Below, one piece after another: positions 1 through 64,000 of a DNA stretch of 64,000 bases. The stretch is from assembly GCA_963734495.1 (NCBI GenBank), contig CAVTHK010000009.1, forward strand, positions 96,001 through 160,000, read 5' to 3'. The DNA is from an uncultured Spirochaetota bacterium. GTDB taxonomy: Bacteria > Spirochaetota > Spirochaetia > SZUA-6 > CAVTHK01. The translations under genes were made by a program, and so were the position numbers. Positions within the stretch are counted from its first letter, which is position 1, and each line of letters opens with the position of its first letter. The notes under the pieces are model-generated. The model saw only the letters and a list, made by a program, of their open reading frames with translations. It did not search any database and had not been told where the DNA came from.

Positions 1-5
1 AATAC

Positions 6-770
6 GTGGTCGAGCACCCTGAGGTCTACATGCAGGGGCGCATGCTCCCGGGGCGCGCGATCACGAGGGAGTTCCTGGAGACGACGCGGTTCTTCTACGT
101 ATTCCAGGACCTCATCGGCCAGGTTCCGTTCAAGGGCGACTACAGCCCGTTCATCAACCGCTTCATGTTCACGACCACACCGGACGAGCGGGGCGTCGTG
201 GTCAACATGCTGCGAGCGCACCAGGTCGACGGCCGGCAGTCCGAGAGCCTCACGAGGGCCACGATCGACCTGTACCGCAACCTCGTGCCGCTGGTGGAAT
301 TCTTCCGAAAGCGGCTGCCGGGCTTTGCGCGCTGCACCCTGTGCGACGGCGAGCCGGAGCTGCAGCTGCGCGAGACTCGACGCATCGCCGGCGACTACAC
401 GCTGCGCGCCGAGGACGTCATAGGCGGCCGGTTTCACGACGACACGATTGCGGTCGGCGGATACTTTATCGATATCCACAACCCCAACGATTCCTCCGGA
501 ACGTGGAAGCTGCTGGAAAAGCCGTACGGCATCCCCTACCGGTGCCTGATCCCGCAGGGGCTTTCCAATGTCCTCGCGGCGGGGCGCTGCATCGCGGGCG
601 AGAAGGAAGCGGCGGCCTCCTACCGTGTCATGGCGACCTGCATGGCGATGGGGCAGGCGGCGGGCACCGCCGCGGCGCTGGCTGCCGCAAGGGGCGGCGC
701 GGTGCGCGAGGTGCCGCTCGCCGAGCTGCGCGGCCGGCTGGCGCGCGACGGCGCCATCCTGCAGGCCTGA
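6..770 (+). CDS. FAD-dependent oxidoreductase (FAD_oxidored/PF12831-like), C-terminal part; 5' end lies outside the window
   Basis: Motifs LRETRRIAGDYTL, DIHNP, YGIPYRCLIP, LAAGRCI and RVMATCMAMGQAAGTAAA are shared with three paralogs in the window. Confidence 0.85.
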   Translation: MVEHPEVYMQGRMLPGRAITREFLETTRFFYVFQDLIGQVPFKGDYSPFINRFMFTTTPDERGVVVNMLRAHQVDGRQSESLTRATIDLYRNLVPLVEFFRKRLPGFARCTLCDGEPELQLRETRRIAGDYTLRAEDVIGGRFHDDTIAVGGYFIDIHNPNDSSGTWKLLEKPYGIPYRCLIPQGLSNVLAAGRCIAGEKEAAASYRVMATCMAMGQAAGTAAALAAARGGAVREVPLAELRGRLARDGAILQA

Positions 771-810
771 CCGCGCGCGCGTTTCGTCGCCCGGCCCCGC
801 GGAGGATCAC

Positions 811-978
811 GTGAAGATCGTCATGACCTCGAGCGATTTCTCCGACGACTACCTCGAGATGTGCGCACAGCTCAGGCTATACGGGCTGGACACCATCCGC
901 GATCACTTGATCCCCGGGGGCGTGGGGTATCTCAAGGGTATGCTCAAGGCTCTGGAGACCCGCGCGGACTCAGTCTGA
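811..978 (+). pseudogene. 55-aa ORF resembling the fused N- and C-termini of a mannonate dehydratase (UxuA-like remnant)
   Basis: GGAGG at 801-805 and GTG at 811; translates as MKIVMTSSDFSDDYLEMCAQL...IRDHLIPGGVGYLKGMLKALE. Both ends resemble UxuA-family termini and the core is missing. Confidence 0.45.
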
Positions 979-990
979 AAGGAGCAGCAA

Positions 991-2316
991 ATGAGCGCAA
1001 CCCACAGCCCGCGGACCGCGCGGAGTGACGGTTTCGTCGCCTCCATCCTGAAGGGGGTGGAGATCCCCCGCGTAGTGCTCATCCGGCAGAACCTGGAAGG
1101 CCACGCGCTCGCGGACGTCGGCGCGGCCCTGCGGGGCGAGCTGCGCGCGCCGGGAACGCTCGACGCGGTCAAGCCGGGCATGCGGATCGCGATCACTGGG
1201 GGCAGCCGGGGCATCGACGCGTACCCGCTCCTGATGAAGGGTCTCGTCGACGAGCTCAGGCGGGTCGCGGCGCGGCCCTTTATCGTGCCCGCGATGGGCA
1301 GCCACGGCGGCGCCACGGCGCAGGGGCAGATCGAAGTCCTGGCGACCCTCGGGATCACCGAAGCGTCGATGGGCTGCCCGATCCTGTCGTCCATGGACGC
1401 CGTGCACATCGGCTCGACCGCCGCGGGGCTCCCGGTCTTCATGGACCGCCATGCCTGGGAGGCCGACGGCATCGTCCTGCTCAACCGGGTCAAGGCGCAC
1501 ACCGGCTTTGTCGGCGCCTGCGAAAGCGGCCTGGTCAAGATGATCGTCATCGGCCTCGGCAAGCAGAAGGGAGCGGAGTTCTGCCACTCCCAGGGCCTCG
1601 ACCGCATGCCCGCCAACATCCTGGCCATGGCGCAGGTTTCGCTCGCGACGGGGAAGATCCTGTTCGGTGTCGCCACCGTGGAAACGGCGCGCGACCGAGT
1701 CGCGGCCGTGCGGGCACTGCCTGCGCAGCGCATCGTCGCTGAGGAACCCGACCTCCTGCGCACAGCCAAGGCGAATATGCCCTCGCTGCCGGTGGCAGAG
1801 ACCGACGTGCTCGTCGTCGACGAGATCGGCAAGAACGTCTCCGGCGGAGGCATGGACCCGCACGTCATCGGGCGCTTCCCGAATCCCGCGATGGAAGGCG
1901 GCATCCGCTCGCAGCGTTTTGTCGTGCTCGGCATCACCACCGAGTCGGGCGGAAGCGGCATCGGCCTCGGCCGCGCCGATTTCACGACGCAGCGCGCCTT
2001 TGACTCCTTTGACTTTGAGCAGACCTACCCGAACGCCCTGACCTCGCGCGTGCTCGCCCCGAGCCGTATCCCGATCGTGCTGGCCAGCGACCGGCTCGCC
2101 ATCGCGGCCGCGATCAAGACGTGCATCGCCGTCGAGCCGGCGCAGACCAGGTTCGTTCGCGTCAAGAACTCCCTCGACGTCGAGTGCGTCTACGTGAGCG
2201 AGAACCTTCTCGAGGAGGCGCTCGCTTCCGGCCGCGCCACCGCCCTGGGAGGAGCCGCGCCGATCGCGTTCGACGAGCGCGGCAACATCGGCCCCTTTGC
2301 GCCGAGCCGTCGGTAA
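991..2316 (+). CDS. LarA-superfamily (lactate racemase domain / DUF362-like) protein, putative alpha-hydroxy-acid epimerase
   Basis: GGSRGI, PAMGSHGGAT, NRVKAHT, SGLVKMIVIGLGK, GKNVSGGGMDPHVIGR; RBS AAGGAG. Confidence 0.7.
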   Translation: MSATHSPRTARSDGFVASILKGVEIPRVVLIRQNLEGHALADVGAALRGELRAPGTLDAVKPGMRIAITGGSRGIDAYPLLMKGLVDELRRVAARPFIVPAMGSHGGATAQGQIEVLATLGITEASMGCPILSSMDAVHIGSTAAGLPVFMDRHAWEADGIVLLNRVKAHTGFVGACESGLVKMIVIGLGKQKGAEFCHSQGLDRMPANILAMAQVSLATGKILFGVATVETARDRVAAVRALPAQRIVAEEPDLLRTAKANMPSLPVAETDVLVVDEIGKNVSGGGMDPHVIGRFPNPAMEGGIRSQRFVVLGITTESGGSGIGLGRADFTTQRAFDSFDFEQTYPNALTSRVLAPSRIPIVLASDRLAIAAAIKTCIAVEPAQTRFVRVKNSLDVECVYVSENLLEEALASGRATALGGAAPIAFDERGNIGPFAPSRR

Positions 2317-2363
2317 AGGAGCCTGCAGCGCTGCCCTCATGGGCGCGCCGCGCGTCGCCCGCC

Positions 2364-3687
2364 TTACCCGAACAGAGCGGCCCCCGCCCGAGCGAGCGCA
2401 TCCTGCACCAGCGGAGCACGAAGCTGCCGCGGGGGGACTCCCTCCGCGGCGGCCAGCGCCGCGGCCGTGCCCGCCGCCTGCCCGATCGCCAGGCATATGC
2501 CCATGACCCGGTACGAGGCATGGGCGCGATGGGTGCCGGAAATGCAGCGCCCGGCGGTCAGCAGGTTGTCCAGTCCCGCCGGGAAGCAGGCACCGGTACG
2601 GGATATCGTAGCTCGGCGGCGACGCGGCCTGCCCCTCGGCCTGTCCGCCTCCCGTCGGGTTGTGGATGTCGATGAGGAACCAGGCGTTGTGCACGACCAC
2701 GTCCGCGAACTTCGCACCTGTTTCCACGTCGCGATCGCTCAGCACGTAGTCGCCGATGACCCGCCGCGTTTCGCGTACCCCCAGGGTCGAAGCCGAGCTC
2801 CTCACGCGGCAGGCCTCGTAGCCCGGCACCTGTTTCCGCAGAAACGCGACGACCATCTCGATCTGCGCGCGCAGCTCGACTTCGGCGCTCGCGATGCCGG
2901 CAAGCGTGAGCGTGTCGAATCCGTTCGCTTGTGTCGCGTTCACGTTCCTCTCACCTGCGTGAAAGGTTTTGTGCAGCCGGACGATCGTGACGTTCTCAGG
3001 CAGCTCGCCCCGCTCGCTCGCATGCCTGCACACTTCGGCGTACCCCCGGCCGTCGGCCAGGGTCACGTCGTCCGCTTCGCCGAAGCAAAAGATGGCGCGG
3101 CTCTCGTCCACGCCGGTCAGGGTGAACTCCAGGGTCGTGGGCTGAACGCGCCGGTCCGGTTCCCTGCCGACCTCGCAGCGTGCGCCTGACAGGTAGGAGA
3201 CCGACCCGTCTCCAGTCGCATCGATCACCGTCCGCCCAAGGAACGCCTGCGGCCCCGTCGGCGTGGCAACCACGACTCCTTTGACTGCGTTGCCCTCCTT
3301 GATGACATCGATGGCAGGCGCCTGCAGGTAGAACTGCACGCCGCTGCCGGCCACGAGCCTCGTGAGGATCCCCTTTGCTTCGTCAGGGTCGACATGCCCT
3401 TCTCGCCCGTTGCCTGTGACGAGCTCCTCGTCGCCGGGGTGGCCGCCTGCCAGGAGCCCCAGCATCTCGTCGGAGAAGGTCCGACGGGCCACCGTGCCCA
3501 GGATGGGGCTGATGTTGCCCAGCGTCAGGTTCCCGCCGAGGGCTCCGTACCTCTCGAGCAGCAGCGTCCTGGCACCTGCCCGGGCCGCGCTGACAGCTGC
3601 GGCGATGCCTGCCGGCCCGCCACCGACCACCACGACATCGTGCCGCCCGGCGATGTCGACCTGTCTGGCGTAGGTGAGGGTGTCCAT
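2364..3687 (-). CDS. FAD-dependent oxidoreductase (PF12831-like), frameshift near 2580
   Basis: DVVVVGGGPAG Rossmann motif, IDATGDG, RETRRVIGDY, DIHNP; the C-terminus (AGRCIS...GQAAGTAAA) continues in ORF 2364..2717. Confidence 0.85.
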
Positions 3688-3748
3688 GCGCTTCAGTACC
3701 GCGCGGCAGTGGTGGATTGTCAAGCACGCGGTGTCCCACGTTGTGCGC

Positions 3749-3798
3749 CGACGGGTTCATAGCCCGTCGTTGACCGACGCGGGGGGACGGCTTAGAAT
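3749..3798 (+). promoter_or_regulatory. sigma70-type promoter with an upstream inverted repeat
   Basis: TTGACC (3770-3775), 17-bp spacer, TAGAAT (3793-3798); inverted repeat CGACGGG-N7-CCCGTCG at 3749-3769 abuts the -35 box. Confidence 0.6.
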
Positions 3799-3907
3799 CG
3801 GGACCTCCGGTGCGGGTCAAGGCGGCGATGAGGGCAGGGTCCTTGCACGGCCGCACAGAGCCTGTCAGGCCGGAAAATCACGAAGCGCACGACGGACGGG
3901 CGGTGCA

Positions 3908-5311
3908 TTGGAAACGGGAAAGTTGACCCTGGATATCCCGGTCAAGATCGACTGCGACGTGCTGGTCGTCGGCGGCGGTCCGGCGGGAATAGCAGCGGCT
4001 GTGGCCGCGAGCCGGCATGGCGCGAGAACCGTGCTGCTCGAGCAGTACGGCTGTCTCGGCGGCATGGCCACGGTCGGCCTGGTCGGTCCCTTCATGACCT
4101 CCTTTGATACCGAGGGCAAAGAGCAGATCGTCAAGGGCATCTTCATGGAGTTGGTGCGTCGGATGATCGCCGAGGGGGGCGCCATCGACCCCGCCGACGT
4201 TCCGCCGGGGACCGACTACGTTTCGTTCATCCACGAAGCGCATCAGAACGCGACTCCCTTTGACCCGGAAGTGATGAAGTACGCCGCCATGGAGCTCGTT
4301 CTCGAGGCCGGCGTCGATGTGCGCCTCCACGCCCGCCTGGTCAAGGTTCGCACGAAAGGCAAGCGAATCGATTCCGTCCTGTTCTCGGAAAAGGGGGGAC
4401 TCGCGCTCGGCCGGGCAAAGGTCGTGGTCGACGCCACCGGCGACGGCGATGCCGCGGCTCTGGCAGGCAACCCGTTTGAGAAAGGCCGCAAGGGCGACGG
4501 CAGGCTCCAGCCGGCTTCGCTGTTCCTGCGGATCGCCGGCGTCGACGACGCGAAGGTGGCCGCCTGGGCCAGGGCCAACATGGGGCCGGGGAAGCGCCTC
4601 TTCGAGGCCCTCGTCGCGCAGGCGAGGAGGGACGGCAAGTTTCCGAAGAACTGCCCGCGCGAAGCGGTCGGCCTCTACCGCCAGCCGCGCAGTGGCGAGT
4701 GGCGGGTCAACACCTCTCGCATCCTCGACGTCGACGGCTCCGACCCTGACAGTCTCACGAAGGCCGAGATCGAGGGACGCCGCCAGGCCCGCGACCTGGT
4801 GCGTTTCTTCAACCAGTACTGCCCCGGCCTGGAAAAGGCGTACCTGGTCGACACGGGCGCGCAGGTCGGCATCCGCGAGACCCGCAGGATCGAGGGCCTG
4901 TACACGCTCACAAGGGACGACGTGGAGAACGCCCATCGCTTTGACGATGCCATCGCGCGCTATTCCTTCTTCATGGACATACACAATCCCGCGGGTCAAG
5001 GTCAGGAGACCCACCAGGCGCTCTACATCAAAGGCGGGCGCTTCTTCGACATCCCCTATCGCTGCCTGGTCCCGAGCCGCATCATGAACCTGCTGGTCGG
5101 CGGCCGATGCATCTCGGCGGACCACCAGGCCAACGGCGCCATCCGGGTGATGCCGGCCTGTTTCGCGACGGGCCAGGCCGCGGGCACCGCGGCGGCGATG
5201 GCAGCGCAAGGGCGGGCTCGCGCCCGCGGACGTCGACGTAGTGGCGCTGCGCAGCGCCCTGAGCGCCGACGGCTGCGTCGTCTGACGATGAGGTTTGTCG
5301 GCGACCCGTAG
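3908..5311 (+). CDS. FAD-dependent oxidoreductase (PF12831-like); probable frameshift near the 3' end
   Basis: TTG start at 3908; DVLVVGGGPAG, LGGMATVG, VDATGDGD, RETRRIEG, DIHNP, IPYRCLVP, RVMPACFATGQAAG. Confidence 0.88.
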   Translation: METGKLTLDIPVKIDCDVLVVGGGPAGIAAAVAASRHGARTVLLEQYGCLGGMATVGLVGPFMTSFDTEGKEQIVKGIFMELVRRMIAEGGAIDPADVPPGTDYVSFIHEAHQNATPFDPEVMKYAAMELVLEAGVDVRLHARLVKVRTKGKRIDSVLFSEKGGLALGRAKVVVDATGDGDAAALAGNPFEKGRKGDGRLQPASLFLRIAGVDDAKVAAWARANMGPGKRLFEALVAQARRDGKFPKNCPREAVGLYRQPRSGEWRVNTSRILDVDGSDPDSLTKAEIEGRRQARDLVRFFNQYCPGLEKAYLVDTGAQVGIRETRRIEGLYTLTRDDVENAHRFDDAIARYSFFMDIHNPAGQGQETHQALYIKGGRFFDIPYRCLVPSRIMNLLVGGRCISADHQANGAIRVMPACFATGQAAGTAAAMAAQGRARARGRRRSGAAQRPERRRLRRLTMRFVGDP

Positions 5312-5343
5312 GGCCGCCGCGAATGCACAAGAGGAGGATCAGC

Positions 5344-6675
5344 ATGAAGGTCACACGCGTCCTGTTCGCCTCTGCTCACGGGGCTCGCGCTCGCGAGCGC
5401 TGCGCAGGTCTTTGCCGCGGGCGGGAACGGAAGGAGCCGCACCGGCCAACAAGGCGGAGCCGGTGGTCCTGGAGGTCATCAGCCACGCGGTCCACAAGTC
5501 GGTGGCCACGACGGGCCGGGCGGCGACATCGTCGCGGACATCGTCAAGAAAGGCGGCCTGGTCAAGGGCGTCAACTGGAACACGCTCGAGATCGGTCCCC
5601 TGCACGATCGCCTCTTCCGCGAGGCCTCTCTGCCCGCCACCGACGTGGCGGTCGCGTACCTCCTGAACACCTACGCCCTGCCGCGCGTGGCGAACCTCCT
5701 GGAGCCGCTGGACGAGTACATGAAGAGGGCGCCGATCGAAGGGTTCAAGGAGAACTTCGGCGCCGGGATGCTCAACACGCTCACTTTCAACGGCAAGCTC
5801 TACGGCATCCCCATGCGCGCCGCTTCGCACTCCTTTGGCTACAACGCGGACATCTTCAAGGAGCGCGGGGTCGCCGCCCCGCCGAAGACCCCGGAGGAGT
5901 TCTACGAGATCGCCAAGAAGTGCACCTTCAAGACGACCCGACGGGACGCAGGTCTACGGGTACATCGAGCAGTCGCACTACTACTACACTGGAGTGACCA
6001 GCGCCGCCCGCATGTGGGACGGCGACTTTATCACGCAGGACTTCAAGGTGGTCTGCAACGAGAAGCCGATGGTCAACGCGATCACGATGCTGGCCAGGTT
6101 CTACAAGGAAGGCATCCTTCCCGCAGAACCTCCCCTCGACCCAGCACGCCGAGAAGCAGCGCATGATGGAGCAGGGCACCGTCGCCATGACTTTCGACGT
6201 CGTGGGCAAGATCTGGAGCTGGAGGAAGAACGCGGTCTACAAGAACATCGAGGTGACGCTTTCGCCGATGACCCCCGAAGTGCGGGCAAAGTACGGCGAG
6301 TACCCGCCGGTGAACACCGAGTTCTGGTCGTTCGCGATCCCGAAGAACTCGAAGTACAAGCAGCAGGGCTGGGAGCTCGATCCGCGAGCTGTCGAGCGCC
6401 GACGGCGCGCTCCGCATGGCCATGAACGGCAATGGCCCGACGCGCGAGTCGGTGTTCAAGGACCCGAAGTACGCACAGCTGATCCCCTACGCCGACGTGG
6501 CCATGAAGATCTCGCGCAACGCCAGGGTCCCGATCCGGGCGTTCGACAAGGCGCCTCAGGCGATGGAGCTCATCGACTCCTACATCGAGAAAGGCTCTTC
6601 GGGCAGATGACGCCGCAGGCGGCCATGGATGAGCTGGCCAAGAAGCTCAAGGAGCTCAGCACCGAGCTCAAGTAG
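5344..6675 (+). CDS. Carbohydrate-type ABC transporter solute-binding protein (several frameshifts)
   Basis: RBS GAGGAG; signal peptide; LEPLDEYM, NGKLYGIP, YNADIF, PPKTPEEF, FAIPKNS and MTPQAAMDEL spread over frames. Confidence 0.8.
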
Positions 6676-6749
6676 CAGACGGCGGGTCCCGTCGGCCCGG
6701 GCGCAGGCGCCGGGGGACGGGCCTCTCGCTCCGCGGTCGAGGTGACTCC

Positions 6750-7639
6750 GTGACCTCCAGAGCGGTTTCTCACCTACGTCTTCCCGATCCTCATGCTGCT
6801 GCCGGCCCTGCTGCTGCTGGTGCTCTTTATACGTGCTGCCGGCCGTTCGGACCATCAGATGAGCTTCTACCGCGTGACGTTCGGGATGCCGGACGAGTAC
6901 GTCGGATTAGCGAACTACGTGCAGACCTTCAAGGACGAGGTGTTCAAGACCGCGTTCTGGAACACGATGATGTTCTCGTTCGCAGTGGTGGCGGGCGAGG
7001 TCCTCGTCGGACTGGCGGCGGCGGTGCTGATGAGCACCGGGTTCAAGTTCCAACGGCTGATCATCTCGCTCGTCATGGTGCCCTTACGCGGTCAGCGAAG
7101 TCGTGGCCGCGATCATCTGGAAGTACATGCTCGACCCCGACGTCGGCATCGTGAACTATCTGTTTCACTCGCTCGCGGGGCTGCCCCAGATCCAGTGGGC
7201 CTCCAGACCCGCGCAGGCCTGGATCGTGATCATCCTGATGCGCGTCTGGATCAACTTCCCCTTCAGCTTCCTCATCATCTACTCGTCGATCATCGGGATC
7301 GCGCAGGAGCTCTACGAGAGCGTCTACATCGACGGGGCCACCAACTGGCAGGCCTTCCGGGCGATTACGCTCCCCCTGGCGACGCCGTCGATCATGGTGG
7401 CTACGATCTTTGCGTTCGTGTTCGCGTTCCGCAACTTCGCCACGGTCTGGATCATGACGCGCGGCGGCCCGATGCACCGCACCGAGTTGCTTTCGACGCT
7501 GTTGTACAAGCAGGGCTTCACGTTCTGGGAGTTCGGGATGGCGTCCGCGATCGCGGTCGTTATGACCGTTCTCACATTCGTGATCGCCTCCTACTATCTG
7601 CGCGACATGTACAAGCAAATGTTCCTGAAGAGCCGGTAG
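6750..7639 (+). CDS. Carbohydrate ABC transporter permease (MalF-like), frameshifted
   Basis: YVGLANY, hydrophobic helices, ELYESVYIDGA (EAA loop), MTRGGP. Confidence 0.85.
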
Positions 7640-7648
7640 GGAGGGGCC

Positions 7649-8481
7649 ATGTTCCAGAAGACGGCGTTCTTCAGGTTCTGCGGCGGCTCGGGCTCGTCGT
7701 GCTGCTTCTGTGGGCCTGCTTCCCGGTGTTCTTGCTGTTCCTGTCGACCTTTAAAGCGCCGATGGAGATCTTCAAGTTCCCGCCGACCTTGCTCTTCAAG
7801 CCGACGCTCGAGAACTTCGTCGACGATGGTCAGGACTGGCCGGTCTTCTTCAGGGCGCTGCGCAACAGCGCCATCGTGGCGTTCGGCGCCTCCGTGTTCA
7901 CCGTGCTGGTTTCCACGCCGGCGGGTTACGCGCTTTCGCGCTACCGCAACCGCGTCCTCGAGGGCTCGGCCTTCTTCATGCTGGCCGTGCGCATGTACCC
8001 GCCGATCGTGCTCACCATACCGCTTTTTCCGGCCCTCTCGGCGGCGGGCCTGATCGACACCTACTGGGCGCTGATCCTGATCTACAGCGCTTTCTACGTC
8101 AGCCTCTCGTCGTGGCTGATGAAGACCTACATGGACGAGGTGCCGGTCGAGCTCGAGGAGGCGGCCGTCATCGACGGGGCCAGCGTCTTCCAGCGCGCCA
8201 TGCACGTCGTGATCCCGCTCTCGCTCCACGGGATCGTGGCGACGGCGATCTTCGTGACGATCTTCGCGTGGAAGGAGTACACGCTGGCCTACATCTTTAC
8301 GGGCACGAAGACCCGCACCGCGCCCCTGGTGCTCGAGGAGATGATCAGCCCGGTCACCGGCGTGAGCTGGGGGCCGCTGTTCGCGGCCTCAACGACGCAG
8401 CTCCTGCCGATCCTCGTCTTTATCTGGATGATCCAGAGCTACCTGGTCAAAGGCCTCAAGACGGGGGCGGTCAAAGGATGA
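7649..8481 (+). CDS. Carbohydrate ABC transporter permease (MalG-like), frameshift near the 5' end
   Basis: PTLENF, ELEEAAVIDGA, C-terminal GLKTGAVKG. Confidence 0.85.
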
Positions 8482-9353
8482 AGGCTACGGATGCGGGCGC
8501 GCTGGCGTCCGGGATGCTGCTGGCCCACCCGGGCCTGAGCCGCTTCGAGCCCATGAAGCGGATCGTCTTCTTCGACGACTTCGACAACGGCATCGACGGA
8601 TGGACCGAGCTGATCGGCAACTACGAGGGCAGCCTCGACACGGTGCTCCCGCCCTACCGCGATCACCGGCCGCCGCAGCTTTCCAACCTCTCGATGTGGG
8701 ACACGGGCAGCGTTGGCTCAATGGACGGCACCTACGCGCTCAAGATCGCGACCCGCCCCCGCAAGGGACACCAGGCGGTCGCTCTCAAGCGCGTCACCTT
8801 CCGCAAGGCGGGACCGATCCGCCTGGAGGCCTTCTTCACCTTCAAGCCCGAGGCGAGGGAATTGCTGCTCTCGGACCAGGACGTGCGCTCAGTAGGGCTG
8901 GCGTTCGACCTGCAGGACGATCGGGAGCGGGTAATGCCGCACCTGCGCTACCTGAACTCCCTCGACGGCAGGGCCGAGCAGAAGTGGCAGTACAAGCGCG
9001 AGACCACACCGTTCAGGAAGATCGGCCCCAGCGGCAAGACCGTGTCGCACTACCACCTGGCTCCGGAGGGATGGCTCGACGTGCCTGGCGGGACGCAGAA
9101 GCTGTGCTACAACGAGATCGCCACCAAGCACAACTGGCACTACCTCCGCCTCGACTTCGACCTCGCCTCGATGAAGTTCCTCGCATTCCAGTGCAACGAC
9201 CGCGCCTTGGATGTCTCGGGCCTCGAGTGCATCCGCATCCCGGCGATGGCCAATCTCTGGTGCATGCTCAACGTGGTGTTCTTCGCCGAGGCCGACGCGG
9301 ACAAGCGCGCGTTCTTCTACCTCGACTCGGTGCTGCTCTCGGGGGATTTCTAG
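8478..9353 (+). CDS. Conserved hypothetical protein (DUF6772-like, from memory), copy 1
   Basis: ATGA overlap with the permease; FDDFDNGIDGW, GSMDGTYALKIATRP and KLCYNE...NWHY are shared with the paralog at 11507-12466. Confidence 0.75.
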   Translation: MKATDAGALASGMLLAHPGLSRFEPMKRIVFFDDFDNGIDGWTELIGNYEGSLDTVLPPYRDHRPPQLSNLSMWDTGSVGSMDGTYALKIATRPRKGHQAVALKRVTFRKAGPIRLEAFFTFKPEARELLLSDQDVRSVGLAFDLQDDRERVMPHLRYLNSLDGRAEQKWQYKRETTPFRKIGPSGKTVSHYHLAPEGWLDVPGGTQKLCYNEIATKHNWHYLRLDFDLASMKFLAFQCNDRALDVSGLECIRIPAMANLWCMLNVVFFAEADADKRAFFYLDSVLLSGDF

Positions 9354-9677
9354 ATGGTCAGGCGAAGCACGAACGCCGTGATCGAGCGCAACGTCGTCTG
9401 GACCGGGCCGTTCGAGACCGAGCCGTACGAGGCGGGGTGGGCCGCCGAGGCTGTGTTCTTTGTCCGCTCCCTCGAGGGAGCGGCGGAGGGCGCGGTGGCG
9501 CGGGTGCAGATCACGCCCGACGGCATGCACTGGTGCGACGAGGGTACGACTCTCGCGTTGCCTGCCGCGGGCCAGACGACATTCTGCAGGGTCACCAACT
9601 TCGGCAACTGGCTCCGCCTCGTCGGCAGCACGGAACAGCCGATCACGGTGCTCGTGACGCTCTCGCTCAAGGAGTGA
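9354..9677 (+). CDS. Small conserved beta-rich protein (DUF6385-like, from memory), copy 1
   Basis: Directly abuts the upstream gene; TEPYEAGWA-EA-FFVR, DG-W-DEG and FG-WLRL are shared with 11175-11510. Confidence 0.75.
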   Translation: MVRRSTNAVIERNVVWTGPFETEPYEAGWAAEAVFFVRSLEGAAEGAVARVQITPDGMHWCDEGTTLALPAAGQTTFCRVTNFGNWLRLVGSTEQPITVLVTLSLKE

Positions 9678-11088
9678 TGCGCGCCGGGTCGGCTGCGCCC
9701 TGCTCCCGCACGCCCGCGTCCACGAGCCCGCCAAGGTCGGTGATCCGTCTGCGCAACTCCGCAGTGTCCACCTCCCTCACCTTGCCGCTGCCCCGCGCGG
9801 CCATCGCCGCGGCCACCCCGGCCGCCTGGCCGGTGGCCATGGCCGTGCCCATGACGCGCGCGGAGCCGTGGGCTTCGTGTGTGACCGAGATCGGCCTGCC
9901 GGCCACGAGGACGTTCTCGACGCCGAGCGGCAGCAGGCAGCGGTATGGGATCTGGTAGGCGCCGACGCGCCGGCGCACCTGGGCGTTGGTGCCGGCGGGC
10001 GAGTGGATGTCGATCACGTGACCGCCAAGGGCGATGGCGTCGGCGAACCTGCGGCGCTCGGTGATGTCCTCCTCGCTGAGCGTGTACTCGCCCCTGATCC
10101 TGCGGGTCTCGCGGATCCCTATCTGCGCGGCGGTGTCGATCAGGTACGCTCCGCGGAACTCCGGAAAGTGGTCGCGGAGAAAGTCGACAAACTTGTGCAC
10201 GTGGTCGCGCCCCGTGATCGCGCTGCGCGTGAGCGTGTCCGTGTCGGTCGCGTCGCCCCACAGGCGAACCATGTTGACCATGACCTCCCCCGGGCGGATC
10301 GTGCTGCCCCAAAAAGTCCACGGGCCGCCGAACACCGGCAGCTCGCCGGAGGCCACGAGGGCCTCGGCCTTCTGGCGCACCGCAGGCGGCACGTAGGGCC
10401 GCGTGATGTCGCCGAGAGCCGCCGTGTCTACACCGCCGAGGCGGAACATGAGGGTCATGGGCTGCAGCGCGCCGTCGCCCGGCCGGCCGGCCTCAAACGG
10501 AGCGCCGGCCATGGCCGCCACGTCCGCGTCGCCGGTGGCGTCGACGACGACTCGCCCGGCAATCGCCGCCCGGCCGGACTTGCTCTCCACGATGACGGCC
10601 GCGACCCGGGCGCCGTCGCGGGAGACCGCAACCGCGAGGGAATGGCAGTGCATGCGCACGCCGGCCTCGCGCGCCAACTGGTCGGCCACCCACTTGAGCA
10701 TTTCGGAGTCAAAGGGCACGTCGCCGCGATTGCCGCCGCCTGTCGCGGAAACCGCCGGACCGTCGCCGGTGCCGTCGGCCACCCCGGTGTAGTCAAAGGT
10801 GTCCAGCAGCGCGCCTCCGTTGCGCACCAGGCGTTCTACGATCTCCCAGGGGACCCCACCGATGATCCGTCCGTCGCCGTAGCGGTGGCGGGCCCCGGCG
10901 AAAGGGCCGACGAGACCCGCCGTTGCCATCCCGCCGAGAAAGCCGTAGCGCTCGACGAGGGCCGTCCTCGCCCCCTGGCGCGAGGCAGCCACGGCTGCGC
11001 ACAGCCCCGCCGGCCCTCCACCCACGACCAGCACGTCGGTCTGCTCGATGACCGGGATGCGGCGTTCGGGTTCTGTGACATACATCAT
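9667..11088 (-). CDS. FAD-dependent oxidoreductase (PF12831-like)
   Basis: DVLVVGGGPAG, LGGMATAG, VDATGDAD, RETRRIRGEY, DIHSP, IPYRCLLP, RVMGTAMATGQAAG. Confidence 0.9.
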   Translation of the reverse strand: MMYVTEPERRIPVIEQTDVLVVGGGPAGLCAAVAASRQGARTALVERYGFLGGMATAGLVGPFAGARHRYGDGRIIGGVPWEIVERLVRNGGALLDTFDYTGVADGTGDGPAVSATGGGNRGDVPFDSEMLKWVADQLAREAGVRMHCHSLAVAVSRDGARVAAVIVESKSGRAAIAGRVVVDATGDADVAAMAGAPFEAGRPGDGALQPMTLMFRLGGVDTAALGDITRPYVPPAVRQKAEALVASGELPVFGGPWTFWGSTIRPGEVMVNMVRLWGDATDTDTLTRSAITGRDHVHKFVDFLRDHFPEFRGAYLIDTAAQIGIRETRRIRGEYTLSEEDITERRRFADAIALGGHVIDIHSPAGTNAQVRRRVGAYQIPYRCLLPLGVENVLVAGRPISVTHEAHGSARVMGTAMATGQAAGVAAAMAARGSGKVREVDTAELRRRITDLGGLVDAGVREQGAADPARITP

Positions 11089-11174
11089 GCCTCGGCTCCT
11101 GCGCTCATCGCGCCGGCGCAAGAGCGCCGGCCGCGCCGAATCGTTCTCCCGTGCTCACGGATGCGGCGCGGGGT

Positions 11175-11510
11175 CTACTCCTTGAGAACCAGGTGCACGG
11201 TGGCCTTGATGCGAGGCGTCCTTCCAGTGATCTCGCTGCGGAGGCGAAGCCAGCCGCCAAAGTGCCTGACGCGCAGAAAGTAGCTGCCCAGCGCCGTGAT
11301 GGGCGGAAAGCTGCTGCCCTCGTCGATCCAGTCTATGCCGTCCACCGCGACCTGCACCGCGGACTGCAGCTTGACGCCGGTCCCCGTCATCTCGTGGACT
11401 CGGACAAAAAACATCGCTTCGCTCGCCCAGCCCGCCTCGTAGGGCTCCGTGGCAAAGTCGCCGGTGAGCTCCTTCATCCTCTCCAGGACCACGGTGTAAA
11501 AGTTTCTCAT
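11175..11510 (-). CDS. Small conserved protein (DUF6385-like), copy 2
   Basis: FATEPYEAGWASEAMFFVR, DGIDWIDEG, FGGWLRL; ends in LKE like copy 1. Confidence 0.75.
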   Translation of the reverse strand: MRNFYTVVLERMKELTGDFATEPYEAGWASEAMFFVRVHEMTGTGVKLQSAVQVAVDGIDWIDEGSSFPPITALGSYFLRVRHFGGWLRLRSEITGRTPRIKATVHLVLKE

Positions 11511-12466
11511 CGCGCATCCCCCTTGCCCGTAGAGTTGACGATCGAGTCAACGAACAGGAACACCCTGCGGTCGGTATCGGCCTCCACCCACAGCACCGGG
11601 TTGAGCAGCCAGTTGATGCGCGGGTAGGCGTCGACGTGCGTGGCGTCGATGCCCCTGAGGTCAAAGACCCTGTTGACCGAGCGCAGCTCGACGTACCGGC
11701 GCGCTGCCAGGTCAACGGTCAACGCAAAGTAGTGCCAGTTGATCTTGTCCGGCGTCTCGTTGAAGCAGAGCTTCTGGGCTCCGTCGCGCACCTCCATGAA
11801 AGCGTCTCCGCGGCCGTCGGGGTAGCGCCTGCCGAGCCACTGCGGATCGATGCCCCGCCTGAGGTAGACCTTGCGGCCGGCCGCGGGGCTGTTCGGGTCC
11901 TCGCCCACCGCGCTCTCACCCATGTCTCCCCAGTCCTGGTCGCTGCCCTCGCTGGCCTTGAGGATCTGCCAGCGCTGCTGCATCTTTCCGTCGGCGGCGT
12001 TCATGTAGCGAGCGCCGTAGAACGTCCGGACCTCGTCGTCCTGCACGTCCCACATAAAGCCAAAGGCGCGGATATCGCTGTCGCCGATGCCCGGCCGGTC
12101 CTGCTCAGCCTTGAAGGTGTACCACATCTCGCAGCGCAGGAGCTGCCGTCTGAGAAAGGTCAGGCGCTTGATCGCGTGACCGATGCTCCCCTTGACCGGC
12201 TGCTCCGAAGCCTTGCCCGCCTGCGGCCGCGTGCCGATCTTGAGTGAATAGGTGCCGCTCATCGACCCGTGCGTGCCGACGTAGCCGAACGTGGCCGAGC
12301 TGAGCATTGGCGGACCCCAATCGGAGTAGCGTTGCTGCGACGGGAAATAGTCGATCACGTCCTGCCTCAGGTTGGGCGAGAGGACCACCCAGCCGCAGAG
12401 GCCGCGGTCGAAGTCGTCGTGGAAGATGATGTCGGACAAAGGGTCATAGTTGTAGAGACTGCCCAT
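11507..12466 (-). CDS. Conserved hypothetical protein (DUF6772-like), copy 2
   Basis: RBS AAGGAGG; HDDFDRGLCGW, GSMSGTYSLKIGTRP, KLCFNE...NWHY; ATGA overlap with the small gene. Confidence 0.75.
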   Translation of the reverse strand: MGSLYNYDPLSDIIFHDDFDRGLCGWVVLSPNLRQDVIDYFPSQQRYSDWGPPMLSSATFGYVGTHGSMSGTYSLKIGTRPQAGKASEQPVKGSIGHAIKRLTFLRRQLLRCEMWYTFKAEQDRPGIGDSDIRAFGFMWDVQDDEVRTFYGARYMNAADGKMQQRWQILKASEGSDQDWGDMGESAVGEDPNSPAAGRKVYLRRGIDPQWLGRRYPDGRGDAFMEVRDGAQKLCFNETPDKINWHYFALTVDLAARRYVELRSVNRVFDLRGIDATHVDAYPRINWLLNPVLWVEADTDRRVFLFVDSIVNSTGKGDAR

Positions 12467-12855
12467 CGGCCCTCCTTGTATCCGGCCTGCAGGCCGCGCC
12501 TTGCCCTCGCGCCGCCTCCTGCCGCTCCATGGGCCGATTATACTTCTCGACGCCCGCAAAACGCGACCGCAGAGAGCCGCGGTCAGGGGGCCAGGCCCCG
12601 CGAGATCCCGGGCGTGGGTGCGGGGCGCGGTTCACAACCTGTGGACCGCTCGGCCGCCGGCAGACGAGTCTGGACGGCCGCCTCGATCCTCCTGTCGTCG
12701 CAGCCGATGATCAGTCCATGAAGCCCCGATCGCAAAATCGGGGCGGCGACTCCGACCGGCTGTCCTCGTTTTCCGCCGAGCCCGGCCGCGGCGGGCCGCC
12801 CGCGCCCTCCGCGCGGTCCCGGAGGGCCGGCGCGGGGGCCGCTGCAAAAAAGGTC

Positions 12856-12884
12856 TTGATTTCTGTCGACCGATGCGTTATTCT
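12856..12884 (+). promoter_or_regulatory. sigma70-type promoter of the kamA operon
   Basis: TTGATT, 17-bp spacer, TATTCT, preceded by an A-tract (UP-like). Confidence 0.6.
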
Positions 12885-13029
12885 CCGCAGCAAAACGGGA
12901 GGGGAGGTCAGACCCCCGCACCCGCGGGGACTATGTTTCGCGGAAAGCCATAAAAAACGTGGGTTTCTCGCATCCGGGGGAGCGTGAGTCTCACCCCACA
13001 CGTATAAGTCCGGAGGATAAGAACAGATA

Positions 13030-14364
13030 ATGGAAACGTCGCAGCCCGCTACTGAGGAGGCAGAACCTCCGAGCAGTAGCCCCGATCATGAACGTACGCC
13101 TCTCAGCTCCCACAACAGTGTCGGCTATGTTCAGCCCTTCTTGCCGACGTACCCCTACCTAGAAGAACCGATCACCGTCCCTGACAGCCTCATCAGGACC
13201 CCGCGCTCCGCGTTCCCGCTGGGCGAGATCGCCGAGGAGTTCCGCGGCCGCTGGTTCCCCGAGGTCAATCACCGCACCTGGAGCGACTGGCGATGGCAGC
13301 TGCGCCACCGCGTCCGCACGCGCGAGGAGCTGGAAAAGTACGTCCGTCTCACGGACGACGAACGCAGCGCCATCGAGCGCCACCGCGGGCCCCTGCCCGT
13401 CGCCGTGACCCCGTACTACCTCAGCCTCGTGAGCGTGAACGACGCCGCGCAGCCGCTGCGGCGGACCGTGATCCCCACGACCGACGAGTACCTCCAGACG
13501 CCCGGCGAGGCGCTGGACCCGCTCGACGAGGATGCGGACAGCCCGGTGTCGGGCCTGGTGCACCGCTACCCGGACCGCGTGCTGTTCCTGGCGACCGACT
13601 TCTGCTCGGTCAACTGCCGCTACTGCACGCGCAGCCGGCTCATCACCGTGGAAGACGGCCATCGCTACGGCGTCTCGCAGTGGGAGCGCGGCATCGCCTA
13701 CGTGGCGGCTCACCCCGAGGTGCGCGACGTCCTCATCTCGGGCGGCGATCCGCTGACGCTCGCCGACGAGAAGATCGAGTGGCTGCTCACGCGCCTGCGC
13801 GCGATCCCGCACGTCGAGTTCATCCGGATCGGCACAAAGACGCCCGCGGTCCTGCCGCAGAGGATCACCCCCGCGCTCACGCGGATGCTCAGGCGCTTCC
13901 ACCCGCTGTGGATGAGCCTGCATTTCACGCACCCCGACGAGCTCACGCCCGAGACCAACGAGGCGTGCCGCAGGCTCGCGGACGCGGGCATCCCCCTCGG
14001 CAGCCAGACGGTGCTGCTCAAGGGCATCAACGACGACGTCGACACGCTCAGGCGCCTCTATCACGGGCTGCTGAAGAACAGGGTCAAACCGTACTACCTC
14101 TTCCAGTGCGACCCGATCTACGGTTCGTCCCACTTCCGCACGTCGGTCTCGAAAGGCCTCGAGATGATCCAGGGCCTGCGCGGCCACACGACCGGGTACG
14201 CCGTTCCGAGCTACGTGATCGACGCCCCCGGCGGCGGCGGCAAGGTGCCCCTGCTGCCGCAGTACCTGGTGGGCCGCGACGGCGACGACATCGTGCTGCG
14301 CAACTACGAGGGCAAGGAGTTCCGGTACCGCGACCCGGTCGACCCTCGGGCCGGCGGGGCGTAA
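13030..14364 (+). CDS. kamA: KamA-family radical SAM aminomutase (lysine 2,3-aminomutase-like)
   Basis: WSDWRWQL, LVHRYPDR, CSVNCRYCTR (CxxxCxxC), SGGDPL, SQTVLLKGIND, YYLFQCD, IDAPGGGGK (PLP lysine). Confidence 0.92.
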   Translation: METSQPATEEAEPPSSSPDHERTPLSSHNSVGYVQPFLPTYPYLEEPITVPDSLIRTPRSAFPLGEIAEEFRGRWFPEVNHRTWSDWRWQLRHRVRTREELEKYVRLTDDERSAIERHRGPLPVAVTPYYLSLVSVNDAAQPLRRTVIPTTDEYLQTPGEALDPLDEDADSPVSGLVHRYPDRVLFLATDFCSVNCRYCTRSRLITVEDGHRYGVSQWERGIAYVAAHPEVRDVLISGGDPLTLADEKIEWLLTRLRAIPHVEFIRIGTKTPAVLPQRITPALTRMLRRFHPLWMSLHFTHPDELTPETNEACRRLADAGIPLGSQTVLLKGINDDVDTLRRLYHGLLKNRVKPYYLFQCDPIYGSSHFRTSVSKGLEMIQGLRGHTTGYAVPSYVIDAPGGGGKVPLLPQYLVGRDGDDIVLRNYEGKEFRYRDPVDPRAGGA

Positions 14365-14383
14365 CATCGGCCCGCGAGCGACC

Positions 14384-15373
14384 ATGACCGTAGGCATCAC
14401 GTACGACCTCAAGGGGGACTACCTCCGCGAGGGCATGAGCGAAGAGGAGGCGGCGGAGTTCGACAGCCCGGCTACCGTTGAGGCCATCGACACCAGCCTG
14501 CAGGCCCTGGGGTTCGCGACCGAGAGGATCGGTCACCTCAGGGCCCTCCTCGCAAGGCTCGCCTCGGGCGGCCGCTGGGACATCGTGTTCAACATCGCCG
14601 AAGGCGTCCACGGCATCGGCCGGGAGTCGCAGATCCCGGCGATCCTCGACGCCTTCCAGATCCCCTACACGTTCTCGGACCCGATGGTGCTCGGGCTCTG
14701 CCTTCACAAGGGCATGGCCAAGCGCGTCGTGCGCGACGCGGGAGTCCCGACCCCCGACTTCGCCCTGATTGAAAATGAAGGGCAAGCCGCCGGCGTGCGC
14801 CTCGCCTTTCCCGTGTTCGCCAAGCCGGTGGCCGAGGGGACGGGCAAGGGCATCTCCGGCGCGTCGCGCGCCGGGAGCCCGGCCGAGCTCGAGCGCGCGT
14901 GCGCGGAGCTCCTGCGCAGATTCCGCCAGCCGGTGCTCGTCGAGAGCTTCCTGCCCGGCCGCGAGCTCACCGTCGGCATCCTCGGCACCGGCGCGAAGGC
15001 GCGGACGATCGGCGCGCTGGAGATCGAGCTGCACGGGTCCGCCGAGCCGGGCGCGTACACCTACCACAACAAGAAGATGTACGAGGACCGCGTCTCCTAC
15101 CGGCTCGCCGAGGACGCCGTGGCGGCCGAGGCGCGGGAGGTGGCGCTCGCCGCGTGGCGCGCCCTCGGCTGCCGCGACGGCGGCCGGGTCGACATCCGCT
15201 GCGATGCGGCGGGGAAGCCGCACTTTCTCGAGGTCAACCCGCTCGCGGGCCTTCATCCCGTGGATTCGGACCTGCCCATCCTCTGCTACAAGCGCGGCCT
15301 TACCTACGGGGAGCTCATCGCCGCGATCATGGAGAGTGCGCGCTCGCGTCTCGGGGACGCCGCGCGGCCTTAG
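14384..15373 (+). CDS. D-Ala-D-Ala ligase-like ATP-grasp enzyme
   Basis: VFNIAEG, IPYTFSD, KPVAEGTGKGI, LVESFLPGRE, GRVD, LEVNPLAGL. Confidence 0.9.
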   Translation: MTVGITYDLKGDYLREGMSEEEAAEFDSPATVEAIDTSLQALGFATERIGHLRALLARLASGGRWDIVFNIAEGVHGIGRESQIPAILDAFQIPYTFSDPMVLGLCLHKGMAKRVVRDAGVPTPDFALIENEGQAAGVRLAFPVFAKPVAEGTGKGISGASRAGSPAELERACAELLRRFRQPVLVESFLPGRELTVGILGTGAKARTIGALEIELHGSAEPGAYTYHNKKMYEDRVSYRLAEDAVAAEAREVALAAWRALGCRDGGRVDIRCDAAGKPHFLEVNPLAGLHPVDSDLPILCYKRGLTYGELIAAIMESARSRLGDAARP

Positions 15374-15381
15374 GAGGCCGC

Positions 15382-16941
15382 ATGTTCGTCGCGGTCCTCT
15401 ACAACCTGGTCGATCGCAAGGAGAGCGGGTTCCAGAGCGAGCTCGTGGCCGAGAACGAAATCCTCGGCACCGCGAACGGCATCGTGGAGGCGCTGCGCGG
15501 CAGCCACGAGGCCGTCATGCTGCGCGTAAAGCCCGCGATCCTCGGCCGCATCGGCGAGTCGCCCTTCGACGTGATCTTCAACCTCGCCGAGGGGCTGGGC
15601 GACCGGGCCTCCGCAAGCGAGCACCTGATCCCCGCCTTTCTCGATGCGGCGGATCTGCCGTACACGGGCGCCGACTGCGCCTGCATCGCTCTCTGCCGGG
15701 ACAAGGCGCGCACCAAGCGCCTGCTCGCGGCCGCCGGCCTCGCCACGCCGGCCTGGCAGCTCTTCGAGAGCGGGAGCGAGCCGCTCTCGCCGGAGCTCGC
15801 CTTTCCCCTGATCGTCAAGCCGTGCCTCGAGGACGCGAGCATCGGCATCACCGCGGAGTCGGTGGTGCGCGACGAGGAGTCGCTGCGCCGCCGGGTGGCG
15901 CACGTGCTCGAGCACTACCGCGAGCCGGCGCTCGTCGAGCGCTTCATCGACGGCCGCGAGATCAACTGCGCGCTTCTCGGCAACGGCGCATCCGTCGAGG
16001 CGCTGCCGCTCGCCGAAATCGTCTTCCGCCACGCGGGCGATCATCCGCGCATAGTGACCTTCGAGTCCAAGTGGGTCGCGGGCTCGGCGGCGGACCGGGC
16101 GCAGCGGCCGGTCTGTCCGGCGGACCTCGCGCCGGACCTGGCACGCGAGATCGCGGCTGCGGCGCGCGCCGCGTTCGCCGCGACCGGCTGCCGGGATTAC
16201 GCGCGGGTCGACTTCCGCCTGGAGCGGGCCGGCGACGGCGTGACGCGGCCCCTCATCATCGACGTCAATCCCAACCCGGCGATCGACGAGGGGGCGGGGT
16301 TCGCCCGCAGCGCGCGCGCCGCGGGGCTCGCCTACCCGCAGCTCGTCGAGCGCATCGTGGCCATGGCGGCCGCTCGCGGCGGCGCCGGCGCCCGGCGCGG
16401 CAAGCCGGAGCCGGCCGAGCCTGTCGCGGGCAGCAGCCTCCGCCTGGAGCCGCCCGCGCCGCGCCACCTCGCGGCTCTCGCCCGCTGGTTCAACGACGCC
16501 GAGACGGGCCGCTACATGGAGGGCCCGGGCGAGACCTGCACGGTGGCGGAGCTGGCGGAGGCCTTCTTCGTCGGGCGCGCGGACGTCGACTTCGTGGCGT
16601 GCGACCTCCGCACGGGCGAGCCGGTCGGCTACTGCGGGCTCTACGGCATCTCGGGCGGCCGCGCGCAGATCACGTTCCTCGTCGGCGAGGCGGCGCGGCG
16701 CGGCCGCGGCGCGGGCCGCGAGATCGGCGAGCTGCTCGTGCGCGCGGCGTTCGCCCGGCCGGAGATCGACGCCCTCGAGGCGCGCGTCGTGGTCGAGAAC
16801 GAAGCATCGCTGCGTCTGTGCCGGGCGCTCGGGTTCCGCGACGTCGGCCGCCTGCGCGGCTCGCACCGCCTCGGCGACCGGCGGCTCGACGAGATCCTGC
16901 TCGAGCTCACCCGCGAGGATCGAGCGGCGAAGCGGCCATGA
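15382..16941 (+). CDS. D-Ala-D-Ala ligase-like ATP-grasp enzyme fused to a C-terminal RimJ/L-type GNAT domain
   Basis: RBS AGGAGG; FNLAEG, KPCLEDASIGI, ERFIDGRE, DYARVDFR, IDVNPNP; then RRGRGAG and ENEASLRLCRALGF (GNAT motifs). Confidence 0.88.
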   Translation: MFVAVLYNLVDRKESGFQSELVAENEILGTANGIVEALRGSHEAVMLRVKPAILGRIGESPFDVIFNLAEGLGDRASASEHLIPAFLDAADLPYTGADCACIALCRDKARTKRLLAAAGLATPAWQLFESGSEPLSPELAFPLIVKPCLEDASIGITAESVVRDEESLRRRVAHVLEHYREPALVERFIDGREINCALLGNGASVEALPLAEIVFRHAGDHPRIVTFESKWVAGSAADRAQRPVCPADLAPDLAREIAAAARAAFAATGCRDYARVDFRLERAGDGVTRPLIIDVNPNPAIDEGAGFARSARAAGLAYPQLVERIVAMAAARGGAGARRGKPEPAEPVAGSSLRLEPPAPRHLAALARWFNDAETGRYMEGPGETCTVAELAEAFFVGRADVDFVACDLRTGEPVGYCGLYGISGGRAQITFLVGEAARRGRGAGREIGELLVRAAFARPEIDALEARVVVENEASLRLCRALGFRDVGRLRGSHRLGDRRLDEILLELTREDRAAKRP

Positions 16942-16942
16942 C

Positions 16943-17119
16943 ATGACGTGGTTCGACGACCGCTACCAGCAGCTCAAGGAGAAGGAGCAGGAGATCGAGC
17001 GCCTGCGGCAGACGGTTCCTCGCTCTCCCGAGCTCGAGCGCCGGATCGAGGCCATGGCCGCCGAGGTCAAGGAAGCCTGGAGCAACCTCGCGGACGAGAT
17101 CCTCAAGCGGGAAGGGTGA
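16943..17119 (+). CDS. 58-aa helical/coiled-coil protein (below the ORF-track cutoff)
   Basis: ATG 1 nt after the preceding stop; MTWFDDRYQQLKEKEQEIERLRQTVPRSPELERRIEAMAAEVKEAWSNLADEILKREG; host-like G/C-ending codons. Confidence 0.7.
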   Translation: MTWFDDRYQQLKEKEQEIERLRQTVPRSPELERRIEAMAAEVKEAWSNLADEILKREG

Positions 17120-17145
17120 GCCGGCGCCCGGGGGCGGCCTTCAAC

Positions 17146-18102
17146 CTATTCTTCGCCGGGTCCCTCGTGCGGTTGCCAGTCGGGCGGGTTCCACCAGCAG
17201 CGGCCCTTCTGCCGCACCGCGTCGAGCGCGCGGGCTTCGATGGACGCCAGCTCCGCGGCCGTGCAGGGCCTGAACGCGCTCGCGGCGGTGAACGCCGCCT
17301 CCTGCTCATTGGGGAACGAGAGCCCGAGAAGCGCGACGTCAGGGTCGCGCGTCAGCGTGTAGCGCAGGCACTCCTCGACGCCGAGGCGCGGCAGCACGGA
17401 GTCCGCGGGAGCGGGGGCTCCGCCGGAGCTGACCTTGCCGCGGGGCCTCTGCGAAAGGGGCCGGCTGTAGCCTTGAGTGTCCTGCAGCAGCTTTCCGGCG
17501 CCGAAGGTCTTGAAGCAGACCGTGCCCACGCCGCGCCGCCGCGCTTCGGGCAGGATCTGCGAGACGTAGCGCGGGTGGCAGTAAGGGCCGACGGCGAACA
17601 TGAGGACGTCGCAGAGACCGGAGGCAAGCGCGGCGGCGAGCACGTCGGGGTGGTGGCTGGAGATGCCCCTGAAGCGGCATTTCCCCTGGCGGATGCAGGC
17701 CTCGAGCTGCTCCATGCCGCCGCCGGGCGCGGCGAGCGCCTGCCACGTCGCCATGTCGGAGACTCCGTGGAACAGGAAGAGGTCGACATGGTCGAGGCCG
17801 AGGCGGCCGAGGCTTCCCTCCACCTGGGGGGCGACCGGCTCGGCCGCGTGGTCGATCTTGTCGATCACGAACATGCGATCGCGCACGCCCGCCACCGCCC
17901 GGCCGACGATCTGCTCGCTGTAGCCATCCTCGTAACCGGGCGCGGTGTCGATCACGTTCAGGCCGGCGTCGATGGCGCGGCGCGCGGTGGCCACGCACTG
18001 CTCGATGGGCACCGAGCGGTCGGCGAGATCGCCGATGCCGAGGCGGGTGGCGACGAAGCCCGTTCGGCCGAGCGGCCGCCGCGGCTCGAAAAGCGCTGCC
18101 AT
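17146..18102 (-). CDS. Aldo/keto reductase
   Basis: RRPLGRTG, GLNVIDTAPGY, SEQIVG, SLGRLGLDHVDLFLFH, GISSH. Confidence 0.88.
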   Translation of the reverse strand: MAALFEPRRPLGRTGFVATRLGIGDLADRSVPIEQCVATARRAIDAGLNVIDTAPGYEDGYSEQIVGRAVAGVRDRMFVIDKIDHAAEPVAPQVEGSLGRLGLDHVDLFLFHGVSDMATWQALAAPGGGMEQLEACIRQGKCRFRGISSHHPDVLAAALASGLCDVLMFAVGPYCHPRYVSQILPEARRRGVGTVCFKTFGAGKLLQDTQGYSRPLSQRPRGKVSSGGAPAPADSVLPRLGVEECLRYTLTRDPDVALLGLSFPNEQEAAFTAASAFRPCTAAELASIEARALDAVRQKGRCWWNPPDWQPHEGPGEE

Positions 18103-19016
18103 CAGCTTCCCTTTGCCGCGCTTGCGGCGCGGCCCGCCCGGCTTTCGTCCTGGCGCGCGATCTTCGCGCGGACGCCGGCTTCGGCTTCGCGCCAGATCTC
18201 CTGGATCGCGTCGTCGAAGAAGAAGTAGACCCTCTCCTCGAACGACGTCGTCGCGAGGCGGTTCCAGAACCGCTGCTCGAAGTCCTTCTGGTCCTTCCCG
18301 TACACGTGGTACGAGTCCGCCTGCCAGTTGAGGCGGCCGAGGTCGACCGGCTTTCCGAGCCGCTCCTGCAGGGGGTCGGCCACGAGGCGCCGGTTGAAGT
18401 GCACGAAGCCGAACATGTTCATGAAGTTCGCGCCCCACGCGTCGTTGCTGCGGAAGCGCACGTTGCAGGCGAGGCGGAAGCGGCCGCCGTCCTCGAGCAG
18501 CCGGTACCACAGCGACTGCAGGCAGGGCGGGTCGTACACCTCGAAGTCGAGGAACGGCATCCACGTGATCATCTGGGCCTGCCTCGTGAACGGCTGCGCC
18601 GCGAGCTTGTCCACGACCTTGCGGATCTGGTCGACGCCGGTGCCGGGCCGGCCGGAGGGCTGCCGAGCCTTCTGCCGCCAGGTCCCCCAGTCGGCGAGGC
18701 GCTGGTGGTAGGTGTACTCCCAGCGCGTGTCGAGCGGGTCGTCCATGTTCTTCACCCAGTGGTCCTTTTCGCCCGAGAGCTCCATAAAGTACTCGCGCAG
18801 GTCGTCGATGCCCCCGGGGAAGGCCTTGTGGATCATGGGGTCCTTCCACGGCTCGCGGACCGTGATGTTCATCGTCGCGTCCACCGACGGCGGGTCGCCG
18901 GGGCGGTCGTACTGCGTGGCGACCCGGATGCCGCCTTCGTGCAGCGCGATCAGCGCCCGCTCGTAGGATTCGGCCAGGGTTTCGCCCTCGACGTGGAGCA
19001 CGGGGATGTCGTTCAT
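18102..19016 (-). CDS. thyA: Divergent (archaeal-like) thymidylate synthase family protein
   Basis: YTYHQRL, DQI, TRQAQMITW, DPPCLQ (catalytic Cys), FRSNDAWGANFMN, ADSYHVY. Confidence 0.7.
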   Translation of the reverse strand: MNDIPVLHVEGETLAESYERALIALHEGGIRVATQYDRPGDPPSVDATMNITVREPWKDPMIHKAFPGGIDDLREYFMELSGEKDHWVKNMDDPLDTRWEYTYHQRLADWGTWRQKARQPSGRPGTGVDQIRKVVDKLAAQPFTRQAQMITWMPFLDFEVYDPPCLQSLWYRLLEDGGRFRLACNVRFRSNDAWGANFMNMFGFVHFNRRLVADPLQERLGKPVDLGRLNWQADSYHVYGKDQKDFEQRFWNRLATTSFEERVYFFFDDAIQEIWREAEAGVRAKIARQDESRAGRAASAAKGS

Positions 19017-19122
19017 GGTTGCCGTGATTCTACCACGGGGATTTTCGAAATTGAAGGCGGCTGCGGCGGCCCCCGCCGCCCCACCGCGGCCGCGAGGGGG
19101 CGGGCGCCCGCCCCACCTCGTC

Positions 19123-19177
19123 TTGACGGGGCGCCCGGCCCGCGCTAACATCTGAACATATGAGCCATCGTTCATAT
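19123..19177 (+). promoter_or_regulatory. Promoter plus SmtB/CzrA-type operator
   Basis: TTGACG (19123), 17-bp spacer, TAACAT (19146-19151); inverted repeat ATATGAGC-CATC-GTTCATAT at 19158-19177. Confidence 0.75.
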
Positions 19178-19585
19178 AACGGCCGGGCGCTGAGCATCGC
19201 CGCGGGCCCGGGCGCCGCGGCCGGACCCCGCCGCGCCGCCGCGGCCCGCGCGGGCCGCAAAGCCGGCGCGCGCGGCCCGGGCGTCCGGGACGCCATGCCG
19301 CGCGAGGAGGAGCTGTACGAGCTCGCCGACTTCTTCAAGATCTTCGGCGACTCCACGCGCATCCGCATGCTCTACGCCCTGCACCGCTCGGAGCTGTGCG
19401 TCCAGGACCTCGCCGCCGCGCTCTCGATGGGACAGTCGGCCGTGTCGCACCAGCTGCGGGTGCTCAAGTCTTCGGGCCTGGTGCGCCACCGCCGCGAGGG
19501 CCGCCGCGCCTACTACGCCCTCGACGACGAGCACATCGCCGGGATCATCACCCAGGGACTCACGCACGTCAGGGAGCCGCGATGA
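19160..19585 (+). CDS. ArsR/SmtB-family metal-sensing repressor (start uncertain: 19160 or 19295)
   Basis: LADFFKIFGDSTRIR, ELCVQDLA, QSAVSHQLR, alpha5 metal site DEH-x10-HVRE. Confidence 0.9.
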   Translation: MSHRSYNGRALSIAAGPGAAAGPRRAAAARAGRKAGARGPGVRDAMPREEELYELADFFKIFGDSTRIRMLYALHRSELCVQDLAAALSMGQSAVSHQLRVLKSSGLVRHRREGRRAYYALDDEHIAGIITQGLTHVREPR

Positions 19586-21710
19586 AGCGCTACACGCTGC
19601 ACAACCTGAGCTGCCCGAGCTGCGCGCTGGACATGGAGCGCAGGCTCAACAGCCTCGCCTCCGTCCGCCGGGCGCGCATCGACTTCGCCGCCTCGAGGCT
19701 CGACATCGACACAGCCGACTTTGACGAAGCCGTGGCCGTCATGCGCCGCGTCGAGCCCGCGGTCGCCGTCGTCGCCGAGGACGAATCCGGCGGGCAGCGG
19801 GCCGCGCGGCGGCTGCTGCTCCTGGAGCTGGCGGCCTCGGTCCTGCTGTTTGCCGCGGGCCTCCTCGCGCCCCGCGCGTTCCGGCCGCTCATGGCCGCGG
19901 CCTACGCGGTCGCGGGATGGCGCGTGGCGCTCGCGGCCGTCCGCAACATCGCGCGCGGCTCGGTCTTTGACGAGCACTTCCTGATGATGCTGGCCACCGC
20001 CGGGGCGATCGCGCTCGGCGACCTCTCCGAGGCGGCGGCGGTCATGATCTTCTACCAGGTGGGAAGCCTCCTCGAGAGTCTGGCCGTGGACCGCTCGCGC
20101 CGGTCCATCCGCTCGCTGCTGGCGCTGCAGCCCGAGGTGGCCAGCGTGATCGAGGGCGAAGCGCAGCGCGAGCTGCCTTCGCGCGAGGTCGCCCCCGGGC
20201 AGGAGATCCTGGTCAAGCCGGGCGGGCGCGTTCCGCTGGACGGCATCGTGACCGAGGGCAGATCGGCGGTCGACACCTCGGCCCTCACGGGCGAGTCGCT
20301 GCCGCGCGACGTGGAGCCGGGAGCGGAGGTGCTCGCGGGCATGATCAACGGCGGCGCGGCCCTGCGCGTGCGCGTCAGCCGGCCGTTCGACGAGTCGTCC
20401 GCGGCGCGGATCATGCACCTCGTCGAGGAGGCCGCGTCCCGCAAGGCGCGGACGGAGCGCTTTATCACGAGCTTCGCGCGCATCTACACGCCCGCCGTGG
20501 TCGCCGCGGCGGCGCTGGTGGCGCTGCTGCCGCCGCTCCTCGTCCCCGGGCAGGCGCTCGCGACATGGGTTTCCAGGGCCCTCGTCATGCTCGTGATCTC
20601 CTGCCCGTGCGCGCTGGTGGTCAGCGTGCCGCTCGCGTATTTCGGCGGGGTCGGCGCGGCGGCGCGGCGGGGGATCCTCTTCCGCGGCTCCCAGTTCCTC
20701 GACGCGCTGGCCCGCGCGCGCACGGTGGTCTTCGACAAGACGGGGACCCTCACCGAAGGCACGTTCGTCGTTTCGCACGTGGCGCCGGAGCCCGGCTTCG
20801 GGGAGCGGGCGTTCGTCACCCTCGCGGCGGCCGCCGCCTCGCGGTCCGCTCACCCGGTGGCGCGCTCGGTCTTCGAGCACGGCCGGCTGATGGTCGGCGA
20901 CGCGGAGGTTGCGGCCCTCCGCGTCGCGAGCCACGAAGAGGTGGGCGGGCAGGGCATCCGCGCGCTCGTCGACGGAAAGACCCTGCTCCTCGGCAACGAC
21001 CGGCTCCTGCACACCGAGGGGGTCGAGCACCCGCGGCGGGTGTGCGAGGCTTCGGGAACCGGGGTGCACCTGGCCGTCGACGGCCGGTACGCCGGCGCCG
21101 TCGCGTTGAACGACCGCCTCAAGCCCGACGCGGCGGACGCGGTCGCGGCGCTGCACGCGCGGGGCATCGAGACCGTCATGCTGACCGGCGACACAAAGGC
21201 CGCGGCCGCCGCGGCGGCCGACGCGCTCGGCATCGGCACGGTGCACGCGGGTCTCCTGCCGCAGGACAAGCTGGCCCGGCTCGAGCAGATCATGGCGGAC
21301 AGCGACGCCCGCGGCCGCGCGAGGGCGGCGCCGGCCGCGTCGTGTTCGTCGGCGACGGCATCAACGACGCGCCCGTGCTCTCCCGCGCCGACGTCGGCGT
21401 GGCCATGGGCGAGTTCGGCTCCGACGCGGCGGTCGACACCGCCGACGTCGTGCTGACGAGCGACTCGCCCGCCCGCGTGGAGGACGCGATCCGGATCGCG
21501 TCCCGGACGCGGCGGCTGGTCTGGCAGAACATCATCTTCGCGCTCGCGGTCAAGCTCGTCCTCATCGGCCTCGGCGCCGCCGGCCTCATGACGATGTGGG
21601 GGGCCGTCTTCGGGGACACGGGTGTCGCGGTGCTCGCCGTCCTCAACTCGGTGCGCATCCTCGGCATGGGCACCCCTCTGCCGACCGCCAGGGCCGGGTC
21701 CGCGGCCTGA
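19582..21710 (+). CDS. cadA: Heavy-metal (Zn/Cd) P1B-type ATPase, frameshift near 21320
   Basis: N-terminal CPSC, TGES, SCPCAL, DKTGTLT, HP, TGD; GDGINDAP lies in the shifted frame. Confidence 0.85.
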
Positions 21711-21812
21711 CGCGCCGCCGGCCGGCGAGGCGACCTTCTTCATTCTTTTTTGAAGCGACAACTCGCGGCCGCCTGCGATATAATTCCAGGGTAAAAGCCG
21801 AGGAGAACAAGG

Positions 21813-22271
21813 GTGAGCAGAAGATCCGTCCTTCCGGTTCTGGGTCTGGCGCTCGCGTGCTCGCTGCGCGCGTCGGCCCAGACGGGCGCGTTCATGGACA
21901 GGTTCCTCGAGCAGGACAAGGTGGCGTACGGCGACGCATCCTACCTGGTTCTCGTCGGAGCCGGCCTGCTCAAGGACAGCGAATCGCCAGACAGCGCCCT
22001 CGCGAGCCTCCAGCAGCGGGGCTGGGCCGTCGCGGGCAAAGGCGCCGGCGACCCGCTGACCTTGGGCGAGTACGCGTTGATGGTGATGCGGTCGTTCGGG
22101 ATCCCCGGCGGCGTCATGTACCATCTGGCGCCCGGACCGAGGTACGCGACGCGGGAGCTGGCGTATCTGGGGGTGATCCAGGGGAAGGCTCGGCCCGCAT
22201 CCGCGCTTTCCGGCGAGCGGGCCGCACGAATCCTGGGCCGGGTCCTGGACTACAAGGAGGCGCAGCGATGA
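21813..22271 (+). CDS. Exported hypothetical protein
   Basis: Signal peptide; TATAAT at 21779; ATGA overlap with the next gene. Confidence 0.7.
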   Translation: MSRRSVLPVLGLALACSLRASAQTGAFMDRFLEQDKVAYGDASYLVLVGAGLLKDSESPDSALASLQQRGWAVAGKGAGDPLTLGEYALMVMRSFGIPGGVMYHLAPGPRYATRELAYLGVIQGKARPASALSGERAARILGRVLDYKEAQR

Positions 22272-23449
22272 GCGCAGCCAGGGTCCTCGCGGTTCTGCTC
22301 GCGCTGGCCGCTGTCGCAAGCCTCTGCCCGGCGGCTGACTTCGACTACGGCCTCACGCTCGACAACCAGACGACCTACGGCGACAGGCCTTCGACCACCG
22401 ACGACCTGTGGGAGCAGCGCGCCAAGGCGGCGGTCTGGTTCGCGGCGGACCTGAGCCCCCGGCTCACGTTCGACGCCCAGGTGAGCTATCTCTACACGCT
22501 CGAGAGGCCCTACCTGGTGGATCTCGACGTGCTTCTCGCTGGCGGGCACGAACCCGTTGAGCGGCACCGGCGTTCTCACCTGGACCGCCGGCAGGCAGTT
22601 TCTTGTCGATCCCACGGGGCTCGTGCTGAGCAACAAGGCCGACGGTCTGTCCGTGACGCTGGGCACGCCCATGCTGACCGCGACGGCTCGCGCCGCGTAT
22701 ACCGGGCTTCTGCTCAAGCCGGAGTCCAACGTGAGCATGTCGGCCGCAGACATAGCGGACGACGACGACAACGGCGTGTTCTTCGCGCCGAAGCGCCTGC
22801 TGGCCGGGGCCGAGCTTTCCTTTCCCGAGGTCTATGCCCGCCAGACAGCTCTGCTGTTCTTCCTCGCGCAGTTCGACCTGCGAAGCGACACGTCGGCCCG
22901 CGTCAGCACGCAGTACACGGGGGCGAAGCTGTCCGGTCCGCTCGGCGGGGCGCTGTACTACGACGCCTCGGCCGTCGATGGAGACAGGGCAGGGATGAAA
23001 GCGCGGACGAGGCCCTGTTCGGGCTGCTCGGGACGGCCGGCGTGCGCTACTACGACTCCGAAGCTGGCCTACGCGAGGATCGAGATCCGCGGGCTGTACG
23101 CGAGCGGCTCACAGGGCTCGTTCGATCGGGTTCCTGCCGATATCAGCCCCGACGCTGGCGCTGGCGTACGCGCCGCCTCTGGAGCAACCTGATCGGGGCG
23201 CAGGCAAGCTCTCGTTCAAGCCGTTCTTCGCGCAGCCCGACGCGGGCGCTGCAGAGCGTGCAGCTCTTCGGCCAGGCCCTGGCCCTGCTGACGGCGGTCG
23301 ATCCGGCGTACACCGGGACGCTGATCGACGTCGGGGTGAATGCGCGGCCGTTCTCCGATCTCGGCCTCGCCCTCAAGTACGGGGTGTGGCTGCCCGACGG
23401 GGCGGACATGGAGTACGCCGTGAGGCTCGAAGCCTCGATGGCGCTGTGA
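22268..23449 (+). CDS. Exported putative outer-membrane beta-barrel protein (several frameshifts)
   Basis: Signal peptide; alternating amphipathic strands (AGRQF, PFSDLGLALKYGVWLP, AVRLEASMAL). Confidence 0.55.
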   Translation: MSAARVLAVLLALAAVASLCPAADFDYGLTLDNQTTYGDRPSTTDDLWEQRAKAAVWFAADLSPRLTFDAQVSYLYTLERPYLVDLDVLLAGGHEPVERHRRSHLDRRQAVSCRSHGARAEQQGRRSVRDAGHAHADRDGSRRVYRASAQAGVQREHVGRRHSGRRRQRRVLRAEAPAGRGRAFLSRGLCPPDSSAVLPRAVRPAKRHVGPRQHAVHGGEAVRSARRGAVLRRLGRRWRQGRDESADEALFGLLGTAGVRYYDSEAGLREDRDPRAVRERLTGLVRSGSCRYQPRRWRWRTRRLWSNLIGAQASSRSSRSSRSPTRALQSVQLFGQALALLTAVDPAYTGTLIDVGVNARPFSDLGLALKYGVWLPDGADMEYAVRLEASMAL

Positions 23450-23482
23450 TTCGACCGTGCAGGTGCACGAGAGGCGGTGACC

Positions 23483-24149
23483 ATGAAAAGAATGCTGTTC
23501 GCTGCGGCGGTGCTGGTGATGGCGGCTGCGGTCCGCGGCTTCGCGCAGACCGAGGCGGTGGTGCAGGCGGTCTCGGGCCGCGTGGAGGTCATGCAGCCCG
23601 GCGGGGCGTGGGCGGCCGCGGCGCCGGGGATGCGCCTGGCGCTGGGCGCGATGGTGTCGACGAGCTTCCAGTCCGAGGCGACGCTCGCGCTCGGCTCCTC
23701 CGTGCTGCGCGGTGAGGCCGCTCACGCGGATGAGGCTCGACCAGCTCGTACAGCAGGGCAGCACGGTGTCGACCGAGCTGTACCTGCGGGTCGGCCGCGT
23801 GCGGGCCGAGGTCAAGGGCGCCGAGGGGCTGCTGCAGGACTTCAAGGTGCGCAGCCCGATCTCGACGGCCGCGGTGCGTGGGACCGCGTTCGACTTCGAC
23901 GGGGTGAACACGAACGTCGACAACGGGGTGGTGAACCTGAGCAACAACCAGTCGGGGCAGAGCACGAACCTGGGGGCAGGCGAGCAGGGCAGCGTCACGG
24001 AAGGGGACAGCCCGCCGACGGGCGGCGAGGACAGAACCTGCAGGACCAGTCGACGACGCAGCCCTCGACGGGCCAGACCCCCGCCGGAGAAGACGCCGCC
24101 GCCGAAGGGCGGGAGCATCCGGATCAAGTGGACCACCTACGTCGGGTAG
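23483..24149 (+). CDS. FecR-domain exported protein (frameshifted)
   Basis: Signal peptide; VSGRVEV, LRVGRVRAEV, FKVRSPISTAAVRGTAF. Confidence 0.8.
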
Positions 24150-24162
24150 CCGTGGAGGGATT

Positions 24163-24738
24163 ATGAAGCTGACGAAAGTCGTCGTTGCGCTGACGATCAC
24201 GGCGCTCACTCTGGCCGGCTGTTACTGGACACCACCGCAGGCGCAGGCGGGGGGCGTGTCGGTGCGCGTGAGCGTGCCCCGCGGCGTGGTGTCCCCGGGC
24301 ACCTCCGTGGAAGCCTTTCGGGTGTATCTGTATGACGCCGCCGATGTGAAGGCCCTGTACGGCTTTCCTCCGACCCAGCCGACGCCGTCGTACCGCGGCG
24401 ACTCCATCCAGGTCATTCCGTCAGACCTTGCCGGGCTCCCGCCTCAACTCAGGTCGCAGCTGAGCGGGAAGACGATCGCGCTCGATGGCTATCGCTACTA
24501 CGACGTGATCCTGAGCGGCGGCCTTGGATCGGGCGGCTCGTTCACGATCCCCGACGTCCTGCCCGGCAGGAAGTACCGGATCCACATGGAGTACGGCTAC
24601 TACGCGCCGGCGCCGTACTTCTATGGCTACGAGGAGGGCGTCTCCGAGGCATTCGAGGTGACGGCGGGCAGCGTCGTGGACGTCGCGCTCGACCTGTACT
24701 CTTCGTACTACGGATTCACCTACGGCAGCCTCTACTGA
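24163..24738 (+). CDS. Tyr-rich lipoprotein of unknown function
   Basis: RBS GGAGG; lipobox LAGC; tail YSSYYGFTYGSLY. Confidence 0.75.
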   Translation: MKLTKVVVALTITALTLAGCYWTPPQAQAGGVSVRVSVPRGVVSPGTSVEAFRVYLYDAADVKALYGFPPTQPTPSYRGDSIQVIPSDLAGLPPQLRSQLSGKTIALDGYRYYDVILSGGLGSGGSFTIPDVLPGRKYRIHMEYGYYAPAPYFYGYEEGVSEAFEVTAGSVVDVALDLYSSYYGFTYGSLY

Positions 24739-24795
24739 TCGCGCGCGATCGGGCTCCTGAGCGCCGTGTTCCGGAGACATCGCGATCGCCTGCGA

Positions 24796-26572
24796 ATGCA
24801 GCCGGCCGGAGGCGGCCCCCTTCCGGAGGTCGCTGCGGCGGAGTCGCGCATCTTCCGGGCCGGCAGCAGGTTCGTCGCGTACGCCGCAGCCGCGGGCTCC
24901 GCGCAGCTCGTGAGCCACGCCGCGGTGGAGCTGCTCGCGCGGCTCGACGGCTGCCGGCCACTGGCATCCCCCGCGGAAACGGCGGCAGCTGAGGAGCTGC
25001 GCGGCCTGGGGCTGCTCGTCACCCGCGCGGAGTTGGTGAGGGCGCTGCGGGACGCGTCCGTTCCCGACGAAGCGCCGCGGATCGCCGCCGTCGCCTGGCT
25101 CACGCGCGGGCGGCCCGCGGCGCTCGCGCGCAGCATCCGCAGCTTCGCGGCGAACGCCGCCCGCCACGGCCGCTGCTCCGCGCTGGCTGGTGTTCGACGA
25201 CGGCGACGCGCGCCGAAGCGGCGGGCACGCTCGAAGCCCTCCGTCCCCTGGTCGCGGACGGCACGGTCCGGCTCTCCTACTGCGGCCTCAAGGAAAAGGA
25301 GCGCATGGCGGCGCGTCTCGTGGAGGCAGCGCGCGGCGCTGTGCCGGAAGAGATCGCGCGATTCGCGCTCTTCGGCCTGCCGGGCTACGGCACGACCTGC
25401 GGCGCCAACAGGAACGCCGCCATGCTTGCCGCGGCGGGCGGTCCGCTGCTCGTGGCGGACGACGACACCGTCTGCGAGCCCGTCGTGCACCCCGAAGCGG
25501 ACGAGACTCTTTCCATCACTTCGCAGCGCGATCCGAGCGACATGCTTCTGCTTTGCGCGCCGCGAGGGGCTGCTGGCGGCAGTCCGGCGCGTCGACATCG
25601 ACTTCCTGTCCGCGCACGAGTCGGCCCTCGGCCGGACCCCAGCCGCGTTCGCCCGTCAGCGGGACGTCGGACCGGATTGACCTCGCCGGCGTATCGCCCG
25701 CGCTCGCGGACCTGCTCGCGCGCGGCGGCGGCCGCGTCGCTGCCACGACCGGCGGAGTCTACGGGGACGCGATCGTCAACGACCCGGCCTACCTCCTCTG
25801 GCTCGAGGGCGACGCCCGCGAGCGCATCGTCGCCTCCGAGGAGTCGTTCCGATCGGCCCGCATCATCGCGGGAGGTGCTGCGCTGCCCGCGCCGCACGGC
25901 GATCGGCGACAGCGACGTCCTTTTCGGCGCAAGTCTCGGTCTCGACTGCCGCGAGATGCTGCCTCCGTTCCTGCCGATGGGGCGCGGCCAGGACATCCTG
26001 TTCGCGCTCACCGTTCACCTGTGCATTCCCGGTGCCCTGATCGGCAGGCCGGCCGTCGCCGTCCTGCACGACCCCGTCGAGCGCCGCGTATATACGGCCG
26101 ACGCCCCGGTCGCGCGCGGGATGCAGGCCTTCGATTTTCTCATGGTGCTCGAGGGCGCCACGTGCTTGCCGGCCGCGTGGGCGCGGACGCCCGAGGATCG
26201 GCTGCGCTCGCTCGGCGGCGCGCTCGAGGAGCTGGGACGGCTGTCGCCGCACGGAGTTCGTCGACACGCTCACGCCGGTGGTCCTCGGCGCGCGGGCGTC
26301 GCAGCTCAACGTCGACGGAGAACCTGTTGCTGCGCTACCGGCGCGAGCCGGAATACTGGGCGCGCGAAGTCGAGCGCCACATCGAGGCAATGCAGGAGCA
26401 GGTCGCCGAGCCGCTCGCCCGGTCGATGCCCGGCGGGACGCGCCGAGGCCTCGGCGCGTTCCAGACGCAGGTCGGGCTCTACGGCGCGCTGCTCCGGGCG
26501 TGGCCCGAGATGTGGCGGGCGGCGCGCGAGCTGGCCGCCGAAGGGCCCTGGGGAATGGCGGACCTCGGATGA
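24796..26572 (+). CDS. wHTH + GT-A-fold-like protein, paralog 1 (several frameshifts)
   Basis: LLARLDG..EELRGLGLL, WLTRGRP, GANRNAAML, LVADDD, LGLDCREMLPPF, GRGQDILF, AVLHDP, LLRAWPEMW. Confidence 0.6.
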
Positions 26573-28368
26573 GCGAGACCGTACGCGCACCTTTCGGCCA
26601 GCCCCGTCGAGCTCTACGACTGCGGGGCCGGCCGGTTCTGGGCTGAGGGAAGGCGCGGCCGTTCGCGTGCTCGAGGCGGAGGATGCTCTGCTGCTGCAGT
26701 CCATCGAAGGGTTCCGGAACCTGCGCGAGCACGTGGCCGCTCTCGAGCAGCGGGGATTCGCGGAGGCGGAGCCCGGCGACCTCGCCGCGCGGCTCGAGGA
26801 GCTGCGGGCCGTGGGCCTGCTCGTTTCCGCGGCGGCGCTTGTCGGCGCGCCTTCCGCGCGGCGCCCGAGGCTCCGGCTCCCATCGGGCTGGGCGGCCTGG
26901 GTCACGCGCGGCCGGCCTGCGCTCGTCGCGCGCAGCGTGCGGAGCTGGATCGACCGTTGCGCGGCGCGCGGAAGGACCTCGCCTCGCGGTGCTCGACGAC
27001 TCGACCGACGAGGAGACCCGGCGCGCGCTCGCGCGGGTCGCAGTGCCCGATCTCTGGTACGCGGGCCGTGCGGAGAAGCGCGTCTTCACCGCGCGACTCG
27101 CGGATCGAGGAATCCCCGCGCGATGTGCTCTCGTTCGCGCTCTGCGCCGCCGCCCGATCTCGGCACGCCGTACGGCGCCAATCGCAACGCGCTCCTCCTC
27201 GCGACCTGCGGCGAGGTCGTCCTCTCCAGCGACGACGACATCCTGTTCGAGACGGCGGCGCTGCCGGAGGCGAGCGCGCGGTCTGGCGATCAGCTCCCGC
27301 GCTGGACCCCGCGGGCATCCGCTACTACGCCGGCCGCGAACGGCTGCTCGACGCGCTGCGATCCGTCGGCGAACCGCCGGCCCTCGCTCGCGGCGCACGA
27401 GGCGCTTCTCGGCCGCGATGCCGGCGAGTGCGCCCGGACGGCCGCCGGCTCCGTCGTCCTCGCGGAGCTCGGCCGCGACCTGGCGCTGCGGCTCGTCGCG
27501 CCGTCCGCACCGAGTGCTGCTGACCGCCTCCGGTCTCTGCGGCGACAGCGGACTTCGCGGCACCTGGCTGCTGCACCTGCGGGACGAGTCCTGGCAGCGG
27601 GTCACGGCGACGCCCGACGAGTACGAGATCGCCCGCCGCGAGCCGGGAGACGATCCGCTGCGTCGCGCGGGCGACGGTCTGCGAATGCGGCTACCTCGTC
27701 GGCCAGCACTTCGGCCTGGACAACCGCGGGCTCCTGCCGCCCTTCTTTCCGGTCGGCCGCAGAGAGGACGGCATCTTCGCGCTGACGCTGCGAACGACTG
27801 CACCTCGAGCGCGCTTTCCGCCCACGTGCCGATCGCGGTGCTGCACGATCCCGCGGCGAGTACCGGACGCGACGGGCGACGGACAACCGCCGCCCCAGCC
27901 CTTGTTCGCGGACTTCCTGGCGCTTGCTGATCGGCCTCGTGTTCGCCCTCGCCCGGACAGCAGGACCCGGAGGCGCGCATCCGCGCACTCGCCGCTCATC
28001 TCGCCGGCATGGCGTCGCTCGACGCGCCCGAGCTGGAGAAGTGGGTGCGCGAACGGTGGGTCGGCCGCTGGGCTTCGGAGATGGCGCTCTGCGAGCAGCG
28101 CGCCGCGCGAGCGGCCCGCGCGGCGCGCCGTGGGTGCTCGACTCCGCGGCGCGCCTGGAGCAGATCGCGGCGCACATCGAAGCGGGCGCCGCCGTGCACC
28201 CCCGCGACCTCGGCGACGGCGATCCGGCGGCTCGCCTGGGAGGCCGCGCGCGACCGCCTCCGCCGCTTCGCCGGCGCTGCTCGAGTGGTGGCCGGCGATC
28301 GTCGCCGCCGCGCGCGAGCTGCGAGCAGGGCCGGGCTCGCGGCCTGCTCGCGCCGCCTGCGGGCTTGA
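26569..28368 (+). CDS. wHTH + GT-A-fold-like protein, paralog 2 (several frameshifts)
   Basis: ATGA overlap; LEELRAVGLL, WVTRGRP, YGANRNALLL, LSSDDD, FGLDNRGLLPPF, GRREDGIF, AVLHDP, LEWWPAIV. Confidence 0.6.
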
Positions 28369-28401
28369 TGCGCGCCCGCGGCGCGGCCTAAGATTCGCCC
28401 G

Positions 28402-29426
28402 ATGCAGGACCGCATCGAGCGAAAGCGCCTCGCCATCCTCAAGCTCCTCGCCGACGGCAACGAAGCCGCGCGGCAGCTCCGCCATCACGGAGCAGCTCGA
28501 GGGCCAGGGCTACGACATCAGCGAGCGGACGGTGCGCTTCCACCTGCTCGCCCTCGACCGCGACGGCTTTACCGAGTACGTCGGGCAAGAAGGGGAGGCG
28601 GATCACCGAGAGGGGCCGTCTCGAGCTCTCCAAGGCGAGGGTCTACGAGAAGGTCGGCTTTCTCACCGCCAAGATCGACCAGCTCACCTACCAGATGAAG
28701 TTCGACCGCACCCGCCGCGAAGGCACCGTGATCGTGAACGTGAGCCTGCTCGAGAGCCGCTTCCTCGCGCGCGCCTGCCCCCTGATGAAGCGGGTGTTCG
28801 AGTCGGGCTACTCGATGGGCACTCTGATGACCTTCTTCGCGCCGGGGGAGAAGGCCGGCGAGCTGTGCGATGCCCGGAGGGATACGTCGGGATCGGGACG
28901 GTCTGCTCCGTGACGCTCAACGGGATCCTCCTCGCCGAAGGCATTCCGACCACGTCGCGCTTCGGCGGCCTGCTCGAGCTGCACCGCGGCAAGCCGGTCC
29001 GCTTCGTCGCGATCATCAACTACGACGGCACGAGCCTCGATCCGCTGGAGATCTTTATCAAGAGCGGGATGACCGACTACACGGGCGCGACCGAGAACGG
29101 CGACGGCCTCATCGGGGCCGGGTTCCGCGAGATGCCGGCCGCGAGCCGCGACCGGCTCCTCGAGCTCGCCGAGGAGCTCAAGCAGGTCGGCCTCGGCGGG
29201 TTCATGAACATAGGGTGGCCGGGCCAGCCCCTGGTCGGCATCCCGGTCAACGAAGGGATCGTCGGCGCGGTCGTCATCGGCGGCCTGAACCCCGTCGCGA
29301 TCCTCGAGGAGCACGGCATCCGGGTCCATTCGCGCGCCCTCTCGGGCTTCGTGGACTACCGGCCGCCTCTTCGACTACCGGGAAATGGAGAAGCACGTCG
29401 GGCCGCGGCGTCGCGCCTCGGCCTGA
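28402..29426 (+). CDS. nrpR: NrpR nitrogen-regulatory repressor (wHTH + DUF128/NRD), frameshifted
   Basis: ISERTVRFHL HTH, GTVIVNVS, IGTVCSVTLNGIL, FGGLLE, YDGTSLDPLEIFI, GGLNPVA. Confidence 0.85.
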
Positions 29427-31058
<1,632 letters not shown>

Positions 31059-31124
31059 TCGACAGCCGGCGCGGCTGCGCGCCCGGGTCGGGCTCGCCCG
31101 CCCGGACGCGGCTGCGGTCGCGCG

Positions 31125-31167
31125 GAAGGCCGGCATGCCTCGCGGCGTGCCGGCCTTCTTCATTTTT
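31125..31167 (+). terminator. Rho-independent terminator after gdhA
   Basis: GAAGGCCGGCATGCC-tcgc-GGCGTGCCGGCCTTC followed by TTCATTTTT. Confidence 0.7.
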
Positions 31168-33790
31168 GCCCCTCCGGTCCTTTCGCTCCTCCGCTCGCGA
31201 AGTAGCAGAGCGCCCGCTGGTCGACCGCGTCGGCGGTCAGCAGAATGCGCCGCGCGCCGGGCGCCGCATCCGCGCGCTCGATCACGCGCACGGTCCCGGT
31301 CCACTTTGCCGCGTCCGGCACGAGCGCGAGCAGGCTGTTCGCGCGGGACTCCAGGAAGCGCGTGTCCAGGTAGCTCTCTCCCTGACCGGGAAGCAGGGCG
31401 AGGTAGAGCATGTCCATCTCCACCAGGTCGTTGAGGAAGTGCGTGCCGAGCGAGACGTCCGGCACGAGGTGCTCCCTCATGGCGACGATCTCGACGAGCA
31501 CCGAGACCCGGTTGATGTCGGCGAAGCTCACCGGGACCCCGAGGGCGGGCATCGTCGTTCCCCACCGCCCGGGCCCGAGCAGCACCGTGATCTCCTCCCC
31601 GCCCCTCGGCAGGGCGCGGTTGATCTCGCCCAGCAGCCGCGCGACCTCGTAGCGCGCCTGCTCCGGCAGAGCGCCATAGGCGGCGGGGACGACGTACACG
31701 AAGCGCGCGACGTCCACGTGGCGGCTGTGCCCGATGACGGCGCCCGTCGCCTCCATGATCCGGTCCGCGGGGTCCACTTCGACGCGGGGCACGTCGATCC
31801 GCTCGGTGCCCTGCACCTGCAGCGGGCGGCACTGCACCAGGTTGATCCGGTGCTGCCGGCCTTCGGGAAAGCTCGCCGTGAACTCCACGTCGACCGGGAG
31901 CGCGTAGGCCTCCTGGAGCACGCGCAGCATCTCGCGCATCTCCTCGACGAACGAGGTGCCGGTGAGCAGCTCCGCGAATGTGAGCATCGGGACCTCGACG
32001 GGCCGCCCCTGAGCATCGACCGCCGAGCGGTCCATCGTGACGAGGAGATCGAGGGGAAGGCCGCCCGCCTGCCGCACGACGTCGAAAAAGTGACCCGAGA
32101 CGAGCTGGTTCGCGTCGAGGTCCAGGTAGTCGGCCCGGCGCTGCGCGTAGCGCGTGCCCTGGGCCCCATGCTCCGGCCTGCGGTCGGGCGCGTTCAGCGC
32201 CACGAGGCGGGTGTACTCGTCGTCGGCGCGCTCCACCGCCCGCGTTCCCAGGCCGAAGACGAGCCGGAGGACGCCCGCCTTGGGGTCGATGTCCCTGCTC
32301 CACACGTAGGGGTTGAACGAGTAGCCCACGCCGGCCACCGGCGGGAAGAAGAACCTGCCGTACACGTCGCCGGAGACCCGCATCACCAGCAGCGCCATCT
32401 GCTCGTCCTGGTCGAGCAGGCCGCGCTGCGCGCGGTAGGAGAGCGCCCTCTCGCTCATGGTGCTCGCGTAGATCGCGCGGACCGCCGCGAGAAAGTCCTG
32501 GACCCGCCGCTCCCGCGGCCCCTGGTTCGCGCAGAAGACGCTGTCGTACTTGCCGGCGAAGGCGTTGCCGAAGTTGTCCTCGAGCAGCGAGCTGGAGCGC
32601 ACGATGAAGGGCGACTGCCCGAAGTAGTCGATCATCTCCTCGAACTGCCGGACGGCCTGGTCTTCGAAGGCGCCGGTGAGGATGCGCCGCCTCGCGCGCT
32701 CCGCCCCTTCGAGGAAGCGCTCGGGGTCGCGCTGCTGCTGGCGCGTCCACCAGATGCCGTTGGTCACGAGGAACGTGTAGAACACGTCGCTGCCGACGTA
32801 GAACGAGTCGTGCTCCTCGAGGACGGCCGCGACGCGCGGGCTTCGCTTGCGGAGGATCGCGCGGGCGAGGAGCATGCCGACCGCCTTGCCCCCGATGAGG
32901 CCGGTCCCGATCATCCGCGCGCGCACGTCGATGATGTCCTGCAGGGTGAGGTAGCGCGAAGCGAGCTCGAGCATGGGCTCGTGGCGGGAGAAGACCATCC
33001 GGGCGAGGCGCTGGAACCAGGCCCGCTCGTCGCCCGGCGGGCGCTCGCCCCTCCGGATCGCCTCGAGCACCTCCTGCGCCTCCACGAAGCTCTTTTCCCA
33101 GAAGCCGAGCACGCGATCGGAGCCCAGGCCCGCGTGCTGCGACGTCATGATCTCGGCGATGCGGGAGCTCGCGGTCACCGGCCGGAACTGCCCGTCCTCG
33201 TCCCACACGTGGAGCATGTACATGCTGGGCGAGAAGCGGTGCTGCACCTTGAGCGGCCGCACGTAGAGCCTCCCGCCGTGCCGGTAGGCGTCCAGCACGA
33301 GCTGCGCGGTGTCGGTTACGGCGCGCACCGCGCCGGCCGCGTGGTAGTTGCGCTGCAGCGCGAAGTACGTGACCGTCTCCAGGTCGAAGAGGTAGGGGCA
33401 GGTGAGCATGAAGAAGTTGCCCAGCATCTGGTCCGAATGCCAGGCCAGCGCGAGCTCGGAGAGGCAGTCGAAGAGGTGGTAGGCGCCACGGCCCGCGCGC
33501 TCGATGACGGAGTGGATCCTCGCGATGAAGGTCTCGAAGCCTTCGCCGGGCGAGATCTCGTGCACCTCGAGGCCCGGCCCGGGGGCGACCAGGGGCGGAT
33601 GGCTCGCGAAGCGGAAGTACGCCACGGTGCGCCCCGCTTCGACGGCCCGCTCGCAGAAAGGCCGCGCGAGCTCCCGATAGTCCTCGATCGCGTCGACCTG
33701 CCAGACGATGTTGTCGCCGGCGAGCACGCCCTTGAGCACGCTGTCCAGGCCGGCGATCCCCGTGCTGTGCGCTCTCGCTCCCGCCGCCAT
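31160..33790 (-). CDS. PEP synthetase/PPDK N-terminal (ATP-grasp) domain protein with a degenerate RecA/KaiC-like N-terminus
   Basis: STGIAGLD..L.G...GDNIV; IGGKAVG, VRSSSLLED..AFAGKY, GLGTRAV, VDVEF, QCRPL; C-terminal SLGTHF. Confidence 0.85.
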   Translation of the reverse strand: MAAGARAHSTGIAGLDSVLKGVLAGDNIVWQVDAIEDYRELARPFCERAVEAGRTVAYFRFASHPPLVAPGPGLEVHEISPGEGFETFIARIHSVIERAGRGAYHLFDCLSELALAWHSDQMLGNFFMLTCPYLFDLETVTYFALQRNYHAAGAVRAVTDTAQLVLDAYRHGGRLYVRPLKVQHRFSPSMYMLHVWDEDGQFRPVTASSRIAEIMTSQHAGLGSDRVLGFWEKSFVEAQEVLEAIRRGERPPGDERAWFQRLARMVFSRHEPMLELASRYLTLQDIIDVRARMIGTGLIGGKAVGMLLARAILRKRSPRVAAVLEEHDSFYVGSDVFYTFLVTNGIWWTRQQQRDPERFLEGAERARRRILTGAFEDQAVRQFEEMIDYFGQSPFIVRSSSLLEDNFGNAFAGKYDSVFCANQGPRERRVQDFLAAVRAIYASTMSERALSYRAQRGLLDQDEQMALLVMRVSGDVYGRFFFPPVAGVGYSFNPYVWSRDIDPKAGVLRLVFGLGTRAVERADDEYTRLVALNAPDRRPEHGAQGTRYAQRRADYLDLDANQLVSGHFFDVVRQAGGLPLDLLVTMDRSAVDAQGRPVEVPMLTFAELLTGTSFVEEMREMLRVLQEAYALPVDVEFTASFPEGRQHRINLVQCRPLQVQGTERIDVPRVEVDPADRIMEATGAVIGHSRHVDVARFVYVVPAAYGALPEQARYEVARLLGEINRALPRGGEEITVLLGPGRWGTTMPALGVPVSFADINRVSVLVEIVAMREHLVPDVSLGTHFLNDLVEMDMLYLALLPGQGESYLDTRFLESRANSLLALVPDAAKWTGTVRVIERADAAPGARRILLTADAVDQRALCYFASGGAKGPEGQK

Positions 33791-33961
33791 CCGCGCACCT
33801 CCCGTCGCTCCTCTAGACTACCCACCGGCGGCGTGTTTGGCGAGGGCCATGGATGGCCCGGGCCCGGCGCAGACAGGGATGTCGTCAGCGCCGGGCGAGT
33901 GCCGGGCGAGGGCCGGCAGGGGGCTTTGGCAAGAAGGTCCGTCCGTGTAGAATCCCCGCTC

Positions 33962-35392
33962 ATGGAGACGGGCGTGGGAACGGCAAAGGCGGAGGCCGGG
34001 CAGAAGGCGGCCGAGCGGGTGGCGCTCCTCGTGGCGCTTCCGTCCTCCTTTCTGACACCGTTCATGGGCTCCTCGGCGAACATCGTCCTGCCTTCGATCG
34101 GCGCCGAATTCGGCCTCCCGGCCGTGGCGCTGAGCTGGGTCTCGACCGCCTACCTGCTCGCCGCGGCGGCCTTTCTGCTGCCGTTTGGCCGCATCGCCGA
34201 TATCGTGGGCCGCAAACGCGTGCTGGCCTCGGGGCTCGTCGTCTACAGCCTCGCTTCGCTGCTCTGCGCCCTGGCTCCCAGCGGCACGCTCCTCATCGCG
34301 GCGCGGGTCCTCCAGGGCATCGGCGCCGCCATGACGTTCGCCACGAACGTCGCCATCCTGACCTCGGTGTTCGCGCCGGAGCGGCGGGGCGCCGCGCTCG
34401 GCACGTCGGTCGCCGCCACGTACCTGGGGATGTCGCTCGGGCCGGTGCTCGGCGGGCTGATCACGGAGGCCCTCAGCTGGCGCGCGGTCTTCGCGCTGAG
34501 CATCCCCATCTCATTGACGGGACTGCTCATGCTCACGTGGAAGCTCCACGGGGAGTGGGCCGACGCGCGCGGGGAATCCTTCGACCTGGTCGGCTCGCTC
34601 CTCTTTATGGCCTCGCTCGGCGTCATGATGTACGGCGTCTCCGGCCTCCCGAGCGCGGCGGGGATCGCGATGATCGGCGCCGGGGTTCTCGGGATCGTGG
34701 GCTTCGTCCTCTGGGAGCTGCGCGCGCCGTACCCGGCCCTCAACATGACGCTCTTTCTCCACAACCGGACGTTCGCCTTCTCCAACCTGGCCGCCCTCAT
34801 CAACTACTCGGCGACCGCCACCGTCGGGTTCTTCCTCAGCCTCTACCTGCAGTCGATGCGCGGCCTCACGCCGGAGGCGGCCGGCTTCGTGCTCGTGGCC
34901 CAGCCCGTCTTCCAGGCGATCTTCTCCCCGTTCATGGGCCGTCTCTCGGACCGGGTCGAGCCGCGCGTCCTCGCGTCGGTCGGGATGGGCCTCACCGTGA
35001 TCGGCCTCGGCCTCCTCGGCTTCGTCGGGCGCGAGACGTCGCTTCCGTACATCGTCGCGAGCCTGTCCTTTCTCGGCCTCGGGTTCGCCATGTTCTCGTC
35101 GCCCAACACCAACGCCGTGATGGGCTCCGTGGAAAAACGACAATACGGGATCGCCTCGGCCACGCTGGGCACGATGCGCCTCGTGGGCAACATGCTCAGC
35201 ATGGGCGTGGCCGTGATGCTGCTCGCCCTGCTCATGGGCAACGTTCAGATCCTGCCCGAGCACTTCGACGCGTTCCTCATGTGCATGCGGACCGCCTTCC
35301 CGCTGTTCGCGGTCCTGTGCCTGGCGGGGGTATTCGCTTCGTTCGCGCGCGGGAGGCGGCAGCCGGCCGCACGCGCGCAGCCGTCGGCGTGA
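33962..35392 (+). CDS. MFS transporter (DHA2/EmrB-QacA-like)
   Basis: About 14 TM helices; GRIADIVGRK, ARVLQGIG, GPVLGG, GRLSDR. Confidence 0.9.
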   Translation: METGVGTAKAEAGQKAAERVALLVALPSSFLTPFMGSSANIVLPSIGAEFGLPAVALSWVSTAYLLAAAAFLLPFGRIADIVGRKRVLASGLVVYSLASLLCALAPSGTLLIAARVLQGIGAAMTFATNVAILTSVFAPERRGAALGTSVAATYLGMSLGPVLGGLITEALSWRAVFALSIPISLTGLLMLTWKLHGEWADARGESFDLVGSLLFMASLGVMMYGVSGLPSAAGIAMIGAGVLGIVGFVLWELRAPYPALNMTLFLHNRTFAFSNLAALINYSATATVGFFLSLYLQSMRGLTPEAAGFVLVAQPVFQAIFSPFMGRLSDRVEPRVLASVGMGLTVIGLGLLGFVGRETSLPYIVASLSFLGLGFAMFSSPNTNAVMGSVEKRQYGIASATLGTMRLVGNMLSMGVAVMLLALLMGNVQILPEHFDAFLMCMRTAFPLFAVLCLAGVFASFARGRRQPAARAQPSA

Positions 35393-35410
35393 CGGCGGAA
35401 AGGAAAGGCA

Positions 35411-37198
35411 ATGGCAGACAGCGTGCACGTCTGGGAGAAGGTGGAGATACGCCTCGAGGCGCGCGGGAAGCACGCGAACCCTTACACCGACGTCAAGGTG
35501 TGGGTCGACCTCACGGGCCCCGGGTTCCGCCGCAGGTGCTACGGCTTCTGGGACGGCGGGAGCGAGTTCGCGGTGCGCGTCGCGGCGACGGCCGCGGGCG
35601 AGTGGAAATGGACCAGCGGCTCCGAGCCCTCCGACGCGGGCCTCGCGGGTCGGAGCGGCCGCTTCGAGGCCGTTGAGTGGACCGAGGCCGAGAAGCGCGA
35701 GAACCCCTGCCGCCGCGGCTTTCTCCGCGCCACGGCCAACGGCCGCGCGTTCGAGCACGCCGACGGCACCGCCTGTTTTCTCGTAGGCGATACGTGGTGG
35801 GCCACTCCGACCTTCCGCTTCCCGTGGCGCAAGGGCGACACGGAGGAGACGCCGCGCACGTTCCCGCACTACGTCGCCCTGCGCCGGAAACAGGGCTTCA
35901 ACTGCGTCGCGATTCTCGCGGCGCTGCCCAACTGGGTCGACGACGGCAAGCCGGCGTTCCTCCAGACCGAGGACGGCACGGTCCTGCGAGCGGCCTGGAG
36001 GCAGACCGACACGGGCAGGGCCAAGGCCATGCCCGACGAGGACGGCAACACGCCCTTCCTGTTCCCGGGAAAGATCAAGGGGCACGAGCAGAGCTTCCCG
36101 GACCTCGACCGCATCAACCCCGCGTACTTCCGCAACATGGACCGCAAGATCGACTACCTCAACGCGCACGGCTTTATGCCGTTCGTCGAGGTCTCGCGGC
36201 GCGACATCGGCCAGGGTTGGAAGCGGGCCCACGGCTGGCCGGATTCCTACGTGCGCTACATCCAGTACGTGTGGGCGCGGCTGCAGGCGAACAACTGCCT
36301 CTTGAGCCCGGTGCACTACGACTCCGGCGCGCAGTCGATCACGGCGCCCGAGTGGAACCTCGCGGCCAACTGCGTGATCGACCTCTACGGGGCGCCGCCC
36401 TTCGGCAGCCCGGTCGGATGCAACGCCCACTGGACGTCCCTGCTGGACTTCGGCCACACGCACGAGGCGCGCTGGCTCACCTTCCACCAGAGCGGCAACG
36501 GCCAGAGGCATCACTACACCTACGCCCAGATCACCGACCTCTTCAACACCAACCCGCCCGTGCCGGTGCTCAACGGCGAGCCGCAGTACGAGGGCATGGA
36601 GACGCTCTCGCACCAGCCCGACCCCAACTGGTACTGGGGCGAGGTGCGCGTGCCTCCCTCGCCGAGCGAGGAGAACGCGCGCACGATCCGATCCGCCGCG
36701 TGGGGCAGCGTCCTCAGCGGCGGGCTGGCCGGCCACATCTACGGCTCCGGCGGGTGGGACGGAGGCGTCTGGCGCGGCGACGTCGAGGAGGCGTCGCGCG
36801 TCCGCATCTGGGAGGGGATGCTCTGGCCCGCCGCCGGACAGATGCAGCACCTGCGCACGTTCCTGCTCTCAGAGGGAGCCCGCTACCGCGACCTCGTGCC
36901 GAGCGTCCAGCTCCTCGATCCGAACAGGAGCGGACCCGTGGCGAGCTACGAAGGCTGGTCCTACTGCCTCGCGTCGCCGGAGCGCGACCTGCTGCTCGTC
37001 TACCACGAGAAGGGAACGCCCGCGACCGTGCTCCACGGGCTCGCCCCGCGCGCGAGCTACACCGCGGCCTGGTTCGACCCGCGCACCGGCGAGTGGGACG
37101 GCAAGGTCGTTCTGGCGGCGGACTCGAAGGGGAAGGTGGAGCTGCCGCGGAAACCCGACGACGGCGACTGGGCGCTCAAGGTGATGCGGGCGCGCTGA
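35411..37198 (+). CDS. DUF5060/DUF4038 (GH140 apiosidase-like) protein with a C-terminal collagen-binding-like domain
   Basis: NPY, GFWDGG, ADGT..FLVGDTWW, RRKQGFN, INPAYF..MDRKI, PVLNGEPQYEG, GHIYG, WFDPRTG, DWAL. Confidence 0.75.
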   Translation: MADSVHVWEKVEIRLEARGKHANPYTDVKVWVDLTGPGFRRRCYGFWDGGSEFAVRVAATAAGEWKWTSGSEPSDAGLAGRSGRFEAVEWTEAEKRENPCRRGFLRATANGRAFEHADGTACFLVGDTWWATPTFRFPWRKGDTEETPRTFPHYVALRRKQGFNCVAILAALPNWVDDGKPAFLQTEDGTVLRAAWRQTDTGRAKAMPDEDGNTPFLFPGKIKGHEQSFPDLDRINPAYFRNMDRKIDYLNAHGFMPFVEVSRRDIGQGWKRAHGWPDSYVRYIQYVWARLQANNCLLSPVHYDSGAQSITAPEWNLAANCVIDLYGAPPFGSPVGCNAHWTSLLDFGHTHEARWLTFHQSGNGQRHHYTYAQITDLFNTNPPVPVLNGEPQYEGMETLSHQPDPNWYWGEVRVPPSPSEENARTIRSAAWGSVLSGGLAGHIYGSGGWDGGVWRGDVEEASRVRIWEGMLWPAAGQMQHLRTFLLSEGARYRDLVPSVQLLDPNRSGPVASYEGWSYCLASPERDLLLVYHEKGTPATVLHGLAPRASYTAAWFDPRTGEWDGKVVLAADSKGKVELPRKPDDGDWALKVMRAR

Positions 37199-37256
37199 GG
37201 CGAGGGAGCCGCGGCCGCGCGCAGCGGAAGGGCCGCCCGGCGGCGGCCTTCTTCCA

Positions 37257-38132
37257 TTATCCCTTGAGCCCGCTGGTGGCGATCCCCTCGACGATGTAGC
37301 GCTGGAACGCGACGAAGACCAGCAGCATCGGGATCAGCGAGAGGAAGCTCATCGCGTAGATCGCGCCCCAGTCGCTCTGAGCCGAGGGATCCGCGAACGT
37401 GCGCAGAGCCACGGAGATCACGTAGAGCTTCGGGCTGTTCAGGTAGATCAGCGGGTGCAGGAAGTCGCCCCAGGTCCAGTAAAAGGAGAAGATGGCGGCC
37501 GTGATCATCGCGGGGGCGACGAGCGGCGTCATGATGCGCGTGAACACGCCGAAACGCCCGTAGCCGTCGATGGCCGCGGCCTCGTCGAGCTCGACCGGGA
37601 CGCTTCTGATGAACTGCATGATCATGAAAATGAAGAAGGCCTGCCCGCAGAGCCTGGGCAGCAGCAGCGGGACGAATGTGTTGATGAGCTTGAGCCTGCT
37701 GAAGAGCAGGTACTGCGGGATGACCTGGATCTCGGCCGGCAGCATCAGCGTGAGCAGCATGCACGTGAACCAGAAGGTGCGGCCCGGGAACCTGATCCGC
37801 GCGAAGCCGAAGGCGATGAGCGAGGAGGACGCGACGGCGAACACGGTGCCCAGGCCCGAGAAGATGATCGAGTTCTTGTAGAACACCGCGAACGAGATCC
37901 CGCCGAAACCCCTCCAACCGTTGATGTAGTTCTCGAGGGTCGGCTTGTTCGGCCAGAGCGCCGACAGGTTGGCCCACACTTCGTCGGCGGGCTTGAGGGA
38001 GCTGCCCGCCAGCCAGAGCAGCGGATAGACCATCGCGATCCCGGCGACAGCCACCAGCAGGTGGAACGCCAGCGTCTGCCCGGACTTGCGGAGCCTCTGC
38101 CGGGCCGGGATGTCGAAGGGCGTGGCACTCAT
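37257..38132 (-). CDS. Carbohydrate ABC transporter permease
   Basis: PTLENY, ELDEAAAIDG, EGIATSGLKG. Confidence 0.92.
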   Translation of the reverse strand: MSATPFDIPARQRLRKSGQTLAFHLLVAVAGIAMVYPLLWLAGSSLKPADEVWANLSALWPNKPTLENYINGWRGFGGISFAVFYKNSIIFSGLGTVFAVASSSLIAFGFARIRFPGRTFWFTCMLLTLMLPAEIQVIPQYLLFSRLKLINTFVPLLLPRLCGQAFFIFMIMQFIRSVPVELDEAAAIDGYGRFGVFTRIMTPLVAPAMITAAIFSFYWTWGDFLHPLIYLNSPKLYVISVALRTFADPSAQSDWGAIYAMSFLSLIPMLLVFVAFQRYIVEGIATSGLKG

Positions 38133-38133
38133 C

Positions 38134-39096
38134 CTACCGGCCCTCCTTGCTCTCGTAGTGGACCCAGTACGGGGAACTCCTGAACACGGCGGCGGTGGCA
38201 AGAGCGATGAATACGAGCAGCACCCACGCCATCCCCGATCCGTAACCCATCTCCAGCGTCCTGAATGCCCTCTGATAGAGGTAGAGGGCGTAGAGGTTCG
38301 TCGTGTCGAGGGGCGCCCCCGTGCCGTTGGTCAGGATGAAGGCCGGTGTGAACGCGGTGAATCCCGCGATGATCTGCAGGATCAGATTAAAGAAGATGAT
38401 CGGCGAGAGCATCGGGAGCGTGATCGAGAAGAAACGGCGCGCCCTCCGCGCCCCGTCGATCGAGGCGCTCTCGTAGAGCTCGGGCGGGATCTGCTTGAGC
38501 CCCGCGAGGAAGATGAGCATCGGCGAGCCGAACTGCCAGACGGCCAGGAGGATGAGCGTCCAGATCGCCGTTCGCGGATCGCCGAGCCACTCGAGGCTGG
38601 TCCTGATGCCGACCATGGTGAGGATCGCGTTGACGAGGCCCCTGCCGCCGAAGATCTCCCTCCACATCACCGCCACGGCCACGCTGCCGCCCACGATCGA
38701 AGGCGCGTAGAAGACCGCGCGGTAGAACTCGATGAAGCGGCGCGAGGACTTGAGCACCATCGCCACGGCCAGCGCGAACGCCAGCCTGAGCGGGACGGAA
38801 ACAAAGGCGAAGTAGAAGGTCGCCTCGACGCTCTTCCAGTACCTGGCGTCATCGAAGAACATGGTGCGGAAATTCGCGAAGCCGGCCCACCTCGGAGCGG
38901 ACAGCAGGTCATAGCGCGTGAAAGAGAGCAGAAGAGTCGCCGCCATCGGGATCAGGGTGATGCCAAGAAAACCGATCAGCCACGGGGCGATGAACAGGTA
39001 CCCGTCGATCGCGTCGCGCTTCCAGCGCCGGCCGCGGATGTGCGCCCTGGTCGCCGCGGCGACGCCGCGGGCGGTGACACGCGTGCTTTCGCTCAT
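38134..39096 (-). CDS. Carbohydrate ABC transporter permease
   Basis: GYLFIAPWLIG, GLKQIPPELYESASIDGA, MGYGSGMAW. Confidence 0.92.
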   Translation of the reverse strand: MSESTRVTARGVAAATRAHIRGRRWKRDAIDGYLFIAPWLIGFLGITLIPMAATLLLSFTRYDLLSAPRWAGFANFRTMFFDDARYWKSVEATFYFAFVSVPLRLAFALAVAMVLKSSRRFIEFYRAVFYAPSIVGGSVAVAVMWREIFGGRGLVNAILTMVGIRTSLEWLGDPRTAIWTLILLAVWQFGSPMLIFLAGLKQIPPELYESASIDGARRARRFFSITLPMLSPIIFFNLILQIIAGFTAFTPAFILTNGTGAPLDTTNLYALYLYQRAFRTLEMGYGSGMAWVLLVFIALATAAVFRSSPYWVHYESKEGR

Positions 39097-39115
39097 GCCC
39101 GGCCCTCCGGATAGA

Positions 39116-39141
39116 GGCGGCTCCCGCTGCCGGGAGCCGCC
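39116..39141 (-). terminator. Stem-loop between the solute-binding protein and permease genes (stabiliser/attenuator)
   Basis: Perfect 11-bp stem GGCGGCTCCCG-ctgc-CGGGAGCCGCC. Confidence 0.55.
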
Positions 39142-39158
39142 GGTTTGCGTCTACTCGT

Positions 39159-40469
39159 CTACTTCTGCAGGATCGCGGGGCCTTTCTCGCGCAGCAGGGC
39201 GACCGCCTGCTCGGGCGTGATCTTCTCGAACATGAAGCCCGCGACCACCTGCGGCAGGTAGAGGTTGCTGACGAGGTCCGGATGGCCCTTCGGGTCCGGC
39301 GGCGGGATCGGGCTCGCGTCCTTCTCGACCTTCGCCACGTAGTCGAAGCTCTCCTTGGCGGCCCTGTCGAGCAGCGGCTTCAGCGCCTCCTGCACCTTGG
39401 CCGAGATCGGGATCCCGCGCTCGGCCAGCAGGACCTTGTTGGCTTCGATGTCGTTGGTGAAGAAGCTGATGAACCTCGCCGCCTCCTCCTTGGCCTTTGC
39501 CTGGGTGGTCACGGAAAAGAACTGCGACGGCTTGACGAAGTTGCCGGGCTTGCCGCCGGGCAGGCGCGGGAGGTGGATCCCCTGGAAGTTGCGGCTCGCG
39601 CCCGCAGCCTTCCATACGGCGACGATCTGGTTGCTCCAGAAGTAGCCGATCGACGACTTGCCCGCGACGATCGGCTGCGCCTCGACGCTCTTGTTGACGT
39701 AGTTGGCGAGATCGACGTCATAGCCCGGGTGGGCCTTGGCGTGCACGAGCCGGAGGATCATCTTGAAGTGGTTCACGAGGATGCTGTCGTCGGTGTACCC
39801 GAGGTTCTTCCCGTCCGCCGTGTACCGCCACTGGCCGTTGCTCATGTAGAGCGACCCCCAGATCTGCTCGTCCCAGAGGCTGGCGCCGCCGCCCATCCCC
39901 CATTTGCCGAGCTTCGCCGAGAGACCCAGGGCGGTCTGCTCGAACTCCGGCCACGTCCACTGCTCGCGCGGCACCGCCATCCCCGCCTTCTGGAAGTCAT
40001 CGAGGTCCAGGAAGAAGGTCTGCGAGTTGCTGCCGAGGTTGACCGCGTACAGCTTGCCGCCGATGCGTCCGCCCGCCAGCGCCGAGTCGGACACATTGGA
40101 GAAGTCCATGATCCCCGACTTGATGTAGTCGTCCAGGGGCTGGAGCAGGTTCTTGTTCTGCCATTCTCCGATGTAGGCGTAGTCCTGCTGCATCACGTCG
40201 GGCAGGCCGCCGCCCGCGGCCATCGTGGTGAGCTTGGTCCAGTAGTCGCCCCAGTTCGCGAACTCGTAGTTGATCGTGACGTTCGGGTGCTGCGCCTGAT
40301 ACATCTGGATCACCTTGATCGTGCGGTCGTGACGGGCCTGTGAGCCCCACCAGGTGGCCCGCATGTCGATCTTCTTGGCCGTGCCGGCGCTCTCCGACGT
40401 TCCCTCGGCGAACGCGAAACCCGCGCCGAGCAATACCAGCGCGGCGAATGCTGCCAGGAGCCTTCTCAT
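39159..40469 (-). CDS. Carbohydrate ABC transporter solute-binding protein
   Basis: Signal peptide; WWGSQARH, YWTKLTT, LPDVMQ, WTW, KPSQ, ERGIP. Confidence 0.92.
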   Translation of the reverse strand: MRRLLAAFAALVLLGAGFAFAEGTSESAGTAKKIDMRATWWGSQARHDRTIKVIQMYQAQHPNVTINYEFANWGDYWTKLTTMAAGGGLPDVMQQDYAYIGEWQNKNLLQPLDDYIKSGIMDFSNVSDSALAGGRIGGKLYAVNLGSNSQTFFLDLDDFQKAGMAVPREQWTWPEFEQTALGLSAKLGKWGMGGGASLWDEQIWGSLYMSNGQWRYTADGKNLGYTDDSILVNHFKMILRLVHAKAHPGYDVDLANYVNKSVEAQPIVAGKSSIGYFWSNQIVAVWKAAGASRNFQGIHLPRLPGGKPGNFVKPSQFFSVTTQAKAKEEAARFISFFTNDIEANKVLLAERGIPISAKVQEALKPLLDRAAKESFDYVAKVEKDASPIPPPDPKGHPDLVSNLYLPQVVAGFMFEKITPEQAVALLREKGPAILQK

Positions 40470-40517
40470 GAGCTTCCTCCCTGTCGTTGACTTGCGCTTC
40501 CCACGGGCGCTCCCTTG

Positions 40518-40546
40518 ATACTAATGCCGCTTCGACACGGGTACAA
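40518..40546 (-). promoter_or_regulatory. sigma70-type promoter of the ABC operon
   Basis: Minus strand TTGTAC, 17-bp spacer, TAGTAT. Confidence 0.6.
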
Positions 40547-40551
40547 GATAC

Positions 40552-41490
40552 TCACGCTTGACGCCCGCGCGGCCGCAGCAGCCAGACGGCGAGCAGGATG
40601 AGCACGCCGCCCGCGATCTGCGAGGGCCCCAGCCTCTCGCCCAGCAGCAGGTACGCGAGAGCCGCGGCGATGACGGGCTCGAGCGTGGCCACCAGGCTCG
40701 CGACGCTCACGGGGACGGAGCGCACGCCCGCGGCGTAGGCGACGGACGCGCCGACGGTAGGCCCGGCGGCGAGCAGCAGCAGCCACGCGAGGGTCGCCGG
40801 ATCGCGGACGGCGCCCGCGAGCCGGGCAAGCCCGGCAGGCGCGGCGACGGGCTGCACGGCGAGGAGCACGGCGCCACCCGCGAGCATCCCGTAGCACTGG
40901 AAGGTCCACGGCGACGCGTACCGCACGCCGATCGAATTGAAGACGCTCCACAGGGCGTAGGTGAAGCCGGCGGCCAGGCCCCACAGCACGCCCGCCGGCC
41001 CGACGGGCACGGCGCCCCAGGGCGACACGCCCGCGACCAGGGCCGCGCCGGCGAGGGTGAGGGCCAGGGCGGCGAGATGCACGCGCGAGAGCCGCTCGCC
41101 GAGGAAGCGCCACGCGATGAGCGCGACCCAGGCGGGCGCGGTGTACAGCAGCACCGACGCGACCGCCACCCCGGCCGTGATCACGGCGTAAACGTAGCTG
41201 GCGTAGAAGACGGCGACGCCGACCACGCCGTAGGCGAGGGTGATCGCGAGGGCCTTCGCGCCGATGCGCAGCGCCGGGCGGCGGATCGCGGCCAGTCCCG
41301 CGAGCAGCAGCAGGCCGCCGAGCCCGGCCCGCGCGGCCGCTACCGCGAGGGGCGGGAGGCCGCGGCTGCCCGCGAGGTGGCTGTAAATGATGCCGATGGT
41401 GGCCCAGAGCGAAGCGGCGAGCAGCACAAGGAGGTACCCGCGGGCGGTGGCAGCGGCGCGCTGTGTGCCGGAGGCGGTCTCGGCCTTCAT
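40552..41490 (-). CDS. EamA/DMT family transporter
   Basis: About 10 TM helices; LYTAP, LGERL twice, LEPVIAA. Confidence 0.9.
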   Translation of the reverse strand: MKAETASGTQRAAATARGYLLVLLAASLWATIGIIYSHLAGSRGLPPLAVAAARAGLGGLLLLAGLAAIRRPALRIGAKALAITLAYGVVGVAVFYASYVYAVITAGVAVASVLLYTAPAWVALIAWRFLGERLSRVHLAALALTLAGAALVAGVSPWGAVPVGPAGVLWGLAAGFTYALWSVFNSIGVRYASPWTFQCYGMLAGGAVLLAVQPVAAPAGLARLAGAVRDPATLAWLLLLAAGPTVGASVAYAAGVRSVPVSVASLVATLEPVIAAALAYLLLGERLGPSQIAGGVLILLAVWLLRPRGRQA

Positions 41491-41552
41491 CGGCGGCGAG
41501 GATGCTCCATCCCGGCCGGGCGGCGCAAGAGCTTCGTGAGTATCCTGGAGGC

Positions 41553-42158
41553 ATGAGCTGGTGGGATGCCGCCTACCGCAGCGGCGAAGTGCCCTGGGAC
41601 CCGGGCCCCTTCGACGGTCACCTTCCCGGACTCCTCGCGGACCTCGAGCTGCGGCCGTGCGCTGCGCTGGACATCGGCTGCGGCGAGGGCAAGAGCCTCG
41701 TATGGCTCGCCCGCCGGGGCTTTGCGTGCACGGGGATCGATCTCTCCCCCGCGGCGCTCGAGCTCGCCGAAGGGCACGCCCGCGCCGCCGGCGTGGGCTG
41801 CCGCTGGCTGCGCGGCCGTTTCCCTCAGGACTTCCCCCCGGCGGCTCTGCCGCGATCGTCCTTCGGCTTCATCATGGAGCGCGGCTGCCTGCAGCACCTC
41901 AGGCACGACGGCCGCGAGCGCCGCGCGTTCCTGGAGACGGCCGCCGCGCTGCTCGCGCCCGGCGGCTGGTTCTACAGTCTCGTCACGAGCAGCAACCGCC
42001 GCGCCCCCCACGTCGGCCCGCCGCAGTGGTCGGCGAGCGACCTCGTCGAGGCCGTGGAGCCCTTCTTCGAGCTCCGTCTTCTCCGGGAGTCCGTCTTTAC
42101 GGCGGGTGAGGAGGGTTCCGTCCCGGCGTGGCTGACGCTCATGCAGGCGCGCTCGTGA
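41553..42158 (+). CDS. Class I SAM-dependent methyltransferase (TPMT-like)
   Basis: WDAAY..PWD, ALDIGCGEG, GIDLSP, ERGCLQH, LAPGG. Confidence 0.85.
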   Translation: MSWWDAAYRSGEVPWDPGPFDGHLPGLLADLELRPCAALDIGCGEGKSLVWLARRGFACTGIDLSPAALELAEGHARAAGVGCRWLRGRFPQDFPPAALPRSSFGFIMERGCLQHLRHDGRERRAFLETAAALLAPGGWFYSLVTSSNRRAPHVGPPQWSASDLVEAVEPFFELRLLRESVFTAGEEGSVPAWLTLMQARS

Positions 42159-42232
42159 CGATCGCGGGATCGGCTCGCCCCATCGCGCCGCGCCGACTTG
42201 CGCGGCCGCTCAGCGGGGCGTAGAGTCGTCGC

Positions 42233-42976
42233 ATGAGGGAAGTGCTCTACTGCGGCGATGCCACGCTCGCGACAGGCGCCTGCTACCTGGGCGGCGTGAT
42301 GGCGTACGCGGGGATCGAGTTCGACTACGTGCCGATGGGCGAGCGTTTTCCCGAGGACCTCCTCGAGCAGGATCACGCGCTCTACCTCCTGAGCGACTAC
42401 CCGAGCGACCGCTTCCGGGGCCACGCGCTGCGCAAGATCGCATCGCGGGTCGAGAAGGGCGCCTCGCTGCTCATGGTCGGGGGCTGGGAGTCGTTTCACG
42501 GACTGCTGGGCAACTACGACTCCTCCGAGATCGCGCCTGCGCTCCCCGTCGAGTGCCTCGCCGAGGACGACCGGCTGAACTGGTGTCACGGGCTGATCCC
42601 CGAGGTGACGACGCGGCACCCGACCGTGCAGGGGCTGCCGTGGGAGGAGCCGCCGATGGTCTGCGGCTGCAACCGCGTGAAGGCGAAGAAGGGCTCGACC
42701 GTCGTGCTGTCGCTGCGGAAGCTGCGCATCGAGGGCAGCTCCCTCTCCCGCGACCCAGAGCCGCTTCCTCTGCTCGTGGTCGGGTCTCACAGCGGCGGAA
42801 GGACCGCGGCGTTCACGACCGACTTCGCCCCGCACTGGGTCGGTGGGCTCGTGGACTGGGGCCCCGATCGCATCACGGCCCAGGCGCCCGGCGGCCGGCC
42901 GGTGGAGGTCGGCAGCCTTTACGTCGCGTTCATCACGAGCCTGCTGTCCTGGCTGCTGCGCCGGGGCGGCGCCTAG
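42233..42976 (+). CDS. Glutamine amidotransferase-like (DUF1355-type) protein
   Basis: LLSDYP, LLMVGGWESF, ALPV, PLLVVG..GRTAAFTTDFAPHW. Confidence 0.75.
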   Translation: MREVLYCGDATLATGACYLGGVMAYAGIEFDYVPMGERFPEDLLEQDHALYLLSDYPSDRFRGHALRKIASRVEKGASLLMVGGWESFHGLLGNYDSSEIAPALPVECLAEDDRLNWCHGLIPEVTTRHPTVQGLPWEEPPMVCGCNRVKAKKGSTVVLSLRKLRIEGSSLSRDPEPLPLLVVGSHSGGRTAAFTTDFAPHWVGGLVDWGPDRITAQAPGGRPVEVGSLYVAFITSLLSWLLRRGGA

Positions 42977-43048
42977 GGCGGGCGCGGTCCGCCGCGCCCA
43001 GACCCACCGAAGCAGCACGGACCGCGGGCTGCCCAGGGTCCGACAGGC

Positions 43049-44002
43049 CTAGGCGTCGCCTCCCGAAAGCCGTCGCGGCACGACCCCGATCGCGCCGCGG
43101 CCCGCCCTCGGCGGGTGATAGTGCACGTAGACCATCCTGATCTCTGGCATGGTCTCGTAGATCCTCTCTTCGATCCGCGTGCAGATCTCGTCGCCTTCCC
43201 TGATCGAGAGGGCGCCGTCGAGCCCGATCGTGAGGTTCACGACGATGTGCGGGCCGAAGCGGTGCGCGTGGACCTCCTCGATCTGGCGGATCGCGGCGAT
43301 GTCCGCCAGGTTGGCGCGGATCTCCCGGGCGAGGCTCTGGCTGGGCACGGCGTCCATGAGCTCGGTCGCCGAATTGCGCAGGATCCTCATGCCGGTGCGG
43401 AAGATGAGCAGGCCGACGATCGCGCCCGCCAGCGGGTCGACCCACGAGTAGCCGAGCCTGGCCAGAATGATGCCGACTGCGACCGCTCCCGAGGCGGCGA
43501 CGTCGCTCGCGTGGTCGTCGCTGAGGGCCACGAGAACCGAGTTGCCTCCCGAGCGGCCCTTCGCCCGCGTCCACAACGCCAGGAAGATCTTGATCCCGAC
43601 TGTCGCAAGCGCCACCCAGAGCGCCACAACTCCGATCTCGTGCGGCGCTTCCGCGCCCGTCACCATCTGGAACACCGTGGCCGCGTCGTCCCAGAGGATC
43701 GCGACGGCGGTGGTCAGGACGAAAGCCCCCACCACCAGCGACGCGATCGATTCCATCTGAGTGTGGCCGTAGGGGTGCTCCTGGTCGGCCGGCTTGGCCG
43801 CGGTGCGCACGAGCGCCGCCACCACGAGGTAGTAGACGACGTCCGAGGTCGAGTTGATGGCGTCGGAGATGAGGGCCGAGCTCCGGCCGACGATGCCCGC
43901 AAACAGCTTGGCCACCGCGAGCACGATGTTGGCCGCCAATCCCACCGCGACCGCGGTCTGGTTGTCGCGCTTGCGCTTTGCGAGTTCCTCCCGGCTCACC
44001 AT
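43049..44002 (-). CDS. Cation diffusion facilitator transporter
   Basis: SSALISDAINS.SD, HPYGH, DHASD, C-terminal dimerisation domain ending VHYHP. Confidence 0.9.
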   Translation of the reverse strand: MVSREELAKRKRDNQTAVAVGLAANIVLAVAKLFAGIVGRSSALISDAINSTSDVVYYLVVAALVRTAAKPADQEHPYGHTQMESIASLVVGAFVLTTAVAILWDDAATVFQMVTGAEAPHEIGVVALWVALATVGIKIFLALWTRAKGRSGGNSVLVALSDDHASDVAASGAVAVGIILARLGYSWVDPLAGAIVGLLIFRTGMRILRNSATELMDAVPSQSLAREIRANLADIAAIRQIEEVHAHRFGPHIVVNLTIGLDGALSIREGDEICTRIEERIYETMPEIRMVYVHYHPPRAGRGAIGVVPRRLSGGDA

Positions 44003-44078
44003 GACCCGACAGATTATCCCATCCCGTGTCCCACGGCAACGGGGGGAAGCCCCGGGGGGAAGCCCCGGAGCCGATCGG

Positions 44079-44105
44079 TCAAGCGCCCGGGTCGCCGACC
44101 GATAA
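44079..44105 (+). promoter_or_regulatory. sigma28 (FliA)-type promoter of the flg operon
   Basis: TCAA-N15-ACCGATAA versus consensus TAAA-N15-GCCGATAA. Confidence 0.7.
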
Positions 44106-44184
44106 TCTAAAAGGATCACCCGCGCTTCGCGGGCTCCGTCACCGGGGCCACGCGGGCGCGAGCATCGGGTCCGAGGAGGCATTC

Positions 44185-45033
44185 TTGATCCGTGGTCTGT
44201 ACACCGGCGCGAGCGGGATGGTCGCGCAGATGCACCGGCTCGACGCCATCGCGAACAACCTCGCCAACGTCGACCTCGTCGGCTACAAAGAGGACATCCC
44301 GGTCCTCAAATCGTTTCCGGAGATCCTGCTGCGCCGCATGGACGACGACGGCGTGGTCAAGCTCGGCTTCGCGTCCATCGATAGGGCGCCGGTAGTCGGC
44401 AGGCTCGGGACCGGGGTCGAGGAGAACGAGGTCTTCACGGACTTCGCCCAGGGCTCCGTCCAGCGGACGGAGAATCCGTTCGACTTCGCCCTCGAAGGAA
44501 AGGGCTTCCTCACCGTGAGCAAAGACGGCGAGGAGCGCTACACGCGCAACGGGAGCTTCCTCATCAACGACCAGAGCTACCTCGTCAACAAGGAAGGCGA
44601 TTTCGTCCTCGGCGAGAAGGGCCCGATCCGCCTCAAGGCGAACAACTTTACCGTGGACCAGGACGGCAACGTCTGGCAGAACAGCGACCTCGCGGCAGAC
44701 CCCCAACGGCTGGTCTCGCCGGAGGAAAACGACTGGCAGGGCATCGAGCTCGTTGACCGGCTCAAGATCGTCGACTTCGACCGCACCCGCTACCTGCAGA
44801 AGCAGGGCGACTCTCTCTGGAAGGACACCGAGGAGTCGGGGCCCGCGCGCATCGCGGCCGAAGGCCAGCGGCCCAAAGTGCTCGAGGGGTTCCTCGAGAA
44901 GTCCAACGTGAACGTCGTCACCGAGATGGTGCGGATGATCGAGGTCAACCGCACCTACGAGGCCAACCAGAAGCTCATCCAGACGCATGACGGCCTGCTC
45001 GGCACGCTGATCAACCAGGCGATGCGCCTGTAG
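44185..45033 (+). CDS. flgF: Flagellar basal-body rod protein FlgF
   Basis: RBS GAGGAGG and TTG start; GLYTGASGM, ANNLAN, YTRNGSF, LEKSNVN..EMV. Confidence 0.85.
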   Translation: MIRGLYTGASGMVAQMHRLDAIANNLANVDLVGYKEDIPVLKSFPEILLRRMDDDGVVKLGFASIDRAPVVGRLGTGVEENEVFTDFAQGSVQRTENPFDFALEGKGFLTVSKDGEERYTRNGSFLINDQSYLVNKEGDFVLGEKGPIRLKANNFTVDQDGNVWQNSDLAADPQRLVSPEENDWQGIELVDRLKIVDFDRTRYLQKQGDSLWKDTEESGPARIAAEGQRPKVLEGFLEKSNVNVVTEMVRMIEVNRTYEANQKLIQTHDGLLGTLINQAMRL

Positions 45034-45047
45034 GAGGGGGTACCGGA

Positions 45048-45842
45048 ATGATGCGATCGTTGTGGACGGCGGCTTCGGGCATGACTGCCCAGCAGTTCAA
45101 CATCGACACGATCTCGAACAACCTCGCCAACGTGAACACGTCGGGGTTCAAGCAGAACCGGGCCGATTTCGAGGACCTGCTCTACCAGACCTCGCGGATC
45201 GCCGGCACACCCGCGACCGAGGTCACCGTGGTGCCGACGGGGATCCAGGTCGGCCACGGCGTGCGCCCCGCGGCGACTCAGAAGATCTACACGCAGGGCT
45301 CGCTGCAGAACACCGAGAACATCTCGGACATCGCCATCCAGGGCGAAGGCTTCTTCCGCGTGCTGCTCTTCGACGGCACTTACGGCTACACGCGCGACGG
45401 CTCGTTCAAGATCGACTCCAACGGCCAGCTCGTGACCTCCAACGGGTACCGCGTCGCGCCCGAGATCATCTTTCCCGAAGGCTTCATCCGCGACACGGTC
45501 TCGGTCTCGCAGGACGGACGGGTCACGGTCAAGATGCCCGGCAACGACGACCCGATCGACGTCGGCCAGATCGAGATCTACCGCTTTATCAATCCGGCGG
45601 GCCTGCAGGCGATCGGCGAGAACCTGCTCAAGATCAGCAACGCCTCCGGCCCTCCGATCGCGGGCAGGCCCGGGTTCGACGGGATGGGCAAGACCATCCA
45701 CAAGTTCCTCGAGATGTCCAACGTCTCGGTGGTGCAGGAGATGGTGAACATGATCGTGGCCCAGAGGGCCTACGAGACGAACTCCAAGGCGATCCAGACC
45801 TCGGACACGATGCTCGGGATCGCGAACGGGCTCAAGCGGTAA
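45048..45842 (+). CDS. flgG: Flagellar distal rod protein FlgG
   Basis: SLWTAASGM, FEDLLYQ, GIQVGHG, YTRDGSF, AQRAYETNSK. Confidence 0.95.
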   Translation: MMRSLWTAASGMTAQQFNIDTISNNLANVNTSGFKQNRADFEDLLYQTSRIAGTPATEVTVVPTGIQVGHGVRPAATQKIYTQGSLQNTENISDIAIQGEGFFRVLLFDGTYGYTRDGSFKIDSNGQLVTSNGYRVAPEIIFPEGFIRDTVSVSQDGRVTVKMPGNDDPIDVGQIEIYRFINPAGLQAIGENLLKISNASGPPIAGRPGFDGMGKTIHKFLEMSNVSVVQEMVNMIVAQRAYETNSKAIQTSDTMLGIANGLKR

Positions 45843-45922
45843 GCGCGGGCCCGGTCGCGCCGATTCCCGCAGGGGCCGGCGTGACCGGGGCCGGGACCGG
45901 AGTGAGAGAGGTGCGTGGGACG

Positions 45923-46791
45923 GTGAAGGCGCTCCTGATCGTCATGTTTCTTTTCGCCGTGACAGCAGGGCTGCACGCTCTGGAGCTCTATCTGCGCCGC
46001 GCCGTCGTGCTGCAGAGCGGTCGGCCCGCCCTGAGGGACCTCGTGTACGTCCTGCCGGCGGACACGGGGACGGCGGGCCTCGACGCTCCGCTTCCCTTTG
46101 ACGTGAACCGGCCGACCCTCCTGCCCGCGTCGGCGGTGCGCCAGGCGCTGCTCGCGGGCGCGACCGGTCCGGTGATCGTGTCCGGGGGGCGGGTCGCGCT
46201 GGTGCCGGCCGCCCTCGCGGCGCCGAAGGAATCGATCTTCTACCGGGACCTGCTCGAGTACGTCGACGCGGCCGACACCGACCGTTCGAGCCGCATCGAG
46301 CTCGAGGTGATCGATGTCCCGCTCGCGGGCGACTACGATCCGGGGCTGCGAAAGTACTTCGAGCTGCGCGAGCTCGGTGACGTTACGGAGGTGGCGTACC
46401 CGACGCTGTCGGGGCGCCCGCGCAGCTTCCGGATGAAGATCCTTCGCGCCGACGACGACGGCGCCGGCGCGCCCGCCGCGCCGGCGCAAGCGGCAGCGAA
46501 GGGCCCGCAGGATGCCGCGCCGCGCGAGCGGCCGCGCCGCCGCCGGCCGGCCGCGCCGGCCGCGACGCGGGCCCGCAGACGCAGGCCGACGAGCGGCGCG
46601 AGCTCGCCCTGCGCAGCGGCGAGCGCATCCGCATACGGTTCGTGCGCGGCGCGGTCGCCGTGACGCTGCCGGGCCGCGCCCTGCGCTCCGGCTACTCCGG
46701 CGAAATAGTGCCGGTGCGGCCGTTCGACAGCGAGCAGAGCTACGACGCCCTGGTGACGGGAAAGCGGGAGGTGGTCGTTGAGCTGCGTTGA
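45923..46791 (+). CDS. flgA: FlgA-like P-ring assembly chaperone (frameshifted)
   Basis: Signal peptide; shifted C-terminus LRSGERIRIRFVRGAVAVTLPGRALRSGYSGEIVPV resembles the FlgA C-domain; sits between flgG and flgI. Confidence 0.65.
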
Positions 46792-47848
46792 TCGTGCGCG
46801 GCCCCGGTTGTCCGCCCTCGCGGCCCTCGCGCTGCTCCTGGCAGCCGCGGTCCCCGCTTCCGCGGCCCCCAAGGTCCGCATCAAGGACATCGCCGACGTC
46901 CTCGGGGTCCGGGAGAACCAGCTCCTCGGCGTCGGTTTGGTGACGGGCCTGGCGGGAAAGGGCGATTCGTCCGGCTCCGCCCTTCTTCAGAAGGCTCTCT
47001 CGAGCATGGTCTCGTCGTTCGGCCTGGAGATCGGCGCGGACGACGTCAAGAGCCGCAACGCCGCCGTCGTCATGGTGAGCGCGGAAGCCCCAGCCTTCGC
47101 GCGGCCGGGCGAGCGGATCGACGTCTCTGTCTCGAGCGTCGGCGACGCCCGCAGCCTCGAGGGCGGGATCCTGCTGCAGACCAACCTGCGCGCGGCGAAC
47201 GGGCAGGTGTACGCGGTCGGGCAGGGCCGCATCTCCGTCGCCGTCGGCCCGGCAGCGGTGCAGACCGTCGGGACGCTCAAGGGCGGGGCGATCGTCGAGC
47301 GCGAGATCGTCTCGACCTTCGCTCCCGGGAACACGCTGTCGTTCGTGCTGCGGCACCCGGATTTCGTGACCGCCGCCGCGGTTGCGGAGGCGATCAAGGC
47401 CGGGGTGCCGGGGATCACGGTCACCACGCGCGACGCGGCGCTCGTGGAGGTGCAGGTCCCCGAGGCGCGCCGGACCGAGGTGGTCGCGCTGATCGGCCAG
47501 ATCGAGAGCCTCGGCGTGACCCCGGACACCAAGGGCCGCGTGGTCATCGACTCCCAGTCGGGCGTGGTGATCATCGGCGAGAACGTCCGCATCAGCAAGG
47601 TCGCCGTGTCCTACAAGGACGTCGAGGTCACCGTCGGCGGCGCCGCCCCCGCTTACGCTCCCGCCTACGCATCAACCAACGCCGAAGGGCAGCCGTCGCC
47701 GAAACAGTTCGTCATCCCCGATACGACCAGCGTCGACGACTTCGTCAAGACACTGAAGGACGTCGGCGTCTCGACCGACGTTATCATTGGGATCCTCAAG
47801 GCCCTCGACCGGGCGGGCGCGCTGTACGGATCGCTGATCGTGCTTTGA
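46778..47848 (+). CDS. flgI: Flagellar P-ring protein FlgI
   Basis: RIKDIA..GVRENQL.G.GLVTGL.G.GD, GDARSLEGG.L, LKALDRAGAL. Confidence 0.95.
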   Translation: MSCVDRARPRLSALAALALLLAAAVPASAAPKVRIKDIADVLGVRENQLLGVGLVTGLAGKGDSSGSALLQKALSSMVSSFGLEIGADDVKSRNAAVVMVSAEAPAFARPGERIDVSVSSVGDARSLEGGILLQTNLRAANGQVYAVGQGRISVAVGPAAVQTVGTLKGGAIVEREIVSTFAPGNTLSFVLRHPDFVTAAAVAEAIKAGVPGITVTTRDAALVEVQVPEARRTEVVALIGQIESLGVTPDTKGRVVIDSQSGVVIIGENVRISKVAVSYKDVEVTVGGAAPAYAPAYASTNAEGQPSPKQFVIPDTTSVDDFVKTLKDVGVSTDVIIGILKALDRAGALYGSLIVL

Positions 47849-47890
47849 CCCGGCTGCGAGGCAAGCTCGCGGATCTCCCAGGAGTGCGAC

Positions 47891-48310
47891 GTGGACCCGA
47901 TCCAGATGCCGAGCATGCCTGCTCCGCAGGCGAGACAGGTTTACGAGAGCGCGCGCGTGCAGCGCGACCTGGCCGGTGCCCGCGAGGCGCTGGCGGAGCG
48001 CGGCCGCGCGAGCGCGGCCGGCCCCGGGCCGGCGCCCGCGGTCCGGCGCAGCCAGATCGACCGCGGGAGCAAGCTCTACCAGGCGGCGCAGGAGTTCGAG
48101 AGCATCTTCGTGAAGCAGATGCTCGACTCCATGCGCCAGACCGTCGAAAAGACGGGGCTGATCGAGGGCGGCATGGCCGAGGATATCTTCGAGGACATGC
48201 TCTACGACCAGTACGCCCTCAAGATGACCCGCACGGCGGGCTTCGGTCTCGCGGACCAGATCTACCTGCAGCTGAACAACAACGGCGCGGTCCCGCCTAA
48301 GGACAAGTGA
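47891..48310 (+). CDS. flgJ: FlgJ, rod-binding domain only
   Basis: LYQAAQEFESIFVKQML.SMR, EDIFEDMLYDQYA, GLADQIY.QL; no muramidase domain. Confidence 0.88.
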   Translation: MDPIQMPSMPAPQARQVYESARVQRDLAGAREALAERGRASAAGPGPAPAVRRSQIDRGSKLYQAAQEFESIFVKQMLDSMRQTVEKTGLIEGGMAEDIFEDMLYDQYALKMTRTAGFGLADQIYLQLNNNGAVPPKDK

Positions 48311-49038
48311 CGCAGGGCCCTGCTCTTCCGCGTCCGCGCGCGGTCCTCTTCGACATGGGCGGCACGATCGTCGGCGGGGAGCGCTTCGACCCGGCGGCCG
48401 GAAACGCGCGGCTGCTGCGCCACGCCGTCGATCCGCGCGGCTTCTCGGTGGACGCCGTGGGAGCCGAGGCGGCGGCCCTGAGCGCGAGGGTGCTCGCCAT
48501 GCGCGACCCCTGCCGGCTCGAGTTCCCCTGCCGCGCGTTTCAGCGCCTTCTCTACGACAGGCTGGGTGTCCGCTTCGTTCTCTCGCCCGCGGAGATGGAG
48601 CGGGAGTTCTGGCTGGGCGCCATGACCCACACGCCGGAGCCCGGGATCGAGAGGGTCCTCGCGGGCATCCGTGCCTCCGGCATCCGAACCGGCGTCGTGA
48701 GCAACACCATGTTCTCGGCTTCCGTGCTCGAGGAGGACCTGGAGCGACTCGGACTCGGGGGCTTTTTCGAGGTCGTGATCTCGAGCGCGGACTACGGCGT
48801 GCGCAAGCCGAGCCCGCTGCTCTTCGAGGCGGCGCTCGCGAGGGTGGGATGCGCCGCGCGCGAGGCGTGGTACGTAGGCGATCGACCGGAGTACGACGTC
48901 GCGGGCGCCCGGGCGGCGGGCCTGATCGCGGTCTGGTACAACCCCGCCGGCAGCGGCGCTCCCGGACAGGTGCCCGACGCAACCGTGCGGTCCTGGGACC
49001 AGTTCCTGCCGCTCCTCGATCCCGGCGCCGGCTCCTGA
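48307..49038 (+). CDS. HAD-superfamily hydrolase
   Basis: FDMGGT, VSN, GVRKP, YVGDRPEYDV.GA. Confidence 0.9.
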   Translation: MTQGPALPRPRAVLFDMGGTIVGGERFDPAAGNARLLRHAVDPRGFSVDAVGAEAAALSARVLAMRDPCRLEFPCRAFQRLLYDRLGVRFVLSPAEMEREFWLGAMTHTPEPGIERVLAGIRASGIRTGVVSNTMFSASVLEEDLERLGLGGFFEVVISSADYGVRKPSPLLFEAALARVGCAAREAWYVGDRPEYDVAGARAAGLIAVWYNPAGSGAPGQVPDATVRSWDQFLPLLDPGAGS

Positions 49039-49051
49039 GGCTCCCGGCGCG

Positions 49052-49390
49052 CTACTGCAGGCTCAGCTCCGTGCGGCCGATCTTGAGCACGTCCCCCGCC
49101 TGCATTCGGATGTACTTGCCCTCCGGCACCTGCACGCCGTTGACGAACGTGCCGTTGGTGCTCTGCAGATCGCGCACGAAGTAGTCGTCCCGTATCTTCT
49201 GCACCGCCGCGTGGTGCCGGGACACCATCACGTCGTCGAGCTGGATCGAGTTGTCCTTGTCGCGCCCGATCGTGATGACCCCGACGATCGCGATGTTCCT
49301 GCCGCCGTAAGAAAGCTGCAGGACCTCTTTCCGGGGGATCTTCTCGAGCCGCTTGCCGAGATTGCTGTTTCCGATGATCGTATCGCCCAT
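49052..49390 (-). CDS. Stand-alone FHA domain protein
   Basis: IGR, VSRHH, DLQSTNGTFVNG. Confidence 0.9.
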   Translation of the reverse strand: MGDTIIGNSNLGKRLEKIPRKEVLQLSYGGRNIAIVGVITIGRDKDNSIQLDDVMVSRHHAAVQKIRDDYFVRDLQSTNGTFVNGVQVPEGKYIRMQAGDVLKIGRTELSLQ

Positions 49391-49569
49391 GGTCGGGGTC
49401 GGTGCCGGGCGGGGTCTCGCCCCGCTCGGGCCGGCCTCCATTCTCGCACCTGACCCGCTTCTTCGCAAGTGCCATCGGAGGCAGGGGGGGCAGGAGCGGG
49501 CAAGCGTCCGGGAGCGGAGGTGAGCGCCCGGCGAGCGCCTCGCGGCCGGCTACAGCCGGCGGAATCGTC

Positions 49570-49602
49570 TTGACGATGCCGCTCCCGCTGAGGCATCGTC
49601 AA
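49570..49602. repeat. Perfect 11-bp inverted repeat between the divergent FHA and pduO-like genes
   Basis: TTGACGATGCC-N11-GGCATCGTCAA. Confidence 0.8.
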
Positions 49603-49608
49603 AGCAAG

Positions 49609-50172
49609 GTGAAGTTCGACGCAGTCACGACCGGCACCGGCGACCAGGGGGAGTCCGGCCTCTACAGCGGCGAGCGGCTGCCCAAGGACGACGAGCTGTT
49701 CGAGGTCCTCGGGACGCTCGACGAGCTCGCCTCGTGGCTGGGGCTCGTCAAGGCCTCGCTCCGCCACGGGCTCGAGTCCGGGTTCCAGGACAGCTTCCCG
49801 GTCCCGGATCATATCGAGAGGATCCAGAACGACCTGTACCGCATCGGGGCCGAGGCCGCGACTTCGCGCGGATCCCCTCTCTTCGTGACGCTCGATCCCG
49901 TGGGGCCCGCGGACCTTGAGCGGCTCGAGGGCTGGGAGAAGGCTGTGATGAAGTCGATCCCCTTGCCCAGGGGCTTCATAGTGCCGGGGGTCACCCGGCT
50001 CGGCGCCAGCATAGACATCGCCCGCGCGGTCTGCCGGAGGCTCGAGCGCCGGTTCGTCGCCTGGCTGCGGCGGGCCGCCCCCGACAGCCTGGCCGGGTCC
50101 GTGCCCCTGAAATACCTGAATCGGCTCTCCGACTACCTCTTTGTCGTCGCGCGCCGCTACGAGAAGTCGTGA
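49609..50172 (+). CDS. PduO-type cob(I)alamin adenosyltransferase
   Basis: TGTGDQGES, GTLDEL, IQNDL, ARAVCRRLER, YLNRLSDYLF. Confidence 0.9.
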   Translation: MKFDAVTTGTGDQGESGLYSGERLPKDDELFEVLGTLDELASWLGLVKASLRHGLESGFQDSFPVPDHIERIQNDLYRIGAEAATSRGSPLFVTLDPVGPADLERLEGWEKAVMKSIPLPRGFIVPGVTRLGASIDIARAVCRRLERRFVAWLRRAAPDSLAGSVPLKYLNRLSDYLFVVARRYEKS

Positions 50173-50206
50173 CGCGCCCCGAGCGGACAACGCGCCCCGA
50201 GCGGAC
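50172..50206 (+). repeat. 17-bp direct repeat (two copies) just upstream of the hcp -35 box
   Basis: ACGCGCCCCGAGCGGAC at 50172 and 50190, followed immediately by TTGACA (50207). Confidence 0.8.
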
Positions 50207-50290
50207 TTGACATCTTCCGGCAGCGCAGGTTCCATGGCGTCACCGGGTCGCGCGGCGCGGGCCGGAAACACACTTCATCGAGAGGGAACC

Positions 50291-51916
50291 ATGTTCTGCT
50301 ACCAGTGCCAGGAAACGGCGCGCAATACCGGCTGCACCGCACGCGGGGTCTGCGGCAAGGAGGCGCGCGTCGCCGACCTGCAGGACGTGCTGGTGTACGG
50401 CCTCAAGGGGCTCGCGATGCTGGCGCGCCGCAGGCGCGCGGCCGGCGGCGCGGTCCCGGGTGAGGGCGCCTTGATCATGAAGGGCCTCTTCGCCACCATC
50501 ACCAATGCCAACTTCGACGCATCGCGGATCCGCGGCCTCATCTTCGAGGCGCTCGACCGCAAGCGCTCGCTCGCCCGCGCGCTGCCCAAGCGCACCGCGC
50601 TCACGCCGATCGAATCGTGGCAGGGGTCGACCGACACGGACCTCGAGAGCTGCTTCGCCGCGGCTTCGGTGACCGGCGGCCTCGACGAGGACCGGAGGTC
50701 GGTCAGGGAGCTCATCATCTACGCGCTCAAGGGGCTCTCGGCCTACGGCGAGCACGCGCACGTCCTCGGATTCGACGATGAAGGCCTGGACGCGGAGGTC
50801 GTCGAGATCCTGGCCGCCGCCTGCGACGACCTCGGGATGCCGGAGCTGCTGGCGCTGCTCGAGCGCACGGGCAAGGCGTGCGTCGCGGCGATGGCGCTGC
50901 TGGACCGCGCGAACACGACCACCTACGGCCACCCGCAGGTGACGCGCGTCGACATCGGGGTGCGCGGCCGGCCGGGGATCCTCGTGTCGGGCCACGACCT
51001 CAGGGACCTGGCGGAGCTGCTCGAGCAGACCGCCGGCCAGGGGATCGACGTCTACACCCACAGCGAGATGCTCCCCGCGCATGCTTACCCTGCGTTCCGC
51101 AGGCACCCGCACTTCGCCGGCAATTACGGCGGCTCCTGGTGGAAGCAGGGCGAAGAGTTCGTCACGTTCAACGGCCCGATCCTGATGACCACCAACTGCA
51201 TCATCCCGGTGCGCGACGGGTACAAGGACCGCATCTTCACCACCGGCATGGCCGGCTACCCGGGCGTCCCGCACATCGAGGACCGCCGCGACGGAAAGCC
51301 CAAGGACTTCGCGCGGATCATCGAGCTCGCAAAGAAGTGCCGGCCCCCGCAGGCTATCGAGAGCGGCGAGGTCGTCACGGGGTTCGCCCACGACCAGGTC
51401 GAGCGCCTCGCGGACAAGGTCGTCGCCGCGGTCAAGTCGGGGAAGATCCGCAAGTTCGTGGTCATGGGCGGCTGCGACGGCAGGAACAAGTCCCGCGAGT
51501 ATTTCACGGACCTCGCGAAGGCGCTGCCCCCGGACGCCGTCATCCTCACGTCGGGCTGCGCGAAGTACCGCTACAACAAGCTCGGGCTCGGCGACATCGA
51601 CGGGATCCCGCGCGTGCTCGACGCCGGGCAGTGCAACGACTCCTACTCGATCGCGGTCACGGCGCTCAAGCTCAAGGAGATCTTCGGCGCGAAGGACGTG
51701 AACGAGCTGCCGGTCGACTTCGCGATCGCCTGGTACGAGCAGAAGGCGGTCTGCGTGCTGGTCGCGCTGCTGGTGCTCGGCTTCAAGGGCGTGCGGATCG
51801 GGCCGACGCTCCCCGGTTTCGTTTCGGAGGGCGTCAAGCGCGTGCTCATCGAGCGCTTCGGGCTCAAGGCCACGAGCGACGTGCCGTCCGACCTGCGCGC
51901 GATCGTCGGGGCTTGA
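50291..51916 (+). CDS. hcp: Hybrid cluster protein (hydroxylamine/NO reductase)
   Basis: MFCYQCQET..GCT..GVCGK, SGHDL, YTHSEMLPAH, TTNC, GGCDG, GCAK, GQCND, WYEQKA. Confidence 0.96.
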   Translation: MFCYQCQETARNTGCTARGVCGKEARVADLQDVLVYGLKGLAMLARRRRAAGGAVPGEGALIMKGLFATITNANFDASRIRGLIFEALDRKRSLARALPKRTALTPIESWQGSTDTDLESCFAAASVTGGLDEDRRSVRELIIYALKGLSAYGEHAHVLGFDDEGLDAEVVEILAAACDDLGMPELLALLERTGKACVAAMALLDRANTTTYGHPQVTRVDIGVRGRPGILVSGHDLRDLAELLEQTAGQGIDVYTHSEMLPAHAYPAFRRHPHFAGNYGGSWWKQGEEFVTFNGPILMTTNCIIPVRDGYKDRIFTTGMAGYPGVPHIEDRRDGKPKDFARIIELAKKCRPPQAIESGEVVTGFAHDQVERLADKVVAAVKSGKIRKFVVMGGCDGRNKSREYFTDLAKALPPDAVILTSGCAKYRYNKLGLGDIDGIPRVLDAGQCNDSYSIAVTALKLKEIFGAKDVNELPVDFAIAWYEQKAVCVLVALLVLGFKGVRIGPTLPGFVSEGVKRVLIERFGLKATSDVPSDLRAIVGA

Positions 51917-51920
51917 TCGC

Positions 51921-54860
51921 TCAGGTCGGGGGGGGCGCGGGACGCGTCGCGGCGCGCGAAGGGGCGACGCGGCTCTTGACGCCCTTCCAGCGCTCCACGA
52001 GCAGCTTGCGGATCTCGGCGGCGTCGATCTCGCCGAGCTCGACCTTTTTGCACGACGCGTAGAGGGCGCTGAAGGTCTCCTGCAGGTACGCGGCCAGCTC
52101 GGGAGACGCGGGGCGCGCCCCGGGCGCCGGCGGCGCCGGTGCCGCCGACGCCGCGGCCGGCGCGGCTGCCGCCTTCATTTTTGGTCCTGCTTTGAGCGGA
52201 TCCAGCTCTTTCGGCAGGTCGACGGCGATCTCGAAAGGCTCGTACGCGCTCACCGGCTCCGAGATGCCCTTGATCCTGATGGCGCCGATGGCCTTGCTGT
52301 TGATGTAGTCCCTGACCTTGTCCTGGACCACGTCGGAGACCAGGGCGGAGCCGGCCCTCGCCGCGGCCTGCAGCCGCGCCGCGATGTTCACGTCGTTGCC
52401 GAGCACGTCGCCTTCGCGCCTGAGCGCCTCGCCATAGTGGATCCCGATCCGCACGTCGATCCGCTTGCGCTCCTCCCGGTAGCTGTTGAAGCGGGTCAGC
52501 GCCTTCTGCAGCCGGACCGCGGCGAGGGCGGCGTCGAGGGGCGACTCGAAGACGAACAGGTGACCGTCGCCCATCTTCTTGATGAGCTCGCCGCGGTGCG
52601 ACGTCACGACCGGGAGGAGCACGCCTTCGTAGTCCTGGATGAACTCCGCGAGCTCCATGCCGGAGAGGCGCTCGGCCTTGGTCGAGTACCCCTGGATGTC
52701 CGTAAAGAAGACCGCCAGGTTCTGCACGTGCTCGCGGTCGAACTGGTAGCTCCTCTTCTCGCTCAGGTGGTCGAGGCTGACCTCCGTCTGCCCGCCGGTC
52801 TGGCCCGCCTCCTCTTCGCCGCCGGGCAGGAGCAGGCCCACGATCGCATCTCTCGCCGCGTCCGACTCGGCGCTGAGCAGCGTTTCCCTCAGGCCGAGCT
52901 GCACGCTCGAGGCGCCGGTCCCGAGCAGCGGGAAGAGGACCGGGACGATGGTCGGGCCGACCGAGCCTTTGAGGCCCTGCAGCACCTGGGCCTGAACTTC
53001 GGCGCCGCCCTTGGTGAGGAGATCGCGGATCACCTTGAGCGAGTACTCGTCGCCCAGCCTCCAGAGGAGGCACGCGGCCCTCGCCTGCAGGCCGCTGGCG
53101 CCGCCCCGCAGCGTCTTGTAGAGCATCTCCACGAGCGCGTCGCGGTTTCCGATGCTGCCGCGCGTGACCATCCGGTTGAAGATGGACAGGCACAGGCCCT
53201 TCTTCGCTTCGTCGCATTCCGGGAACAGGAGCCGCAGCGGCTCGAACGTCGCGGCGCCCGCCCTCGCGCCGATCACCTCGGCAATGCGGGCGGCCACTTC
53301 GGGGTCGGTGCTCAGTCGCAGTCCCTTGAGCAGCAGCTCCACAAAGGAGTCCTCGAGCGCGACGTCGAGCGACGCCAGCGCGTCCATCAGGTTCAGCAGC
53401 ACGTGCGCGTCGGCGACGGCGCCCAGGAGCTTGATGATGGCGGGCGCGACCAGCTTCCAGTCGAGGTCCCTCAGGAGCCTGATCGAGGCGATCGCCAGCA
53501 TCTTGACCCTGATCGGAGGCGCGAGGCACCGGGCGGCGATCTCCGACGCGAGGCCGCGGTCGACGGGAGCGATGGCGGCGAGGGCCGCCTCGGCCAGACG
53601 GTAGAACCCGGCCGCCTGGCTCCACTCGAAGATGTCGGCGTAGCATTCGGCCTCGTCCCGCGGCGACGCCGGACGGTAGAGGCGCGAGAGGCGCAGGCGC
53701 CGCATCAGCCTGTAGAGGAACACCCTCTTCTCCAGGCGGGCCAGCGCGAGGTCCCGCATCACGAGACCCGTCACGTGGCGCTGCGGGTTCCTGATGATGC
53801 CCACGAGCGCCTTGTATCCGTTGACGTGGCACGCTTCCAGCCTCACCGCCGAGGCCTTGAGCGTCGCAAGCATCTCGGTCTCCGAGCGCTCGCGGCTCCC
53901 CTTGAGGTAGTCCACGAGCGCCTTCTTCAGAGCCTCGTCGCCGTAGTACTCCAGGTACTCCCGCGACTTCGCGCTGTCCGACGACGGTCCCGCCTCCTCC
54001 GCCGGCCGTCCCGACCTGGCGAGGTCCTCGAAGAGGGCGCGGATGCTCGCGAGCGCTCCTCCCCTGATCGTGAAGGCGAGCCGCGGAGAGGCGCCGCGCG
54101 AATGGCTCTCCATCCGCTCGATCGCGATCCATGCTTCGCCCTCGATGGCGGGATCCGACTCCACTCCCTCCCAGAGCATGCGCGCGATCGGCGCGAGCCG
54201 CGCCGGGTCGTCGGTCTGCCTGATCGCCCGGTAGGCCGCCAGGCGCACCTCGGCGTCGGGGTCCCGGAGGGCCTCATGGAGAAGGGACCCCGCGGCCGGC
54301 ACCGCGTGGATCCCGGCGATCGAAACGAGCCGGCCGCGGTTGGGCGGCGGGAGGGTCTTGTAGGCCTTGATCCCGTGCTCGACGAGCCGGGAGGCCAGCG
54401 CCGCGTCCGCCTCGGCCCGCGCGAAGACCTGATCGACGTACTCCCCCTCGGTCTCCGACAGGAGCCCTTCGGGCGGGCCCCCGGCGCCGTCCACGAGCAG
54501 GAGCGCGGCCGCGCTCGCGCGCACCGCCGGCGGGAGCAGGGTCGAGCGCGCGCTCCCGGCCAGGAGGTCGCGCACGCGAGCGTCCCCGGGCGCCGCCTTC
54601 CACAGGCTCTCCAGGATCGTGGAGCGCAGCGCCTCGTCCTGTGTCACGTTGTAGAGGTCGAGCAGGATCCGTAACGTGTCGGGGTGCCCGATCGCCGCGG
54701 CGGTCTCGACCGCGGCTCTCCGCACCTCCTCGTCCTCGTGCGCGAAGAGCTTGCAGACGAGGGCGAAGCCGTCGGGGCTCCGCATCCTGGCGAGCGCCGC
54801 CAGGGCGGAGAGGGCGACGACGGGCCGCGAATCGAACAGGTCGGCCTGCACGAGGGCCAT
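51921..54860 (-). CDS. HEAT/ARM-repeat protein with a C-terminal class III adenylate cyclase (start uncertain; the frame is open to 55022)
   Basis: HEAT-like repeats (DEEVRRAA, DAEVRLAA); FTDIQGYS, KKMGDG, RIGIHYGE, DVLGNDVNIAARL; promoter TTGCCC-N17-TATGAT at 55022-54994. Confidence 0.85.
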   Translation of the reverse strand: MALVQADLFDSRPVVALSALAALARMRSPDGFALVCKLFAHEDEEVRRAAVETAAAIGHPDTLRILLDLYNVTQDEALRSTILESLWKAAPGDARVRDLLAGSARSTLLPPAVRASAAALLLVDGAGGPPEGLLSETEGEYVDQVFARAEADAALASRLVEHGIKAYKTLPPPNRGRLVSIAGIHAVPAAGSLLHEALRDPDAEVRLAAYRAIRQTDDPARLAPIARMLWEGVESDPAIEGEAWIAIERMESHSRGASPRLAFTIRGGALASIRALFEDLARSGRPAEEAGPSSDSAKSREYLEYYGDEALKKALVDYLKGSRERSETEMLATLKASAVRLEACHVNGYKALVGIIRNPQRHVTGLVMRDLALARLEKRVFLYRLMRRLRLSRLYRPASPRDEAECYADIFEWSQAAGFYRLAEAALAAIAPVDRGLASEIAARCLAPPIRVKMLAIASIRLLRDLDWKLVAPAIIKLLGAVADAHVLLNLMDALASLDVALEDSFVELLLKGLRLSTDPEVAARIAEVIGARAGAATFEPLRLLFPECDEAKKGLCLSIFNRMVTRGSIGNRDALVEMLYKTLRGGASGLQARAACLLWRLGDEYSLKVIRDLLTKGGAEVQAQVLQGLKGSVGPTIVPVLFPLLGTGASSVQLGLRETLLSAESDAARDAIVGLLLPGGEEEAGQTGGQTEVSLDHLSEKRSYQFDREHVQNLAVFFTDIQGYSTKAERLSGMELAEFIQDYEGVLLPVVTSHRGELIKKMGDGHLFVFESPLDAALAAVRLQKALTRFNSYREERKRIDVRIGIHYGEALRREGDVLGNDVNIAARLQAAARAGSALVSDVVQDKVRDYINSKAIGAIRIKGISEPVSAYEPFEIAVDLPKELDPLKAGPKMKAAAAPAAASAAPAPPAPGARPASPELAAYLQETFSALYASCKKVELGEIDAAEIRKLLVERWKGVKSRVAPSRAATRPAPPPT

Positions 54861-55205
54861 GCCCTTGCGCTCCCGGTCGAACGCTTCGACGAGCCTGTGA
54901 ATCGTGACGCGGGACTGCTCTCCCTGAGGCAGCTTTTCCGTTTGGCACTCTCCGTTCCCGCCGAAGGCGCCGAGGCGACCCTCGCCGCCTGCCATCATAG
55001 GCCGCCGAGCGACGCTGGGCAATACGCGGAAGCCCCGGGAAGCCCGGGGAAGCCAGGTCAGGCCCCGGGCAGGCCCCGCGCAGGCAGCCGCGCGGAGGAA
55101 TCAGCGGGGGACGAGCGGGCGCTAACGAAGGGATCAGCACCCGGCGGCGAGGTCCTTCAGCTTGACCGCTCCTGCGAGCCGCGGCCACCCCCGCCCGCGC
55201 GCTTG

Positions 55206-56989
55206 TCAGCAGTAGCGAGGCAGGGTGAGCCGCATCCAGGTGTCGTCGTAGCAGCCGTAGTACGCGTGCATCACGCGCCGCGAGAGGTCGCAGAGCGCGA
55301 CCGCGCCTTCGATGCGCCGGCCCCTGGGCGTCACGGCGTTGTGCCGGTAGTACGACGGAAACTTCCGCAGCGGCGACAGGAAGTCGATGAGCGCCTTGGC
55401 CGTGCTCGAGGCCGATCCTGCGGGGCCGCCCGCGCGGGCCGAGCGCCGACCGGATCTGGTGCGTGAGCTCGTCGTAGCGCCACTGCAGGTCGTCCTCGCG
55501 CGCGGCCGCGACCAGCGAGACCCACTGCCCCATGGAGCAGAGCCTCATCTCCGGAGTCAGCGCCTGGTTGGCCGCCACGAGGAGGTCGCGGCCCTGCTCG
55601 CGCTGCGGCGGGAAGTAGAAGGAGCGCGGGACCGCCTTCTGCTTCCAGGGCTCGCGCACGCGGGTGTGGAAGCGGCCCCCGGCCGCCTCCTGGGCCGCGC
55701 TGTGCCGCTTTCCGAACATGGCGAAGAGCCTCTCGTTGAGGGCCGCGAGATCGGAGGGCGGCCGGTAGTCGCTCGTGCGCACCATGACGCCGCGGGTGGC
55801 CGGGCCGATACGGGTGCTTCTCGAGCACGGACCGGCAGCGCTGCGGGACGTAGGAGAGGCCGTCGAGGGCCTCGGTCGTCATCCCCGCCTCCACGGCCGC
55901 GGCGCGGCCGCTCCTGCCGTCCGCCACCACGTACAGCCAGGAGACGCCTCGCTGCGCCTCGACGATCGTGTCCACGGCGTCCTCGAGGCTCCGCGCGCTG
56001 TCCGCGCAGCGGCGGGCCAGGAGCAGGGAGTTGAGGCCCGGTCTGCGGAAGTTGCAGTTTTCGGCGGGCAGCATGTCGACGCCGACGGCCACGCCTCGGA
56101 CGTTCATCGCGGTGATGCTTCCGACGAGGCCGGGGGCGGTGAGGCTCACGATCGGGAGGGCGCCGCTCGCGTGCTGTCGATCGTTGCCGACGTCACGCCG
56201 ATCGCCGCCCTCGCCCGCGTCCTCGAGCGGGTTGTGCACGATCAGGCAGCAGGTGTCCTGGAACACGGCGGCGGTCGCGAACATGAAATCGCGGCCGAAG
56301 TAGCAGCCGCCGTCGTCCGTCAGGGATCTCCCCAGAAAGAAGGCGTTGCAGGCCAGCGGGACGCGGAGGTGCCGGGCGCGCACGCGCGGAACGCGGATCG
56401 CGGCGGCGAGCCGCCGGACGAGGCGCGATCTTCCGCGCAGCTTCGCGAGAAAGGCGTCGAGATCGGGGACCCAGTCGAGCAGGTGGACCCCCGTGTACAC
56501 GTAGGACAGGAGGAAGTCGATCCCCGTGTTCAGCAGGAACAGCTCGCGATAGGTCACCCGCGTCGCGGGGTTTCGCGCCCTGCATCCCGCGACGGTCCCG
56601 CGCAGCTCGTCCTTGAGGCACTCGGGGATGTCGTCGGGGTGGCGGTAATACGTCTTGAGGCAGCGATGGCGTAGAATATCCATCAGGCGCGCCTTGAGCC
56701 TGCGGAAGCGCAGCGGGTGGAACAGGGCGGGAGCGACGAACGCGGGCACGACGTTGTCCACGAATTCGCTCGCCATGCGCTCGACTCGCTCGCACGCGAG
56801 GTACCCGATGAGGTATCCCCGCTCCCGTGCCGGGCCCTCGACATAGAGCGCCGTGCGGTTCGGGTCGAGCACGCTGCGGGCCAGGATGCCGCGGCAGCCG
56901 TGATAGCGCTCGATCCGCTCGACCGCGTACCCGTCGGCTTCGAACGCGGCCCCGAGCTCCGCATCCGATCGTGGCACGCCGCCCCTCAT
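55206..56989 (-). CDS. Peptidase C45/AAT-like Ntn hydrolase (frameshifted)
   Basis: ERGYLIG, ELRG, LACNAF (N-terminal nucleophile Cys after cleavage), GRDF, PGLVGSITAMN; later segments ANQALTPEMR and YYGCYDD. Confidence 0.65.
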
Positions 56990-57074
56990 GTTCTGAAGTG
57001 TAGGGCAAGCGACGCGCGGCCTCAACCGCATTCGAGACACCGCGGGCGTCGATCGCGCGCGACTCAGCAGCAGG

Positions 57075-60000
57075 CTATTTCGCCTCGCGCGAAGCGGGGC
57101 ACAGCTTCCGGATCACTTCGCTCAGACGCTCGAAATCGACGGGCTTGGTGACGTAGTCATCGAGGCCCGCGTCGGAAAACCGGGTCTCGTCCCCCTTGAG
57201 CGCGAAGGCGGTCAGGGCGATCACGGGTATGCGGGCCGCCGGCCCCTCTCGACGGCGGATGCGCCGCGTGGCTTCGAGGCCGTCCATGACGGGCATCTGG
57301 ATGTCCATGAGCACCACGTCGAACGCGCCCCGCTCGAGCGCCTCCAGCGCCTCGGAGCCGTTCCCGGCCGTGGTCACGACGTGGCCGCTGTCCTCGAATG
57401 CGGTCTTGAGGAAGAGGCGGTTGACGAAGTTGTCCTCGACCAGCAGCACCCTCAGTCTCGGCAGGCGCGAAAGGACGCGGCCGGCGGCCGAAGGCGCGGC
57501 GGGCGTGACGTCGGCCCGGTGGACCTGCGACGCGCCGATCGGCAGGGTGAAGAAGAATGTGCTGCCCGCTCCTTCCTGGCTCTCCACCCCGATCAACCCC
57601 CCCATGAGCTCGACCAGGCGCTTGCTGATCGTGAGGCCCAGCCCGGTGCCCTGGTGGCTCGGCCGCGTGACCGTGCCGTGAAGCCTCTCGAAGCTCTGGA
57701 ACAACCTGTCCCGGCTCGACGCCGGAATTCCGATTCCCGTGTCCGACACGGCGAAACGGATCCGCTCCCCGCCCTCAAAGGGTCTCTGCAGCGTCAGCGT
57801 GATCCCCACTCCGCCCTTGTCGGTGTACTTGAGCGCGTTGGAGAGCAGGTTGGTCAGCACCCGGGAGAGAAATTCCTGATCGGCCTGCACGACCTGCGGA
57901 ACGCTCTGGTCGATGTCGAGCGCCAGCGAGAGGCTCTTCTGTCTGGCTATCACCGAGTATGTGTTGACGAGGCTTTCCAGCAGGGGCCGCAGCTCGATAG
58001 GACCCATCGTGAGCTGCACCTTACCGCTTTCGATGTACGCGAGGTCCAGAATGTTCCCGACGATGGCCAGCAGCGATCGGGCCGACTCGCGGATCATCTC
58101 CACGAACTCCCGCGCTTCGTGCTCCCGGATGCGAGGCTCGAGCACTTCCGAAAGGCCGACGATCGCGCTGATCGGAGTCCTGATCTCGTGGCTCATGTGA
58201 GCGAGGAACTCCGACTTGGCCCTGTTGGCCCGCTCGGCCTCCTCCTTGGCGGCGAGCAGGTCGCGCTCGGCCTGAGTGCGCTCGGTGATGTCCAGTGTCA
58301 TCGCCATGGCGGCGATGACGCCGCCGCTGTCATCCCGCAGGGGGACGTACTGCGACCAGAGAATGCGTCCGTCGCGCTCCGCCTCGTATCCGTCGGACGC
58401 GCCCGCGAGCGCCCTGCGGAATCGCTCCTCGAGGAGCCTGGCGGTCTCCTCGTCGTGCGCCTCGCCGATCCTGCGTCCCTCCATGTCGCTGCGGGTCGGG
58501 CCCAGGCGGGCGAGCAGGCTTCCCTCGACCGCGAGGTAGCGGAGGTCGGGTCCCACGACGGACACCGAGCCGTCCGGGATGTTGCGGGCGATCGTGCGAT
58601 AGATCGTCTCGCTGCTGCGCAGCGCGGCCTCCGCGGCCTTGCGCCAGCCTATGTCCACGCCGTGCACGACGAAGCCGCGCTGCCGCCCGGTCTCGTCGAA
58701 GTCGGGAGAGTACGAGCCCTGCACCCAGCGGCTGCTGCCGCCTGGAAAGAACAGCTCGCTCTCGTAGGTGACCTGCTCTCCGGCCAGAACGCGCTGCACG
58801 TAGGGACGGACTGTCTTCCAGGCATCTTCGCCCAGGACGTCCCTCACCCTCAGTCCCCTGATCTCTTCCGTGCTGCGCCCGAACCACTGCTCGTAGCCCC
58901 GGTTGACCCTGCGGTAGCGCCCGTCGGCGCCCACGTAGGCGATCAGGGCCGGCGCGGCGTCCATGATCGTCCGCAGCTCGTTCTCCCGGTCGCGCAGCGC
59001 GCGCTCCGCGCGATGGCGCATGAGCGTCTGCACGACGACGGGAGCCAGCGCCTCCAGCCCGTGCAGGTCCTCGTCACGATAGCCGCCCTGGCGGTTCGCC
59101 ACCGCGATGATGCCGACTGTCCTCCCCGACTGGGAAAGAGGAACCCCGAGAAAGCCGGCGAGAGGCGGATGACCGTCGGGGAGGGTGATACGCCCGGCGG
59201 GCTCGTTGACAAAGATGCCCCTGCCCTCCCGGAGCACATCGCGGCAGATGCTGTGGTCTCGCAGCCCCATCGAGGGCTCTTCGCCCGGCCCCGAAGGGCC
59301 GGCCCCGCGGCATGCCGCCCGCGCCCGGTCGCTGATCGTGGCCGCGCCGAGCGACCCGTTCGAGTCGACCTCCGCGAGAAAGCTGATGGCGCTGCCGGTC
59401 ACATCCTCGGCCACTGCCAGGCAGATGCGTCGCAGCGCGTCTTCGGATTCACAAGTCATCGCCTCGGTCAGGATCCGGTTGATGCCCAGGAGAAGGACGT
59501 TCTGCCGGTGCAAGGTTTGCTCGCGCGCCTTGCGCGCGCTCACGTCGCGGACGACCGCGAGGACCGCCGGTTTGCCCAGGTAGTCCACGCGGATGGCGGA
59601 GACCTCGATCTGGATCGGCCGTCCGTCGACCGTGAGCGCCTGCAGCTCCCGCGCCTGCCTGGCCGGATCCGCCTCCGGCCGGGGTTCCGCCTCGAGGGAT
59701 CTGCGTTCCGCCGGGTGAAGCAGCTCCGACAGCGGTCGCGCCACGAGTTCCTGCGGGGTCGAGGCGCCGAACAGCCGGACCGCGGCCGGGTTGGCGAAGA
59801 GGCAGCGGCCCTCGCTGTGGATCAGGATGCCTTCGGGCACGAAATCGACCAGGGTGGAGTAGCGCCTCAGGGTTTCCCGCAGCAGGTCGACGGAGCGCAG
59901 CCCGCCCGAGCGCCGGACACCCGCCGCGGCGGCGACGACGAGGTAGACCCCCCCGAGGTACTGGGCCGCGCGTCCGACCCAGGCGTGCACGCTGGCGTAG

Positions 60001-60704
60001 TGGCTGATGCCGAGCACCGCCTCGTACCCGATCACCATCAGGGCGAGCCCCGGCGCGTACCAGCGCAGAAAGACCGACCGGCTCCTGCGGCCGATGACGT
60101 GCAGCAGGACCGCGGATGCCGCGAAGCCCGCCATGGCGCAGAGCAGGACCACCTGCCTCACGACAGTCGGGCCCCGGCCCTCGACGAAGAACGGGGGAAG
60201 GGCGTTCCGGTATGCCGCCCACACCACGATCGCTTCCACCAGCAGGGCCGCGCCGTAGACGACGGCCAGCCGGATCCAGGAGTCGCGCCGCGACCGCGCG
60301 ACGGACGGCGGCAGCAGCAGGCGCACGGCCGCGGCCAGGTTGAAGGCGCCGGCCATGCAGCCTGCCGTGTTCTGGATCGTGACGTTCGCGTTGAAGCTCG
60401 TCCACGGCGACTGAAGCCCTGAAAGGAGGCTCGCGCTTCCGAAGACCGCCATCGAGGCGCCGAGCAGGAGGTTGGCGATACTCCCGCCGCCGAGGGTGCT
60501 GCGGGCCGAAAGCGCCGCCACGAGGAGGCCCGCCACGCCGAGGAAGAGGAAATTCGTGACGGGCATCAGCCACAAGCCGTCGATGAGGACATCGCCCCCC
60601 GGCAGGACCTCGAGCCCGACGGCGATGATCAGAAAGGCGAGCACCGGAAGCCAGACGAACCGCGTGACTGCCTCGGGCGCGGGTGAGCTTGGGTCACTTT
60701 TCAC
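57075..60704 (-). CDS. Membrane hybrid sensor histidine kinase (TM bundle-PAS-GAF-PAS-PAS-HisKA-HATPase-REC)
   Basis: About 8 TM helices; MSHEIRTP, NLLSNALKYT, DTGIGI, GTGLGL, VLMDIQMPVMDG, KP. Confidence 0.95.
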   Translation of the reverse strand: MKSDPSSPAPEAVTRFVWLPVLAFLIIAVGLEVLPGGDVLIDGLWLMPVTNFLFLGVAGLLVAALSARSTLGGGSIANLLLGASMAVFGSASLLSGLQSPWTSFNANVTIQNTAGCMAGAFNLAAAVRLLLPPSVARSRRDSWIRLAVVYGAALLVEAIVVWAAYRNALPPFFVEGRGPTVVRQVVLLCAMAGFAASAVLLHVIGRRSRSVFLRWYAPGLALMVIGYEAVLGISHYASVHAWVGRAAQYLGGVYLVVAAAAGVRRSGGLRSVDLLRETLRRYSTLVDFVPEGILIHSEGRCLFANPAAVRLFGASTPQELVARPLSELLHPAERRSLEAEPRPEADPARQARELQALTVDGRPIQIEVSAIRVDYLGKPAVLAVVRDVSARKAREQTLHRQNVLLLGINRILTEAMTCESEDALRRICLAVAEDVTGSAISFLAEVDSNGSLGAATISDRARAACRGAGPSGPGEEPSMGLRDHSICRDVLREGRGIFVNEPAGRITLPDGHPPLAGFLGVPLSQSGRTVGIIAVANRQGGYRDEDLHGLEALAPVVVQTLMRHRAERALRDRENELRTIMDAAPALIAYVGADGRYRRVNRGYEQWFGRSTEEIRGLRVRDVLGEDAWKTVRPYVQRVLAGEQVTYESELFFPGGSSRWVQGSYSPDFDETGRQRGFVVHGVDIGWRKAAEAALRSSETIYRTIARNIPDGSVSVVGPDLRYLAVEGSLLARLGPTRSDMEGRRIGEAHDEETARLLEERFRRALAGASDGYEAERDGRILWSQYVPLRDDSGGVIAAMAMTLDITERTQAERDLLAAKEEAERANRAKSEFLAHMSHEIRTPISAIVGLSEVLEPRIREHEAREFVEMIRESARSLLAIVGNILDLAYIESGKVQLTMGPIELRPLLESLVNTYSVIARQKSLSLALDIDQSVPQVVQADQEFLSRVLTNLLSNALKYTDKGGVGITLTLQRPFEGGERIRFAVSDTGIGIPASSRDRLFQSFERLHGTVTRPSHQGTGLGLTISKRLVELMGGLIGVESQEGAGSTFFFTLPIGASQVHRADVTPAAPSAAGRVLSRLPRLRVLLVEDNFVNRLFLKTAFEDSGHVVTTAGNGSEALEALERGAFDVVLMDIQMPVMDGLEATRRIRRREGPAARIPVIALTAFALKGDETRFSDAGLDDYVTKPVDFERLSEVIRKLCPASREAK

Positions 60705-60985
60705 ATGGCACCGTCGAGGGGCGCGCGCCCTCCGGCGTCAGCATGCCCCTCGGCCGTCGAGTGTACCGGATGCGCCGACCGGCCACAAGGCGCCGGAGAG
60801 CGGCGGCGGATCGCGGCCTATCGCGGGCCCGGAGAAATCTTCCAGGTGAAGGCGGCTGCCGGGAAGCGCGAGACTGCCAACGGACCGCGCTTTCGCTGGC
60901 AGGAGCGTTTGTTGCCTTGTTCGGCACGAAAGGCCGCTGTATCATGCGGTGTCCACGATCATCCGGCCCGGAGGCGGCCGCTCCC

Positions 60986-62545
60986 ATGCGGGTCATCCTT
61001 CTCCGCCCGCCGCGCTATGTCTGGCCATTCAACAGTGAGACGTCTGCCTTCTGGCAGCCTCTGGGGTTCCTCTGCCTCGCGGCCGCTGTGCGGGAGAGGA
61101 TGCCGGAGGCGCGCGTCGAAGTCTGGGATTGCCCCGCCGAACGATGCGGGTGGAAGAGCCTGCGCAGCCGATTGGCCGCGCAGCGCGTCGACGTGCTCGG
61201 GCTGGGGGAAGAGACCGTCTCGGCCCACGAGGCTCTGCGGGCCGCGCGGATGGCGCGGGACCTGCACCCGGGCTGCACCGTGGTCGCCGGGGGGGTGTAC
61301 TTCGCGCACGCCATCGCGCAGACGCTCGCGACCGGGCTCGTCGACGTCATCGTGCGCGGCGAAGGCGAGGAGACCTTTGTCGAGCTGCTGCGGAGCGCCG
61401 GCGACCGCGCGGCGTGGCCCGGTGTCCGCGGTGTCGCTTTCCGCGACGGCGACGGGCAGGTCAGGATCACGCCACCGCGTCCGCTCGTCGCGGATCTCGA
61501 TTCGCTTCCGTTTCCCGCCTTCGACCTGCTGGACATGGGCCTGTACGGAAGGGGCTCGCACAATCATCCGGACCTCACGAGCATCGAGCACTCCCGCGGC
61601 TGCGTCGACTCCTGCTCATTCTGCATCCTGTGGAAACACATGGGCCGGAGCATCGACGGCAACGGCATCTACCGGCCGTACTACCGCAGCAAGAGCGCCC
61701 GGCGGAGCTTCGAAGAGGTCCGCTGGCTGCACGAGCGGTTCGGCCGCCGCACCTTCGGCTGGGTCGATCCCACCTTCAACGCGTCGCCGCAGTGGAGCGA
61801 CGAATGGGCCGACCTGATGCTCGGCAGCGATCTCTGCGGCCCGCGGGGCAGGTGCCGTACCCTGCACACCGCCTGGGTGCGGGCCGACTGCCTCGTCCGG
61901 GACCACGAGCTGGGCGTCCTGCGCAAGCTCGTGAGGGCCGGGCTGCGGCAGGTCATGGTCGGCGTGGAGCGCGACCGCGATCGGCGATCTGTCCCTGCTC
62001 GGCAAGCATGGCCAGGCCGCGGAGACTTGCGCGCGAAGCGTTCGCCATCCTCCGGCAGCATTACCCGGAAGTCTACAGCATCGGCTCGATGATCTTCGGC
62101 CTGCCGCGCGACACGCAGCGGACGACTTGCGGCGGATCATGCGCTACCAGCTACGACGTCGGCATCGACTTCGCTTTCCTCATACCGTTCACGCCCAATC
62201 CCGGCAGCGAGATGACCGAAGACGTTCGAGCGCTCGGGATACGTGGCCAACAGGGATTCGGCGAGCTACAACTTCCACACCCCCGTCTGCCGGACCGATA
62301 CGCTGGACCTGCGCCAACTGGAGTCGCTGTTCTGGCGTCTTGATGTTCGTTGCCGACTTCCGCTGGATCAAAGAGGCGGTCAAGCGAGTCTTCTTCGAGC
62401 GCGACCGCCGCCGGCGACGCCTTCATCGAGCGCTGCGGGGCAAGGGCGCCTGCATCGCGGTGCGGGCGCTGGTCCGCCGCGTACTCCACCCCGGGACCCG
62501 AGGCCGACCGTCTTCTCGAGGAGGCCTTCATGGTACGACAAGTGA
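60986..62545 (+). CDS. Cobalamin-binding radical SAM protein (BchE-like), frameshifted at the 3' end
   Basis: QPLG.L.LAA, GGVY, VRGEGEETF, DLDSLPFPA, SRGCVDSCSFC, VGVE, FTPNPGS. Confidence 0.85.
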
Positions 62546-63756
62546 ATCGTGCCGCGACCAGGGTCGTGGCCGGCGTGCTTCTGTTTCTCGCGTTCGGGGC
62601 CGTCCTCTGGCACCTGCTGGCGTGCGAGAGCGCAATGTCGTTCTCGCCGGACGGAAAGAGACTCGCGTTCGCGACGACGAACAACATGGTGAATGAGGCG
62701 AACCAGAGCGCCAGGGTTTACCGGCTCATGGTCCTGGACGACGGCACGGATCTGCGGCTGGTGGAAGAGGCGACGGAGAACGCGCTCTCAGCGCCGGCCT
62801 TCAGCCCCGATGGGAAGCGGATCTGCTACGTGCGCATGCCCGCGGAAATGCCTCAAGGGACCGAGTCCTCTGACTCCGAGAGGCACGCAGAACTGTACAC
62901 GGACAACCGGACCCTTCCCGACGCACTGTTTGTGCTCGCGCTGAGGCGCGGTCCCGTGGTGGACGCGATGCTGGTGATCCGGGATGCCGAGCAATTCACC
63001 GTCCTGAACCAGATCGGTATCAGGCTGCTGGCGCCGAGCGAACCGCCGCAGGAATGCTGGGCCGAGCGGCCGCAGTACTCGCCCAACGGGGACTGGGTCT
63101 ACTTCTGTGCCGGTGCGCAGCTCATCCGCGTCGATCCCGTGAGCGCGCGCCAGGAGACGCTGGCTGCGCCGGCCCTCTGCGCCCAGCTTTCGCCGGACGG
63201 CAAGACGGTCGCGTTCCTGACTCCGTCTTCGTCGGGCGATCCCGCGCTTGGCATCCTGAAGACGGACGGCGAGGTTGCCGTCTATCGCCGCTTGGACGGA
63301 TCACGGACCCCGCTCCTGGGCCTGACCTGGAAGGACAACCAGACGGTCGCAGTGCTGGATGTGAAGGGCGGGCCGGCCTTGCAGCTGTTCGGCACGGACG
63401 GATCACGATCGGGCACGGTCCATTCCGGCGCTCCCCTCGATTCGGGCAACGACGGTCTGGGCGAGCTGGCCTTGTCACCCGACGGTCGGAGCATGGTAAT
63501 CAGCTGCTGGGACACGGTGCTGTTCATGGATGCCGGGGGCGGCGTCCGATCCAGGTGGAAGCAGGCAGATAAGGACGAGAGCCTGTTGCAGCCGGCCTTT
63601 GCCCCGGATTCGAAGCAGGTCGCCTTCAAGTTGGCGGTCGGTCGCGTCGGGGAGATGAACACAAAGGCGATCGTGTTCTTCAGTGTCGACGGGAAGGAGA
63701 TTTCGAGGGTCAGGATCCCCGCACCCAAATGGCCGGAAGCGAGTGTCTCGAAGTGA
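62530..63756 (+). CDS. TolB/PD40-like beta-propeller exported or membrane-anchored protein
   Basis: N-terminal TM helix; repeated FSPDGK, YSPNG, LSPDG and FAPDS units. Confidence 0.8.
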   Translation: MVRQVNRAATRVVAGVLLFLAFGAVLWHLLACESAMSFSPDGKRLAFATTNNMVNEANQSARVYRLMVLDDGTDLRLVEEATENALSAPAFSPDGKRICYVRMPAEMPQGTESSDSERHAELYTDNRTLPDALFVLALRRGPVVDAMLVIRDAEQFTVLNQIGIRLLAPSEPPQECWAERPQYSPNGDWVYFCAGAQLIRVDPVSARQETLAAPALCAQLSPDGKTVAFLTPSSSGDPALGILKTDGEVAVYRRLDGSRTPLLGLTWKDNQTVAVLDVKGGPALQLFGTDGSRSGTVHSGAPLDSGNDGLGELALSPDGRSMVISCWDTVLFMDAGGGVRSRWKQADKDESLLQPAFAPDSKQVAFKLAVGRVGEMNTKAIVFFSVDGKEISRVRIPAPKWPEASVSK

Positions 63757-63765
63757 GGCATCCTC

Positions 63766-64000
63766 GTGCCGGATCCCGCTGACATCTTCGCGCTCGTGTG
63801 CTCGAGCTCGCACCGCTTCGTCGTAGGCGGAGAGTCCCTGCCGCTGTGCCAGCGGTGCCTGGGGCTCTACGTCGGCTCCCTGGTGACGCTGATCGCATTG
63901 ATCGCGCTGCGGGCGCGCCGGCAGGGACTACCGCGCTGGCCCGTTCTCGCCGTGCAGTCGGCGCTCCTGGCCCTTGCCCTTCTCGGCGGCATTCACGTGA
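63766..64000 (+). CDS. DUF2085-like membrane protein (runs off the window)
   Basis: GTG at 63766; VCSSSHRF..GGESLPLCQRCLGLYVG followed by hydrophobic helices. Confidence 0.7.
   Translation, partial: MPDPADIFALVCSSSHRFVVGGESLPLCQRCLGLYVGSLVTLIALIALRARRQGLPRWPVLAVQSALLALALLGGIHV

Follow-up and report, generated by a model that had tools for sequence, protein, structure and literature searches.

In pyrrolysine biosynthesis, PylB and PylC provide a radical-SAM lysine mutase and a Ddl-like ATP-grasp ligase that couples the product of the rearrangement to an amine, and Ngg is a protein that combines GNAT and ATP-grasp domains. According to the accessible text of PMC8070244, Ngg serves both the N-acetylation and the peptide-bond formation for the osmolyte N-acetylglutaminylglutamine amide (NAGGN). 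The AblA/AblB pair, as described in the accessible part of the literature, makes N-epsilon-acetyl-beta-lysine, beta-lysine being formed and its amine then neutralised by acetylation. In the epsilon-poly-beta-lysine and streptothricin pathways, a KamA-type aminomutase is encoded beside a beta-lysine amide-forming enzyme, as far as the accessible portion of PMC10522769 describes them.

The window analysed here (the whole 64-kb stretch of DNA) contains an operon on the forward strand consisting of kamA (13030-14364, 444 aa), which encodes a radical-SAM/PLP lysine 2,3-aminomutase-type enzyme; G1 (14384-15373, 329 aa), a Ddl-like ATP-grasp ligase of a short-loop subtype, “G1b”; a fusion of a second ATP-grasp ligase with an acetyltransferase, G2::GNAT (15382-16941, 519 aa from the true start); and a 58-aa ORF (16943-17119) for a two-helix hairpin. 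The intergenic gaps were 19, 8 and 1 nt. The earlier note described a compact four-gene operon with correct coordinates, strand and packing, but the fourth gene is the hairpin ORF, which has no family and encodes no enzyme. The whole operon was syntenic in one same-genus genome and, given that the gene set also recurred in 51 of 80 fetched loci, its arrangement is far beyond chance. No further Pfam-annotated enzyme gene lay inside the operon, and hence no recognisable lysine-fermentation gene; the flanking ORFs scanned against Pfam matched DUF6772, an FAD oxidoreductase and an aldo/keto reductase. Upstream of kamA, a putative promoter-like element, TTGATT-17 nt-TATTCT (12856..12884, forward strand), had one exact occurrence in the window and was also kept in the same-genus locus L001. 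It fits 8 of 12 consensus positions, was not listed by the promoter scan (threshold 9), and presumably acts as the promoter. The putative 5' leader of about 140 nt (12885..13029, forward strand) ends in the ribosome-binding site GGAGGA and aligned with L001 in near-identical blocks, with one compensatory pair between the two. The leader had no Rfam match and no sigma-54 site, and its folding z-score of -0.55 gave no sign of special structure.

The operon shares with PylB/PylC the logic of a radical-SAM lysine rearrangement followed by ATP-grasp ligation, but PylB falls outside the KamA-type PLP aminomutases and the operon encodes no PylD; comparison of the G1 and G2 profiles with the PDB gave no PylC structure at E ≤ 1e-10. 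With the Ngg/AsnO system, as the accessible text of PMC8070244 presents it, the fusion may share by analogy the coupling, within one protein, of N-acetylation with an ATP-dependent peptide bond to give a small acetylated peptide osmolyte, whereas the NAGGN pathway has no beta-amino acid or aminomutase and uses an amidotransferase partner. As in the AblA/AblB pair, an AblA-like KamA is encoded with a GNAT, yet the window has two integral ATP-grasp ligases and its KamA scores under the AblA cut-off. The comparison with AblA/AblB drawn in the earlier note holds as an analogy only and does not extend to AblB, since no match to the AblB family (TIGR03827) was found anywhere in the genome, which is 83% complete. 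The epsilon-poly-beta-lysine and streptothricin systems differ in belonging to actinomycete antibiotic pathways that use NRPS-like adenylating synthetases, not ATP-grasp enzymes.

KamA matched the Pfam families LAM_C (79.5 bits) and Radical_SAM (51.1 bits) and the solved lysine 2,3-aminomutase PDB 2A5H (E 3.5e-135). It retained all seven of the 2A5H residues checked (C125/C129/C132, R134, D293, D330 and K337), which include the Fe-S cysteines, the PLP lysine and both acidic residues. The motif YLFQCD aligned to D293 and VIDAPGGGGK to D330/K337, in agreement with the earlier note, which had read them as the two acidic residues of a lysine-type enzyme; we take D293 and D330 to separate lysine-type from glutamate-type aminomutases. 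The same seven determinants were kept in 49 of 50 cassette KamAs, the remaining row being gapped and truncated. This retention, here and across the cassettes, supports the prediction that KamA is of the lysine type. Among the NCBIfam models, the best match was AblA (469.2 bits, under the cut-off of 525.4), which was also the best-scoring model for all 20 sampled cassette KamAs; the protein scored over the cut-off for the KamA subfamily TIGR00238 (345.2 against 199.2 bits) and scored well on the glutamate and arginine aminomutase models too (416 and 403 bits).

Both ligases contain the Dala_Dala_lig_C domain (PF07478), with 93.2 bits in G1 and 104.9 bits at residues 114-326 of G2::GNAT, and were 33% identical to each other, in line with the two divergent Ddl-like ligases proposed before. 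The G2 domain spans residues 1 to about 340 of the fusion (15382-16401, forward strand). By sequence, no characterised family is closer to them than Ddl/VanA, which shares their fold and their catalytic ATP/Mg residues. Numbered as in E. coli DdlB, whose sequence was used to verify the positions, K97, K144, E180, E187, K215, R255, D257, E270 and N272 were kept in 45 G1-type and 73 G2-type sequences. In contrast to these ATP, Mg and catalytic residues, the D-Ala-binding residues were changed in both ligases: E15 was not kept, H63 was replaced by Glu, Y216 by Trp (Lys in the G1 of the window) and L282 by Cys or Gly. In G2, S150 and S281 were replaced by Ala. The G1 of the window deviated from the family consensus at several positions of the active-site loop, for example with K231 in place of the Trp usual in G1s, and shares the G1b subtype with L001, L123, L030 and L106. 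The best Ddl model gave G1 146.2 bits, under a cut-off of 243, and both ligases were far under every Ddl/Van cut-off. Elsewhere in the genome, at C5:190703-191809, lies a canonical Ddl that retains the Ddl residues examined (L282 being Met), whereas G1 and G2 are two dedicated paralogues beside KamA. The AF2 model of G2::GNAT had a pLDDT of 91.3 and a pTM of 0.87, with low confidence at the linker only (residues 335-337), and the top Foldseek matches of G2 were Ddl structures at a target TM-score of about 0.8. Both ligases look catalytically competent; the replaced D-Ala-binding residues and the separate canonical Ddl argue against a D-Ala-D-Ala ligase identity, the outcome that the earlier note had set against its own reading. 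The loop of G2 in the window reads NPNPAID, whereas that of unfused G2s reads NPNPD(I/L)(S/T). Since fused G2s lack the loop Asp of the unfused ones, the product of the fused variant may differ from that of the mainstream cassette.

The GNAT domain (residues about 353-519 of the fusion; 16438-16941, forward strand) matched Acetyltransf_3 (PF13302) with 67.6 bits at residues 353-486. Its assignment to the RimJ/L GNATs in the earlier note was right at the level of the Pfam family, but its profile lay nearest to aminoglycoside 6'-N-acetyltransferases and spermidine/diamine N-acetyltransferases: the best PDB match was AAC(6') 8q6u (1.4e-20), followed by SpeG-type diamine/spermidine acetyltransferases (about 1e-13) and RimJ 3igr (6.8e-10). 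These nearest solved relatives, AAC(6') and SpeG, acetylate primary alkyl amines of polycationic substrates. The stand-alone GNAT of other cassettes belongs to another subfamily with 2r7h as its nearest PDB entry, and showed only distant kinship to the fused domain (hhalign 94.8%, 12% identity). The presence of this second, unrelated subfamily in the same slot argues that the acetylation step itself is under selection.

KamA, two ligases and a GNAT recurred across many phyla of bacteria and archaea, the latter including Thermoplasmatota, Bathyarchaeia and Asgard, with a gene order that varied by lineage. Among 80 loci fetched with the G2::GNAT profile, 58 had KamA, 51 had KamA with at least two ATP-grasp genes, and 40 also had a GNAT detectable by tblastn; a further adjacent GNAT was missed by tblastn in the Bathyarchaeia loci. 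KamA was absent from the fetched stretch in 22 of the 80, in some through a contig end, and lone G2-type ligases occurred in other contexts as well. Every neighbouring pair was also found fused. KamA::G1 formed single ORFs of 738-813 aa (L016, L017, L019 and L020), and tandem G::G fusions were seen in 4 of 6 Pfam-scanned proteins and in 26 among the best 150 representatives. The survey of GNAT fusions suggested earlier gave G2::GNAT proteins in 28 of the 120 clusters listed and in 22 of the best 150 representatives. This conserved co-location, together with the three kinds of fusion, supports a functional link among the four activities, whose catalytic equipment is evident at the sequence level in all four domains. 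Cassette neighbours in Ignavibacteriota/Bacteroidota were housekeeping genes (for example recG, dnaG, gpsA and plsY). The earlier statement that KamA and Ddl-like neighbourhoods have no identified product agrees with our search of the open-access literature, where no published description of the cassette or its product was found.

The 58-aa ORF begins 1 nt past the G2::GNAT stop. Homologues occupy this position in L001/L119 as well as in L129, a metagenome locus, and all share the C-terminal residues EILKREG; the ORF was kept in all three clade lineages with downstream DNA available, with synonymous changes at 9-12 of 55 codons. AF2 predicted helices at residues 3-22 and 29-57 (pLDDT 88.7), and the protein had no family match. 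A search of 61 related genomes found it in 2, and the other cassette loci showed no counterpart; this helical-hairpin mini-protein is restricted to this clade and therefore cannot be a core part of the cassette.

Taken together, we see a roughly even chance that the operon is a short cytoplasmic pathway to a small N-acetylated beta-lysine amide or di/tripeptide. KamA would convert L-lysine to beta-lysine by radical-SAM/PLP chemistry, G1 would activate a carboxylate as an acyl phosphate and form the first amide bond involving beta-lysine, and G2 would form a second one. The fused GNAT would then acetylate, with acetyl-CoA, a free primary amine on the product or substrate of G2. The order of the steps, the co-substrates and the nitrogen acetylated are what we infer, as is the physiological role. 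Points against this reading are that the co-substrates cannot be read from the sequences, that KamA falls under the AblA cut-off and also fits the glutamate and arginine models, that 22 of the 80 fetched loci show no KamA and G2-type ligases also occur singly, and that the G1 of the window has an atypical active-site loop.

Iterative action of G1 and G2, one as initiator and the other as elongator as with RimK or cyanophycin synthetase, is unlikely. It would yield a beta-lysine oligomer or polymer, alone or alternating with another residue, with the GNAT capping or priming the chain and the product serving as a cationic polymer or nitrogen reserve. Such a role would suit two distinct paralogues that are always paired and often fused in tandem, a GNAT that resembles acetyltransferases of polycationic amines, and the sigma-54 activator and histidine-kinase genes adjoining the Thermodesulfobacteriota cassettes. 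Natural beta-lysine homopolymers do exist, made by other enzymes: epsilon-poly-beta-lysine (KamA and a Pls-type synthetase) and the beta-lysine chains of streptothricin, in the accessible portion of PMC10522769. However, G1 and G2 are most closely related to Ddl enzymes, each of which catalyses one ligation only; Pfam detected no membrane, export or primer-binding domain in the operon, and no degrading enzyme was consistently linked to the cassette, an M24 peptidase occurring in 8 loci only. More doubtful still is modification of a protein or peptide, in which, for example, a ribosomal or translation protein would receive beta-lysine on one of its carboxylates, or the mini-protein would be acceptor or carrier by LysW/RimK-like logic. 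The position, clade-wide retention, invariant C-terminus and confident predicted fold of the mini-protein favor this, as does PF13302 being the RimJ/RimL family, but the mini-protein is missing from the cassette elsewhere, and the cassette occurs in archaea and bacteria with no common candidate target adjoining. No EpmA-type ligase scored over the cut-off in the genome, a result that speaks only against modification by the EF-P pathway already known.

It is very improbable that the ligases build beta-lysine into a cell-envelope precursor, for instance a substitute dipeptide of peptidoglycan or of some other wall polymer, in spite of their kinship to Ddl in sequence and fold. The substituted D-Ala-binding positions, the low Ddl/Van scores and the canonical Ddl of the genome stand against it, no Mur-type or wall gene was linked, and the archaeal carriers of the cassette named above lack murein. 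The least probable account makes the ligases passengers, with KamA and GNAT producing N-epsilon-acetyl-beta-lysine like AblA/AblB or KamA feeding lysine fermentation. KamA does score best to the AblA model, and the accessible part of PMC9128505 mentions a divergent “ablB” homologue in Methanothrix, which may or may not be the same gene as in the cassette of the Methanotrichaceae locus L023. The genome, though, has no AblB-family match and the operon no recognisable lysine-fermentation gene, and the ligases travel together with KamA and form fusions with it as well as with the GNAT, so they are not passengers.

Compared with the mainstream cassette, the window has the same four activities and belongs to a gene set with the same fusions and breadth of taxa, but its GNAT is fused to G2 and is of the PF13302, AAC(6')/SpeG-like type instead of the 2r7h-like stand-alone type, its G2 lacks the loop Asp, its first ligase is of the G1b type, and it has the extra mini-protein gene. 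Judged by sequence, it is a mosaic variant of the widespread cassette in which an order-typical KamA is combined with a G1b-type ligase and an archaeal-like G2::GNAT. Genes for transport, regulation or salt response showed no consistent linkage to the cassette, so an osmolyte role rests on analogy only. For the preferred small acetylated beta-lysine amide or peptide, the product would most plausibly act as a compatible solute, stress protectant or nitrogen-rich metabolite. What this locus adds to the family is the mosaic variant itself, with another GNAT subfamily, fused G2s that lack the loop Asp and a clade-restricted mini-protein.

The operon in the window consists of four head-to-tail open reading frames on the + strand with intergenic gaps of 19, 8, and 1 nt. 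These encode the aminomutase KamA (13030-14364, 444 aa), the Ddl-like ATP-grasp ligase G1 (14384-15373, 329 aa), a second such ligase fused to an acetyltransferase domain, G2::GNAT (15382-16941, 519 aa), and a mini-protein (16943-17119, 58 aa). The domain assignments made for the operon proteins in the earlier note, which was written from the sequence alone, were borne out by Pfam and NCBIfam. Clear GGAGG-type ribosome-binding sites were present before kamA and G2, and an aldo/keto reductase gene convergent to the operon ended at 17146, 26 nt past the small ORF. Upstream of kamA, the sister genome of the same genus shares a TTGATT-17-TATTCT element (12856-12884) and a large part of the ~140-nt leader; its contig was also the sole match in a search with the leader sequence pattern. 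The leader showed no Rfam match and no sigma-54 site, and its folding energy was not better than that of shuffled sequences. PADLOC models returned no family for any of the four operon proteins and thus gave no link to known anti-phage defence systems.

Several other genes of the window lie around the operon. Two DUF6772 genes (8112-9353, + strand; 11507-12559, - strand) were mirror-oriented around a PF12831 FAD-dependent oxidoreductase gene (9667-11121, - strand), each followed by an ORF of ~107-111 aa, of which the one at 9354-9677 was a weak DUF6385 match; a DUF6772 gene was likewise found upstream of kamA in the same-genus locus L001. A thymidylate-synthase-like ORF at 18102-19175 (- strand) overlapped the aldo/keto reductase gene at its start, and its best NCBIfam model was the archaeal "thy_syn_methano" with 90.1 bits, below the cut-off of 174.55. 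At 19160-21700, the gene of an ArsR-family regulator precedes an ORF that, as read from its translation, resembles a heavy-metal P-type ATPase; the two look like an ordinary metal-resistance pair.

KamA matched the lysine 2,3-aminomutase of Clostridium subterminale (PDB 2A5H, the numbering of which is used here) over residues 74-439 with an E-value of 3.5e-135. The Fe-S cysteines of the CxxxCxxC motif (C125, C129, and C132) and the carboxylate-binding R134 were present in the window protein and in 50 of 50 KamAs from the cassette, that is, from the gene set of KamA, two ATP-grasp ligases, and a GNAT of which the window operon is one variant. The PLP-binding K337 was present in the window KamA and in 49 of the 50, the remaining row being incomplete. 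The two acidic residues to which the earlier note had drawn attention, D293 and D330, were confirmed in the window KamA and in the same proportion of cassette KamAs (49 of 50, one row incomplete); we take them to bind the epsilon-ammonium group of lysine and to mark lysine-type aminomutases. Among the NCBIfam models, the KamA subfamily model TIGR00238 was exceeded (345.2 bits against a cut-off of 199.2), and the AblA equivalog model gave 469.2 bits, below its cut-off of 525.4; the glutamate and arginine aminomutase models gave 416 and 403 bits. AblA was also the best-scoring model for all 20 cassette KamAs sampled. From the conserved residues we infer that the window KamA has the equipment of a lysine-type aminomutase and is predicted to convert L-lysine to beta-lysine. 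It was 62-74% identical to the KamAs of same-order genomes. Two further KamA paralogues were found in the same genome outside any ligase cassette, on contigs C11 (412066-413035) and C5 (7965-8916), and in both cases the match ran through two reading frames, a sign of frameshifts or of errors in the assembly.

To compare the ligases, E. coli DdlB was taken as the reference, the expected residues being confirmed at 16 of its functional positions, and was aligned with 45 G1-type and 73 G2-type sequences. The ATP, Mg, and catalytic residues K97, K144, E180, E187, K215, R255, D257, E270, and N272 were kept in both families, with the exception in the window G2 of E270, replaced by Asp in all seven sequences of its clade. 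The D-Ala positions were altered. H63 was Glu throughout the G1 family and in 70 of 73 G2 sequences, Y216 was Trp in both families (Lys in the window G1, K231), S150 and S281 were kept in the G1 family and were Ala in the G2 family, L282 was Cys in the former and Gly in the latter, and E15 was kept in neither. At these positions the window G1 reads Glu for H63, Lys for Y216, Thr for S150, and Ser/Asp for S281/L282, and the window G2 reads Glu, Trp, Ala, and Ala/Gly, E15 again being kept in neither protein. Both ligases fell far under every Ddl/Van cut-off, the best Ddl model giving 146.2 bits for G1 and 144.6 bits for G2 against a cut-off of 243. A canonical Ddl is encoded elsewhere in the genome (contig C5, 190703-191809), with the checked Ddl residues kept and Met at L282. 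A third G-type ligase, 38% identical to G2, was also found (contig C13, 450074-451222, - strand; locus L127); it had no KamA or GNAT beside it and adjoined MoxR AAA, DUF58, and DUF4350 genes, which offered no lead.

Profile searches of the PDB at E <= 1e-10 returned Ddl/Van ligases and one L-amino-acid ligase for G1 and G2, and carbamoyl-phosphate synthetase chains in addition for G2. Since these matches were mainly true Ddl/Van enzymes and more distant ATP-grasp enzymes, neither the G1 nor the G2 family has a solved member. PylC, considered as the closest kin of the two ligases, was rejected, as no PylC entry was among the matches at this threshold. An ESM Atlas search with G1 returned exclusively "Ddl family protein" clusters. 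The AF2 model of G2::GNAT was confident (pLDDT 91.3, pTM 0.87), with low confidence only at the linker 335-337, and its ligase half superposed on Ddl structures. The position of DdlB G276 was occupied by Asp in 61 of 64 unfused G2s and in 0 of 34 fused G2s, which instead carried Asn or Asp two residues later; this loop reads NPNPAID in the window G2, against NPNPD(I/L)(S/T), such as NPNPDIS, in unfused G2s.

The fused GNAT had been labelled RimJ/RimL-type in the earlier note. This label held as far as Pfam is concerned (PF13302, 67.6 bits against a cut-off of 25.4), but the closest PDB relatives of the domain profile were AAC(6') enzymes (1.4e-20), followed by SpeG-type diamine/spermidine acetyltransferases (~1e-13), with RimJ (3igr, 6.8e-10) only after them. 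In 32 loci (L027, L033, and 30 others), a 158-aa ORF between G2 and KamA proved to be a stand-alone GNAT, whose family has a solved member, PDB 2r7h (E 9.2e-47). This entry is a structural-genomics deposit titled "putative D-alanine N-acetyltransferase", a title that probably reflects the Ddl-like neighbours and not an assay. Comparison of the fused and stand-alone profiles with hhalign gave 94.8% at 12% identity, with only a generic GNAT likeness in common; by this profile evidence, the two are different subfamilies. The occurrence of two unrelated GNAT subfamilies in the same slot of the cassette suggests that acetylation as such is under selection.

A profile of 23 G2::GNAT proteins yielded 587 relatives, from which 80 loci were kept and their genes located by tblastn. 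KamA was present in 58 of the 80, together with at least two ATP-grasp genes in 51, and with at least two ATP-grasp genes and a GNAT in 40; no KamA lay in the fetched stretch of the other 22, for some because the contig ends there. Two of the loci, L041 and L050, belong to relatives of Ignavibacterium album and Melioribacter roseus; of these, L041 alone has KamA, and L050 contains a single G2-type ligase. The cassette is carried by Ignavibacteriota, Bacteroidota, Thermodesulfobacteriota, Planctomycetota, Omnitrophota, Spirochaetota, Bathyarchaeia, Thermoplasmatota, methanogens, and Asgard archaea, and no description of it or of its product was found in the open-access literature searched. As in the conserved cassette, all four activities occur together in the window, and of its two ligases one is G1-type and the other G2-type. 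Gene order varied, being G1-G2-GNAT-KamA in Ignavibacteriota and Bacteroidota and KamA-G2 with G1 ~5 kb off in Thermodesulfobacteriota, and the Bathyarchaeia had divergent arrangements with yet another adjacent GNAT. In Thermodesulfobacteriota loci (L026-L045, L088), genes for a PAS histidine kinase, a single-domain response regulator, and a sigma-54 activator stood between those of the cassette, and G2 was followed by a PUA/SAM methyltransferase, with no GNAT detected nearby.

Every adjacent pair of cassette genes also occurred fused. KamA::G1 fusions were found in four archaeal loci, and tandem G::G proteins made up 26 of the best 150 of the 1262 representatives of the ligase family (E <= 1e-30, 50%-identity library). 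The frequency of the GNAT fusion, for which the earlier note had proposed a survey, could be given as 28 of the 120 clusters listed and 22 of the best 150 of the 1262 representatives, with Asgard archaea, Thermoplasmatota, and Methanoperedens among the named carriers. The search returned no match longer than 910 aa, which is weak evidence against longer fusions. In L023 (Methanotrichaceae) and L022 (Methanosarcinales), KamA-G1-G2::GNAT was preceded by genes for an amino-acid permease and an ion channel and followed by a macro-domain gene. One study (PMC9128505) reports a divergent "ablB" homologue in Methanothrix, which might be the G2::GNAT fusion gene of these methanogen loci.

The window cassette is a mosaic. 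Its G1 is of the short-loop subtype common to same-order relatives and Thermodesulfobacteriota, unlike the long-loop "KW" subtype of the archaeal fused cassettes. The same-order cassettes L120 and L121 read KamA-G2like-standalone GNAT, and among the 61 genomes searched, G2::GNAT occurred only in the window's own genome and its same-genus relative. The G2 tree placed the window clade weakly among the archaeal fused forms (SH-aLRT 81-82, with composition warnings), and given these values horizontal transfer of G2::GNAT is not claimed. A metagenome scan found one close relative, the sequence of which broke off before the operon start.

Taken at the level of sequence, the analysis shows four apparently competent activities that are linked both by joint inheritance and by gene fusion. 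From which neighbours fuse, KamA would act first, followed by G1, then G2, and finally the GNAT. The simplest product would be a small N-acetylated beta-lysine amide or peptide, by analogy with AblA/AblB, a precedent for an N-acetylated beta-lysine product, and with the NAGGN synthetase Ngg, a further precedent (PMC8070244). A plain AblAB-like role is itself unlikely because of the gene fusions and the lack of AblB: the AblA/AblB system pairs the aminomutase with the AblB acetyltransferase, whereas a six-frame search of the whole window genome (83% complete), the fused GNAT included, gave no match to the AblB family TIGR03827 at E <= 0.001. A cell-wall precursor is also unlikely as the product, because the cassette is carried by archaea and the D-Ala residues are lost in its ligases.

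Two further readings were weighed against the small amide or peptide. G1 and G2 could be an initiator and elongator pair that makes an acetyl-capped beta-lysine oligo- or poly-amide without a ribosome or NRPS, in which beta-lysine would be the only residue or would alternate with another. Chains of beta-lysine have a natural precedent (PMC10522769). We consider this iterative reading improbable; if true, many anaerobic bacteria, as well as archaea with Asgard and DPANN lineages among them, would possess a previously unknown cationic polymer for storage or protection. To modification of a protein by the ligases, possibly of the mini-protein, we give still less credence. Wherever downstream sequence exists for the clade, namely in three lineages, the 58-aa ORF came directly after the G2::GNAT gene, its C-terminus EILKREG was identical across the clade with synonymous changes in the codons, and its model was a two-helix hairpin; no copy turned up in the remaining 59 of the 61 related genomes searched.

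The fused variant, which joins ligase and acetyltransferase in one confidently modelled protein, is a convenient entry for in vitro work on the cassette. Identification of its product would assign a function to a Ddl-like family of 1262 representatives now annotated as "D-alanine--D-alanine ligase". It would also extend the biochemistry of anaerobes by a beta-amino-acid metabolite, perhaps one from a new class of compatible solutes or polyamides.
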